Origin: Balanoglossus misakiensis
Taxonomy: Eukaryota > Animalia > Hemichordata
Reading direction: 5' to 3'
NCBI GenBank assembly: GCA_040954595.2
Contig: CM082581.2
Span: forward strand, 6,564,699-6,628,698
Length of the DNA stretch: 64,000 nt
Under the pieces are notes generated by a model. That model was not told the DNA's origin. It searched no databases and was given only the letters and a program-made list of their open reading frames with translations. The position numbers were made by a program, and so were the translations under genes. Positions 1-64,000 of the stretch are shown here, piece after piece. Numbering within the stretch: the stretch's first letter is position 1; each line of letters begins with the position of its first letter.

Positions 1-3000
1 TTCACGTCACGTTAAATTTTAGAACGAGTTTACACCAAAATTCTAAAGAGACCTCGGTGTGGCCACTTGGGGTCAGAGGTCGCACGAATAATTACCTTCA
101 ATGACTTGTGACACAGTGTCAGTTGCAAGGCATGTACTTAAATTGGATATTTATGACAAGAGAACAAATGAAGTCACCATGTTGTTGTAGGAAACTGACT
201 TTTTCAGCATTCTTTGAAATAGTAGAAAAATTCTTTCCTGTTTGGGTTTGAATAGCTGCTGCCACAAAACCCTGTCCTCTGTTGGCAGACAGCACAAGAA
301 AAAAAAAGTTTCAAATCATTTACTGCACAAAATTGCATAAGTACATGTACATTATCTGCAGCATATCACATTTGGAGAAACCTTAAATTTCCTGAATAAC
401 AGGAAAACTAGACGTAGAATTATCCAAACAAGTATGTCCAGACTTGTTTTAGTTATTAACCGCATTTTAATTGTTTGTAGAAAATATAGGGTACTTACTA
501 GTCTAATTTTACACAGAGAGAGGTGTAAAAGGTATCTGTGTTGTTTGTTTGTTTTCCAGTTATCTTATTTTGCCCAGGTTTGGGCGAAAAACTTATAATC
601 AAATGATGGATGTATATTTTGAGATATTTAAATTCTGAATGTGAACTTTGACCGTCTCCGTGGTGCCATCCTGCTTAACTTTTGAATCCAGAGATGTATT
701 CTTGCATTATATAGACACTCACAGACTTGTGTGGACTGCCCATTGAGTGGAATCTGACAGGTCTGTGTCATTTGCGCTTCGGTATAAACCTAATATTACA
801 TTGTGGCCGCAAGAAACCTTTGGCTGACATGTATGTAATTCCTCCCCCCTTCTTACCCATCATGTGAAAAAAGAATAGTCTTTTTAGTTTTTGAGAAATT
901 TACAATTAACTCCCACATGTTGAAAATAAAGGGTGTTGACCTGAGACTTTTTGCACCTTCAAAAGCAAATCCTACATGTACATTGAAATGTATAAGGTGG
1001 TAGCTTGCTTGTCTTTTTTAAAAGTTTGCAGGTCAGGTCTTGACAATTGTGTGGTATTGTACATCAATTTTATGCCCCGTCAATCTGTTCGGAAATTCTT
1101 ACTTTTCCACCCTGTCCAAAAAAAAACCTAGATAGGCAAGCTCCCAGTAAAAAAATATATACAGTGAGCTAGAACCATAGCTGCTGTTTGTATTTAATAG
1201 TTAGAGCCTGATGAAATCCTTTCCCTGAAACTGTTGTCAGCCCCATGACTTTTATAAACTTTAAGTTACATACTCTGTTTAGAATAAATGTTCGCTTTTT
1301 TATGTTTTGTCTACACTTGTATCATTCCATGTCAGTGGCGGGTATAAGCCAGCAATTGTTATCTCAACAAAAATAAATTTGACGTGTTGTCTGCGAGATA
1401 TAAATGTTGCACTTTTAACTTCAAAACCTTGATGTTATGTAAAGAACTCGCTATTGGTAGAATTTGTCAATCAGCCCAATTCTCTTTGCTATAGCTACCC
1501 CCTCCCATCCCCCCACCTCATTAAGGCGCACATGGGTAAATGTGTCAGCTCAAAACTGCAGTTTGCATCCTCAATAACGCAGTGCGAAATCTGATAATTA
1601 CCACTTTTGTTTGAAATACAGAGTTGTGGTATATACATTCATTATTGTGAAGTTCCTAACCTTTAATGGAAAAAAGTGCAAATATTTCTTAAACCGTCAA
1701 GTTTTGAAGAAAAAGATGGCATACCTTTGTCTTTTGAGAATTTCAAGAGTACACTCATTTTTATGAAAAATCTTAGTGTATTCATTTTTTTTGCAAGATT
1801 GAAGAAAAAAAATAATGCCGTTAATACTTGCGGCTGAAATGAGAAATATGTTGAAAATATGATTCTGTCAGACTACTGTACTTTTCATTTGTTATGGAGG
1901 ACTCCACTTGATCTGATACTTATTGAGATGTTGTAAGTCATTTACTTAGTATGTGTGTATATCCTGTCAGGTTTTATCAGTGTAGCCTCTTTTGGAAGAA
2001 ATAAAAAAAAGATGAAACTGTCCTGAAGAATAATGTGTCTTTGCCTGTTTTTACAATGGCAGTGATGATGCCATAGCAACCCAGAACATGAATTCTTTTT
2101 ACAGAAGCACACACCTTGACATTGGAGAAAAATATACATGTAAATATTTACTTTAATCTGACTGAGTTAAATACTGAGAACATAAATACATAAAATGCAC
2201 TGAAGATGAAGGATAGTGTTGGGTTTTTCCAGTGTATATTTTGCAATGTACACAATTATCAAAACTCCTGAAGCTTGTAGTTAAGTCCAGTGGACGGTTA
2301 TAACTTACAAAAAACTTGATGACTACTAGAATTTGCCGCTTTCACACGATAGTTTTCGATTCAGTCTCATTTTGGAAATGGACGACCAAGATGAAATTCT
2401 AGGCATACAATTAGTATAACAGGAGTACAGATCTGTCATGTTATTACATTGTATGTCACACTGCATTGCCATTAATGTTTGAGCATGGTGTAGGCATAAA
2501 ATTGTGTACACTTTAGCAAAATACAGGGTATGAAAGTGAAAAATATAAAGTTTTGAAAACATACAAGTACAGTACTAAGTGTACGGTAGGTATTTGAAGA
2601 TGTTATGAATATCTTTCTTGCAAATACCGGTACATTAGTTCCTGAGCTGGGGTGATGCTGAAATGTGCATTCGTGATTTTTCTGAAATCAAAATTTGAAA
2701 CACTCGAAATTTCATGACAGCATGAGTAACAAGATCAAGGATTGAATTGCATTTTTTCCAGAATTTAAAAGACTCTCCATGAATGGTTCAAAGGTTCAGC
2801 CTAAGGTTCTGATAAAAATTTTACCACCCTGAGCCCTTCACCTCGAACTTCAGTTTTATCTAATTGTTTTTTAAATAAGATATTCTGTGCAGCACACTTT
2901 CAAAATTCTCAAATTCTAAGTAGCGTTTGTGGTAAATGCAAAGTGTGCCTTACAAAAAAACTTATTCTATCTTGAGTATTTGTATGAAAACATCAGAAGT

Positions 3001-3710
3001 ATCATTGTTTTCGTATATATGTCTATTTTTAAGAAAATTCATGGTATACTAGCCGAATATTACGACACTTAGCCAAATTTTTGCACTGCACATAAATGTA
3101 TCTATGTGTGTACATAACAGGGTCTGCATAAAACTTCAATATACAATAACTTACATCTATGATAAGTTAATTTACTCTGGAGTAATTATGTTTTGATAAT
3201 AATATGGACCGTGCCTGCATTTCACCTCACAGCATAAAATCTGGCCACAAAATCGTCAAATTTTCCACTTCAAAAAAAATCCAGTCCCAATAGAATTTAT
3301 CGATTTAAAACTCAGCACAGAACACAGAATCAAGAAAACGAGTTGAATCACATGATTCTGTGGGCAGATCACGTGACTGCGACATGATCACCGTAAAATA
3401 TAGATCAGTGTCACGGCACATCATGATGATTGCTGTATAAAAATGAACTGTTTTCCCTTCTCACATAAGTAGTGAACAATCACAAATCATCATTGAAATC
3501 TACCATGGTGTGCAAAATATATATCAATTTACAGGAAGATTTACACATTTCAGCGAAAACTCTTTATACGTCATCATTGTGTTTATTTCATCACATCACA
3601 CTTACTACGCACACTTCAAGCGAACAATAAGCACAAAAGCTGGCGAGTTGTGTATAGAATTCAGCCCAAACTGATGTCGTTGTCTAGCACCTCGTCAAAT
3701 TCTCCAACTT

Positions 3711-6700
3711 TCACACACGAATGTTGTGCGTTACGGCCCTTGTGAACTCTGTACATGACGCATAGCCGCCCATGTCTCTGGTACGGACCTGGTCGGGAAA
3801 AAAACCCGAGAAACCATTTTTTTAAAACACACAAGAGCTCTGTTCTGCCCCTGACTGTAGCCACCACAACAGCGCTAGGACAGTTTTTCCATATGATCAT
3901 TTGAGGTACACACCAGAAATTGTCACCAACGTTCCATCAAAGTTAAATGTTAGGCCTACATTCTGTGAATAAGGCTTGATCAACCACGACTTTTTTACAC
4001 ATGTTCACTGAAATATTTCTTTTAAAAAAAGGGGCAAAATGAAAGACACTCACTTTCCCAATTTTGATGACCTTCTCGACTGCACTTTGGATCAAGTTAG
4101 CGTGGTGCTGCAAACTGAGAGAGAATGAAAAGACAAAAAAAATATTAAATCTAAATGTATTTCATCAAAATATCACAAAGACAGGTTTCCAATGCTACTG
4201 CTTACACTAACAAGAAGTGTCCCCCGTCAAGTTGATATTACTGATGTCACATTCAGTGGCAAGGGATTATATACTTACTTGAGATGACGTAGCATGTTGG
4301 AGGCACACAACAGCATGGCTGTAGGGTTGGCAAGATTTCTACCGACAGCCTGTGAAAAGGTGTGTCTGGCACCCTGCAAATGACAAGAAGACAGTCAGTC
4401 ACAGATTTTTCTTGCATTTGACCTTATACTACAGAGTACCTCTCTCAATTTGGTTTCATTTGACACAACCCTTATTACCCTGTACCAACCACTCTTTCAA
4501 TACTTTCAAGGCAATAGTCATTATTTTTCACAAAATTTTGACAATGCAAATTATACCCACTTGGTCTAGAATTAATGGGGGAAATGAGTGAAACACCACA
4601 TTTTGACAGCGAAAAATGTGGCATTCAAAGGATTAATATGGATAAACATGTTTAAAGTACCCAGGCTACATTCATATCAATATTGCTGTGTAACTAAACA
4701 ATATATCAGACTGACTTGAAAAAATAGAAATACTGGTACATTCTATCATCTTGTAAATTAGGAACCCTCTACATGTTCAATTTTCATCAATATTGCCCAC
4801 AAATTGACACTCAATTCTGTTCTCATGCATTTTGCAATATAAAAAAAACATCTAGAATTCTCAGATGCCAGTAATATGTCGTGACACAAACCAAATTCGC
4901 AGTACAGTATGTTTCTTAATCTAATTTGGCCCAGATCCCAGGGACATTAAGCATTAATAAAATTTATGAAAAGGCAATTACCATAAGAGTTATATATTAA
5001 AATGTCTTTTGATAGCACAGACTTCCGACAGAAATGCTAAGCGACATCCTTAACATCTGCATTAAGCTCTTTCGCTCACAAATTACATTGATTAGAGTCG
5101 TATTATGAGATTTCATCCAACAAACAAAGGCAGGCAAAGTATAATGAATATTATTGATCATTTTAAGACAATTATTTATTAACTGCTTTGCTGCTGGTAC
5201 GATGTTGCCATGGAAATCTCTCATCTGTACAGACTGACTGTTGTCATGGAGACTACCTAATGCACTCTGGAATGGAGCTTACTGTACTGAGTGCAAAAAA
5301 TTGTAATATTATTGACTTTGGTTAAGGTCAATGACTCAAATACTCCATGATTTTATGTCTCAGTGAAAATCTTTCTTTCTGGAGAAGACAGGAAACTTCT
5401 TTTTGCAGACACTCTTTGTTTTTGTGAGTAAAATTATACCTGAAGCATAAAATTCGCTTTTTTTGGAAAAAATTCATAAAAACAGACATTCAAAATTATT
5501 TATCATGGGGCTTCCATAAGCAATTTACACCAACATTTACTGCTGTGCACTGCATTAGTAGGGCTGACCCCCATCCCAACCCGGTATCCTTACGTGTATA
5601 TATAATTCTAATTAAGGTTCACCACAGCCTCCCACTCACCATCCCATCATACCTTGCAGCCTGGCACCAAACACAGTGAACTTACCGGCTCAAAGATGGC
5701 AAAGTGGTTGGAGTAGCTCTCGCCCGGCACAACACCGGCGCCACCAACAAGTCCGGCCGCTACGTTGTCAACTATGCTGCCGTACAAGTTAGGCATCACC
5801 ATGACGTCAAACTGGTGAGGGTTAGACACAAGCTGCATACAACAGTTATCAATGATCATCGCCTCAAATTTGATCTTGGGATACAATTCCGATATCTCTT
5901 GACAGCTTTGAAGAAACAAACCGTCACTAAGTTTCCTGCAGAAACAAAATCAGAAACACAAAATAAATATGAGCTTGATTTAACTGCCAACAAGAAAAGA
6001 ATATGTCTGCCGCTAGCCAGTGACAAGACTTGATCTGATACGAGTAACTATAGCAACTCATTTTCATATTTGGGAAACATGTCACGAAATCAGCAGTTTA
6101 GTTTACTGGTTTGATTTCACTGCAACTCAAACAATATGCAAATTGTGCACAGTGCTATTTTCACGTTGATATCTTGGTGGGACTTACATGATGTTGGCTT
6201 TATGCACTGCGGTGACCTTCTGTCTGTTGTGTTTTGTGGCGTAGTCAAACGCAAACTTGGCGATTCGTCTCGAGTTGGCCCTGGTTATGATCTTTAGGCA
6301 CTCAACAACTCCAGTCACGCTCTGCGATGGTTGAATATGAGACATGATTTCATCGTTACCAGGTGTACACATGGTTGAGTTTACCAGATGTCACCTTCAC
6401 AATCAGAGGTTGATAATTTGTTTGTGTATACCCTTCAGTCAACATGGTCCAATCCAAGATTGAGAGAAAAATCATGAAAATCACAAACAAAATGTCAGCA
6501 GTCAGGGCTTTGCACAGTCCAACATACCTCATGTTCCAGCGAACTGTATTCTCCCTCCGTCTGTTCCCTGATGACAACCAAATCCAGATTGCTGTGTTTT
6601 GTATGCAGGCCTGGTAAACTACGGCACCTCACCACATTAGCAAACATATCCAGCCCCTTCCTGTACAAAAAGTAGACAATGAGCGCTGAACTATGCTTGC

Positions 6701-8452
6701 ACACAGAAACATTTCATTATGTGCCAAAAATGGCCGCGTGTGTACCTTGCTTTCAGAATAGTATAGAATAACAAGTTGTTGCACTTCTTAATTCATCTAC
6801 TTAAAATAACTTATGTCTTTTATACAAATCACCAATCGAATGCTGTCTCTCTAATAGAAACATAACAAACATAGGGGCCACATATTTTGCAACATTACCT
6901 GATTTTCATGTTGAGGGTTTCCAGTTCTCCTTTGTCATGGAAGGGACTTTCTATGTGACCTTTCAGACTGACATTATTTCTCTTGAAGGAATCGATGATA
7001 ACATCCATAGATGCACTGTGTCCATGGACCTCACTGTGAAGGAATATTAAATACCAAAGGTAATGTACATTTTGCCTTTTTTATGTAGATCAATAATTTA
7101 CCACATTATTTTCTTCACCACCATTTGTATCGTATCATAATCATTTCCAAAGAAGAACTTCGGATCACAATTTTCTTCTCATCAATAAAATTGTTATATA
7201 TTTTTATTTTCTAAATGCATCAATTTTGATATCTAAATGGGTGAGGTTTACCAACAAAAACAGTTAGCAAATTCAGGATTGACAAGCAGGGTTTTTTACC
7301 TCACAAAGATTTCTTCAAACTCCACTGGCACTCCGGAATGTTTAAACACTTCCTTGACACACGCCATCAACTCCGGGCCGACTCCATCGCCAGGTATCAA
7401 CGTAACTCTCTGTAAGCCTTCTTTGCCATCGTGTGAGTGCTACAGTTTTGAAAAGGGTAGTGTTTTTTAGAAAAGACATGCAGAGGTTTTTTTCAACAAA
7501 AACAGGTTCAAGAAAATACTGGAACAATACAGTATTTGGTTTATCTGTGCTGGCTACATTTGTTTGGACAGGGACTCCCTGCAAAGACTATGGAGTCCAG
7601 AATGGCCAAACTTAACTTATGTCTGACTTTTCAGAAATGGCCATCACATTCTGTACTGTGTACTTACATTTGCTTGCTGTGGCTTTGCTTGTGATGTTGA
7701 AAAATGCCTAGCAACATTACACCAGCCACTATCAGAGATCTGCAATTACAAAACAGCAGAGACTTAACCATGTGAATCCTATTTCCCTGTACAGAGATCC
7801 ACCACTGCCATTGAGAATAACTGAGTTGGACCTGCCCTAACAGGATAAATTATACAACTGGTTCCAGGAAAGTAGCAGTCTAAGCAGAATACCAGGGTAA
7901 TCTTCGACGTCGTATAAGATCATGCCCGAGACCTTTCCCATACTGAAGAGTTTGGTTGATTTATCACTGGAATGTGTTTACAATCAACACCTTCAATCCA
8001 TGCACAGTTACATGTATACGTGAACATGTCTGTTATATGCAAATGAGCAACTCTATAAAGTTACGCAACACCAATAAATGTACTCAACATGACAACATAA
8101 TGGTAGTGGACGAAGACGAAGACAACGAGCGCTTTCAAATTTCAATAAAAATATAATCATGATGTCATTTCGGTAATAATTCTGACAGTTGTGTGTGGTC
8201 TTCTCGCATGATTATGAATTCCAGTGAAAAACACGCGTACAAGCCACGGCCACCACAAGCGCCACCACTAGACGAAACTCATCTACAACTTCAAGTTCAT
8301 GTTTCGGCTGCAGTAAAATGAAAATGCACTGTTAAACCTTTGTGATTCATGGAATGTTCGTTTCCAAGTGAAATATACGTCATTAGAGAAATATAAACAT
8401 GCAAATTCACCTGTAAACCAACTCGACAGATACGTCTCAGTGCACTCGCCAT
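3711..8452 (-). CDS. IDH3B: NAD-dependent isocitrate dehydrogenase 3 subunit beta, mitochondrial (about 379 aa, 10 exons)
   Basis: Exons 8452-8411, 7739-7668, 7439-7300, 7033-6899, 6660-6528, 6321-6188, 5935-5686, 4373-4279, 4114-4054, 3788-3711; all GT-AG with compatible phases, 1140 nt in total. Motifs [89 protein letters not shown] match the beta subunit. The N-terminus [14 protein letters not shown]...RHFSTS looks like a mitochondrial presequence. Candidate poly(A) signal at 3582-3587. Confidence 0.95.
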
Positions 8453-9424
8453 CGTACTCTCGGACAATCGTTTCCACTTCCGCCAGAGCCTTTAGGTGAA
8501 CCGAAATTGTTTCTCTTGAATATTTTCGCCGAGTTAAGTAGGCTTTTTTTTCTGATTCGTCACTGCACTGCTGAGATAGTATCTGCTGCGCAGTACAGAA
8601 TAATCCCGATTTTTAAAGGACTAATAGCTGCAGTTCTGTAGCTGGAAGTTTTGCCTTGGTTTGTGTATTAGACTGGTTTTGCCGTCTAACGTACACACAA
8701 ACCAAGTCAAAACCTCGAGCTACTGAATTCCAGCTATAAATTTTAAATGCAAGTGTAGGGGTCTATATTGAAGTTGCTGAGTTTTAGAAGTTAACATAAC
8801 AAAGCAAAACATTTTCTCTTTTTTTATTGGAGTTATCAAGTAATCTGAATACAAATCTCATCCCAGAGAAATGAACATTTTTACATTACAGAAGTCATTG
8901 AAATACTTGTTGAAACAACATTCATACGTTCTCATTATAAATTGACATGTCTGTTGTGCATGGGTATCGGTGGATATTAGAACTGTAAATTCCCCATTTC
9001 TTCTCCCGAACAAACATACACTATAACAGACAGTTTTGGATCACCTAGTATGATCTGCCATTTTTTTTGTCTTTGCTTGATTTTTAATTTTTGTGCCAAT
9101 AACAGTTTACTATAAAATTGCTTCATTCATACATGTATTTGAAAACAAAAATGTCAATTCTCAAAAAATACAATATTTGGTTATGTAAAGATTACATTCT
9201 CATTTCCTGCACCCTCACCAATATCAAATGAGTTATCCCTTACGCATGTCCATGTACCAGTGTAAGGTGTAAAGTACACACAACCCTCATGCCACTGTGG
9301 TTGGTATGTGGGCCAAGGACGACATGACCTGGGTCATAGCCGTTCAATAATCTACATAGTACAAAGTGCGCAGCGTAGAATCAAGAAACGACGAAACAAC
9401 CGAAAACAGCTTAAAAGGATTAAT
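8453..9424. promoter_or_regulatory. Putative bidirectional promoter between IDH3B and the AhpD-like gene
   Basis: Divergent ATGs 972 bp apart; locally CpG-richer near both starts; ETS/GABP-type CGGAAGTG on the minus strand at 8475-8482; everted nuclear-receptor half-sites TGACCT-GGGTCA near 9325-9336. Confidence 0.55.
8613..8746. mobile_element. Palindromic MITE-like element (hairpin family B, copy 1), TTAA-flanked
   Basis: Left arm ATAGCTGCAGTTCTGTAGCTGGAAGTTTTGCCTTGGTTTGTGTATTAGAC is the imperfect reverse complement of right arm GTCTAAC...CACAAACCAAGTCAAAACCTCGAGCTACTGAATTCCAGCTAT; TTAA at 8613-8616 and 8743-8746. Confidence 0.7.
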
Positions 9425-11309
9425 ATGTCTGGGATACGAGGTCTGTGGCATTTGTGTCGGGTCGGACAAGTGAGTTATCATATTTACTTCATTATGTTTT
9501 GATGACCTCTATGGCATCTAAATAGTCGGCCTGTAAATACCGTGTATGTGGGTGTGGATCCAATGCCTGTGGGCAAAACCCATGGAGGCGGTACCTCCAT
9601 GGCAAAACCTTACACAGTCAGGGATTGTGACACAGCTAGTATACTCAGTGAACCACATTTAAATTAGAGTTTAGAGGGAGCACTGAGAATATAGCGAGTG
9701 AGACTATTCATACATGATCATTCAAATTTCAAGTGTGGCGATTCATAACATAGCTCAGCTGTAGTTTTAATAGCTCTTGGTTTTGCCTGTTGGTTTATGT
9801 GTTTAGACTGGTCAACAACAACAACAAGATTACTAAGTTCTGTATGGTCTTCCTGTCTAACACACAAGCCAACCGGCAAAACCTACCCATATCAGTAATT
9901 CAATGGATTGTATATACAATACAGACTGAATGAGATATTTCACATGTACCTAATAACCAGCCGTATTGTTATTAGCATTATCAATGATTTTGTCTTTTCA
10001 CTGCTGCAGAGACAGGTGTGGCAGATTCCTGGTGTTACAAGATGCTCTGTAGGAAGTCCATACTGCAGCCACCCAATCAGTCGGTATCCAGTTCCGGAAA
10101 AGAAGGATTTGCCAGAAGACATGGTCCAGCAGATGGATGAAGTGGAAGAAAAAGTTGGTCACTTTTGAATGAGCATTTATTGCATGTGTCATTACTGTTT
10201 CTGTCATTGCCAATATATAGATACGAGTCTGGGACTAACAGCAACGTTGCAGATTATGAAATTTATCCAGCCCATCTTCCAATGTACGAAACTGCTTGTT
10301 GACAGCAATGGGTGATCTGTAAGCCCTTTCACCCCCATGCAGTTCTATAGAGGTCCAACTTTACCATAGAAAGCAATGGATTTGGGTCAAACCATTGTGA
10401 TGAAAGGGTTCAACGTGTTTATATTAAAGATCTATCCTCATTATTTTTTTCTCCAACAGTCTGGGTTTTTACCAAATGTCTTTAAAGCCCTGTCTCACAG
10501 GCCGGACGAGTTCCGCGCCTTCTTCGCTTACTACGATGCCCTGATGAACAAAGAGACCGGCAGGCTGACCAAAGCTGACAAAGAGATGATTGTTGTGGCC
10601 ACAAGCGCGCACAATAACTGTCTGTACTGTGTCGTAGCGCACGGAGCACTCTTGAGGGTTTTTTCAAAGAACAGAATCCTAGCTGACCAGGTAGGTGACA
10701 ATATTGACGACTTCTCAGAACAGTTTCTTGCTAAAACATGCTTATCTGCATATTTATATTTAATGAACATTTGGTGATGTAAATTTTAGAGCATTCGACC
10801 AAATTGGTGAAGGACTCTTGGCTACAGGGCATTGATCTCACCAAGATCTGACTGCACTTATTTAAATAAGGCATTGAATCAGGGATGTATGTCCGTAATT
10901 AGTCCCTCCTAAATGTGTATTCCTTGAAGGGTGCCTACCAGAACGTACAGTGACTGTACTAGTACACACCTTCAAATCGCAATGGCACATTCCAAGCACA
11001 CAGAGTTCACATCCAGCAATATGTCTGTCCGTCTCTCAGGTGGCAACCAACTGGCAATGTGCCGACCTGGATGACAGGCAGAGGGCCATTCTGGAATTCG
11101 CCATGCTGGTATGCAAGGGAGAGAGCGTCACAGACGACAGGTTTGCGGCGCTGGAGACGCACGGATTCGATCGGGAGGATGCCTGGGACATAGGAGCCAT
11201 AGCCGCCTTGTTCGCGCTCTCCAACCGTATGGCGCATCTCGCCAACATGCGTCCAAACGACGAGTTCTACACGTTTGGACGTATTCCGCGAGAAAAGAAA
11301 GACAAGTGA
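9425..11309 (+). CDS. AhpD-like / carboxymuconolactone decarboxylase family peroxidase-related enzyme (about 229 aa, 4 exons)
   Basis: Exons 9425-9469, 10010-10153 (alternative in-frame acceptor 10016), 10460-10690, 11040-11309, all phase 0 GT-AG. HPISRYPVP...EKSGFLPNVFKALSHRPDEFRAFFAYYDALM...EMIVVATSAHNNCLYCVVAHG...SNRMAHLANMRPNDEFY matches the bacterial uncharacterised peroxidase-related family, including the AhpD CxxCxxxH motif. Confidence 0.9.
9757..9885. mobile_element. Hairpin family B, degenerate copy 2 (intron 1 of the AhpD-like gene)
   Basis: Arms GGTTTTGCCTGTTGGTTTATGTGTTTAGAC and GTCTAACACACAAGCCAACCGGCAAAACC are inverted repeats and resemble the arms of 8613-8746. Confidence 0.6.
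10320..10413. mobile_element. About 90 bp MITE (family A, copy 1) with CCCTTTCA/TGAAAGGG termini
   Basis: Core AGAGGTCCAACTTTACCATAGAAAGCAATGGATTTGG shared with 12449-12542 and 56788-56885; a degenerate partial copy lies at about 7765-7833. Confidence 0.7.
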
Positions 11310-12448
11310 AAGTAGTCTGTACTTTTTTTTTTTGCATTTTAGAATGTGGGTACCGTACCAAGACTATATATACACCTCTTCATCATTGGAGTGACATTTT
11401 AAATTTGTATGGAATTATTTGCATTAGATACGAGGGCAAGGGATGAGTTCTGGGATAGCTCTTAATGTTTGTATTATGATGAGACTGTTACAAGAAGACC
11501 AGAAAGTGTGAATTCGTGTAAGGCTGTGTGAAGGCGCATTAATAGTAACAGTGATTCCAATGGTATACTGTGCTTGCAATCAACTTTAACCCACCTTTGA
11601 GAGGAATTGCAGATGAAATAGCTAGATTCTGATAAGTGCATAGAGTTACTCTGAATCTATGTTGGTAAATACACTGCAGAAAATTACACAAAAAGCATAT
11701 CTTTAAGAAAACACTTTTATTCTTGTAACGTCATGCTATGTACAATCAGTAAGAGCTATGATAGGAAGTTTTTACCTTTTGGCAGATCCAGTTAAAAAAC
11801 AACAACAGGCCTTTGTGGCCTGCACTACATTGGACCTGAAATTTGCCATCCACTGTAAACAAACATACAGCAACACCAAAACTACCTCTTCCAAAATAGT
11901 TCTTCCCAGAACATGAAAATGCATCCTTCATCAGAATCATACAAACCAATGCAGTATAAATTATTGAATATTGAATTCAGTTCTGTACAATGCACTGGTT
12001 TTTTTTATTTTCCAAATGCAGCTGAAAACTTAAAGCTGAACACATGAACACCCTGGTTCAACAGAATAGGGCACTTTAATATGAAATCAAGCAGTACATC
12101 ATATGGCGTGATCTGGACATATTTATGGGCCATGTTTCAAATTTGTGGTTAGAGAGAGAGAGAGAAGGGTATTGGTTTTTCTGTGCGAATCTTTGCTATG
12201 CATTAACGCTGTTGCAAACAAGAAAAGGGTCCTTGGAACTGGATATACAATGCCCTGTTGTATTCTTTGCACAAAATGAACAGAAACCATCTATACAATA
12301 AAAATAAATATTCAAAATGTAAAATAAAGGGTTCACAAACTATTAAAGCTTGCACATTATTTCAGTTGTCACATCATGGCTTCCAACAGAAATGTATTTA
12401 TGTCCATGGGCACGTACATATAAAGGATATATGTCAGCCTCTGTTTTG

Positions 12449-12542
12449 TTTAAACCTTTCACCCCCAGTTCCGTCTCCAGAGGTCCAACCTTACCATAGA
12501 AAACAATGGGTTTGGACTGAACCATGGTGGTGAAAGGGTTAA
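12449..12542. mobile_element. MITE family A, copy 2 (TTAA target-site duplication, piggyBac-like termini)
   Basis: TTAA-ACCTTTCACC...GGTGAAAGGG-TTAA with the same internal core as 10320-10413. Confidence 0.75.
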
Positions 12543-12905
12543 CCACATAAAAGGTACTCACTGGTTTTATGTACCGTACCAGCGTCTCACTTAACTGATT
12601 ACCTCTGATTTTGCTTGTATTTCAGTCATTATGAGTTCATCACAGAAGCTATTTCAGAACATTCACCTTTCTGTAACTTTATAATAATGGCTGCTACATT
12701 TTTCTTTGAACTTATGTAACAGAAAACATTTCTGTATCAGCAGCTGATCGTATTCCTAATAAAATATGCCCTGATTTTAAAAAGATGCTCCTCTGGCTTG
12801 GGAAATGTCAACTAAGTCTACTCACTGAGCGCGACTGACTGTTCCCTGCACTACATCGATATCACTCTTAAACATTATTTCGAAAATAATGACACTCTTC
12901 GGGAG

Positions 12906-15065
12906 TTAATCCTGGGCCTGGGCGGCCTCCCTCTTCTGTTGATCCATGTACGCCTGGACTGACCTCCAGAGGGCGGTAATGTTACCGGCACCGAAGCCAG
13001 AGGCGCCGTGCCTTTGGATGATTTCCAAGAAGAAGGTGTTCTCCTCAAATATTGGCTGCGTGAAAACCTGCATGAGATACCTAGGGAAAGACGTAGAGAG
13101 AGAAATCACCTGTCAGTTTTGATCTTTGGGAACAGCTCAATATCTGATCTTGCAAAAGTGAAATCTATTACTTGCACATTTCCTTCACGTCTTACCTTTG
13201 TGCATCAGACGACACCTCACCATCAAACTCTCCTGCATCAGCCTCTGAATCAAGCAGTATTCCATAACTCTTCATCAATTCCACATTCTCACCGACATCC
13301 TGAATTTCCTTTAACTTGCCAATCTGTTGGTGGTGACAATATTAATTTATTTAAGTGGGCTATTCCATTTTGCTTCATATATGCAACCTGGTAAGGCATG
13401 GGTAAATTATGCAAGACAGTCTTTTGATCAGCTGGGAGTGAACACTATGAGAATGACACCCCGTTTTCTAGGGTAAAAAATGCCTCTTTTCCACTGAGGG
13501 CGCACTTCACAACTATCCCAGAAAGACTTCACTAAGTTGTTGAGGCAATGACAGGCTATAGAAAAAAGTCCCTGTTCAGAAAACATCACAATTTATTATT
13601 CATCCACTGAAAGAATGACCTTTGATCCCCACCTCAGAGTAGTAAGTTTCCGGAGGAACAATGACAGGTAGATTTTCATTCCTAAGTGTGGACACAGCAT
13701 TGACGATGTTTGACGTATGGAGACCAATATGCTGTATGCCAGGACCGCCATGATTCTCTATAAATGTATCGACTTGGTTGGGACCTGGAGGAGAGAAAGT
13801 GCACCATCAGATTATTACAAATGTATAAAAACTGTCCATTCAGTTTTCTGAGAAGTGCCAGAGTCAAGTGGACTGTATAATGTATTAATATCAGTAGGCT
13901 CCAAATATGGATTTGGGGCTACCAACTTTGGAAAATAAAAGTTAACTTCGAGCCCCGAATACTAATATTTAAATTTGCATGTACCTTGTCCTGGTAGCGG
14001 TTCCGCAATGACAATTTTGACATCTGGAAGATCAGACTCTGTCTCTTTCGCAGGTGAACAAAGGTGTGTCTCGGCACACCTCCAGTATTGCATTGCCTTC
14101 AGTCTCATTCCCATATCGTCCCCCTGAACTAAGAAACCATCATCGACGTCCTCAGTCCTGCAATAATCATCAAAAGTGAATTATTGTCAGTGTCAGTGTA
14201 CAATACCATTTATTCCCCCAGGACCAGAACATGATATGTGAATAACACAAATGGTTAAGCACTTAAAACTATAGCCAGTCAACATTATTCAATTGGGCGT
14301 TTTGACCAGAGACCGGTTCATCAGCTTTTATCTACCGGGTAGTACACAAGACTATTGTCAGGATAACATTATTTACCTGTTCACAAGGAACCTCTTGTAG
14401 CCGAAACACTTCTCATAAAACTCCAAAATAGAGTCTGTCGTGCCATTAGGGCAAGCATATGTAACATGGTCAAAGTGAGATACCAACATATTATTTGAAG
14501 ACATGCCACTAGAAGAGGATTGTCTGACGGGTGATTGGTCCGTGAGTTTAAATCCTGGCAAAAATTTGCCTTTATACTTGGAAGTGTCGAGTAAAGAATG
14601 GACTACATCTCCAACGTTAGATTTCACCACAGCGTATCTGACGGTTCCCATGCCCATGGTATCATGCCAATCTGTCGGTTCGTGTAAAACACCTGCACCA
14701 TTGTCTCTAGCGCGATTGAGCACTTTGTCAACGTCCGTTACCTCAAATGCCACATCGACAACGGAATTAACGCATCTGTGTTGAGAACTTGAGCTTGGGG
14801 AAAGTGTGTCCTTCCTTGTTATAGTGTCCCTCGAACGATTTACCGGTTCATGGCCTTCCAGCACGGGTGACCCATGTACCGGGAAGGAATGTGTCCGTTC
14901 ATTAATGATAAATACCGCCGATCCGCTTCTAACAGCCCACTGGTTAAGCGACCCGGTCCGCCTTTCTGCAAACAACCTAAAGTGAAGACAGTTTGTAAAT
15001 TTCCGGAGCATCTGCAAGCCATTTTTCACGTAAAGTTGAACGTGATGTACACCACTGGCGGCCAT
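12906..15065 (-). CDS. HPDL: 4-hydroxyphenylpyruvate dioxygenase-like protein (about 438 aa, 5 exons)
   Basis: Exons 15065-14377, 14157-13985, 13784-13633, 13323-13196, 13080-12906 (1317 nt, in frame, GT-AG). Iron ligands in [15 protein letters not shown] and FFLEIIQR. C-terminal [15 protein letters not shown] and [19 protein letters not shown] fit HPDL rather than HPD (GNFxxLF). Confidence 0.9.
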
Positions 15066-15468
15066 GATGTAACCAGGGGTTAAGGGTCATCATGAATTAA
15101 AAGCTCCCTGGCTTGTCAGGAAAGTGCAGATTTGGCGTTTCGATTGCAAATTTATTAATGCAAATATGAAATTTATCAAGCAAACTGAGTTTTTATGACT
15201 AGAAAATGACTATAATACCACGAAAACTCGGACTTATGTATCACTGACAAAAAATATTCCCCAAAAGAATTACTTGGGCATCATTCTAAGCAGACAGATG
15301 CCTGAGTTAAAGGGTCTAAATTTTAGAAGAACGTAAGCGTGACCTCATAAAAGGTCGTTGCACGTTAGGGCAGTATCTGTGCGAAGCTTGTGTGGGCCGG
15401 GGGTGGGTACGTTACTAAGTATTTGAAACAAGCGCTGAAGGAAAAATTTGCCTGTCGGATTTCACAGC
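15066..15468. promoter_or_regulatory. Putative bidirectional promoter between HPDL and POLL
   Basis: Only 403 bp between divergent ATGs; octamer ATGCAAAT at 15158-15165; TGACCT-N6-AGGTCG at about 15340-15357; GC-box-like GGGGTGGG near 15400. Confidence 0.6.
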
Positions 15469-18400
15469 ATGAGTAATACGACTAACCGGAAAACATCTAA
15501 AAAACGAGAATCCTCCCGAGATTTCGAACCCCGGAAGAAAAGGGCGAAAACGGACGCCCCTCAACCTGTGTCATGTAAACAAACCAACGCACAGCTGAGC
15601 TCTGGTGATGATGATGGTGGGTTTTTGCGCGATATCAAAGTGTTCGTTCTCCAAGCTGGTCTTGGAAAGGCCAGGGCAGATATTTTCAGTAAGCAAGTCA
15701 AGAGGTATGGAGGCGCCGTCCATGATAAAATCACGGACGAGACAACGCATGTTATTGTGGATGAACAAATGGAAATTGACAGAATGCTGCGAATTCTCAA
15801 AATGGACACCCCTCCCACAAATGTCAGGTTTGCGAAGGCAAACTGGTTAAGCAACTGCCTCTCTGAGCGCGAGGTAATCAGTTTAGGAGATTTTGAACTC
15901 GGCATTGAAAAGTTTATCAAAGTTCAACAGAAGACACAGGAAACTCCCAAGGAAAAGAACAGTGAGGTCAAAGGTGAAGTTTCTGATGATGCTAAAAAAG
16001 ATGCGGTTGCCATGGAAACTAAAGTCAAGGACGAGGCTGTCCCTGGCACAAGCATGTCAAACATACAAAGCAGTAAAGAAGACAGAGATGACACAACATC
16101 CAATGCAAAATCAGTTCACAGTGCAGACGGCCAAGTCTTTGCTCCTGTCCGTCGCTATGACAGCGATGACAGCAGTTACGAGCCTAGTGATGATGATGAC
16201 TATGCTTCCACCTTAAGTACATCGGGTGTTAGTTCAGCAACTTCAACTCCAAATACATCTCCTCAGAAACTTCCAGTAAGTGTTTGAGGGACAATGCCCA
16301 TTCAACTGTGCACCTCATCAAAATAGCATGTATATTTTTACCAGTCCATTATTAATATTGTCAGTATTGTTGACAAATAAATGTAAACACTAGACTGTAT
16401 TTGTAAGCTTAATACTGGGTATAAAATGTTTATAAAATGGCAGTTGATAAATGCATTGTAAAGAATTTTATTTCGTTTTTGACATCTTAGAAAGGGAACT
16501 GGGTCTGTTCCAAAGCTGTCAGTAAAAAGCCGATAAATCACAACAAACACATCACCGATAAGCTGGAGGTAAGTGTTACAAGAAGTCTTTCTTTATCAGA
16601 AACTACTCTAGAGAGATGACAAATGTTGAAACATTGGTATGAATGATCACAGCGTTAATGTGTGTTTCTCCCTCTTAATTTTAGCTGCTTATGGAAACCT
16701 ATAAGAACACAAACGACCAGTGGCGAGCGCTAGGGTACTCCAAAGCCATCATGGCTTTGAAGAACTATCCCAAAGAAGTTACAAGCTGGGAGGTAGTAGG
16801 ATCTTCTTGTAAACTGTTTCTCTGTACGCTAACTGTCATATAAATTCTTTTAATCACATATTGTAGTCTCCAATTAGACTGAGTGTGATCATGTCAAATT
16901 TCTCCATTGTGTTTCTACATGTAGGAAGCAAATGAAATCCCTGGAATTGGAAAGAAGATGGCAGACAAGGTCTGGGAGATTGTTCAAAGCGGACACCTGA
17001 GAAAGCTGGATCATGTCTGTCAGGGTGAAGATGTGGCAACAATCAATCTCTTCAATAAGATTCATGGTGTGGGGCCCACTGTTGCCAGGGACTTCTACCA
17101 ACAGGTATCCATCATTTGCATATTTAATCAAGTTGCCATAACATTGCTTTGTTCCAGCAATTTTTCCAGAGGTGAAGTTTGACCTGGCCACTGAGAAATA
17201 GGTTGGTAGAATATTGATGGAGTTTTTATTCACCCGCAGAGTAATTTACTACCGGTAATAATGATCATCGTATTTTTCAGGGTTTCAGGACAATAGATGA
17301 TTTGAGGGAAAAGGCCAAACTGAGCAAACAGCAGAAGATTGGGATTAAACATTTTGAAGACTTCTTAGACCGGATGCCAAGAGAAGAGGCCGCAGAGATT
17401 GAAAAAGTTGTAAGCAACACACTTGGCTCTGGCCCAGTGAGCAAAATGTGAATGCGAAATATGCATGTTAAATTATTCCAAGCCAAATTTTGATTGTAAG
17501 AACCAACTAATATTTTATGAAGTAATGCAAAATATGATTGTCTCATTTTGTAGGTAGTTGACATGGTCCATTCTATCAACCCAGGCCTGATAGCAATGGC
17601 CTGTGGGTCTTATCGCCGTGGGAAACCAAACTGTGGCGATGTGGATGTTCTGGTTACCCATCCAGATGGCCATTCTCACAAGGGGGTCTTTCAAAAAATT
17701 CTGGCAGGGCTCAGGGCTACAGGTAATACTTTATTTTCATCTTCAAAATCACACACACACAAAAGAATTGAAGTATTGAGGGAAATTTCTGTGATTAATC
17801 CCAACCTGAGCATTTACAAATTTGACTGTCAAACCTGGGACATTGTCCTTTTTTGTGTTTTGCAGGTTTCCTGACAGATGATCTGGTGAGTCATGAAGAC
17901 TCGGGTGAGCAGAAGAAGTATCTTGGAGTGTGTAAGTTACCCGGTGAAAATAGAAAAGTGAGTACATTGTACAGTGTTGCTGTTCTGTGCTTAGAGCATC
18001 TCCTCATCATAGTTGCTGAGAGGTCTGCATGAAAAAGTACAAGTACATGACTTGTTTTACTTTCTACGATAAATTACCAAGTCTCGCAAGATTTCGAAAT
18101 GAGCATAAATTCATCTATTCTGCTGAAAGTATGATTGACTATTCATCATCATGACTGTTTACAGTATCGCAGATTGGATATCATAGTGGTGCCGTACCAT
18201 GAATATCCGTGCGCCATCATGTATTTTACTGGTTCAAGCCACTTCAATCGATCCATGAGATCTTTGGCTGGGAAAAAGGTAGGTCTAACCTTCTGTTTAA
18301 CACATGACTGGATTATCTATTGTGGCTGCCAGTTTGTTCGTACACTGATGCTCTGCAGGACTCATGCACCATTACCGTTTTGAGAGTATGTGCTAGCGCC

Positions 18401-18830
18401 ACCAGTGGCCAAACTTTTGACTTCTCTTGAATTTTAACTAAAATCATTCACATCTTCCCCACCCCCATTGGTACCCCTGTTCCAACCTCTGCCCCAGTGA
18501 TCTACAACGGCACACTGGGTAATTGTAGTCAGAGGGTTCAAGGTACTGTATATGTCACCTATGCAAATTTAGTCACAGTCATTATTGAAAGGGGAGATCC
18601 CAAACCAATCACAAATTTGCATTTAGTCATTTCTGGGATTAGGAAAGAGAATCTCCTGTGCTTTATTGCCACAGGGAATGTCCTTGAATGAACATGCATT
18701 GAAAAGTGGCATCATCCGTCGCGGGCGAGAAAAGATCAATGAAGGTTTGTCGATTCCTGTCAAGTCCGAGGAAGACATCTTTAGGATACTGGGCTTGGAG
18801 TACAGAACACCAGAGGAACGGGATTGGTGA
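15469..18830 (+). CDS. POLL: DNA polymerase lambda (family X; NLS, BRCT, Ser-rich linker, 8 kDa lyase and polymerase domains; about 610 aa, 9 exons)
   Basis: Exons 15469-16275, 16491-16568, 16685-16792, 16925-17104, 17281-17409, 17554-17722, 17866-17957, 18165-18278, 18675-18830 (1833 nt). Motifs [14 protein letters not shown]...WLSNCL (BRCT), [75 protein letters not shown], terminal ERDW*. AATAAA at 19505-19510. Confidence 0.96.
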
Positions 18831-19944
18831 AGACTTCCTTGTCATTTTGCACACTTTTTGCATTTACATTTGCCATTACTGGCAAAAATTAAAATAACGA
18901 CCTGTGACCCCGATGAAATTAGCATACATATTGGACAGTGATTGCATGAGAGAAAAATATTCAGCACTTCACAAAATCAATGATATGAAGAAAATTTACA
19001 ACCATTTTATCACTTGTACAGTAGATTTGATGTCTAAAATTGAAGTTGAGTAGGCTATGAATGATTCAATGGATGCCTGTGTATTGATGAAATGAAATGA
19101 ATCTTATGTAGAGACAAACTAGAAACCCTTTTATAGGAATTTTACCAGCCTTTAATGGAAAACCTGTGATTTGATGAACTAAAAACATTTTTAAACTAAC
19201 ATTTTAAATGAATTCTGTAAATATCCATTTTATCAATTGATTCTTGTGAAATGGCAATGAAATCTAGAATTTTACTATAAATTGTATATATTTTATACCG
19301 TTTCTAGCTGATGAGCAGATTTTAAGACTTTGTCTTCATGTACTCATGTCTATCACTGTCTGTTTTACCCTATTTTATGATGTGTCTGAAAATTAATTTA
19401 CCTCTAAGTGTTATGTAGTCATTTTGTTCATTCAGTAACTTTAAGTACTTCATAAGATATTTCATTTAAATTGTTTTGTCCTGTTTGGTGTTGCATGATT
19501 ATTTAATAAATTTTCTTTTGACAAGCAAAATGATTATCGTCGAATCTTTCTTGGATAATCAGGTGCTAACCTGATAATGGTGCAGCCATTCCACAAAAAC
19601 AATGCCACTGTGGTAGAACCAGTATTATGACACTGTAAACCATTCACTTTAAGAGGTATCTAGTTGCTGGACATCATAGTGGCAACTGAGCAGTCAATTG
19701 CTTATAAATCTAGTGCAAATGTATGGGTTAGCTTGATTATTAGGCAGTATGTTTTCCTTCCCTTTTTCTTGAAATCTGTCCCCGAACAATACGCCCTCTA
19801 TCGACAACATTGTGTTCTGGCCAAAACCAGGCCAAAAACAGTGGAGTGACCATTTTGCGAGTTGCCACAAAAGTAGGGCAAACTTTGATTTGCGAATCAC
19901 CCAGACTTTATCAGTTGCAAACTCTTGTTTAACATTCTACTGGG

Positions 19945-20844
19945 ATGGCTGGACCAATGAGTTGTATTGAGGTAAACGGATACTTATTTCTACCGTATTT
20001 TGACAAGCAGAAACTGGAAGACCGCGTCGTGGACACTTTCAACTTTCGACGCCATGATGTGGTGGTCAGTGGTTTTCCGAAGTCCGGCAATACGTGGCTG
20101 ATAGAAGTTCTGAAATCCATGTACAGCGACTGGGGGCTCGTCCGCATGGACGGCGCAGCCGAGGCAACGATTGTCGAGGAGCGCACGGTGTTCAAAATTT
20201 TCCCGGGGATACGGAAGCGAGTCGTGGAGACGACCAGTCACGAAGACCTGCCGTCGCCGCGGCTGTTGCGGACACACCTTCCGGCGACGATGTTCCCCCT
20301 GCAGGCCGCCAGAGACAAAGGCGTCAAGGTCATCCACATCAGCCGAAACCCAAAGGACGTGTGCGTGTCCACCCACCACTTTTTGAAGGCTTTCGTCCAC
20401 GGCGCCTACTCGCCCGGCGATTTCGAGCAGGCAGTCCGCGATTTCGTGGAAGACCGAATCCCGTACTCGCCTTGGTTGAAACACGTCGCCGAGTGGTTCG
20501 AGCTGGGAGAAGATGACGACTCTGTCCTTCACGTCACGTACGAAGAGATGAACGCAGACTTGCGAGGGGCCGTGAAGAAAATCGCGACTTTTCTCCAGCG
20601 CCCCTTGACCGACGGAGACATCGAGAGGGTCGTGGCATCCACCACAGTCGAGGCAATGCGACATCGCCTGTCCGAATTCTTTATCGTGGACCAGGTGCTG
20701 ATACCCGAAGATCAAAATCCATTCGTGAGAAAGGGCATTGTCGGTGATTGGAAAAACCATTTTACGCCAGCACAGAGTGAACTTTTCGATACTAAAATCG
20801 GGGAGAAAGTCAAGAAAATAAACCCGAACATTCCCTATCAGTGA
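19945..20844 (+). CDS. Cytosolic sulfotransferase (SULT family), single coding exon, 299 aa
   Basis: 5'-PSB loop SGFPKSGNTW, catalytic His in RLLRTHLP, 3'-PB RNPKDVCVS, YEEM, C-terminal RKGIVGDWKNHFT; AATAAA at 21286-21291. Confidence 0.93.
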   Translation: MAGPMSCIEVNGYLFLPYFDKQKLEDRVVDTFNFRRHDVVVSGFPKSGNTWLIEVLKSMYSDWGLVRMDGAAEATIVEERTVFKIFPGIRKRVVETTSHEDLPSPRLLRTHLPATMFPLQAARDKGVKVIHISRNPKDVCVSTHHFLKAFVHGAYSPGDFEQAVRDFVEDRIPYSPWLKHVAEWFELGEDDDSVLHVTYEEMNADLRGAVKKIATFLQRPLTDGDIERVVASTTVEAMRHRLSEFFIVDQVLIPEDQNPFVRKGIVGDWKNHFTPAQSELFDTKIGEKVKKINPNIPYQ

Positions 20845-23800
20845 AAACACGTCACGACGACTCCTAGTTTTTATATTATGGTGTATAATTGGGAAGGAGT
20901 ATTTATGACTGGTACAATTAAAACTTGGTGAACATTTTCTACCCGTTGGTTTTTTGCTACCAATTGGGTTGGTGTAAAAAAGGATTTTCTCTGAATTTAC
21001 TCCAACATTTATCCCCGGAATTTCACACAACTGTCGGGGACATTGCTTGAAATGCTGAGATTGGGAGAGTTTCACGTCCACTGGTGGGTACAGTATAGTC
21101 ACTTGACCGGACTTTTCATTCACTATTTCGCCGTGTCATCATGGCGTAAATGGCGTGCGCAAATAGGTCAGTGTACTTCTTAGGGTTACGGCAACTTCGT
21201 TTGTTCAGGCAGGGTGACGTGTGACCTGTGAACACCGACCTCGGCTCATAGCTACTGAGCCGCAATGATTATAACCACGTCCAACAATAAATCGTATTAT
21301 TAAAATCTGTTTTGGAATTTTGAAAATTATCACATTGTTCTGTGCCGTATAAAGTTGGTTTGGATGAAATGTTCACTTCTTCCTCGTGTAGGCGTTTTTC
21401 TTATAAATTTACGATCACGATTAAAGCATGTGGAAGATATGGCGCATATCATGCATTTAAAGACCTATATTTGTTGTTGACGTGTGCTTTTCTATAGATA
21501 TAACCAATAGTACTTTTGTATATGAACGGAACTGTTCTTTGAAACATGTTCAGTTGTGCATAACATGTGCCCTTTAAAACTTCACTGGTGTTACGCAAAG
21601 TCCGGATCACCGAGAGAAAGTGGTCTGGGTGAAAAAAAGACCCTTTTCGTCGCGGTAGATCGGTATTTCAAAATGTGTGTCCGCCGGCGCTGTTCTCGAC
21701 GAGAATCTGTTTACGATCGAATACAATCAAATCCAATAATACTCGTCGGATACCTTTGACGATTTTTACCCCACGCAACTGGATAGGACGTGTTCGCACG
21801 CATCGAAGTGTCTGTCTGAGACACTCAGACAGTTTTTGCACCGATTTTACTGGCGTGCCCACGCAGACTATTATCCCGTAATCTTGTCCATTCTCAAATT
21901 ATATGCTCTTAAATGACAAGATTTGCAGGGAGCATGTGTAGATTCAGTGAAGCCAGCATAATCTTAGCCTATTTTGAACACGCTGCGCCATATTTCGCCT
22001 CTGACATTAGAAATCACAATAAAGCAGACGACAAGCGTCACCGTTAGAACACGATTTCAAAACATCTGTTTGTGTCACGTTGTGGAACCTGTCGACATAT
22101 TTGTTTCTTAACGTCCAAAATACATGTACGTTTTCAGATAATAGCTGTAGGGCTAAATTTAGCGGCCCTGGGGATAACAGCAACTTTCGGAAGCAATGCA
22201 CCTGGATAATTGTACAGATGTATATGTCTACGTGCTTATTTTCCTCTTCTGTGCCCCGAGCTAACGCTCAGCTCTTGCTAAAATGTCCAACTCATTACAG
22301 CCCAATTTCGAATATGATAGACAATATGACAGAGCGCGTTTGTGAAAGAAGTCGAAGATGTGTCTTGTTTTTTGGTCTTGTGTAATCCGGTTCCGAGTCA
22401 GGGTGTAATCAACCATAATCGCCGGGGTTGCAAGCGAGGCATTTTCGGAGATAGAGTAGACAATAATATGGAATTAACCATATAGCCATATAGTACCCTA
22501 GGCTTCTTTACAACTTCATGTACAGGCACATTGCCGTAGCGATGCCTGTCTGTCTTTTTGGTCCGCCCGTGGGCGCTAATTTTCGAAGAGGGCTGTTCGC
22601 ATTGGAATCGTGTGCGAGTATGAGTCCCAACCCAGCAAGTCAAAGTATAAGTACAAAGTATACAACCACTATACACTGTACATCATGACAAACAAAGTAT
22701 CGTTAATACTTTCTACGATAGACAGTACTGTCTATGTTTCTACCACATTAAGTTTCTGATTAACTTGATCAAATATTATTGGATGGCAGGGTCCATCTGC
22801 AAGTCTGGACAATGGGGAACACGCCGCGATGGCGTGTTTATCATTAAACAGAAGAGAGTCACACTCGTGCAGTTCATACGTGAATATTTCCCCGTTGAAT
22901 AAGTATCTGACATGCATTGCATGTAAATTGACTGCCGGTTGAATACAGGAGGAAAAGGCACATCGCGTCATCAAAACACTTTTTTGTAAAATGTCAAGGC
23001 TCAGAAATACGTCTTTTGCCCAAAACGAGTCACAATATTGAAGCGAGATTGATCAAAATAGCTGGAAGGTGTTTATCATGTAGATTTTGCTGTTACTTTT
23101 ATCGCGTTTGTGACGGTTTCCCTTTGCTAGAAACATAGAGAATATTTAGATTCTGAGATGGCTTTAACAATTCGTGATCAGTGTACAGTCGGGTTAGAGG
23201 CAAAGACGTAGGCATACGCGAGTTTTAAAAGCTACAGCGAATTATTTTCTTTATTTTGCTTATATAAAAGAAAAGCCTGCTTCTCTGGGTATTACATCAT
23301 ATTCCACCATATTTCTTTGCGGCAAAGGTTTCTTATTTGTCGGGATAAAACTTGCATATGCAGCTCACGGAGCTTCAACTGAAACTTGGTGCGTGGTGCA
23401 GTGCTCAGTGGACGACAAGCGTTCCCGAAAAACAAGCAACCATTAAACATAAAACAAACAGAAGAACAATTACACTGCACGGCACATTCGCCACAAAATC
23501 GTAGTGCATCCCAGAATCTTTGTATTGATACATTTTACCGGTAAGATAGGGACGTCAAAACTATTTTACGGTGGTTCGTTCTATACTACATGTAGAATAG
23601 ATTGGGGTCATGGATAATGATTTTGAGACCGCGCAGCTCGCTATCTATATTATATATATCGCATGGAAGTTAAATTAGAGTAAAGGGTTATAGCCGATAC
23701 AATAATTTTAGCTCTGTGTGCCATATTGCATGAAGTCGTGATTCACTCCGAAAAACATTTCGACGATCGCTCCAATGATGATAAATTATGAATGTGGAAC

Positions 23801-26800
23801 TGAAATCTGGTGCGGCGTCAAACGTGCGTACCCCCATTCACGCGGTGGGTTGCTCTACTTCGCAAAATAGGCTATCGCTATACGATTTATAGGCGAATTA
23901 ACTTTTCACGCTTGATAGCTTGCAGTTACTTGAAAGCATTTATCAGAGTGCGAAATGAAGAGTGCTGCTGACCTGGTCTTACATGTAACAGAGCATAGGC
24001 GACTATGAAACGGTGCCAATTGGAACGGCTAATATGTCCCTATGCCGGAACTAATAAGGACCGACTCTATTTTCTGCCTCACCTGGCTTGACGTAAAAAA
24101 GTACACGCGTTCGTAATCACAGAAGTTTCCAACTTCAAGATTGTACCAAATGCAACAAGCCCTACTTAGCTTCGTCTACAATGCAGCTGTTTTTTCCTTC
24201 GACAGGATAAAACTGGACATCAGTTACCACAGATTAAAAAAACAGACAACATGATGCGGTATACTGCGTAAAGAGAAAATTACGTTAAATGCGAAAGATT
24301 GTACCTTTGGCACTGAACAGAAACAGCTTCAAATCCTGCTCAGTTATCTCCATATATAATGGACAACTTAGGTGAAAGATTAATAGAAGAACATTCCCGG
24401 CTTTGGAAGGCTAAGGTACGGGTCAGTATCAATACGAGTGAATGGCGTTCGGCAGACGCCAATTGGTGTGGATTGTCGAAGTCAAGCACACCACATTTTG
24501 CAAACCTTGGGCAGTTTTCTGACTGGTTTACATACGACTCTGAAAATCAAGAAACACTTGGGGGATTATCTTACACATAGGTACAGTCCTGTGCTTACAG
24601 TAAATAGTCGTTTTGATGAGGTTTACCGGCAGAGAAGTACATGTACACCTAGACACTTCAGTCCCTGTGACTGCCAAGGGGCGTTTAGTGGTGCACTCAC
24701 GAACGCACTCCATTATTTCTGTCTTTAAAGCCATTTCTTGGCTGCTCGCTGTCCCCCAGCTGCTCGTTCCTGATTGTCAAATCCCCATTGACACCTTAGA
24801 GGGGTCTGAGTGCTCACCAGACGCACACTCTCGCAATTGGAAAGTGATTTGTTATTCCGTTCCTTATCACTAGAATAGGTCACACGAGGAAACGTTCCGA
24901 TTTCAACCAAGGGGAGACCGGTGATTAGCTTCAAGATCAAGAATTAGTTTCAAAAATGGATCAGGGAACTCGACAACCCCCCCCCCCCCCCCCATCAAAT
25001 TAAAGTTCGTATCTGACTTCACAATTCACTGCATTTTCGTGCTATCAGTTCTAAAAACTGAATTCAGCCTACCGCTTTCCTTTATGGGTATAATTTATTG
25101 TGAAATGGGGGAATATATCACATAGCTTAAGTTAAGCTCAACAAGTGCCTTCAGCATGTAGTCAAGGTTTTTTTTTTCTCCTAGCCAAATTAAAGATTTA
25201 ATGTCGATTGCAATGCATTATCGGATTTGCGTACTGCAATATCACGACTTGACCTGTAGCAAATTTCAAAAAGAAACCCAGAACGCAGAAGAAGATCGAA
25301 ATTGAATCCCTTGAAAGTTTCTTGGGAAAAAAGAAGGCCATGCTAATTCTGGAGGCAACTTTACGTGTGACATTTGGCATTTAAATTTTATCATGGTCTT
25401 ATTACACATTCGCGGGACGCCATGACCCGTGTTACCGTTGGGGCTTGACACACATATACTGCATGACGTCATTTGTTCGAATTTACACTTAGGTTCAATC
25501 GACCTTTCTCTGTTGAAAGTTTCTGATGGAACACATTACGATTCAAAGCAATTACTCGCACATCAGCCCAATACAGGAATAGATTGCATTACATGTACTA
25601 TTCATAGTTGTGCCGCACACTGGACTGGACGACCGCCACCCTTTACGTGAAATATCAGTGTTATTGATAAAGGTTGTTGACTGGTAAATAACGGACAGAA
25701 TTTCCTAAAGCAAACATCGTGACTGAAAATGTTTGATAATGAAAAGGGTACGTTCCTTCAAGCATGTTCCTCGTTGTGCTAATGCATATAGTTGGGTAAT
25801 GCAACCCTATTAAAAATTCGCGTAACTCAGCAGGGCAAATGCGTAGCTTAAAAGCCATTTATATATCTTTTAGCCTGTTCTTGTACACACGCTCGATAAA
25901 AGGGGATCCGAAGAATATATATTTAACATCGAGAATTTTCTCCGGTGATATAGGCAGGGTATTGTCAATCGCCTATTACACACCACATGAAAACGACGAC
26001 AGAGAAAAATTTAAGACCTGGGTGCGTTTGCACACCTGGGATTATGTACAGCAGACATAGACGCTGTTATTATCGGCATCGGTGGTACACGTTTACGGCG
26101 TCAAGCTATAATAGTTCATAATGTCGCCTTCACAAAACGCTTCTGTACCATGCTGTAAGTTTGCACAGATTCTGAATGCATGTCCACACTTACATCACAT
26201 ATTTTGCGTCCCGCTCGATAATAACAGCGTCAATCGGCTTGTATTTTATGAGATTCGAGCGCCCACCGCACTAAATTCACAGAGCAAGCAAATTATAGGC
26301 GCAATTTGTGGCAGACCCGTGTGGTTTAAGATTTATGTAATGGGCGCGGAATTGGATATTTTGTGCGGTTATATCACATAGTCGCAGTGTGTGTGGGTTT
26401 TTTTGTGTTTGCAGTGACAATCTGTTAGCCACCCACTGCTACGGTGGTATATTACGCGGGATTGTGTGTTCAGATCTCTGCTGGATTGAATGAAGGCTCG
26501 CAGTGCTTCCATGTGATAGAGGGACTGTAAATGGCTGTTGCAAGGCAATTTGTGACGGCACTCTTCGGAGTAAATGTGTCGTCGTCGTGAGAACGCGTCG
26601 TGTCACTGACGACCGAGATCCGTTCGAACAGCGGTAGCGAACAAAACAGAACACGACAATGGGGAATCCTTTTATAGAGTGGAGATTTTTTTGGATAAAT
26701 GTCAGGAAACCAAAAGTCTTCCGATGTGGCAAAACGGCAAAGAGGCGGTACGTGTGACTGCAGAACAAGAAAAGCTTAAAGCTTTCACGAGGAATGGATT

Positions 26801-29110
26801 AATATAGTTCGTCGAATGGAAAGTCACGCAGCAACTATCGGCGAGGCGGGGAGATTTCAAGATGAGTGAAAAAATCGTTTATTTCGAGTGCTTCTTTCTT
26901 TTAGATTTGCAGGTTTTTGTTCTTTGAGGAATTAATTTAATCCCAACACAATATCGCTCAACGTCTAAGGCAATATTCAATCAAATCAAAATCCCGTTAC
27001 TTTCATTATACCACGAATAAAAACCTGAAAGAATTTTAGCAATACTAGTAAACAGTGTCGATGAACGTCAAGGTACTGAATTGTATAGGATTTTAAATGC
27101 AATGTGCACACACACACACACAGACGCTGCCATGATGCCCAGGAGTCCATGACCACACAGGTCAGAAATACTTACATCCAACTGGTATTATAGTATTCGT
27201 GGTTTAACCATGGATCTATTATATATATATAGGGCACATCCTTGGTTCAAGATATCGTGTGTCGTGTTATATGAGCGCACGCGGACCAGGTGACTGATTC
27301 GGTTAAAATGAATGGAGGCCGACGTAATCGCTCGCTAATGGGGAAAAGCTATTTTCATGGATTACATTAATTGTGTCACAGGTGTTCGCAAACGATGCTG
27401 TTATACCCGAATACATTCTGAGATAGCGCTCTCATCAAATTTTCCGCGTAGCAAGCAATTTTCTCCGATGATGTTATCGCGACGGTCACAATTCGAGCGT
27501 TTAATTGCACCAGGATCGAATGCCGTCGTCTTAAAAAATAACCGCGTCAACCTTGCGATGAGTAGTTAACCTGCTTATGTCTATGTCTTGACATCAAAAA
27601 TGCTATATGCTTTAGGAGACAACCGTTTCGATTTCTGGCGTGGAGGATTTTGGTATGCCACCAATTTTTTCAGACACTGCTACAGCAAATTTCCCCCTAT
27701 TGCCAGTCCCACTTTTTCCTCGAGGCACTGAAGAAGAATATTTTTCCTCCACACCATCTGACAATATTGGATTTCCAAAAGTCCTCCACCCACCACGGAA
27801 ATCAAATGGTTCTTCCCTTACCGTACATCACAAAATTGATGGAGCGAACTCGTGATAATCTGGGTCGACCAAATCACATAAAACTCATATGAGAGAGATG
27901 GGGAGGGGGAGGGGGCAACTGTCCACATCGGTGCAAATGTGCACATCATACACACGTCCATAACGTGACGTACTTGATAATTATCGGATCCATTAAGATA
28001 ACTCTCAATGTACTTGCTTTATTTAATAGGATTTGGCACGGAAAAGCCTGTCCACGTTTTATGACGCATGTTCAAGGCATTTTTTGCGTTCTGCTAGTAA
28101 TCCACAAATTGAGGCTTTATCACTTAGGCGTGTACCCCTCATATATGTAATCCCTCGCTGCCATCATGCTAAGCTGCAAGTTAATGCGCAAAAGTTCATA
28201 ATTCAGCTCACGTGATATCAGCGCTGCCCTCTTCAGTGGCACATTATACTATGAATGCAAAAGTCGGTCTAAAATGAGGGGTTAATGACCAAGGCACTTC
28301 ATTTCACGGTCCACTTAATTGAATCCTTGTTTCAGAAATGGATGCTCAATTATTTTACTGGCCCTTCGGTAGTGGGTGCACAGCACTGTGCAACCTTTGG
28401 TCGCTTGGGGGGGGGGGGTCCAGGCACGTCTCTTAAGCTTATTGGAGTCATCTAAATGATCTTATCAACTGAGTGTTCTCCGACTTTATTTTCCCTCTGT
28501 CTTGCTCAACATGTCGCAATCGTTGAAGACAAACTCTGATTACGTTTGGTCGTATTAAATTCAAATAAGCAGCCGGCGGCAACGCGCATGTCTGGTCTAC
28601 TTTCTTAATTGCACATCGACCGGAGAACTGTTCAGATGCCCCGGTTGAAAAGAAAACCTCGGTTCAAAAATTAAATTGGTCGCTCTGGGCGCGAAAAGGC
28701 CGCAAGGAATACAATACCAGACAAACAGTATAGTAGACGGAAAACCTTTGTCTCAATCATTTGCATCCTACATCACTAGTTGCATCCATACTCTACATCC
28801 CAAAACAGCAGAATGTTTTGCTGCGATTAACTGTCGAACGTATTCAAATGTTCGCTCGATAATTTACTCTCCAAACAGCGGGATGTTTAATAACTAGATT
28901 GTTAAATCTATCACAGATGACTTCAATAAAAAATATAGAAAATTGGAATTCGACTTTGCTTCGCTGGAAATTGAGCATCAATAAATAATATAAGACAGAG
29001 AGTATACGTGTGCAACGCATGTTAGATGCCCATCCTATGTCTTCAGTGTCACGGGCCACTGAATCGCATCAATTACCATGGTGTTCCCAATCACAGGTGT
29101 TGTCGTGGTA

Positions 29111-29459
29111 ACAGCACGGTATTATAGCGTTACTGGGTTCAAAGTGACCTTTATGGGAGATGTACAGGGAACGCGAAAAGGCTTTTTAGTATAAATGCAG
29201 TTTCAAAAGCACCGGCTGAAAGATAAATTTTGTCGGGTTTCCCGCTTTGATAAGCTTGGTTGACGTTAATGATCGCGCCTTTAGGGGGGAAGCTGTTCGT
29301 AGTGGCGATTTCACACGGCCTCTACAGGTATAGCGACTTGCCCAAACCAGATAAGGAGATCTGAATCTTGTAGATGCATTATAAAGAGCCGCTTCTCGTT
29401 CTGTACTGATCTCGTGAAGGTCACTTTGAACCGCATACTGTTATAATGATATCGTGCTG
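29111..29459. mobile_element. About 350 bp non-autonomous element with about 60 bp imperfect terminal inverted repeats
   Basis: Left CAGCACGGTATTATAGCGTTACTGGGTTCAAAGTGACCTT...GTACAG versus the reverse complement of the right end CAGCACGATATCATTATAACAGTATGCGGTTCAAAGTGACCTT...GTACAG; 15 bp perfect core GGTTCAAAGTGACCT. Confidence 0.65.
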
Positions 29460-31857
29460 TAACCGGGCCAGTCGGGACTCAAAGCACGAGAACATGTTGG
29501 TTAGTTTGTGCACAGTCCCTGCACTAGTCGCGTCGCAGCACTACGAACAACGTTTCTATTTCTCTGTGACTAAGACCTAAAGACAGGGACGATTTTTCCA
29601 CTGAATCACAGTTAGTCGTCCTCGACCTCGGTAAATTTATGAATTTATTTTCTTTCCCGGTGATTGTTTACTGCCAATTTCAGTTTCCATGGCCTTGTAT
29701 GGATTCGGAGCGGCTCTTTACCGCCAAAGCATGTTTCCGTGGTGTACACAAGCTTATAACGGGATTTATTCGCGCCGAATTTAGCGTCAGACATTGTTTG
29801 TGCGTTTTCGTATTTTATGGCTTCTCAAAACTTTTAATGTTTACCTCAAAGACAACTTCAGTTTTAGTTCACAACAACCCGGCCGTGGGAGAAAGAAACT
29901 GGACCCAAAACCCAGTGACGCAGAGTCGATTTTTCCCATCGCCATAATCGGTTTAATCATACAAAAGTCGTATTACAACGATGTCGTGTTTTCGAAATGC
30001 CGACGGCTGGTTTACCTAATGCATATGGAACAACTTCTAGAGTAGGGAAAGACAAACCACGTAGTTTCGAAATCAGAGACTCTTGATGCACAGGTTTTCG
30101 GACCTTAATCCCCGGGACTTCAAAATGACTTTTTGTAAATGCAGTCTTACCTGACACTATAGTGCGTCATTTCGCCTATAACAGCGATTACAACATATTG
30201 AAATCATGCCTTTTCTGGAGTATTCCTTTTTCTAGCTGTGATTTATACAACATAATATTTACTTTTGTTCTTTGTCAGCAATTGTAACACATTTGCATGG
30301 ATATAATTTCTCAGATCAAAAAGGATTACTAAACAACAATAAGACGTAAGCATAAAACTGGTGAAAATAAAGTTCTATCGAAGTATGTAGTGAACGGTTG
30401 TCCGAAACGGACACAGCTGTTTGGACTCTGTGTTTAGTGATGTTTGTACGCCGATAAAGTTGCCACAGTTTCTTGATTTTTTAGCAGAGAACCCCCCCCC
30501 CCCCGGTAATATCAAGTAATCACGGTGTAGATTAGAGTGTTATGACAGAAAGGGCGAGTGGTTTTCCCTTTAGCTAAACTTCAACTTAGATTAAACTGCA
30601 AGCAAAGTGGGCTACACAAGTCACAAAGCAATGAATGTAAATCCATCTGAGCAGGACACAGCACTCCGTACTCAGCTATATAGGAGTGACCGTGTTGGGA
30701 GTGACCGTGCTCCCGTTGAAACGCAAGAGCACACGGCTGCGCAATAAAGTCAGAAGTCACAAGTTTTCTGACGTACAGCCAAAGCAGGTTTCAGTTCAAG
30801 TAGCGTACTCACAATGTTCTGTCTCGGAGTCAAACAAACAGCCATGCGTGCAGACCCGAACGGCAGAATGTGGTCCTCAGCTCTGAAGTCGACGGTACAG
30901 CATCCAGTGAAATAATAGCAGACCCGACCACATGGCAGCATGTCTATTTATACATGTCCATCGAAATAAATATTCATTAACACCTGTTCAGTTGATCACA
31001 GGAAACAAAAGAAATCTTGCTACGGCCTGTAAAGGTCACGTCAATGACCTCATCATCACAATACTAATTTGCACATCACCCTTCTACTTTTCCAACTACT
31101 TTACCTTTTACCGGTAATGAGTATAAGGTCACAAATCGCCGAGTAAAGGACGTGATTTTCAGTCATCCCTGATCTTCGATGGGATTGCCGCTGATAAATC
31201 AGGCTGGAGTGTCCGCGTCACACTCACCTCTCTTGGTGCAGTCAGATTTGACAAGATTTACACGCCCGACAAGGCGTTAATCTGTTTTACCTTTATTAAC
31301 CACAGATTTACGCGACTAGACAGTCAGATAATTTCAGTGACCCATTACAAACTAGCGTGACATTTGCAAACAGACGAAAGCGTTAACGTGTTTTTTTTGC
31401 TGGAAACACGTTACGTGACATTTTGTTGCAAACACCTTTAAACGCACTTTCGAGATTAGAACATAGTCTAGAATCTAATGCGCAGTCTTCAGGGATATGC
31501 AGACAGAGTCTGCCGTCTAGTCGTGCAAAGGGTGTTTGTCAAACAAGACGTGGCAACCTTAAAGGCAGCCACAGATGATCATGTTCAAATGATCTGATGA
31601 AACATTATAGCTATAGACAACCCCCATATTGCTATCCCGCCCCCTCAGCTAAACATGCGTAGGCTACGTCTATACCTTCAATATTGAAAAAAAAGATTGT
31701 CGGGGCAGTGGAACTTTTACCGACAGAAAGCCTATATTCGTTTGCCTTGCGTAAACAGGTAACTATGACATTTAAATATCAGGAAGTCAGTCGTGATTGC
31801 TTGTATGATTCGCTCTTTTGACTGCGCGATTAAAAAGACAAAGTGCCTACTGCTCGC

Positions 31858-32063
31858 GCGCTCAGTTGTAGAATCGCCGAAATTAAGGTCCGATAGGCTA
31901 CGTACATTCAATTACCGGTAGGTTCACGGTCAATTTGCGAATCGAGTACCACACAAAAATGGCCCACGCATAGGCTCAATCGACCGTCGGTTGAAAGTTC
32001 GCAGTCCTGACGAGAAGATAGAGTCCCTGATAATGTTCGGGTGCTTTGTACCTACGCGCAACC
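31858..32063 (+). repeat. Dispersed motif-block repeat, copy 1
   Basis: Blocks GCGCTCA, GTACATTCAAT, TCACGGTCAATTTGCGAATC, TGATAATGT, TACCTACxCGCAACC recur in the same order at 43214-43395. Confidence 0.7.
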
Positions 32064-34432
32064 AATAATTATCACGTGTTCATTCATCCTCGTCGTCATT
32101 CAAAGCGACAAGCCTGATGTCTTAACTCTGTACCTAAAGTATAGATAATAAATCCAAGACACCAGGAATGAAAAAAAAATCACGTTTTTTTCGTTCAAGT
32201 CAAACCACTTGTTATTGGTCACTATAGAGGCAATTCTTAAATACTAGTATTTGTAAATATCAGTCTAGGTCAGCAAGTGGACAACCTTTTTTCATTCCCT
32301 TGTCCCCCCCCCCCCCATTGTTAGTTTATAAAACTTCACATTTTGGTTACCCGCCATAATTCAGCTTCACTTCGCACTGCACACTTCTATGGAAAAAGGA
32401 CATTCACATCTCCGTTTTCCCTCGCAATCTGGTGTTCACCGTTGCGGTTTCGCAGCGGCAAATCTTGGGTTTCGCTCGGCTGAGCGAGACTACTTAAAAC
32501 CTGAAATCGCACAGCGGGAGAGAGTTTGAATCTAGAGAAGACGAGCTTTTAGAAACCACCCGTAAAGTCTTAATCGGCCGCGGGCTAATGTTGATATTCA
32601 TCACCATTCTTATTCGATCTCCAGGTGCTTCACTCGGCAGGAAAATGATATTCAATAGTATACAAAATCCCTTGCCGACTATATTGATTCCCGGTAAGCA
32701 AGTGTTAGTAAGATAGGGATCAGGAATATGATGATGGGATATCTTGGAAGTAACAAAATACATGCTATAGAGTCTTGTGTTACAAATATCTCGGTCGAAA
32801 CGGTCATATCCATTAGAAAGCTATATGGGTCATCCTCTTACTTCCTGTTGTCAATCGCGCTCACATTGCTTAAATATATTCGGGATTAAATGCTCCAGGT
32901 TGATTGACGTTAAATGAGTAAAAGTTTGTAGTCGTGCGACATTGATAAGCTGGTATTACAGACCGAAGCTCGAAGATTAATATCAATCATCAAAGGAAAC
33001 GCTTCCATGTCGTCTAAGCCGTCAATTGCACGGATGCAGATAACCCGGTTAGGATCATTTTGGAGTAATTGGATGTTTCCATGTGAGCGAAAATCTGCCA
33101 AATTACTAACTAGTTCATATATTATTTAAATTATCAACCATAAAATATTGAACGCGTAACACACCCAGTACATACTTTTATATCCAGTATCAACTAGCTG
33201 AGCTCAGGCGGAGGGCAATTATGGCACATTAAATCTGGATTTCACCTGTCTCCGACGTTTGGCCTTTAACACACGACGTGCACATTCAGGCGTAACGCCA
33301 ATTTTCAGCTAGTAAACATGTTCAGCAAAACATTTGTATGTCGCTTCAGGGGTAAGCGGAGGACTTTCGTGGTACCGATCTGTAATGCTAAAGATTTGGA
33401 TTAATTAAAAAAAAATACAGGCCCGGGAAACAGATAGCTTGGATGGGTTGTGTAGGCAGCGTGCTTTGATTGTATACGTCACTCGACGAGTGTTTTGTGT
33501 TTGTTGTGACGTCATTACAGGAATGTTCAGCATTTGTGACCGTGATTATAGGAAACTGTTTGAGGAGTAGTTGCCTCTTTTGCAATACCCAGCAAGCAAG
33601 CTCCTACTCGTGACATTTTCTCATGATACTTAAATTCAGGAAAGACTTAGAACGGGGTTGAAAGACCTACTATTTCGTTAAATCCTCCACAACCCAAGGA
33701 TAACATTTCTTTATAAGAATCTCTCTGTGTCCGTCAGAGGCAGGAGCCTAGGTAGTTTTAATCATGAAAGTGTATACAAATGACATCCTTGTACCTAAAA
33801 CATGCGTATGTGCGACGTATGAAATTGCAGGGCAAAAGTGGTAATCTTTAGTACAAAATAGCTCATTATTAGGGCTTATAGGGAAACCTACCGAAATCGC
33901 CGGCAGTAAAACTGGTTATTTACACTGTGCATATATATTTTGATCGAATTTGCCCTAAGTGGCCCATTTACATCAACTGAAAGCTAATAACGCCACCATT
34001 AGCGTTATTAATGCGAATCACATCACTTATGAGTAAAACCCAATCACAGTAGGCCTACACTTGAAGGTCAAAGCTTAGTGCCATGCGTTACCGCATATGA
34101 GAAGAACCATGAGGGTCAGATCCCAGTTTACTGTAATTGAAGTCTTTACACAGCTTATAGGTTGGTCACTCTGGGCAGATCCAGATCATATCGGAGGTTT
34201 CCATGGTTTATATATGTAGCATACTCTGCCCCACCTCCACAAATTCGACATATGAAACACTACTTCACAAACTCTCTGACTTCAGTCGTGGGCGTATAGC
34301 TGAAGAAACAGGCAGGAAATTTAAAAGACATTGTTCTTGAAGCCTAAGGTTCGGAAGTAATTCCAGTTTTGTTTAGTGTCATTTCCTCAACTGAAAGCAT
34401 TGGCAATCATATTTTAGATCAGGTGACAGCAG

Positions 34433-34481
34433 TGTCACGCTCCCCCCAAAAAGCATGAAATTACTTTTGAGGAGCGTGACA
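34433..34481. repeat. Short GC-clamped hairpin
   Basis: TGTCACGCTCC ... GGAGCGTGACA form a perfect 11 bp inverted repeat with an inner AAAAG/CTTTT pairing. Confidence 0.7.
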
Positions 34482-37400
34482 ACAGTGCGCAACTGAAAAA
34501 TATTAAGTTGGCGGTAGAAGATGCTTATCCAACTGGAGATTTACTACAAAGGATTAAGTATTGCTTTGGCAAAAAATACGTTATACAGCGTACATTAACA
34601 TTCAACACCGTGATACACTGCAGAATACAAACCCAAGCCTACATGATGGATATCACACGGTATTACTCAATCAAAGATGATGTGAAGCTTACGTTCTCCG
34701 ATAAGAGAGAGTCAGTGGGGAATGAAGCATTGCAAGGGACGAATATTGAGTGGATAACCCTTTTGATGTATATACCCTGGAAAAATTTGCTAGTCCACTC
34801 CGGTCGTAACAACTTAACACTATCTTATTGCAGGATTCGTCCCAAGCATATCACAGTATTATATGATGCGATATCGTTCGGACGCAGGAACGATAGGAGA
34901 ATAATAATATCACATATTTAGTGATGGTTTTGTTGGGAGAAATCTCCCCACGACTCGGCAAACATAAAACTTTTTTTTGAAATATAGCTAATCCCATCTA
35001 CAATCCTTCCCTCGGTGGCTTTAATACATGTGCCAAATAATCCTTGTCTGACTCTCACATCGTCGTATGAATCACGTACTTTTCAGTATCGTAAAACTTC
35101 GGAAAGATTTACACTATAGGCTGGAATTAGGAGATTACTGGTTGACGGGAAAAGGTAATTTATTATTGAGCAACGAGACTTACCTCTTCCGGCAATAATA
35201 AATTCATTGGGCGTTATTAATTGTTGATGCGATTAAGGTGGAAAGCAGTATTTATTCACGTTTTACCAAATAAAAGATATAATCTAGATATAAAAAATTG
35301 TTCATTGTCGATGTCTGTTCGTCCACAATGCCAACGAAATGATTACTGACGTGTGTGAACGGATAATATAGATACAGTATAGTACAGAAATGGTCATGCC
35401 CGATCGAATGGAAGTCAATGAAAAGTTACTAAAGAAATACTGTTAGTACAAACCAGACCTCTAACAATTTCGCTGATTATTTGACTTAATTATTCTAGGA
35501 TGATACAACGCCGCGGGGGGGGGGGGGGGTTTAAACACACTGTCAATCGTTCATTGACATAATTCGGTTAACGTACTTTAGATATACGGCCACCTGTATA
35601 CATACCTATAATTGAGGATATTACTTATTGAAAAGTATTTATATTGATGATTGGAACCATTGTGCACGCCGTAATTGTAGCCAGAAATTGCATATTACGT
35701 GTCCTTCCAGATGAACAGGCATTACGGTGATCCGACAATATAACGTGGAGCAACACTATTGACAGTTTGCACAAAGTCAACTCAGTCTCTATAAAATTCA
35801 TTTTCCCGGTAAAATTATCAAACATACGCGTGGCGTTGTACTTTTTGTTAAACAGCAATATGTCAGTCGCACATGCACACCTGCCGGATATTGCTCTGAA
35901 AAGATAACGAGTACCAATTTCAGACACCTGGCCCAATGCGATTCAAGATGACCCTATTCTAACTGTTGTTTTGGATCTAGTAATGTGTTTACCTTGCATT
36001 ATTCTGACTGTTGGACTTGTTGTGACGGTATATTCAGCAGTTAAGTGGTATGCTACTCACATAATTGAGCCAACTTCTGTACTAACGTGACTGATAAACA
36101 AACTGAATTATCTGCCGTCGGGTGAATATTAGAACGTAGATGCCACGCTCTCACACAAATCCATAAAAATTATGGAAATCCACAAACCACAGCCAGATCA
36201 TCTTTTTCTAACGAGTTTTATTCACTGAATCAGATATACTTGGACATATTCAATAATGTATATTACTAAGTGCACTTTAGTTGAAACAAGATACCCATTT
36301 AAATTTTGTAAATGATGAGAAATCATAGAACAAGTATTTTGTTAAAGTGCCACAGACAGTGATCGGAGACGCTTGCACTGCAGAAACTTAAACAAGACCA
36401 ACAATAACAACCAACACAAAAAGTAATTCTGAAATTCAAAAGAGAGTGATTTCTAAAAGAAAATGTGTCTTCAGTATAGTCCATTATAAAACATTCAAAG
36501 TATCTCACACATAAATTTCGGAGACGCAAAACAAGAAGCCCTGCCGACATGCTTTATATACAGTCACAGGCCACAGTGGTGGTGCTAAGCTGAAAATGAT
36601 CTGATCTGCAGAACGAGAAACACCTGGGGCATAGAGACTGACAAGCGCATTGAGACATGAAGGATCTATCAGTATAATGAAACCATTTAGAAGTGATGTA
36701 ATGGGCTGATGTACGGGCAACCAGCGGGATTCCCTCGGCAGTTGGACTGATGTAAGCCGGGGATGTGAACACGGCGCCCCGAGCGGATAATAGCTCTGGA
36801 TGTAACATTTTCAGCATGCTGGGGCGCGATGTGTGGAGTTCTGGGGCATATTACACAAAGAACTATGGATGACTGTATTAAGAGGAAATAAGGAAACGAA
36901 CGCGCAGTAGCCAAAATATGGTGATGTTCTCTCGCTGCGAGATTTCGCGAGACTTGATTAATCACCGTAGCAACGTAACGGGTTGCTAGGCAAAGTAATA
37001 AAAGTCAAGCTTTGTATGTTGTGTGATTTAACACGATGGGCATTGTGGGTGGTTTTTCAGTCCCGAGTCAAATGAGAATGTCCTCCATATAAATATCCTA
37101 GCCGTGCGAGATCTCGCAAGGTCTCGTGCAGTCCGGAAAATGGTATATTGTCTTCCATGTAGTACAGTCAATGTATGCTACACAGTCTGAAAATGTGTGC
37201 TTTTCTCAAATATAAAACATCAATAATTAATAACATGTAGAAGAAAATCCGTCTCACCACAGCGAGAAAAAATGTTATTTTCCCACTCGGTTGAAGCTTA
37301 TCTTACAGTCAGACAAATCAGTGCGTGAAGCCTCAGGTAAATTCTGTAAATATTGCTAAAAGTACATTTATCAACAATTTTAACAAATCTCTGTGAAATA

Positions 37401-39597
37401 TACATCTTCAGTGTAAATCATTTAACACCATTGGAACTATTTTGCAATTCAAGATCTTATAATCAAAAAATAGTTCCAACCGGGTTTTTGTAAATGTTTC
37501 TTTCGTATAGCAACTCTTAATACATGTACATATCGGATCATCGCTATATTTTAAAAATATAAAGATTTTGAAAAACAGTTAATGATATGAATAATTATAA
37601 AGGCAACCTGACATCTTTTATATAATTATAGTTATATTTATATTGTTCCAGCCGACAGTTAATTGGTGATAGCCCAATAACAGGAAAAGGTATAGTATAA
37701 GGCATAAATGTAAGTGTTTTGGTCCAGTGAGAACACAGCCCCGCGGCTATGTACTGGTTTCAAACTCGTTATCCTCCGATAGCGAGGAAGGTATTATTAT
37801 CCAAATGAAGAAGTCGTCTGCAATGATTCTCCTATTTCTTATCGCTCTCCGTGCTGACTCGTATAACCACGCGGAGCGCATCGTTCTGACAAATCGATCT
37901 TTCGTAACGACTTTCCCCACATAAAGCAACGTACGTAAGACAGTCATGATGTCAAACGATAACGACATGTTTGTCATTGAACACATGCACTAGAAGATAT
38001 CATTGTGTTTATAAACAGAAAGGTCGAAGGTGTGCAGTCTAGACGAACCTCCCCTTTAAAGTGAAGGCATTTTAGATTAAAATGATCTTTTACATCATAA
38101 AAATAAATGGAATCTGTTGATCCAATCAGGTGAAAATCAAACCAAGCTTTCAACTGCTTGTTCCAGATCTCCCCCAGTCTGAAGCCATTGTCAAATTAGT
38201 ATTGTCGAGACAGATTTGTCATGTTTAACTCTTACGATGTTAATCTGTTTTTAATGCAGCTCTTAAGTTATATAGCAGTCGCTGGGCGCATTTGCTTTTA
38301 TGGCCCAAGATTGATGTGCCCAGACAGTCAAATAAATCCAAGGACCTATTAGAAATAAAGAATTGACATTTACGCACAGGCAGGACGTGCGCGTCAACGT
38401 CTGTGCCCGCGACAGTATTGTGATGTATTGATGCAAGCTACCTGACCTACATATTGGGGATTAGGCCGTTTTTACCATGTCTCTCTCCGATCTAGCATGA
38501 TGTCTCCTGGTCCTTCAATCCTCAATTTGCCGCCAAGACTACTGCAGTTTGCGTGTGGAAGGAAACGTGGCGAAATTTAACGTGGCGTTGTATTATGATA
38601 CCCTGGATAGTCAAATCACGATCGGTCATCTCCACGTGATTGGGGATTGCGTTTGCAATACTGGACTGAATTGACTGTAAGCTTTACTCATTCGTTCATT
38701 GAAGATCACTATCTGCGATTGACTTGAAGAAGACGCCACCCTGTCACAGTAACTGAACCGTACCGTACCGGATCAGTATCTGTACCGAATATACCATTCT
38801 TTTTTGGCTCGTACTGTATTTCTCCATGCTACACGCGCCTACATTTTAACCTGATATCCAACTTACACAGAGCCTTCCGACTCCCAACTAGATCTTCGAT
38901 TTTTTCTAACCTAATTCTCTTAAATTACAAGCGCACCACCGACACCGAAATGATCCTTTGTAAATCTGAATATTGTATGAGTCCCGAAGCAACTGTCACT
39001 CATATTTTTTCAGTTTGAAAGAGTATGAACTGATTTTCATGCGAAATAGGAGATTGTGGAAACAAAATACCGACAATGATTGACATTTAAGTCATCATCA
39101 TCAACCGCCCATCAAACATTCAGGGCGAATGTCTCTGCAATGCTGTGCGGCGCTAGCTTCTTCCAGAATGTCAACTTGTCAACTTGCCACAAAAATAGGG
39201 GCGTAGAATTACTCACTGGGATTTGACCTCAATGTTGTAGATACTTTATACCTGAAAACACTTTTAGGCGTTAGACATAATGTTCACCTGGTAACCGTTG
39301 CAAGGGGATTATCGTCAATACTGTTCAACATGTCAAGACAGAAAGCAATGTCTTAGAGGTGAATTCCATTAAAAGAGTAGCAAAGTCAACGTACGTTGCA
39401 CGGTGAAACCGTTTGTACTTTTTACATCACCATTTTGCTGTTAAGGAGCTCGAATCGTGTTGCCATGGCGCACCTCTTCAAATTGAGGAAATCCGCATTT
39501 TACAGAAAACCACTGGCGAGATGCAAAGTGGAGTCGCGTCGTCTGACACATTTTATGCTTTTTCCAAGATTTGTGTTATAATCCTTGAAAAGTACTT

Positions 39598-41730
39598 TCA
39601 CACGCGGTCTTCGGCGTGGCGCGCAGAGAACCGATAATTCGTTCTCCTCGCCGTCCTCAAGCCACGAAAGGGTGGCGGTTGCGCCACTTCCTCAAACTCT
39701 GGCGATGGCTTTCTCTCGCTGCGATTCTCCGCTTCATCCGGGACCTGCCACGCCATCGAGGAAGGCGGCGGTGGCCTTGGCGGTGGCGAGTGCGGTACAG
39801 ACGAGGCCGGACAGTGCCACGGCTTCTCCAGGACTGGTTGGGATGATCGCCGGGGTGCGTCGTGCAACTGCTGGTGCTGTAGCTCTGAGGCCAATAGTGG
39901 CAGGTGCGATGAGGAACTGAAGTGTGCGACTGCTCTCCTCCGAGATTCCGGAAGTGGCGGCGGTGGTGGTGGTGGGGGTGGTGGGGGTGGTGGAGATGGC
40001 GGAGGTGAATACACAGGAGGGCTCCGATACGGTGGCGAGAGACATGTCGGGAGTGGTGCCTGGAACGATTTCGAAGGTGATTGTTTGCTGCGGTTCGGTT
40101 GTGCCGGAGAGAACGTCCGCTCTTCGGCGCTAATGGCGGCGGTGCTGTGCGAAGCATGTTCTCCGGAAGACACATGCGCCGTGGATAACTCCCGGCGCGT
40201 GCGCGGTATACACGGCTGCCTTATTTGCAATATGTTGTGAAAGTGGAACTCCTCCGATAAACTCCCTTGCGGACTGCTGGTCAGTTCCGTCTCGCTCGCG
40301 TAATTGTCTCTGACAGCGTACTCGCCAAACGCCCGACTTTCGTCATTGTAATCACCGATACCATACCTGGCGCACGCGCTGGTTTCAGAGTCTGCGAACA
40401 CCTGGCCCGCTTGATTCGACGTGTCCGGAACGACATAGGCAGAGGACGGCGTTGTTGAAGAAGCAACGCCAGTGGTCCTTTCGTCGTCGAGTCCGCCGGA
40501 CGCGCGCAGTGCGGCGCTGGGAATGGGCAGGTTGATAGAAATGCCGCTGGATTCCCCGAGTTTGCCCGCCTCCACTTTCTGTAGTCTCTGCGCGGAGATG
40601 ATGTTAAGGCCCGGGTTCGCGTGGACCCCACTGCTGCTCGACAAGACCTTGTTCGTCTTGAGCTTGAGAATGGCCTTGAATTCGTTTCTGAATTTCTCAT
40701 TCATCCAGCAGTAGACTATCGGGTTCAGGCACACACTGGTCATCGCAAACCAGTGGCAGATGATGTAAACCAGAGAGTCGTGCTGAAAAGCCGGGTGGTA
40801 CCAGTAGGCCAACAGGTAGACATTGATGGGCAGCCAGCAAATGGCGAAAATCACAACCACTATAACCAACATCTTGACCATGCGGCGTTTGGTCTTTTCC
40901 TGGAGGTTGAACTGTTGCGCGGTGATGAAGTCGCTGATGGCCGTTCGGGACCACAGCTTCCGGGCTATCCGGATGTAGGCCGAGATTATCAAGAGGAGCG
41001 GCAGACAGTACTGGAGAATTATGGTCGTCAGTTGAAAATGGCGGGCAAAGTCCCACGACGGCGGGCTGGGGATACAGGCGTACACGTCCAGGCTCTCGAA
41101 ATACTCCAAGGACCTGTACACCGCCATCGGCACGGGCAGGATGATGGCGCAGATCCAGATGGCACTTAAGGCACACAGCGCTGTCACCATGGTGATGCGG
41201 GGTCTCAACGGGTGCAGGAGCACTTGGTGGCGGTCGATGGCGATGGCGGCCAAGGTCAGGGTCGACACGTAGATGGACACGTTCATCGAGTAATCCACGG
41301 AATGGCACATGACATCCCCGAAAATCCAGCTCCGGGTGATGTTGCGGACGAGGAGGAACGGGGCGTTGAAGATGGTCAGGATGATGTCCGAGAACGACTG
41401 ACTGGCCAGGAAGAAGTTCGTCACCGTCCGCATCTGTTTCCGGCGAACCACGATGTAACAGACCAGCCCGTTGCCGATCAGGGACAGGACAATAACCAGC
41501 GCGTAGAGACAGATTAGCGTCACTTTCACCCGCAGGTTAAATGGGTGGAACGACTGCAGGAAAGCACTGTCCCTGTTCTTGTTCAGGGCGTTATTGAGCA
41601 GATCTTCCAAGCTCAGACCGGACGAGTTGCCACCAGTGCTCCAGTTGTGCCAGACCCCGAAGGCGTCACCAGAAGAATTTGTAGGTCCACGAGTCGGCGA
41701 GGGGTTGAGAAAATTCTCCCAAAACGACAT
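39598..41730 (-). CDS. GPR83: GPR83-like class A neuropeptide-type GPCR, 710 aa, single coding exon
   Basis: Seven hydrophobic segments with GN (TM1), DRHQVLLHPLRPRI, CWLP, HWFAMTSVCLNPIVYCWMNEKFR. The DRHQV..HPL.PRI, IARKLW and HWFAM..C.NP..YCW.NE.FR patterns are characteristic of GPR83. First ATG at 41730 (the ORF track starts earlier at a TTG); a splice acceptor TTTTTTGTTATTTCAG at about 41873-41888 implies upstream non-coding exon(s). Confidence 0.85.
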   Translation of the reverse strand: MSFWENFLNPSPTRGPTNSSGDAFGVWHNWSTGGNSSGLSLEDLLNNALNKNRDSAFLQSFHPFNLRVKVTLICLYALVIVLSLIGNGLVCYIVVRRKQMRTVTNFFLASQSFSDIILTIFNAPFLLVRNITRSWIFGDVMCHSVDYSMNVSIYVSTLTLAAIAIDRHQVLLHPLRPRITMVTALCALSAIWICAIILPVPMAVYRSLEYFESLDVYACIPSPPSWDFARHFQLTTIILQYCLPLLLIISAYIRIARKLWSRTAISDFITAQQFNLQEKTKRRMVKMLVIVVVIFAICWLPINVYLLAYWYHPAFQHDSLVYIICHWFAMTSVCLNPIVYCWMNEKFRNEFKAILKLKTNKVLSSSSGVHANPGLNIISAQRLQKVEAGKLGESSGISINLPIPSAALRASGGLDDERTTGVASSTTPSSAYVVPDTSNQAGQVFADSETSACARYGIGDYNDESRAFGEYAVRDNYASETELTSSPQGSLSEEFHFHNILQIRQPCIPRTRRELSTAHVSSGEHASHSTAAISAEERTFSPAQPNRSKQSPSKSFQAPLPTCLSPPYRSPPVYSPPPSPPPPPPPPPPPPPLPESRRRAVAHFSSSSHLPLLASELQHQQLHDAPRRSSQPVLEKPWHCPASSVPHSPPPRPPPPSSMAWQVPDEAENRSERKPSPEFEEVAQPPPFRGLRTARRTNYRFSARHAEDRV

Positions 41731-43213
41731 GTTTATCTCGTAAAAAACACTGGGTAGACAATATTGCAAACTTCCTCAGGTGGAGTGAATTCCTTCGGTA
41801 ATTAGCAGCACACACTTCGCGCGTAAAGCTTTCCGGACAATAACCATGTCACGTACATACCCGTAACTGTACCTGAAATAACAAAAAATGTATAAGACTC
41901 TTAGACTATAATGTTTCATATTTTGAACCATCTTCTAGTTACAGCCACTAATAACATTAGTTATGTTAAAGAGTGTGTCTAGACAAGGTATATTCCTTGA
42001 AAGCTACGTGAACATACACGGTGTACATTAAAAACCGCCAGCACACACTTTCATATAATTTATGCATGTATGTACCATACATTGTATTATGTATTTAAAT
42101 AACGTGCCACAAACTAAACTCCCATCGTACAAAACCTTTTTTTGCATTTTTTATGATTATAAATATCAAAAGTTAAATTTTCCATGTAAATGTGCTTACC
42201 AAGGGGCCAGTATCAGAGATTGACAGAAAGAAGTGAATAATTGATCAAATCAATAAGAAATTGATTGTAGCCAAAATACATGTATGTCTCCTCCATCAAA
42301 CGACATTCAGTCATCAAAACTTATCAAGGCTTATCATGCTTTGCTCGAAAAAAATCGGCTTAGTCGTGGGAATCCAAATATAGCAACTGGAAGACATTTC
42401 GAAGTTAACAAAACGTAATGCGAAGAGTTCCGTTCCCTTTGGCTATAACCCAATTCATAACAAAAGCCAGCAACTTCTAATCTTTTCAGTAGAACAACGC
42501 TGTGTGAAAGATGCAAAATTAAGCAGCATAAACGAGAGATTCGTGACTGTAAGCACAAATGTATGTAAAGATACTCGCCGCTTGATAAAAACGACAACAG
42601 CCCGTTATGAAAGAAGGCGAGTCTCGGTGTCGTATTAGTAGAACCATAAAATGCTATATTAATGTTAGTAGTTTGAACATTCCGTCAATGGCTCGGCAGT
42701 CGTATTTCCTCGGATTGTACAGTAACAACGGCCCATATGCTGATTAAAGAAAACCTAACAACGAATTTTGCCTGTGGTGAAAAGGATACGATTACAAAAG
42801 CCAGTGTGCATTAAAAGATGCCAGTATGAGCTAATTACAACGGAGGTAATGGCACGGATCTTCTCGAATTAAACTGTCTAAGGTTTCTCAAGTCGTCTCG
42901 ACAGGAGCGCAAGAGATTGCACATTCACCGATGTCAATTTAGGGACGCTGCCAGGGATGCCCTCATGGAATTAAGAGGGTCACCATTTTCCATACATGTA
43001 TATTCATGTCCCAGGCCAAGAAGAATAACATGCAATTATACAGGTTTTAGTAGTTCATTTAAGACCCTTTTCTTTGAAATCATGAACGAATTGGAACTCC
43101 GCATAACATGACCCGTTGACCCTGAAATCTCAAATGAAATTTTGCATGCAGAAAGTCATTCCAGATATTTTGTGATTTACTCTTTTTACGGAATATAATT
43201 CAGTCCACTGTGA

Positions 43214-43395
43214 GCGCTCAATTTAAGAATCCGAACTACCGTTGGAAATTGAGTCAGGAGCCGTACATTCAATCAGTCCCTCACGGTCAATTTGCGAATC
43301 TATTGCCACAGAACAGCCGAAAGCCAGTCAGCACAAAATCTATGACTGCAAGGTACAGGCGTTGATAATGTCCAGGTTGTTACCTACCCGCAACC
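43214..43395 (+). repeat. Dispersed motif-block repeat, copy 2
   Basis: Same ordered blocks as 31858-32063 including an exact 20-mer TCACGGTCAATTTGCGAATC; a partial inverted copy of this core lies at 46961-46979. Confidence 0.7.
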
Positions 43396-46300
43396 CGTTC
43401 CACTTGCCACGTTCAGCCATCGCTATCACCATCAGTTAAGACAATTCAGAAGGACTAATAATCCAGGGGTCTACTCGCCGTCTTCTTATACGTTACACTG
43501 CAGGACCTACGGCAGGGATACAAAACACGTGCGACGACTCGACGTCAGGAATAAAACTCACGCTTTTCATGCATATTTAAATCAACCTTCTTGTAGGATT
43601 CTTTGCACGCGGCACACAATATCTTGTACATAAACTATCGTCCGCTCGCACGGGTCGTTAGCTCGACTACTGAGCAAAGACCTCGGCGGGCGAAGATGTC
43701 AGCTAACCTCTTGGGTTTAATTTTTTACATGCTATCGCCAACCTCTTACGGTCAGTCCACGGGACGCTTTGTTACAAAATTAATGCGCGAGTCTCTCTGC
43801 GCATCGTTCCTTTATCATGTATGCTTTTGCCAACAAGTTCACCAGGAGCGAAAACCTTGTTCCAACGCCACACACGTTCACAGTTCTGAAGTTGTTGATG
43901 TGTCACGTACATTGTACTTTAAAGTGCAACTGGTGGCGACAATACGGCACTGTAGGGATTATCAGCGGAGAAAAAAACACGTGCAAGGCAATTTGCAGAA
44001 TATGACAACAGGAGTTGTAGACCTACAGGGTAAAGCCGCGTGAACTTCAACTGAACCATACAATGTACATCTTAACATGGGTTTTTATTATTATTTTAGC
44101 ACATTCGATTCACATCGTGTTGTCATGGAGACGAAGGTAAATGGATCCCCATTTTCAAGTTTTGCCTTAAAGCTATAGTATACGCTCTCGACTTAAACGT
44201 ATATTCAACAGCGAGTAAATATAATATGCAACCCAAATCCTTCAAATTTTGACATTCAACATAAATGCTTAAATGTGGGATCAGTTTCATACTTGTTATA
44301 TTTTGCTACAATTGCAATTGGTATTTGGTTGACCTGCCCAGCTGCAGCGTTAGTCAGTAACATGTGAAGAGGTAAAGCTTTTCATTTCGCGGGGTTTCCT
44401 GTAAGGAAGATATGCGAATTTATATACATACATGTATTTCTCTTCGGTGATAGTTAGATCTTCTCTAAATATTCAGTTCAGTCTCAATTTGCCCTCTCAT
44501 CAAGGTTTCATTTATGTCTTTGAACACTGCACCAATCTAGTATAAAGCTTCATTACTTTACTTATTTTTTTATTCACTGACACATATTTTTAACGCGTGC
44601 GTTGTTTTTGCGCGGTGTCGGCCTCCAGGTACCAATCACGCATTTCCTTCTCGTAGTGCGTTCATCGCGAGGTCACACGCGAAACGTTGTCCCAATTTCC
44701 GCGTGCCTCGCCGTAGGCCGATCAAATTTACATCAACACCATATGTTCCGCGTCGTAGCCGGGAAGAGATGGTCCGCTCTGCCTTATTTTAAAACTGTAT
44801 CGATACGCGCTACTTTAATGACTTTATACATGTCGTTTTTATTAGTTAAGCGGGTAACCTAGTTATATCATTAAAAGTACACATGATATTTTCCTCAATG
44901 TCCTGTTTCAGGTAGCGTTCATATATCTTTGATTACACCAAAATAAAACCCAATATGTGTAATAACACAAAATGAGCAAGTGATGACCTGCAATTCCTTT
45001 ATCGAAGCTGGCAGATTAATGTTTTATTATCATTAATGATCAAAGGCGGATCCCCCAGGCTATCGATTGCACAGATGCAAACGATAATGTATTGGATTAA
45101 GTGAATGTAACGTGGTCCGGACATATACTGCTTGTACTTCTACGCGGCTTGGCGTCTGCATATCGCGCTTGTTGGCGCACGGAAAAGTAGGTTGCGCTGC
45201 GAGTTGTGGTGCACGGTGTTACCTACAGTGATGGCAGACGACACCTTCACCGTTATCAGTAAGGAAGTCAGTGTAAAAATGCAGTTTATAATTGAAAGGT
45301 CCCCTCAGATGCGCCTCTCGGTAGTAAAAAGACTGCGTACGACAGAATGTATGGCAAGCTTTTGCGCACTGTGTATATAACGGAATGAAAGTTGCCGTGC
45401 TTTCAGCTATATGACGACACCTTCGTTAAAATAGTCCGAGTAAAGATGGCGAACGTTTTATTGGTTAGAATATAATTAAATATTTGCATAAGTAAATTGG
45501 ATAAACGAAATACTAAAATTGTGACGAAAATATTGTATCTACTGTATGCTGATTATCTTGTCTTATTCAGCAGTACCCCTGTATGTCAGCAGCGTCTTTT
45601 TAAAAAGGTAAGCCGATTATTGTAAACAAAATTGAGACTAAACCCAGATTATAGTTTTCAAAAAAGGGGCGATTAAAAAAGTGAATGGCCAGAAATTGGA
45701 GCAGTGTGTCCCAAGATAAAAACATGAAGCTGTGGTGTTCTCTAGACCAGGAGTGTATTAGTTTGAAGTTGCATATAAGTTAATAAATCGCCTTTGACTG
45801 AGTCGCAAAGTGTGCGTGCATTTCATTCGCTATACATGTAACCTTTTGTGGAACGATTGTTGGCATTTCGAACTGTCTTCTTGTACAAAACACTCTCTAT
45901 ACAAATCACTATCATTAATTGCAGAGGGGGGCATATTTCCTTAACTCTGTTGAAGCTGTCACCAGAATCCACTGTTTGAGCAGAAACGCCTTATCAAGAC
46001 GCTCAATCGCCTCACCATGGTTACCGCGCGCCCTGACGTTGGTATCTGTAATACCTGAATGAACAGTCAGAAAAAATGATTAGAACCTCGCGCGTAAAAT
46101 TGAGAACCGGATGTGATACTCATCGTCCTTTGCCAAACCCTTTATCTCAACATCCTGTGAACAGAAGTGCCCTACAAACAAACAATTTCGAATTTAAGAA
46201 GTAACCGTGCGCAGCTGAAAAGACTGTATCGAAGCGACGCTTAATCAGAGGACGAACATTTCATGAGGAAGTTTGACATCGCGCACGCAAACACGCCCTT

Positions 46301-49300
46301 TCTCGCAATTCAAGCACACGTGCAGATCAAATTACCCAATCAGAAAGACCTAAAGATTACAGACACAGAAATGTTCATGCAGTATCGCATCAACATTAGT
46401 TTCTGCAAAAGTGACCCATGTGTGATCCAATGAAATTATTTGAACAATGAACAATGGAATGAACTTTGAATTAACAATGGAGAACTTTCAAATTATATTA
46501 CTTGTATTGATTTTAGAACTTTCATGTAATAATAAAAAATGTATAAAAATGGAATGTAAGCCTGACCAGAAAGTTCATCACAATACGACAACACGACGTC
46601 TGTAATAAAGCCTGTTGGTGAATTGTATTCAATCAACTCCCCAGTGTCTGTCTTTAGTTACCAAAATCATTACGATCCCTGGACGTTACCTCAACTGAGT
46701 GAATCCCCAGAGATTAGACCGTGACACTGGTACAAATCGTTTAGTTTCATGAATAAGTAAGCGATCTTGGTACACGACTATTTATCTGAAAGAATTTAGC
46801 TAGATGTCGTAGACATTCGGTATACATATTGTATAACAGAGAGAAATCCAGGCTCCTTCATCTCTGCGGATGTTGCAAGCATACTGAGCAGCCTAATTCC
46901 ACCTAAAACCGCGAATTTTTAGTAATAAAGCTGTATGCATTACATTTATCAAGATTGGCTATTCCCAAATTGACCGTGCGAGGGTGTGCGATATGTACTG
47001 TAAGTAATTCAGCTGAAGGGGTGCACGTTAAATTGACCACTCTGTCTAATTGACAATTTATCATCCGTGCGATTTATATTTTCTTTCCTTGAATTGCAAA
47101 CCCTCTGGCCGTATACGCAAATTCCTTACCGAGCAACCAGGCACTTGCAACTGGATGTAGTTTGAAAAGGATAAAGAACAAGGCAATACTTGGCTTCTCT
47201 CAATTACGCTAGGTACAGGGTCAGGGGAGATTGAATCGTGATGCATAGCAGCGAACATTGAGCTTCTGGTATTACGCTTTCCAGGAACCCCAAAGCTTAT
47301 ACCGGTTAATTCGCATCCATTTACCCTAATACCTCTCCAGCAATGGAAGTTAATCGTCGCTAGCTCTCACAAAGAAATCAATGAATAGCAAGGATCTGCT
47401 CGACAGGGATAATTTGTGCTTACACCGTCGGTACACATGTACTCCAACTTCTTAACTTGATTGGAAAAAGTCACAAACTTCAAAAATGAATGCTAAATGT
47501 ACTTCTAAGCCTTAATCTCGAAGACGACCCCAAAATGTTATTGCATGTGCGCATCACACACAGAAGCGCATAGGTCGTTGATTGTCTTTAAAAATGTGAA
47601 GCAAAATGAGAAACTATTAATGTTAACACTCTTCCAAGAATTCAAACACAAACCCTTCAAGTTGCAGTTTACGATTTCCAATTTCGCATACATCGATATC
47701 GCTCTTGTTATTGCCACTGTTCGGTTGTTTATCTTCGTATACTGTTTTGTACGTGGGCGATATGCAGGTGTGATTTCTCTCAGGCGATGTGAGAAATGTG
47801 TCCATAACCACGTCGGGACCCCCACTGCCGATCGGCTAGTAAGCTACTAGTCACTTCGGGACAGATATTTAGAAAAAAAATTATATTTCTCTGAACCTTT
47901 CAATTCCTTGATAGCGTATGCTGGCCTTCTTGAAAACCCTAGAAGAACACTGGCTGTTCATCCCCCGGTTTGTATAAAATCGCTATTATTAACTTACACA
48001 GAATTAACTTAGAGATTGGCGGCCATTTTGAATTTCAAATTTAATAAGAAAGAATAAAATATTCCTTAAACCTGTCTTGAGAAAACGACTTAAGAACTTT
48101 GATTTTCAGGGCCCATTCTACCTATAGTCTCGGGTGAAGCCACGCAAGCTGCGCGGAATTATGTACAGTGTATCACAATTGTGCTAAGTATCCAATTCGT
48201 TGGAGCAAGGTAATCCAGCTTGTCAAATATGCCTGGTCTAGATTAGCACAATTATCGTCGAGTACGTTTGAGGTCCACGTGCTCGACCTTCCACCATCAT
48301 TAACTATGCTAAAAGCCCTTAAGAATGCACCAAACAAGACTAGACAATCATCTTGTTAGCAACAGTTGCTGTCAGCGACGCGTGGAAAATCACACAGATC
48401 TAGTGTCTGTGGTCGTCTCCGTCGTCGCCGTCATCTCCAGCTTCTCAGAAATTCTTCTTCGAACAGCGTTGATATTTGATGTTCAGACCATTAGGGATGC
48501 CTCATTGTTTTAAGTTTTACGCTAATTATCACGTAAATTGCGATGTTTTGTTTATCTTAACATAGTATGGACATCTATACGTTTAGTAATAACCAGGTAG
48601 ATCAGGTTTGTTCCGTTTAGCAACATGCATTGTACTCATGAAATATTGGGGTGCCGATTTCTGTCGTGTAAGGTGAGCGGGTCATCGGAGACAGGAAAAT
48701 GAAACCGATAAAGATTCAAAAAATATGAATGCATATTTTTTGTACTTTCACAAGGGAAAGCCGACATATGAGAGCACCAATGGCCGTCCCTGAATGTTCG
48801 CAAATAACAGGGAAAGAAAAATGTCACTATGGGTCAATAAGCAAATTGGTCGATTTATTTGCTACGAAATCACGAGAAACCGCGAGGAATCGAACATATT
48901 AGTAGCAACTGCGTCATAAGCGAAACAAATTAATGTGAAAGTACTTACGGTGCATGATGTAAGTCAGGGGGCGTATAATAAATAACATTGCAAACCGAAG
49001 CACGTAATATCTTTTTCTGATGAAAAAAGATTTGAACCTCCGCTGCGCTACATTCATTTGTGAATTATATGCATCTGCTTCAAGCCATTTTCAGTGTATA
49101 CCCATAGCAATGCGTGTACGGTATTGTACTAAGCGACAACTAGTCACGTCGCTAATGTCGCTTATTATGCTTCTAACACCAATATGGGGTTTAACATTGT
49201 TAAAGAAACTCCTAGGTAAAGACATCATGTGATGTCTTGTATTCAGATATGATTCATATTTCTGGATAACATAACATCGCCAAGAGTATATATAGTCTCC

Positions 49301-52300
49301 TTACGACGTGGTAAACGAGCAAAATTCACACGATATCACACGACTTAAGCACGAGATCAGTGAGGAATCTCTGCTTCTAGTTCATCGTGTTATGGTGTTG
49401 GCTTACAGCTTTTTAAGAGTAGGGAGGCGTTACACGAAAGAGTGATTCAAACTTACGTATACATTGTATAGATGTTAGTCATGACGTATACGTATTCTAC
49501 TAGCCTGCGACATCGACGACGGCAGCAAAACTCGTAAACTGAGGTTGCAGTTGTTCGTCGGCATACCCCCTTCTCTTACTCATTCAACCAATCCAACTTT
49601 TCCCTTACACTTACGTCCACTGGAGGGCGCCACATATGGGGCAGGACTAGCTCACACTTTTCAAAGCTCCTGACACCACTTCTTGGTTTAAGAAATCTAC
49701 ATATATATTTTTTTCGTGGATTCTATCAGCCGAATCGCTTTATTTATGCTCGCTCTGTTTGTTATTTGTCAGATTTGCAGTTACTTGATTTTGGAAACAT
49801 GCTGTTATAACGTCACGATTTTTTTTTTAATTTTTAAAATCACGAACGGGCATTGACCGTTGATTCTAATACCGTCATGACTTTCTTATGATGAGATTGT
49901 GGATGCACTTTACAATGCCGCTATTTTGGAGGGAAAACTATTACGACTCCGCGGGCCTAAGGCTCAGACATTTTAATGAGCCTTAACATTGGTTGCCATG
50001 GTAAATCTCAAGTTAACAGCAGAGACGATGCCAATCAGATATCAAAATTACATATTTTCAAAGGGGATCAAATAGTGATCTCCAGCGTTTCCGTACCATC
50101 TCGATTTCAAGGAAAAGTTATGGAACCTGTTTCATTGAAGAAGGGCAAAGTGCCATAAATAGAAAAAAGATCAATAGGCTTGCCATCAAGGTCTGAGCAC
50201 TGTCACGTTTTTTTTGCCGAAACGACTGCCATAATTGGTACTCGGTTGTATGTAATTTACCAAAAGTTAATGTCAACGACAACCACCAAGCCAGAGGACG
50301 TGTTATGGCAATTTTGTATGACCAAGGGATATCCCTAGTAGATATATACTAATAGCTTCTTATTCGCTATCCTCTCAGAAAGAGGGTGGGTGGAAGATTT
50401 GGGTATGGCAGAAATTGTTGTCCAAAATTCCCCCCCCCCCCGAAATCAAAAGATTTTCCCCTAAAGGTGCGTGTAAGGCATGAATCTATAGGCAGACATT
50501 CCCCATTGTCATGTCCTACGTCACAATCTTAATAGGTTCTCCGAAGCTATTAACGTTGTTCGAGTTTCTGCAAATTGGTTAATGATACAACCGTGTCTGG
50601 TTCTGTCGAAGGACTCGTGTTTATGATTTGAAAACGGATCGGAATCGCTGAGCACACAAAAACGCGGAAGGAAGCTAGAGTATACCCTCGAGTCGACCAC
50701 TGCAGGCTTCGGGTTATTCACGTACGATGGCAAATAAACGATGAAGATGTCAAAAATCGCCAGTCTCGCCGAAATGGAAGTTGGAGGCGTTAATGTACAT
50801 GTAGGTGGATCCACGCTGATAACATGGCTGAAATGCTGTTTAACTATGAATTGAACCAAGTCTCCCTGGCAGCAAGCCTTGACGGTCTCTGATTGCCATG
50901 TTATTTGATCTCTCGCCACGCGTTGAGAGAAAATTGCAATTCTTCGGCAGAAACATACATTCGTACATTTGTCATTCATTTAACGCGAAACTTTGTTAAT
51001 CATATAAGCAGCAATTTCCGAAGCCAAATAAAGACTCCTAGCATTTTCCCTGTCAAAGGATGTCACGACACAGTTAACAAACCTATCTACCGGATAAATG
51101 CAGTCATATTTTTGATTTTGTGTTTTAATCAGGAGGGATTTTGAGGGTTGTCCGCTGAATAAGTATTGGACGGGTTTAAGAATTTTGAAAATGATTCCAG
51201 AGAGTTATGTCATTGTTATCGTGATCAATTCAAATTGATTGATGCGAAAAAGGGAATGCTAAGTAAAAAGTTTGAAAATAATGTTATCCTCCATGGGTTT
51301 TTGTGACGCGTGGCATAATCAAGGGGTTGGGAATGAAACATTATTTGCCAATTACGTTCGTCAGCGATGTCAAGATATTGGTTTCCGGAATTGGTGTGCT
51401 GAAGATAATTCTTCAGTAGACTTGGGAATTATAAATTATTCCAAGCAAATCTGATATTGCAACCGCGGCTTACCATTCAAATGAAAACGGTTTTCCGATT
51501 AAGAATGGCGAAATTGAAAATGTCCAATTTTGTTGTGATTCTGTTGAAGATGAATTAGTTTTTATTTGTCCGTTCTATTATTCCGGCCGAAATCGTATGC
51601 GCGGGAACCACTCGATACAAATCCATTAATTTAGTTTGATACGGTAAGACTGACCCTATGAAAATAGAGCTCGATATTTCTTTTATGAGATTCAAAAGAC
51701 AGCGTCGTTGGCCTATACTTATAGAGAATGTTTATAAATATCTTGCATCGCAAAGTTAATTGCAATTGGTAATTGCAATGTTTACACACAGGGCCGTTTA
51801 TGTTTTCTTTCGTTACTGTACAATGGGGCGGTAGTGCTTTAAAAAAAATATTTAAAAAAATAATAGCCGCGTGTACCTCATGTTCACCCTTACGTGTACA
51901 ATCCTACAGGCAATACTGTAGGTTTAGCTATACAAGACAAATCTCACGGTCCCTCGACTTACAATACCAGGCTTGCAATGCACCCGAGAAAACAAATGAA
52001 TTATGGCTGTGTCTGAAAATAACGCGCGGAAGAAAACGATAAATTAAAATATTGTAGTCAGAACAAACACTGAACAGAAGAAGAAGATTTCACCCACCGT
52101 TACTGCTTGTTGCTTTGTTTCCTCAGAAATATGTCGCAGGCGGCAGCGACACAAGTCTTTGGTCAAATGTGCCATCACGTGACTGCTTTATTGTGATTGT
52201 CGTCGTCGTCATGCGCCGGGAGAGGTGTACGGTGTCTGTGCCCATCGCGTAAATCCCGTGTGCCGTGACGCTCGTTTTGATCGGATGGGGGGATGGAACC

Positions 52301-54777
52301 TGATCTCTCGAATGCTTACGTTTATAATCTTGCGACGCCCGATCCGTTTTCACGCACCATAATGATTCGGGATGGTTTTAAATCATAATACGCCGGGAAC
52401 ATTAAGACGGTATTTTAAAGATACTTCGTTGCAACAAACCCCGCTTCCGGCAACGCAGTATCATCTGCGCATGCAGAATACTGTGATGTCAAATTTGTAT
52501 GTAATCTTTTAGGTTCTAGGCTCGTCACTGTAACTGATATACTCTACTATTAACATCAAAACAGTTGAACCCCTGAAACTCCATGATGGACTCAGTCATA
52601 ATGATGCCATTTGAGTTAGCAAGGAACAATTGTCGTTTAATTTATGAGACTTTTATTTTTTATTTTTTACCTTTTATTAGTGTACAATCATTGTGTTTCG
52701 TATTTCATTGTTATTCATATTTTCAATGTACTCTGTATGTGCGTGTTCAATACGTCTAACGTAATCACAACTTAAATAATGAATAAATGTTCCTATGAAA
52801 ACTGTTACTGCTGCAGCATGATTATATTACTGGAATAAACACCATTGAAAAACTAAGCAACTCTTTGATATCAATGCCCCCCCCCCCCCCCTCGCCGTAG
52901 AGCAATTACTGGATAATGTGAAGTATAGGCCAGACTATTTTACGCAGTCATTCATATAATCGAAGGTCACGTTTTAGAACAACTGATTATCTGCGTCTAT
53001 TCGTTAATTTCACAACGTATACAGAATCGGATTGAAACACACACGTGATCACACGTCGTTATTTCAATACCACGTCAGCAAACAGGTGGTCGTTGGCGGC
53101 GTACACGTGTAAAGTATCCCAATCAAAATTTGATAGTGCTGGAATATCTAGATTGGGCTATTACGGTCCCATACCGTGGACTGTATTAAGAAACGCTAAC
53201 CACTTTCTTACCAGTACTCTTCTTATTTGCCTGTGTAATGAGCTTTTTGAATTAGTCATATATTTCCGAAAATGCTATTGCAAATTGAATGACACCTGTG
53301 CGATGTACGTTGGGACATTTCGTTGCAAACGTGTCCTCACCATCCGTGGAACGACCATTCCTTCCTTAGACAATTTTCATGATTTTGTTGCATGACGAGG
53401 TTTACCAGATGGACTTCAATAATCGCCAGTCCGGCACTTCGATATTGTTCGCAAATCAATGATTTTAGCTACCCATTTTTACGTTCTGGCGAGTGTTGTG
53501 CTGTCCAATACTTTCGTTGCCAGACTTGCACGTAGCGGCGTGATATGTGGGGCTACTTGAGCGAAATTCTTAAAATTGGGGGGATTCGAACACAGTGGAA
53601 CTGTCAAGCTTCATATTGCCATGAAAGGTTTCTCCTGCTGTAGTTCACGATGCATCTCATTCACGCGAAGTTAAGAAGGATATCGTGAATGCAGTATTAA
53701 AGGTCTGACGCATTCAAATCAAACGGCCCTTTCATACTTCGCAGATTACAGCGCGATTCACAACGTTATGGCGGGGATAATAAAATAAATTGAGTACGCA
53801 GGATCGACGCGTCTGACTTGTGTTCGCGATTAATTTTGCGAGGAAGAATGGTCTCCTGGCAACGGGACCTGTTGCGAAAGACTCCGCTGACTGATTGGTG
53901 ATATTTGATTGGCCCATTCGACATTACAAACCCACTCCACTTGTAATTTGGTTCGAGATGTTGAGAAACAGGGGTGATATTTGTCATGTGACCTTCTGTA
54001 CAGATCCAACCTTTAACAGCGTCCGGATCTTACAATACAGAAAATGGCCTTCTATTCTGCGAATATGACCACGGACTAACTTCCTTGCAGAAGTTTTGTT
54101 TTCCTATAGCCACATTTTTCGTCTCCGTCCAGCCATTGATCATCTACAGACAGGATATCATGTCTGTCGCACCACCGATATTTCCATGCCTGTCGGGCGT
54201 GGTAAATCAAACCGGGAAAAAATTGTGAACGTCGAAACTATGATTCGTGACTGCACACCAGCAGAGGGCTTCAAAATAGTGGCTTTTTGCCACGTTCTGT
54301 TAATTTCGTTGAATTCAATCCGAGGGGAAATTTGCTGTAGTAAATTCGCTCTCCAACGCTTCTGGCTCTACCAGAAGCTGCGTGCAAGGACTGCTATGCA
54401 CGACGCGAATAGCAATTTCCGTGAAATAGCGACAGCTCGACAGTGGGGCGGAGGCTGTCCCTGTAGCCTAGGGTGGGCACGGCGCTTATCGATGTGTTAA
54501 AGGTAGCATGCAGCCCGAACTCAAAGAGACATGTTCTTTGGAAGGCGTTGGGCCTGGCTTGCTTGCTTGCTTGTCGCGCAATTTTGCGAGGGGAAAATCT
54601 TTGGATTAAATTAGACCAGTTCTCCATGTGGATGCCACGGGATGCACATACCCTTGAGAGTAAGCTTGAAAGAGCAATAAAACAGAACGTGATGTCTCGT
54701 TGGACCGGCGGATAGTCGCACCCCGGCGAACAATCCGACTTACAAATGTGTTCACTTACCCTGTATAATCAACCGCG

Positions 54778-55015
54778 GATTGGCGTTCATAGTCTCCGGG
54801 TAGGTTTACGCTTCGGTGTCGAATGCAGTCGGTAGGAGACGTCGAACCCAATCAGGCGAGGAGAACCGTTTGTGACCCCGTGAACTTCTTTGATTGGAGG
54901 ACGCTATAAAAGGGGGTGAAACCAAGACGAGTATAGGAGGCAAACGTCTTACACGCGACTTGTTGCAAAGCGCCGAGATTTCCCCTTCAAATCGAGCTAT
55001 GGTACGTGCGTAAGT
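54778..55015 (+). promoter_or_regulatory. Candidate CCAAT/TATA promoter with a short non-coding first exon
   Basis: CCAAT boxes at about 54779 (rev), 54849 and 54893 (rev); TATAAAAG at 54905-54912; consensus donor GTAAGT at 55010-55015. Confidence 0.45.
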
Positions 55016-55132
55016 GGATTTCTAGTGACTGGCGGTCAGAAAATAATGATTGTGAATTTTGACTTGTCAGGGTCAGTCTGTTTTGTATCGGATAGTTGGC
55101 TAACATGAATCAAAGGGGATTTAGTACGTTAC

Positions 55133-55808
55133 CTTGACTGTGTTGCTCCTGAGAAAAAAACGCAGACATTTTCTTTCCTGATCAGGAATTTTGGTGGAGG
55201 GTCACGTAATATTATCATCTCACACAGTGTTTCATTGTTCAGAAGACATTTGTACGAGTACGAATCCTCCAAGGCACGTTCTTGAAAAGTTGTATAACCG
55301 AACCAACTCGAGTTTTTGTGTCGCAACCATGCCAACGGCATCGTGTTACGACCCGCAGGCCGTCCAAGCCAAAAATATGCGGATAATAGAGAGGCCAATT
55401 TACGTGACCAAGTGACCAAACAAAAATTCATAACAAGTTCAAAGTCTCAAACAGTTCGGTGACTCGACGCCCGTCGATGCTGGACTTTCACTCGACGCAC
55501 AACAATTTTGGCCTTTCTGTCCGTTTAACGCCAGCGTACAAAAGACAGCCACGTATAACCTCAAATACAGTTCCACAGTCACACGGAGACGCGCTCCCTC
55601 AGGACGGCTCCCAAATTCCACGCGGCGTCCTCGAAAACATCCACCACGGCTTCACCAAGTCCCTTCGGCAGTTTCAATCTTCAGATACCACAGTCGACAG
55701 GCAAACTCCGTACGGTGGGCTCCCAAAACTCCTCCAAGGCGACGGCACAGCTACCAGACCAGAATCAAATTGAGCAACCCGACAACGTGGCACTGGATGG
55801 TTTTTATA
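55133..55808 (-). promoter_or_regulatory. Candidate TATA promoter and 5' UTR exon of the GPR83-like gene
   Basis: TATAAAAA on the minus strand at 55801-55808; CpG-rich UTR-like sequence; donor CAAG/GTAACG at 55133/55132; the GPCR coding exon has an unpaired acceptor. Linkage is inferred. Confidence 0.35.
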
Positions 55809-56787
55809 CGACCAAAAACTAACACCTGGTCACGCTAATATGTTAAATAAAGAAATAAACATAGGTGCACCTGGCCACGAAAACAATAGAAAAACTTCTA
55901 CGTAACAATCGACATGGAAGAGTTGACCATAATGATGTAAATTTTACAGGCAACGTTTGATTGCGTTCTTCCTCTGTATAAAGAGAATGATGCACACCCT
56001 GTACGCGATGAAACTACAAGCCCCCCCCCCCCAGGGCTGTAACAGTCTCGTTAAATTATCCCCCGAGTTTCAGCGTACCCGAACTGTTGTGTAGACGTGC
56101 AATTCTACACACTGGGCCCATAAACGTGTGCAGATTTACACTACGGAGTGCATTATGTGTTAGTTGTAACAATATGACAGCAGATGCACTTACCACATCT
56201 TACAATGTCACACCAATGGTTGGGCAGACATCAGAATGTTATTGCCCACGGGATTTAGTGAACTTTCCCACCATCACGGAAATGCAATCATGTGTACAAC
56301 ATGCACCACCGTTTCTTGTGCACAAAGATGTTTCTACTATAGCGTCACGGCCGAACAACTGAAAATTAACAGAGGCGCGCAATTTATCAAAGCCATCAAC
56401 GGTGAAGGTCGTTTTACGAGTAGGCGGAGGTTTTATGACCTTCTCTTGATAATATCTTAACAGGTTGGTGTGCTCCAAAATTAATTTCTTCTGACGGTGT
56501 TGCAAGGTAGCCTTTTTTACAACACGATAGTGAAACTGTGAATGAGATATTCAATTTTTTATGCCGTAACCTCCTTTCATTGCAAGTATCCTGTATTGTA
56601 CACCGCTCGTGGACGTTTCCATGAATTGTCAAGATCAGTACAAAAGAGCATATCCCACGTGGACACGTTTGCCCGGAGGATACGCAAACGAAATGCGCAA
56701 ACGAAAGATGGGGAAATCCGAAATGTGAATATATTTTTTATCCGGTATCTGTAGAGAGAAATGTTGATGCCAGGCAAGATTAACCCT

Positions 56788-56885
56788 TATAACCCTTTCA
56801 ACCCATTTCCCTGTATAGAGGTCCAACTTTGCCGTAGAAAACAATGGATTTGGACCAAACCATGGTGGTGACAGGCTAGGGTTAA
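56788..56885. mobile_element. MITE family A, copy 3
   Basis: TAACCCTTTCA...ATAGAGGTCCAACTTTGCCGTAGAAAACAATGGATTTGGACCAAACCATGGTGGTGA...AGGGTTAA, homologous to 10320-10413 and 12449-12542. Confidence 0.75.
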
Positions 56886-58263
56886 CCATAACCGAGGAGA
56901 GAGGCAATGCGGACGTATAGTGCAGCTAATAGTTGTTGTGTACGGAGTATGTTCCAGACTTATCACTCGATGACAAACAGTGCACTCACTTCGTTGTTGT
57001 CAGGTTTCGTGTCACCCCGCGGGTAGCAACTCACCGACGCAAATTCATTGAAAGTGCATTGAACAGTTATTGAAAATTCCAAAGTTCTTCGAGAATTGCC
57101 CAAGGAAGGTTTCTCTTCTTCCGTCAAAAGAATTTCCCGCCTGTGCCCTGAAAATGGATCCTTAGCAGCGTGGGCAAACGCGAATACCCTCATGAAAAAT
57201 TGAGTCTAACCACGCTAGTTTCATATTTTCTACTTCTTGTCCCCAAGTCCTTGCTTATTACTGTCTCATTTGCATGGGCGGTTGATCGATGTATTTCTTT
57301 TAAAAACGCGTTTCCATCTAACATATACCGCTCGCCGGCGCGTCGCCAGTTATTTATTTTGGAATTCGAAGTTGCAAAGATGGTTAGTTCTCCAGGCCGG
57401 GTAAGCGGAGTGTAATCCTACTTCATTGGAAAGTAATAAGAATGCCATAGCTAATTGTTGCACATCAACAATGCTAGCGATGTCGCGCGAGCATGATTCT
57501 CATGTAAAAACGAAGCACCAATTTCTTCTGTATTTTCAGTATTTATTCCAGTCAATGATTACTGGGGTTATCGTCGAGATACATCACATTGTCTACGTGC
57601 AAGAAACGTTTCTTGAATAAGAAAGACACTGATTAAAATGCAACTGCATACTATACCTCCGTGCTATGTATGCTAATTACTTTTAATCAAGCGTGGTGTA
57701 GCCTTTCTCTCAGGAAATGTTGAGCCGGCCAAGGCCGTCACTAGTGACGCAGTCAAAAACGCTCAGTTATGGAACAAATGTGTTGACAACGTCAATGCCG
57801 TGACTGAACAAAGGACATACAAAAAAAGGTTTGTAGTGGGGCTTTGCTTTGAAAAAAAGTATAATTGATCTACTGAAGTAACTATAGGCCTAGTAGTCAC
57901 AACTTTGATAACGTGCACATAGAAGTGAAAAACACATTGGCCTTTCTTTGAGTGATAGAAAGTATTCTTCTGCCATAGTATCTTAGAGACGGGGAGATTG
58001 CCAGGCGATATTCCAAATCACGTACTGAATTTTCATTTAGAACCTAATGCAGGTCAAAAGTCGTGGTGCATTTTGTAGCTGGCTCCTTGTAGATCGAAAT
58101 TTGCAGAGTTTGTCACGCAAATATTGCTAGTTATCTATTGATTTGTTTTTTTTTGCCTGATACAATTCTTCAGTCAAATTTCTTCAGATTCGACCTAAGA
58201 TACAGAATTTTTTTCCGTTTCCAAAAACAAACCACATTCACTCCACAAACTCTATGTCGATCG

Positions 58264-58398
<135 letters not shown>

Positions 58399-59996
58399 AC
58401 CCCTGAATTTACGTTCACCTTGAATAATGCTATACGCATTTAGATTTCTCTCATTTAAATCATAGGCTTCGCATGATAAGTAACGTAAGTTTTCAAAACG
58501 CAATTATTCTCTGGGTTGTGGGCAAACTAATATTTTCATCATCGTTACACAAAACAGTGGTGTTGTATTGACCCCATAAAGGAGATAACCGAAGTGTATC
58601 ACGTACAGATTATCTATGTACCTCAAACAAATGAAGAAATAGGAACCCGTCTTGAATTATGTATGTGGCTAAATTATTCATGGGGAAGCAGATCGTTGGT
58701 TTCAATGCGCTACCCCCCCCCCCTTCCCCGGCCTCCTGCAAATTGGAAACACAGCTCGGATACACGGGAAACAGAACACAGTGTTACATAAAACTCTCGA
58801 TGCCTGCGCCACTGCTCTACGACACTAACTTAACATACATGACCTGAGCATGCTCACGTGTACGTGGTTTGATACAGATTGAAAATCTGCAAATTAACAT
58901 TAAAATGTCGCGAAACACACACCACTGACTTTCAATGCAACTATATACAATGCTATATGCAGTGGCAAACGGTGTTAGGATCAATGTGTGTAGTTTAATG
59001 TAGAAGATGAAGATGATCAAACATTGTGTAACTTACCAAAAACGAACCCCATTCACTCCACACATGTTTGACAATGCGGAGACCCCCCCCCCCAGGGATT
59101 GAAACTGGCGTCGTTAAATTATCTGGGCTCGATCAACCGAGCGAGTAGAGATTATTTAACCACCTTCTTTCAATGGTGTAATTTTCGAAGCCAAACAATC
59201 GACGACAACTGTAACAGTTGTTGGTGGTCCCGTAACTTCTCAATGTTTGACAGAAAAGAAAAGAAAAACGTTCGCATAATACGAGGAGAGATTTTGTCCA
59301 CATTTCAACGATAACCAATTATCGCCAAATAGTTCCAGGTGTATTCAAACGACACAGTTGGACTTCAGCACACTCAAAGGTTACTCACGGAATGGGGTAC
59401 AATTAAACAGCGAAAAACGCGAGATACTCTTTTCAACTCCATACATTCGCCAACTATCATGAAAAATAAACGATCCTACTTTCTTGAACGATACCATGTT
59501 TTTTTCTGTCAGCTGTAAAGTATGAAAACCGTGACAAAGAAATGGAGCCAAAAAAGGAAAGAATGTGAAGTTGATATGTGCACAGCAATCTGCATGAAAC
59601 GGAAGTGATTTGGGAGACATTTACAAAACTTAGAATATGCTATCGTTGAAGCTTGCGAGACAGTGAAAAAAAAACGAATCGCTCATCATCATTATATATA
59701 GCACTCATCTTTGCTGTTACTACTAGTATTTTCCGCACTTTTTTATATTTCGAATCAAGATACTAAAGAGACACTTTCTAAAAATATCTCACATATGTCA
59801 CAAGTGATGATCTATTCCTGTTTACAACATCGGATTATTTTTGTGTTTGAGACAATGTTTTAAAGAGATGCAAAATCCATCTGAACAAGCTATACCGTTT
59901 CATTCCATCTTCAAAGGCTAAAGGGGTGGGTAGATTTTTTCCGTTTATTTTCGAGTTCTGACATTTTTCATAGATCGTCTTGAACGCGCAATTGCA

Positions 59997-61559
59997 ATGA
60001 GGCTATTATTTGCTGTATCGACTCTTCTGGCCGTCGCAAACTGCAGTGTCGACGTCGAGCACCCGTTTCGATCGAAGCTGTGGATATGTACGTCTTCCAC
60101 GGTCAGGGGGTATGACGACGCCGCGTATGATTTTGTTCCAACGCACGGCGTCGAGTGTTTCGATGAGATAATGGCGTTACCCGAGGAGCTGGAAAACGAG
60201 ACGCCGATTCACACGATTGAGGTGTTGAAGGTTGTCAGTAATTACATCGGACCGACCAATACTTTCAGAGCCGTGGACATTGTCAGTGACAAGTTGGATG
60301 CAGTAATGCAAATGGTAAAGCATCAATACTGTAATGATCAAAACGATTGCGAGTACTTAAAAAATCTCGGAGCATTTCGAACCTTTACTTTAATATACAT
60401 GTATAGCACACTACAAAGGGTATGTTCAATGATGTGAACGGAGATACAGACTCTGCCAGCAAACTGACTTGTTTGCCATTCTGAAACACCTTCGCGCTGG
60501 TTTTCCCTCTTTTACCGTTCACCTTTGTCTATATCCTCCCGCGCAATACCACTTCATCTGATTGCAGCTTTTTCGCATTTTTACAGGGATCCGAGATCTC
60601 TGGCGACCTATCGGTTAATGAGTGCTTAAATTGTACAGCCAAAATCTACGCTGGCAATAGACTCGCCAAAACGTGCAGTGAAATGGAGGTAGGTTTTAAT
60701 TGAAACATTTATTAGTCGGTGATAAGGCAATACGTTCACTTAACTTTGCCTTTGGAGGTTAGGTTTGAGTTATATTGATTATACTTCATTAACCAGGCAG
60801 TGTTATATGGGTGATCGAGTTCTTCCTGCTGATAAGTGCGTTTCAAAGTCAGAAATAGGACTCTATCTAGCCAAATAGAAAGGGGTACATGTCATACTGC
60901 TGCCGGCATTTCCATACGATATGTCTATACCAGCTTCGTGTTTTGCATTGTGAATGATTGACTCACGGTTACTAGAAGAAGACGGTTAGGAAACTATTTT
61001 TTCTCCATTGTTAGATGCTCGCCTCGGTAAACACTTAGTGTAAACGAAAGATATCAGGTGCTAACGAGCCTGGCCATACGAATAAACAGACAGAATAACT
61101 GACCGCTCGGTCAAAATGACGTCATTACCCCTACAATCCAAAGCAAACCATACTCATGTTTACGGAATTGCTTGCACGCAGTAACTGTGATTGACTCTAC
61201 CCAAATTAGTCACGAGGGCGCGATTTGGTTCACGATAACCGTGCGTTTATTCAGGATAAGATTCTGGTTCAATATCTGTGATTTCGCTAACGTTTTCTGG
61301 CAAAATATTGTTGTATCAGGTCTATTTAAAATAAGTTCTCGGGAATAAATCTTAAATCTTGACAATTGATTAACAATTTTTTATCATTTTTTCTTCTATT
61401 TAGATATGTCCTGAGAAACTCGCCAAAGCAATAAACTGGCATCCATCGGGGAATGTCACATTTTCGTCAAGTGTCGTGTACTGTTCTTACAGATGTTCTG
61501 AAAATGCCTCCACCTACTACTGCAAGTTCTATCAACCTGAACACGATTTGGAATTGTAG
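59997..61559 (+). CDS. Orphan secreted cysteine-rich protein (about 226 aa, 3 coding exons), possibly helical-cytokine-like
   Basis: Exons 59997-60419, 60587-60688, 61404-61559, phase-0 GT-AG introns with good pyrimidine tracts; acceptor at 59971-59973 before the ATG. Signal peptide MRLLFAVSTLLAVANCS, 11 further Cys, sequons NET, NCT, NVT, NAS; ends EHDLEL*. AATAAA at 61679-61684. Confidence 0.75.
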
Positions 61560-62039
61560 AATGCAACGTGAAGTACAGCATTTCGACGCTACCATTGAAA
61601 ATATTTGAGAGGCGGTCACTATAACTTTTCTTTGGGTGATGGTAGTGTGAAACTATTTCATCATAAATCTTTGAAAATAATAAAAAAACATGAAGTCCAA
61701 GAAAATTGGCTGAATCACGGGAAAAGAGGCAGTCTGTTATTCCTGTGCAGTATTCACAGTAGTTTTCCGTCAATAATCGAAGTCCTAGATCCCCAAATAG
61801 AACACATCTTCTCAAAGTCATGATACAGGAGAACCCGATCGTATACAGCATACATCCATATTGACACAGCGGTCACGTGACATGAATTTTCACCCTTTTT
61901 TGCAAAGACGTTGCACTGTTTCTGGCTGACGTTTTGAATTGGTAGGCATCCTTTAAAACCGTTTTGTTTTATTGTTGTTCTATGTTTGAATTGTGCTTGA
62001 TTCTATACCCGCATACTGTACAGTAGTGTGTTAGAGACA

Positions 62040-62640
62040 AAATTCTGCAGATCCTTTAAATCTCGGAGACGAGAAAAGAATATAGCCCCGTGACTCCCGC
62101 CTACGACTGAGAGCAATATTGTGCCTTTTCCAAGAATCAGTGAACAATGAGCATCTCTTCTTACATCTTGGATCCATATATTTTTTGTTTATCCTCTAAG
62201 CACTCTCTGGGAGGCGCATTCGGGTTTATGAAGAATAAATGTTAGAACGGACGCAGAATAATTTTGCAGTTCCTTAAATTGAAAGCGGTAAAAAATTAGG
62301 ACGAATGTCGCTCCTGGCCTCTGCCTATATACGACTGAAAGCAACACTGGTGTTCTTCAGAAACAACTGGGCGCGGATGGGGTTATCACGTTTTAGCTTT
62401 GGGTCCTGTGATTTTTTCTTTATCCTATCTGTATTCGAGTTCTCGATTTTGTTTTTAAAAGGTAATAAATGTCGAAAAAGGTAAAAAATATCGTGTGTTA
62501 GGACTGCTCGGGGAAAGACGATTAATATGGTTCATGGCCCCCTTCATCTATGACTGAAAACTGTGTCGTGTTCCCAAGCAGCCACTGAAAGGTGAGGTAA
62601 CCGTGTCACATCTTCAGTTCCTGTAATTTTTGTCCTGCCA
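62040..62640. repeat. Three degenerate tandem units of about 220-230 bp
   Basis: Anchor TA(C/T)GACTGA at 62102, 62330, 62549, each followed by similar GTG..TTC and TCC...ATTTTT..T(T)ATCCT/TGTCCT blocks. Confidence 0.6.
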
Positions 62641-62676
62641 AAGTTTTATTTTCGTGAACTATTGCTGGTGTTGGCG

Positions 62677-63875
62677 TTATCTTCTAAATCCTCTATAGAT
62701 GTTTTCTTCGTCGACACGCCCTGCAACGTCGGTCCGCGTAGCGTCAAGGGCGTCCCTTTTGCCTCTCGAATCGTTTGTAGTGGCAAACTTTTCCGTTGCG
62801 GCCGTCAGATTTGATGTGAACACTTCCGCGGCCAGTTCTTGCCATGTTGAAATCGAAACGTCTCCAGAGTTCAGTTCTTGCCGTGCTGTAGTTGATACGC
62901 TTTCTGGATCTGGCTCGAACGATGCGGTAAATAACCCCCGCGCGGCACTGGTCGTAGTCATGGCATCATCGACCGCCTGAGTAGTAGTGTCGTCCAACCC
63001 GTGCATCCTTTCGACGTCAATCTTGCAACTTTGAACGTAAAGCTTCTGTTGTTTGAACACTTGATCCAGCACGGTTGCATTGATCCCGTCCGATCGTATA
63101 TTTAATCTCGGAAGGCTGTCGTCTCTTGCGTCTTCTAAGAAACCTTCATCGAACAACTGCGTATGAAAAAGAATGTCATATGGTGATGTATGATGTACGA
63201 CTTCACCTCGCACGACAATCTACAAATGCAAGAGAAAACACAATCTCTCCCTCCCCAGAGCCCAACAAGCGAATGGCCATTCCTATTCTGTAGACAATTA
63301 ATTTATACCACCACCATCTTACGCTGAAATATTTTTAATCAAATACCAAACAGTTAACTTTACCTTAGAGCTAAATTTGACGATAACGCGCCTCAGAAAG
63401 TATTCCACCTCAAGCACCGAAACACACCGACAGGTATCTCCAGAAGCGCACCATTGGTTAGATTTGACGAGTGTCATAAATTGTTGAAACCAGCGTAGAC
63501 CCCGCCGATAAAACTTCAGTCTTTCCTGCATTAAAATTGGAAGAAAGGAAATGACTATTTCTCCTCAACCAACGAAACAGCAACGAAAGGGAATGTGTAT
63601 ATATCGACGCCGGTGGCGCACTAACAGTTTTCAAAACTGTCCGAGTTGCCAGTTCGAGAGATAGTATGAAAAGAGTCCCTCGTGCACCGAAATGTCGAAT
63701 GTGGTTTTGATTACTGCTAGTAGTTTTTTTTTATATCTTGGAAAATAATAAGTCACTGCTTTACCGTTTCGTTGACTTGACTATGACGCGGCAATGGATT
63801 TGGCATGCCTAATTCATCCAGGTAGCTCAGTTGAAGTCCATCCATGGTGGTCGTCCCATTTGGGCAGCTGTTGAT
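62677..63875 (-). CDS. 3' part (last three coding exons) of a putative long-chain four-helix cytokine-like protein with a Thr-rich C-terminal extension
   Basis: Exons 63875-63765 (111 nt, INSCPNG...LGMPNPLPRHSQVNET), 63525-63364 (162 nt, ERLKFYRRGLRWFQQFMTLVKSNQWC...KFSSK), 63219-62677 (IVVRGEV...YRGFRR*); all phase 0, GT-AG, open throughout. The gene model is well supported; the product call is an inference; the 5' exons lie beyond 64000. Confidence 0.7.
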
Positions 63876-64000
63876 CTAAATAGGAAATTAAAAACAATTA
63901 AAAAACATAGGACGGTATAGTTAAGGGGAACGTACAACATCATTAGTGGGTAGTAATTTCTAGTATTCCCCAAGGGTGGTACAAGTGGGCAAATATCTTC

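What the first reader, a model, noticed from the sequence alone, without database searches (positions are those of the whole stretch)
62677..63875. Candidate invertebrate IL-6/G-CSF/CNTF-type helical cytokine
Seen: three exons of 111 nt, 162 nt and a long terminal exon, all with phase-0 junctions, encoding amphipathic helices. Established (from memory): IL6 and CSF3 have phase-0 exons of about 108-114 nt (AB loop) and 147 nt (helices B+C) before a terminal helix-D exon. By-eye matches: LSYLDELGMPNPL vs G-CSF LLGHSLGIPWAPL; VNET|ERL...GLRWFQQFMTLV vs IL-6 FNE|ETCL...GLLEFEVYLEYL with the intron at the same place; the exon ends KFSSK| vs IL-6 FLQKK|; GMP...SQVNETERL...R.F...NQ vs CNTF GMP...SELTEAERL...R.F...DQ (about 11 of 40 identical); VLDQVF...YVQSCKIDVERM as helix D. 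Inference: a JAK/STAT-pathway ligand for a gp130/Domeless-type receptor. Such ligands diverge too fast for BLAST and are poorly known in invertebrates.
Basis: partly seen in the sequence, partly recalled or inferred. Interest (0 to 1): 0.9.

Follow-up and report, generated by a model that had tools for sequence, protein, structure and literature searches.

The report
Candidate acorn-worm IL-6-type cytokine gene
The 3' part of an acorn-worm gene encodes a protein with no database relatives whose exon layout and helix pattern make it likely, but not proven, to be an interleukin-6-type signalling molecule, a kind of ligand that published surveys report as missing in these animals.

Summary
The three minus-strand exons are real (111, 162, 480 nt; both introns and the upstream acceptor phase 0; canonical splice sites; poly(A) signal 27 nt past the stop). 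A neighbouring gene places the window in an acorn worm (hemichordate). Three ungapped blocks match human IL-6 (as printed in a paper's supplement, scored by hand) in order and near-equal spacing; two beat nearly all windows of a small null set. But no homologue, Pfam family or solved structure was found, the IL-6 cysteines and the site III aromatic residue are absent, the signal peptide and helix A lie outside the window, and the spliced protein could not be folded. Verdict: probably a long-chain class I helical cytokine for a JAK/STAT receptor (about 0.58), not a member of the IL-6/G-CSF subfamily proper; an interferon-like cytokine (0.12) or an unrelated secreted precursor (0.25) is not excluded.

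The parts
63876..64000 (-). 3' end of the upstream intron (pyrimidine tract, TAG acceptor); the signal-peptide and helix-A exons, if present, lie beyond the window edge
63765..63875 (-). Exon A, 111 nt, phase 0/0, 37 aa; Pro/Gly-rich (7 of 37), inferred AB loop; Cys at residue 4; N-glycosylation sequons at 6 and 35
63526..63764 (-). Intron, 239 nt, GT-AG, phase 0
63364..63525 (-). Exon B, 162 nt, phase 0/0, 54 aa; predicted helix (exon residues 2-21), 15-residue loop with three Cys, helix (37-52); inferred helices B and C; carries G-L-x-x-F-x-x-x-M from exon residue 9
63157..63363 (-). Intron, 207 nt, GT-AG, phase 0, four in-frame stops
63004..63156 (-). Exon C, 5' part (residues 92-142): acidic loop then a Pro/Gly-free stretch with one Cys (135); inferred CD loop and helix D
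62677..63003 (-). Exon C, 3' part (residues 143-250 and stop): acidic tail, about 25% Ser+Thr, two N-glycosylation sequons, no hydrophobic segment; scores as coding
62755..62766 (-). RGKR (residues 222-225): furin/convertase-type site, also a Gly-Lys-Arg amidation signal; would release a 25-residue C-terminal peptide
   Evidence: cleavage rule from general knowledge
62645..62650 (-). AATAAA poly(A) signal, 27 nt after the stop

Best explanation
This is the 3' part of a spliced acorn-worm gene that likely encodes a secreted long-chain class I four-helix cytokine, which would signal through a JAK/STAT-coupled receptor of the gp130/Domeless type. Shown: the exons, the open frame, the poly(A) signal, the polar tail and the RGKR site. 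Predicted: exon B folds as two long helices. Inferred: exon A is the AB loop, exon B helices B and C, the start of exon C the CD loop and helix D, with a signal peptide and helix A in exons beyond the window; Cys4 may pair with Cys135 and two of the three Cys in the BC loop with each other; the glycosylated tail is trimmed at RGKR by a convertase. Because the site III aromatic residue is missing, the ligand would more likely bridge two receptor chains through sites I and II (as growth hormone does) than build the IL-6 hexamer. Untested: secretion, fold of the whole domain, receptor, biological role.
For: Gene layout: last three introns phase 0 with 37- and 54-codon internal exons; the recalled IL6 exons (114 and 147 nt) fit 38 and 49 codons counted on the IL-6 sequence printed. 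Segment pattern: Pro/Gly-rich 37 aa, helix 20, loop 15, helix 16, loop about 25, Pro/Gly-free 26. Hand alignment to IL-6, ungapped BLOSUM62: residues 35-59 score 17 (6 of 25 identical), 74-91 score 3 (3 of 18, ending at the exon end), 124-142 score 16 (4 of 19, ending on IL-6's last residue exactly where the polar tail starts); windows of six unrelated proteins reaching these scores: 0 of 2145, 56 of 2187, 1 of 2181; first and third blocks are 64 residues apart against 62 in IL-6. The second half of the published IL-6 signature is present at exon-B residue 9 (shuffles: 0.0007 in place, 0.007 anywhere in the exon). In the same register Gln61 falls on the Gln that follows helix B in CNTF and LIF (not OSM). 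No transmembrane segment. Saccoglossus has an IL6R-like receptor and a JAK and amphioxus has several type I helical cytokine genes.
Against: No relative at E<=0.001 among 1,835,955,588 representatives except two tandem-repeat ORFs; no Pfam family or solved structure, IL-6 included, reached significance for any single exon. Both signature cysteines are absent. The position of IL-6's site III Trp and of the F-x-x-K motif of LIF/OSM/CNTF falls on Gly115. Two core positions of IL-6 helix D fall on Gln128 and Lys136, and this helix is only weakly amphipathic (p 0.13). Block edges and the template were chosen by hand, the null is small and not matched for amphipathic helices, so the block statistics are optimistic. 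Phase-0 runs are unspecific: a lamprey screen found 132 genes with 0-0-0-0 phases of which one was an interferon. ATTTA motifs in the 3' region are not above the window's background (8 in 2.26 kb against 2.4 per kb). A 108-residue tail is not typical of IL-6-type cytokines.
Confidence: 0.58

Rival explanations
1. An unrelated, lineage-restricted secreted protein or prohormone: the helical, cysteine-containing part is some other small domain or a pro-region, and the active product may be the peptide released at RGKR.
For: No homologue or family by any search; a clear convertase/amidation site and a C-terminal basic pair; only one of three helices is significantly amphipathic; phase-0 exons are common.
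Against: Only one convertase site and no repeated peptide copies; two collinear blocks match IL-6 at 0 of 2145 and 1 of 2181 null windows, with the match ending where the tail begins; exon sizes fit the long-chain cytokine layout.
Confidence: 0.25
2. A class II helical cytokine (interferon/IL-10 type) acting through a CRFB-type receptor in antiviral or immune signalling.
For: Interferon genes have phase-0 introns, and lamprey IFN2 and IFN3 have four exons (0-0-0) after fusion of the last two, the same visible pattern; amphioxus has IFN-like ligands and class II receptors; Cys135 with an acidic residue three places on recalls the CAWE motif and could pair with Cys4; the published structural screen kept only secreted proteins under 300 aa, so a protein of about 320 aa would have been missed.
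Against: The Trp of CAWE is Ile; the second exon of IFN and IL-10 genes is about 60-80 nt (recalled), not 111; the block matches tested here are to IL-6; no interferon sequence was available for an equal test.
Confidence: 0.12
3. A decaying pseudogene or a chance set of open frames.
For: Exon B alone is not above the coding null (0.154 of 651); no relative was found.
Against: Canonical sites, 250 open codons, best frame of six in all three exons, poly(A) signal.
Confidence: 0.05

Closest known systems
Vertebrate gp130-family cytokines (IL-6, IL-11, CNTF, LIF, OSM) and G-CSF
   Same: Phase-0 loop exon, phase-0 two-helix exon and terminal helix exon of similar sizes; collinear weak matches to IL-6 helices B, C, D; G-L-x-x-F motif; Gln after helix B as in CNTF and LIF.
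   Different: No IL-6/G-CSF signature cysteines; no site III Trp or F-x-x-K; longer, Cys-rich BC loop; 108-residue Ser/Thr-rich tail with RGKR; no significant sequence or profile hit.
Amphioxus GH-like and other amphioxus type I helical cytokines; vertebrate GH/prolactin family
   Same: Invertebrate deuterostome type I helical cytokine; five-to-six-exon genes; one Cys in the AB loop and one in the last helix would match the GH long disulfide (recalled).
   Different: No C-terminal Cys pair; amphioxus GH-like is 208 aa with no long tail; no sequence comparison was possible.
Drosophila Unpaired 1-3
   Same: Invertebrate four-helix JAK/STAT ligands for a Domeless-type receptor.
   Different: No Pfam hit for any exon; Unpaired is reported from insects.
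Lamprey and amphioxus interferon-like proteins
   Same: Phase-0 introns; four-exon form with fused last exons in lamprey.
   Different: About 200 aa, five helices, CAWE-type motif; here the Trp is missing and the loop exon is longer.
Thrombopoietin and oncostatin M (recalled, no call)
   Same: Helical cytokine domain followed by a glycan-rich or cleavable C-terminal extension with basic sites.
   Different: Analogy of layout only; no sequence evidence of special kinship.

Membership tests
Long-chain class I helical cytokines | N-terminal signal peptide and helix A | not testable with these tools
   Upstream exons lie beyond position 64000; no genome is held.
Long-chain class I helical cytokines | Up-up-down-down four-helix bundle | tested here: inconclusive
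   Only exon B could be folded: helices 2-21 and 37-52, mean pLDDT 65.5, single sequence.
Long-chain class I helical cytokines | Last three introns phase 0; loop exon about 90-120 nt, two-helix exon about 145-180 nt, terminal helix exon (sizes recalled) | tested here: met
   111, 162, 480 nt, all phase 0; not specific to the family.
Long-chain class I helical cytokines | Long AB and CD loops, short BC loop, helices of about 20 or more residues, no transmembrane segment | tested here: met
   37-aa Pro/Gly-rich exon, 13-15-aa loop, about 25-aa loop, highest 19-residue hydropathy 0.97; helix D is inferred from propensity only.
Long-chain class I helical cytokines | Profile match to a cytokine family (Pfam) | tested here: inconclusive
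   No cytokine family at E<=10 for three single exons and the exon C core; the spliced protein was not scanned.
Long-chain class I helical cytokines | Binds a class I cytokine receptor and activates JAK/STAT | not testable with these tools
   No receptor sequence in hand; needs experiment.
IL-6/G-CSF/MGF subfamily | Signature C-x9-C-x6-G-L-x2-[FY]-x3-[LF] | tested here: not met
   Pro29 and Arg39 stand at the two Cys positions; G-L-x-x-F-x-x-x-M is present.
gp130-family cytokines | Site III aromatic hot spot at the start of helix D (Trp157 in IL-6; F-x-x-K in LIF, OSM, CNTF) | tested here: not met
   Gly115 in the hand alignment; no F-x-x-K nearby; register rests on an ungapped hand alignment.
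GH/prolactin family | Four conserved Cys forming two disulfides, one at the C-terminus | tested here: not met
   Cys at 4, 63, 69, 71, 135 and none after; amphioxus GH-like also lacks the pattern.
Class II cytokines (interferon/IL-10) | All introns phase 0, signal peptide and helix A in exon 1 | tested here: inconclusive
   The three visible junctions are phase 0; the first exon is outside the window.
Class II cytokines (interferon/IL-10) | CAWE-type motif in the last helix | tested here: not met
   C-K-I-D at 135-138: Cys and acidic residue kept, Trp absent.

The most novel reading that the evidence does not exclude
This is a hemichordate gp130/Domeless-type JAK/STAT ligand, showing that IL-6-like long-chain cytokines with the vertebrate exon layout predate chordates; it is made as a pro-cytokine whose glycosylated tail is cut at RGKR to release a second peptide, and the convergent secreted gene at 59997-61559 is a diverged sister cytokine.
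Probability: 0.3. Interest if true: 0.85.

Novelty: new member of a known kind. Interest (0 to 1): 0.62.

Why it matters
[quoted passage not shown] A real ligand in an acorn worm would give the orphan ambulacrarian receptor a testable partner and push the vertebrate-type cytokine gene layout back to the deuterostome ancestor. The case here rests on gene structure and weak sequence matches, so it is a lead that one structure prediction on the full gene would settle.

Full report
Observation. The finding's exons are in the sequence: minus strand 63875-63765 (111 nt), 63525-63364 (162 nt) and 63156-62677 (480 nt with the stop). Each acceptor has a pyrimidine tract and TAG or CAG, both donors are GTAAAG, all three junctions are phase 0 and the spliced frame is open for 250 codons. 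A three-periodic Markov model trained on four other genes of the window gives the annotated frame the best score of six in each exon and strongly negative scores to both introns; measured against stop-free stretches of the same length, exon A is matched by 0.035 of 1489, exon B by 0.154 of 651 and the first 165 nt of exon C by 0.010 of 613 (the null regions may hold real exons). Of 16 strong-site phase-0/0 open exons in the window, A and B form the only consecutive pair within 600 nt, and AATAAA follows 27 nt after the stop. The gene is real with about 95% confidence. Only 125 nt of upstream intron lie in the window and no genome is held, so its 5' exons are unseen.

Organism and surroundings. 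An HPDL exon at 14376-15068 is 72% identical to Ptychodera flava, 60% to Glandiceps talaboti, 55% to Saccoglossus kowalevskii and 42% to two amphioxus proteins (5 hits of 885 candidates): the window is from an acorn worm. Other genes seen are an isocitrate dehydrogenase exon, a CMD-family gene, a BRCT-bearing polymerase-lambda-like gene, a sulfotransferase and a rhodopsin-family receptor; they give no cytokine-specific clue.

Anatomy of the protein. Residues 1-37 (exon A) hold 7 Pro/Gly and one Cys; AlphaFold2 on exon B alone predicts helices at exon residues 2-21 and 37-52 around a 15-residue loop with three Cys (mean pLDDT 65.5, no alignment); exon C begins with an acidic loop of about 25 residues and a 26-residue stretch without Pro or Gly that holds Cys135. 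Helix amphipathicity against shuffles: p 0.005, 0.11 and 0.13. From residue 143 follows a 108-residue acidic tail, about 25% Ser+Thr, with RGKR at 222-225 and a basic pair at the end; there are five N-glycosylation sequons and no transmembrane segment. The tail scores as coding (14.2 bits against -55 to 0.7 in the other frames). Sequons, cysteines and the convertase site fit a secreted protein, but the signal peptide is not seen.

Searches for relatives found none: word searches, phmmer of exon B over 1,835,955,588 representatives (2 hits, both tandem-repeat ORFs), Pfam and PDB sequences. All used single exons of 37-159 residues, which limits their reach; the spliced protein was neither scanned nor folded.

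Test of the by-eye matches. Human IL-6 and site III fragments of LIF, OSM and CNTF are printed in the supplement of PMC11039321. Scoring by hand, ungapped, with BLOSUM62: residues 35-59 against IL-6 helix B give 17 (6 of 25 identical); 74-91 against helix C, both ending at the exon end, give 3 (3 of 18); 124-142 against the last 19 residues of IL-6 give 16 (4 of 19). Sliding the same three blocks over six unrelated proteins (three of the five HPDL hits, P0002 and P0005 left out as near duplicates, plus three window proteins), 0 of 2145, 56 of 2187 and 1 of 2181 windows reach those scores. The blocks are collinear: 64 residues between the first and third against 62 in IL-6, and IL-6's last residue falls on Met142, where the polar tail starts. 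In this register Gln61 meets the Gln after helix B in CNTF and LIF. The published IL-6 signature (PMC3271213) is half met: G-L-x-x-F-x-x-x-M starts at exon-B residue 9 (0.0007 of 200,000 shuffles in place, 0.007 anywhere; 9 matches in 81,477 six-frame positions of the window), but both cysteines are absent. Against: block edges and template were chosen by hand; the null is small and not made of amphipathic helices; none of this reaches significance in phmmer; two core positions of helix D are polar; the site III Trp of IL-6 and the F-x-x-K of LIF, OSM and CNTF fall on Gly115. The IL6 intron positions are recalled; they fit 38 and 49 codons on the printed sequence, and place the first intron one codon from the candidate's. 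The G-CSF and full CNTF matches remain recalled and untested.

How it most likely works. A secreted pro-cytokine: signal peptide and helix A (unseen), AB loop, helices B and C, CD loop, helix D, then a glycosylated tail trimmed at RGKR. The bundle would dimerise a class I cytokine receptor and switch on JAK/STAT; Saccoglossus has an IL6R-like receptor and a JAK (PMC13203501). The missing site III residue suggests a two-site, growth-hormone-like mode rather than the IL-6 hexamer. Confidence 0.58. Rivals: an unrelated secreted protein or prohormone (0.25); a class II interferon-like cytokine (0.12), since lamprey IFN2/3 have four phase-0 exons and the published structural screen stopped at 300 aa; a pseudogene (0.05). 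The first intron's phase and a full-domain model separate these.

The neighbour. A convergent gene on the plus strand (59997-60419, 60587-60688, 61404-61559; all phase 0; 226 aa, hydrophobic N-terminus, 12 Cys) shares M-x-x-V-K..Q-[WY]-C-x5-C with exon B (9 of 54 identical), has its donor 29 residues after the first of these Cys against 28, and has F-x3-H-G where CNTF and LIF end helix A with Y-x3-Q-G (by eye). Statistics are marginal and its second and third exons are not above the coding null. I put paralogy at about 0.3.

Comparison with what is known. It works, on this reading, like the gp130-family cytokines and Unpaired, but it fails the IL-6/G-CSF signature, the site III test and the GH cysteine pattern, so it is filed only as a probable long-chain class I cytokine. 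Papers seen: PMC13203501 (passages, sections 12 and 15, supplement text without its picture page), PMC9010856 (passages, section 9), PMC12284397 (passages), PMC9546618 (passages), PMC7378365 (passages), PMC3271213 (passages), PMC11039321 (passages and supplement), 10.64898/2026.05.30.728932 (passages, section 5), 10.64898/2026.08.17.745176 (passages), PMC4929537 (passages), PMC1963337 (passages). Ten searches listed no report of a hemichordate helical cytokine. Earlier notes of this scan describe similar candidates in octopuses and an annelid; they are unchecked and not evidence for this gene, but suggest such ligands may be widespread, which makes this one less singular.

Verdict. Real gene, probable helical cytokine, fold unproven. 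Novelty: new member of a known kind, in a phylum where none is reported. Interest 0.62.

Noticed in passing
window 59997-60419, 60587-60688, 61404-61559 (+): Convergent three-exon gene model, all introns phase 0, 226 aa, hydrophobic N-terminus, 12 Cys, no family or relative found; faint likeness to exons A-B of the candidate (possible diverged paralogue, about 0.3).
   Followed up: partly
window 14376-15068 (-): HPDL (4-hydroxyphenylpyruvate dioxygenase-like) exon, 72% identical to Ptychodera flava; lies head to head with a BRCT-bearing gene starting near 15469 (+), polymerase-lambda-like by eye.
   Followed up: partly
window 39598-41730 (-): Single-exon rhodopsin-family receptor (7tm_1) with an unusually long Pro/Ser-rich C-terminal tail of about 300 residues; GPR83-like by eye.
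   Followed up: no
window 19945-20844 (+): Single-exon cytosolic sulfotransferase (Sulfotransfer_1), GC-rich against its surroundings.
   Followed up: no
window 10457-11309 (+): CMD/AhpD-like peroxidase-related gene in at least two exons.
   Followed up: no
window 5686-5940 (-): Isocitrate dehydrogenase (Iso_dh) exon.
   Followed up: no
window 58263-58395: Pure (GAT)n microsatellite of about 44 units.
   Followed up: no
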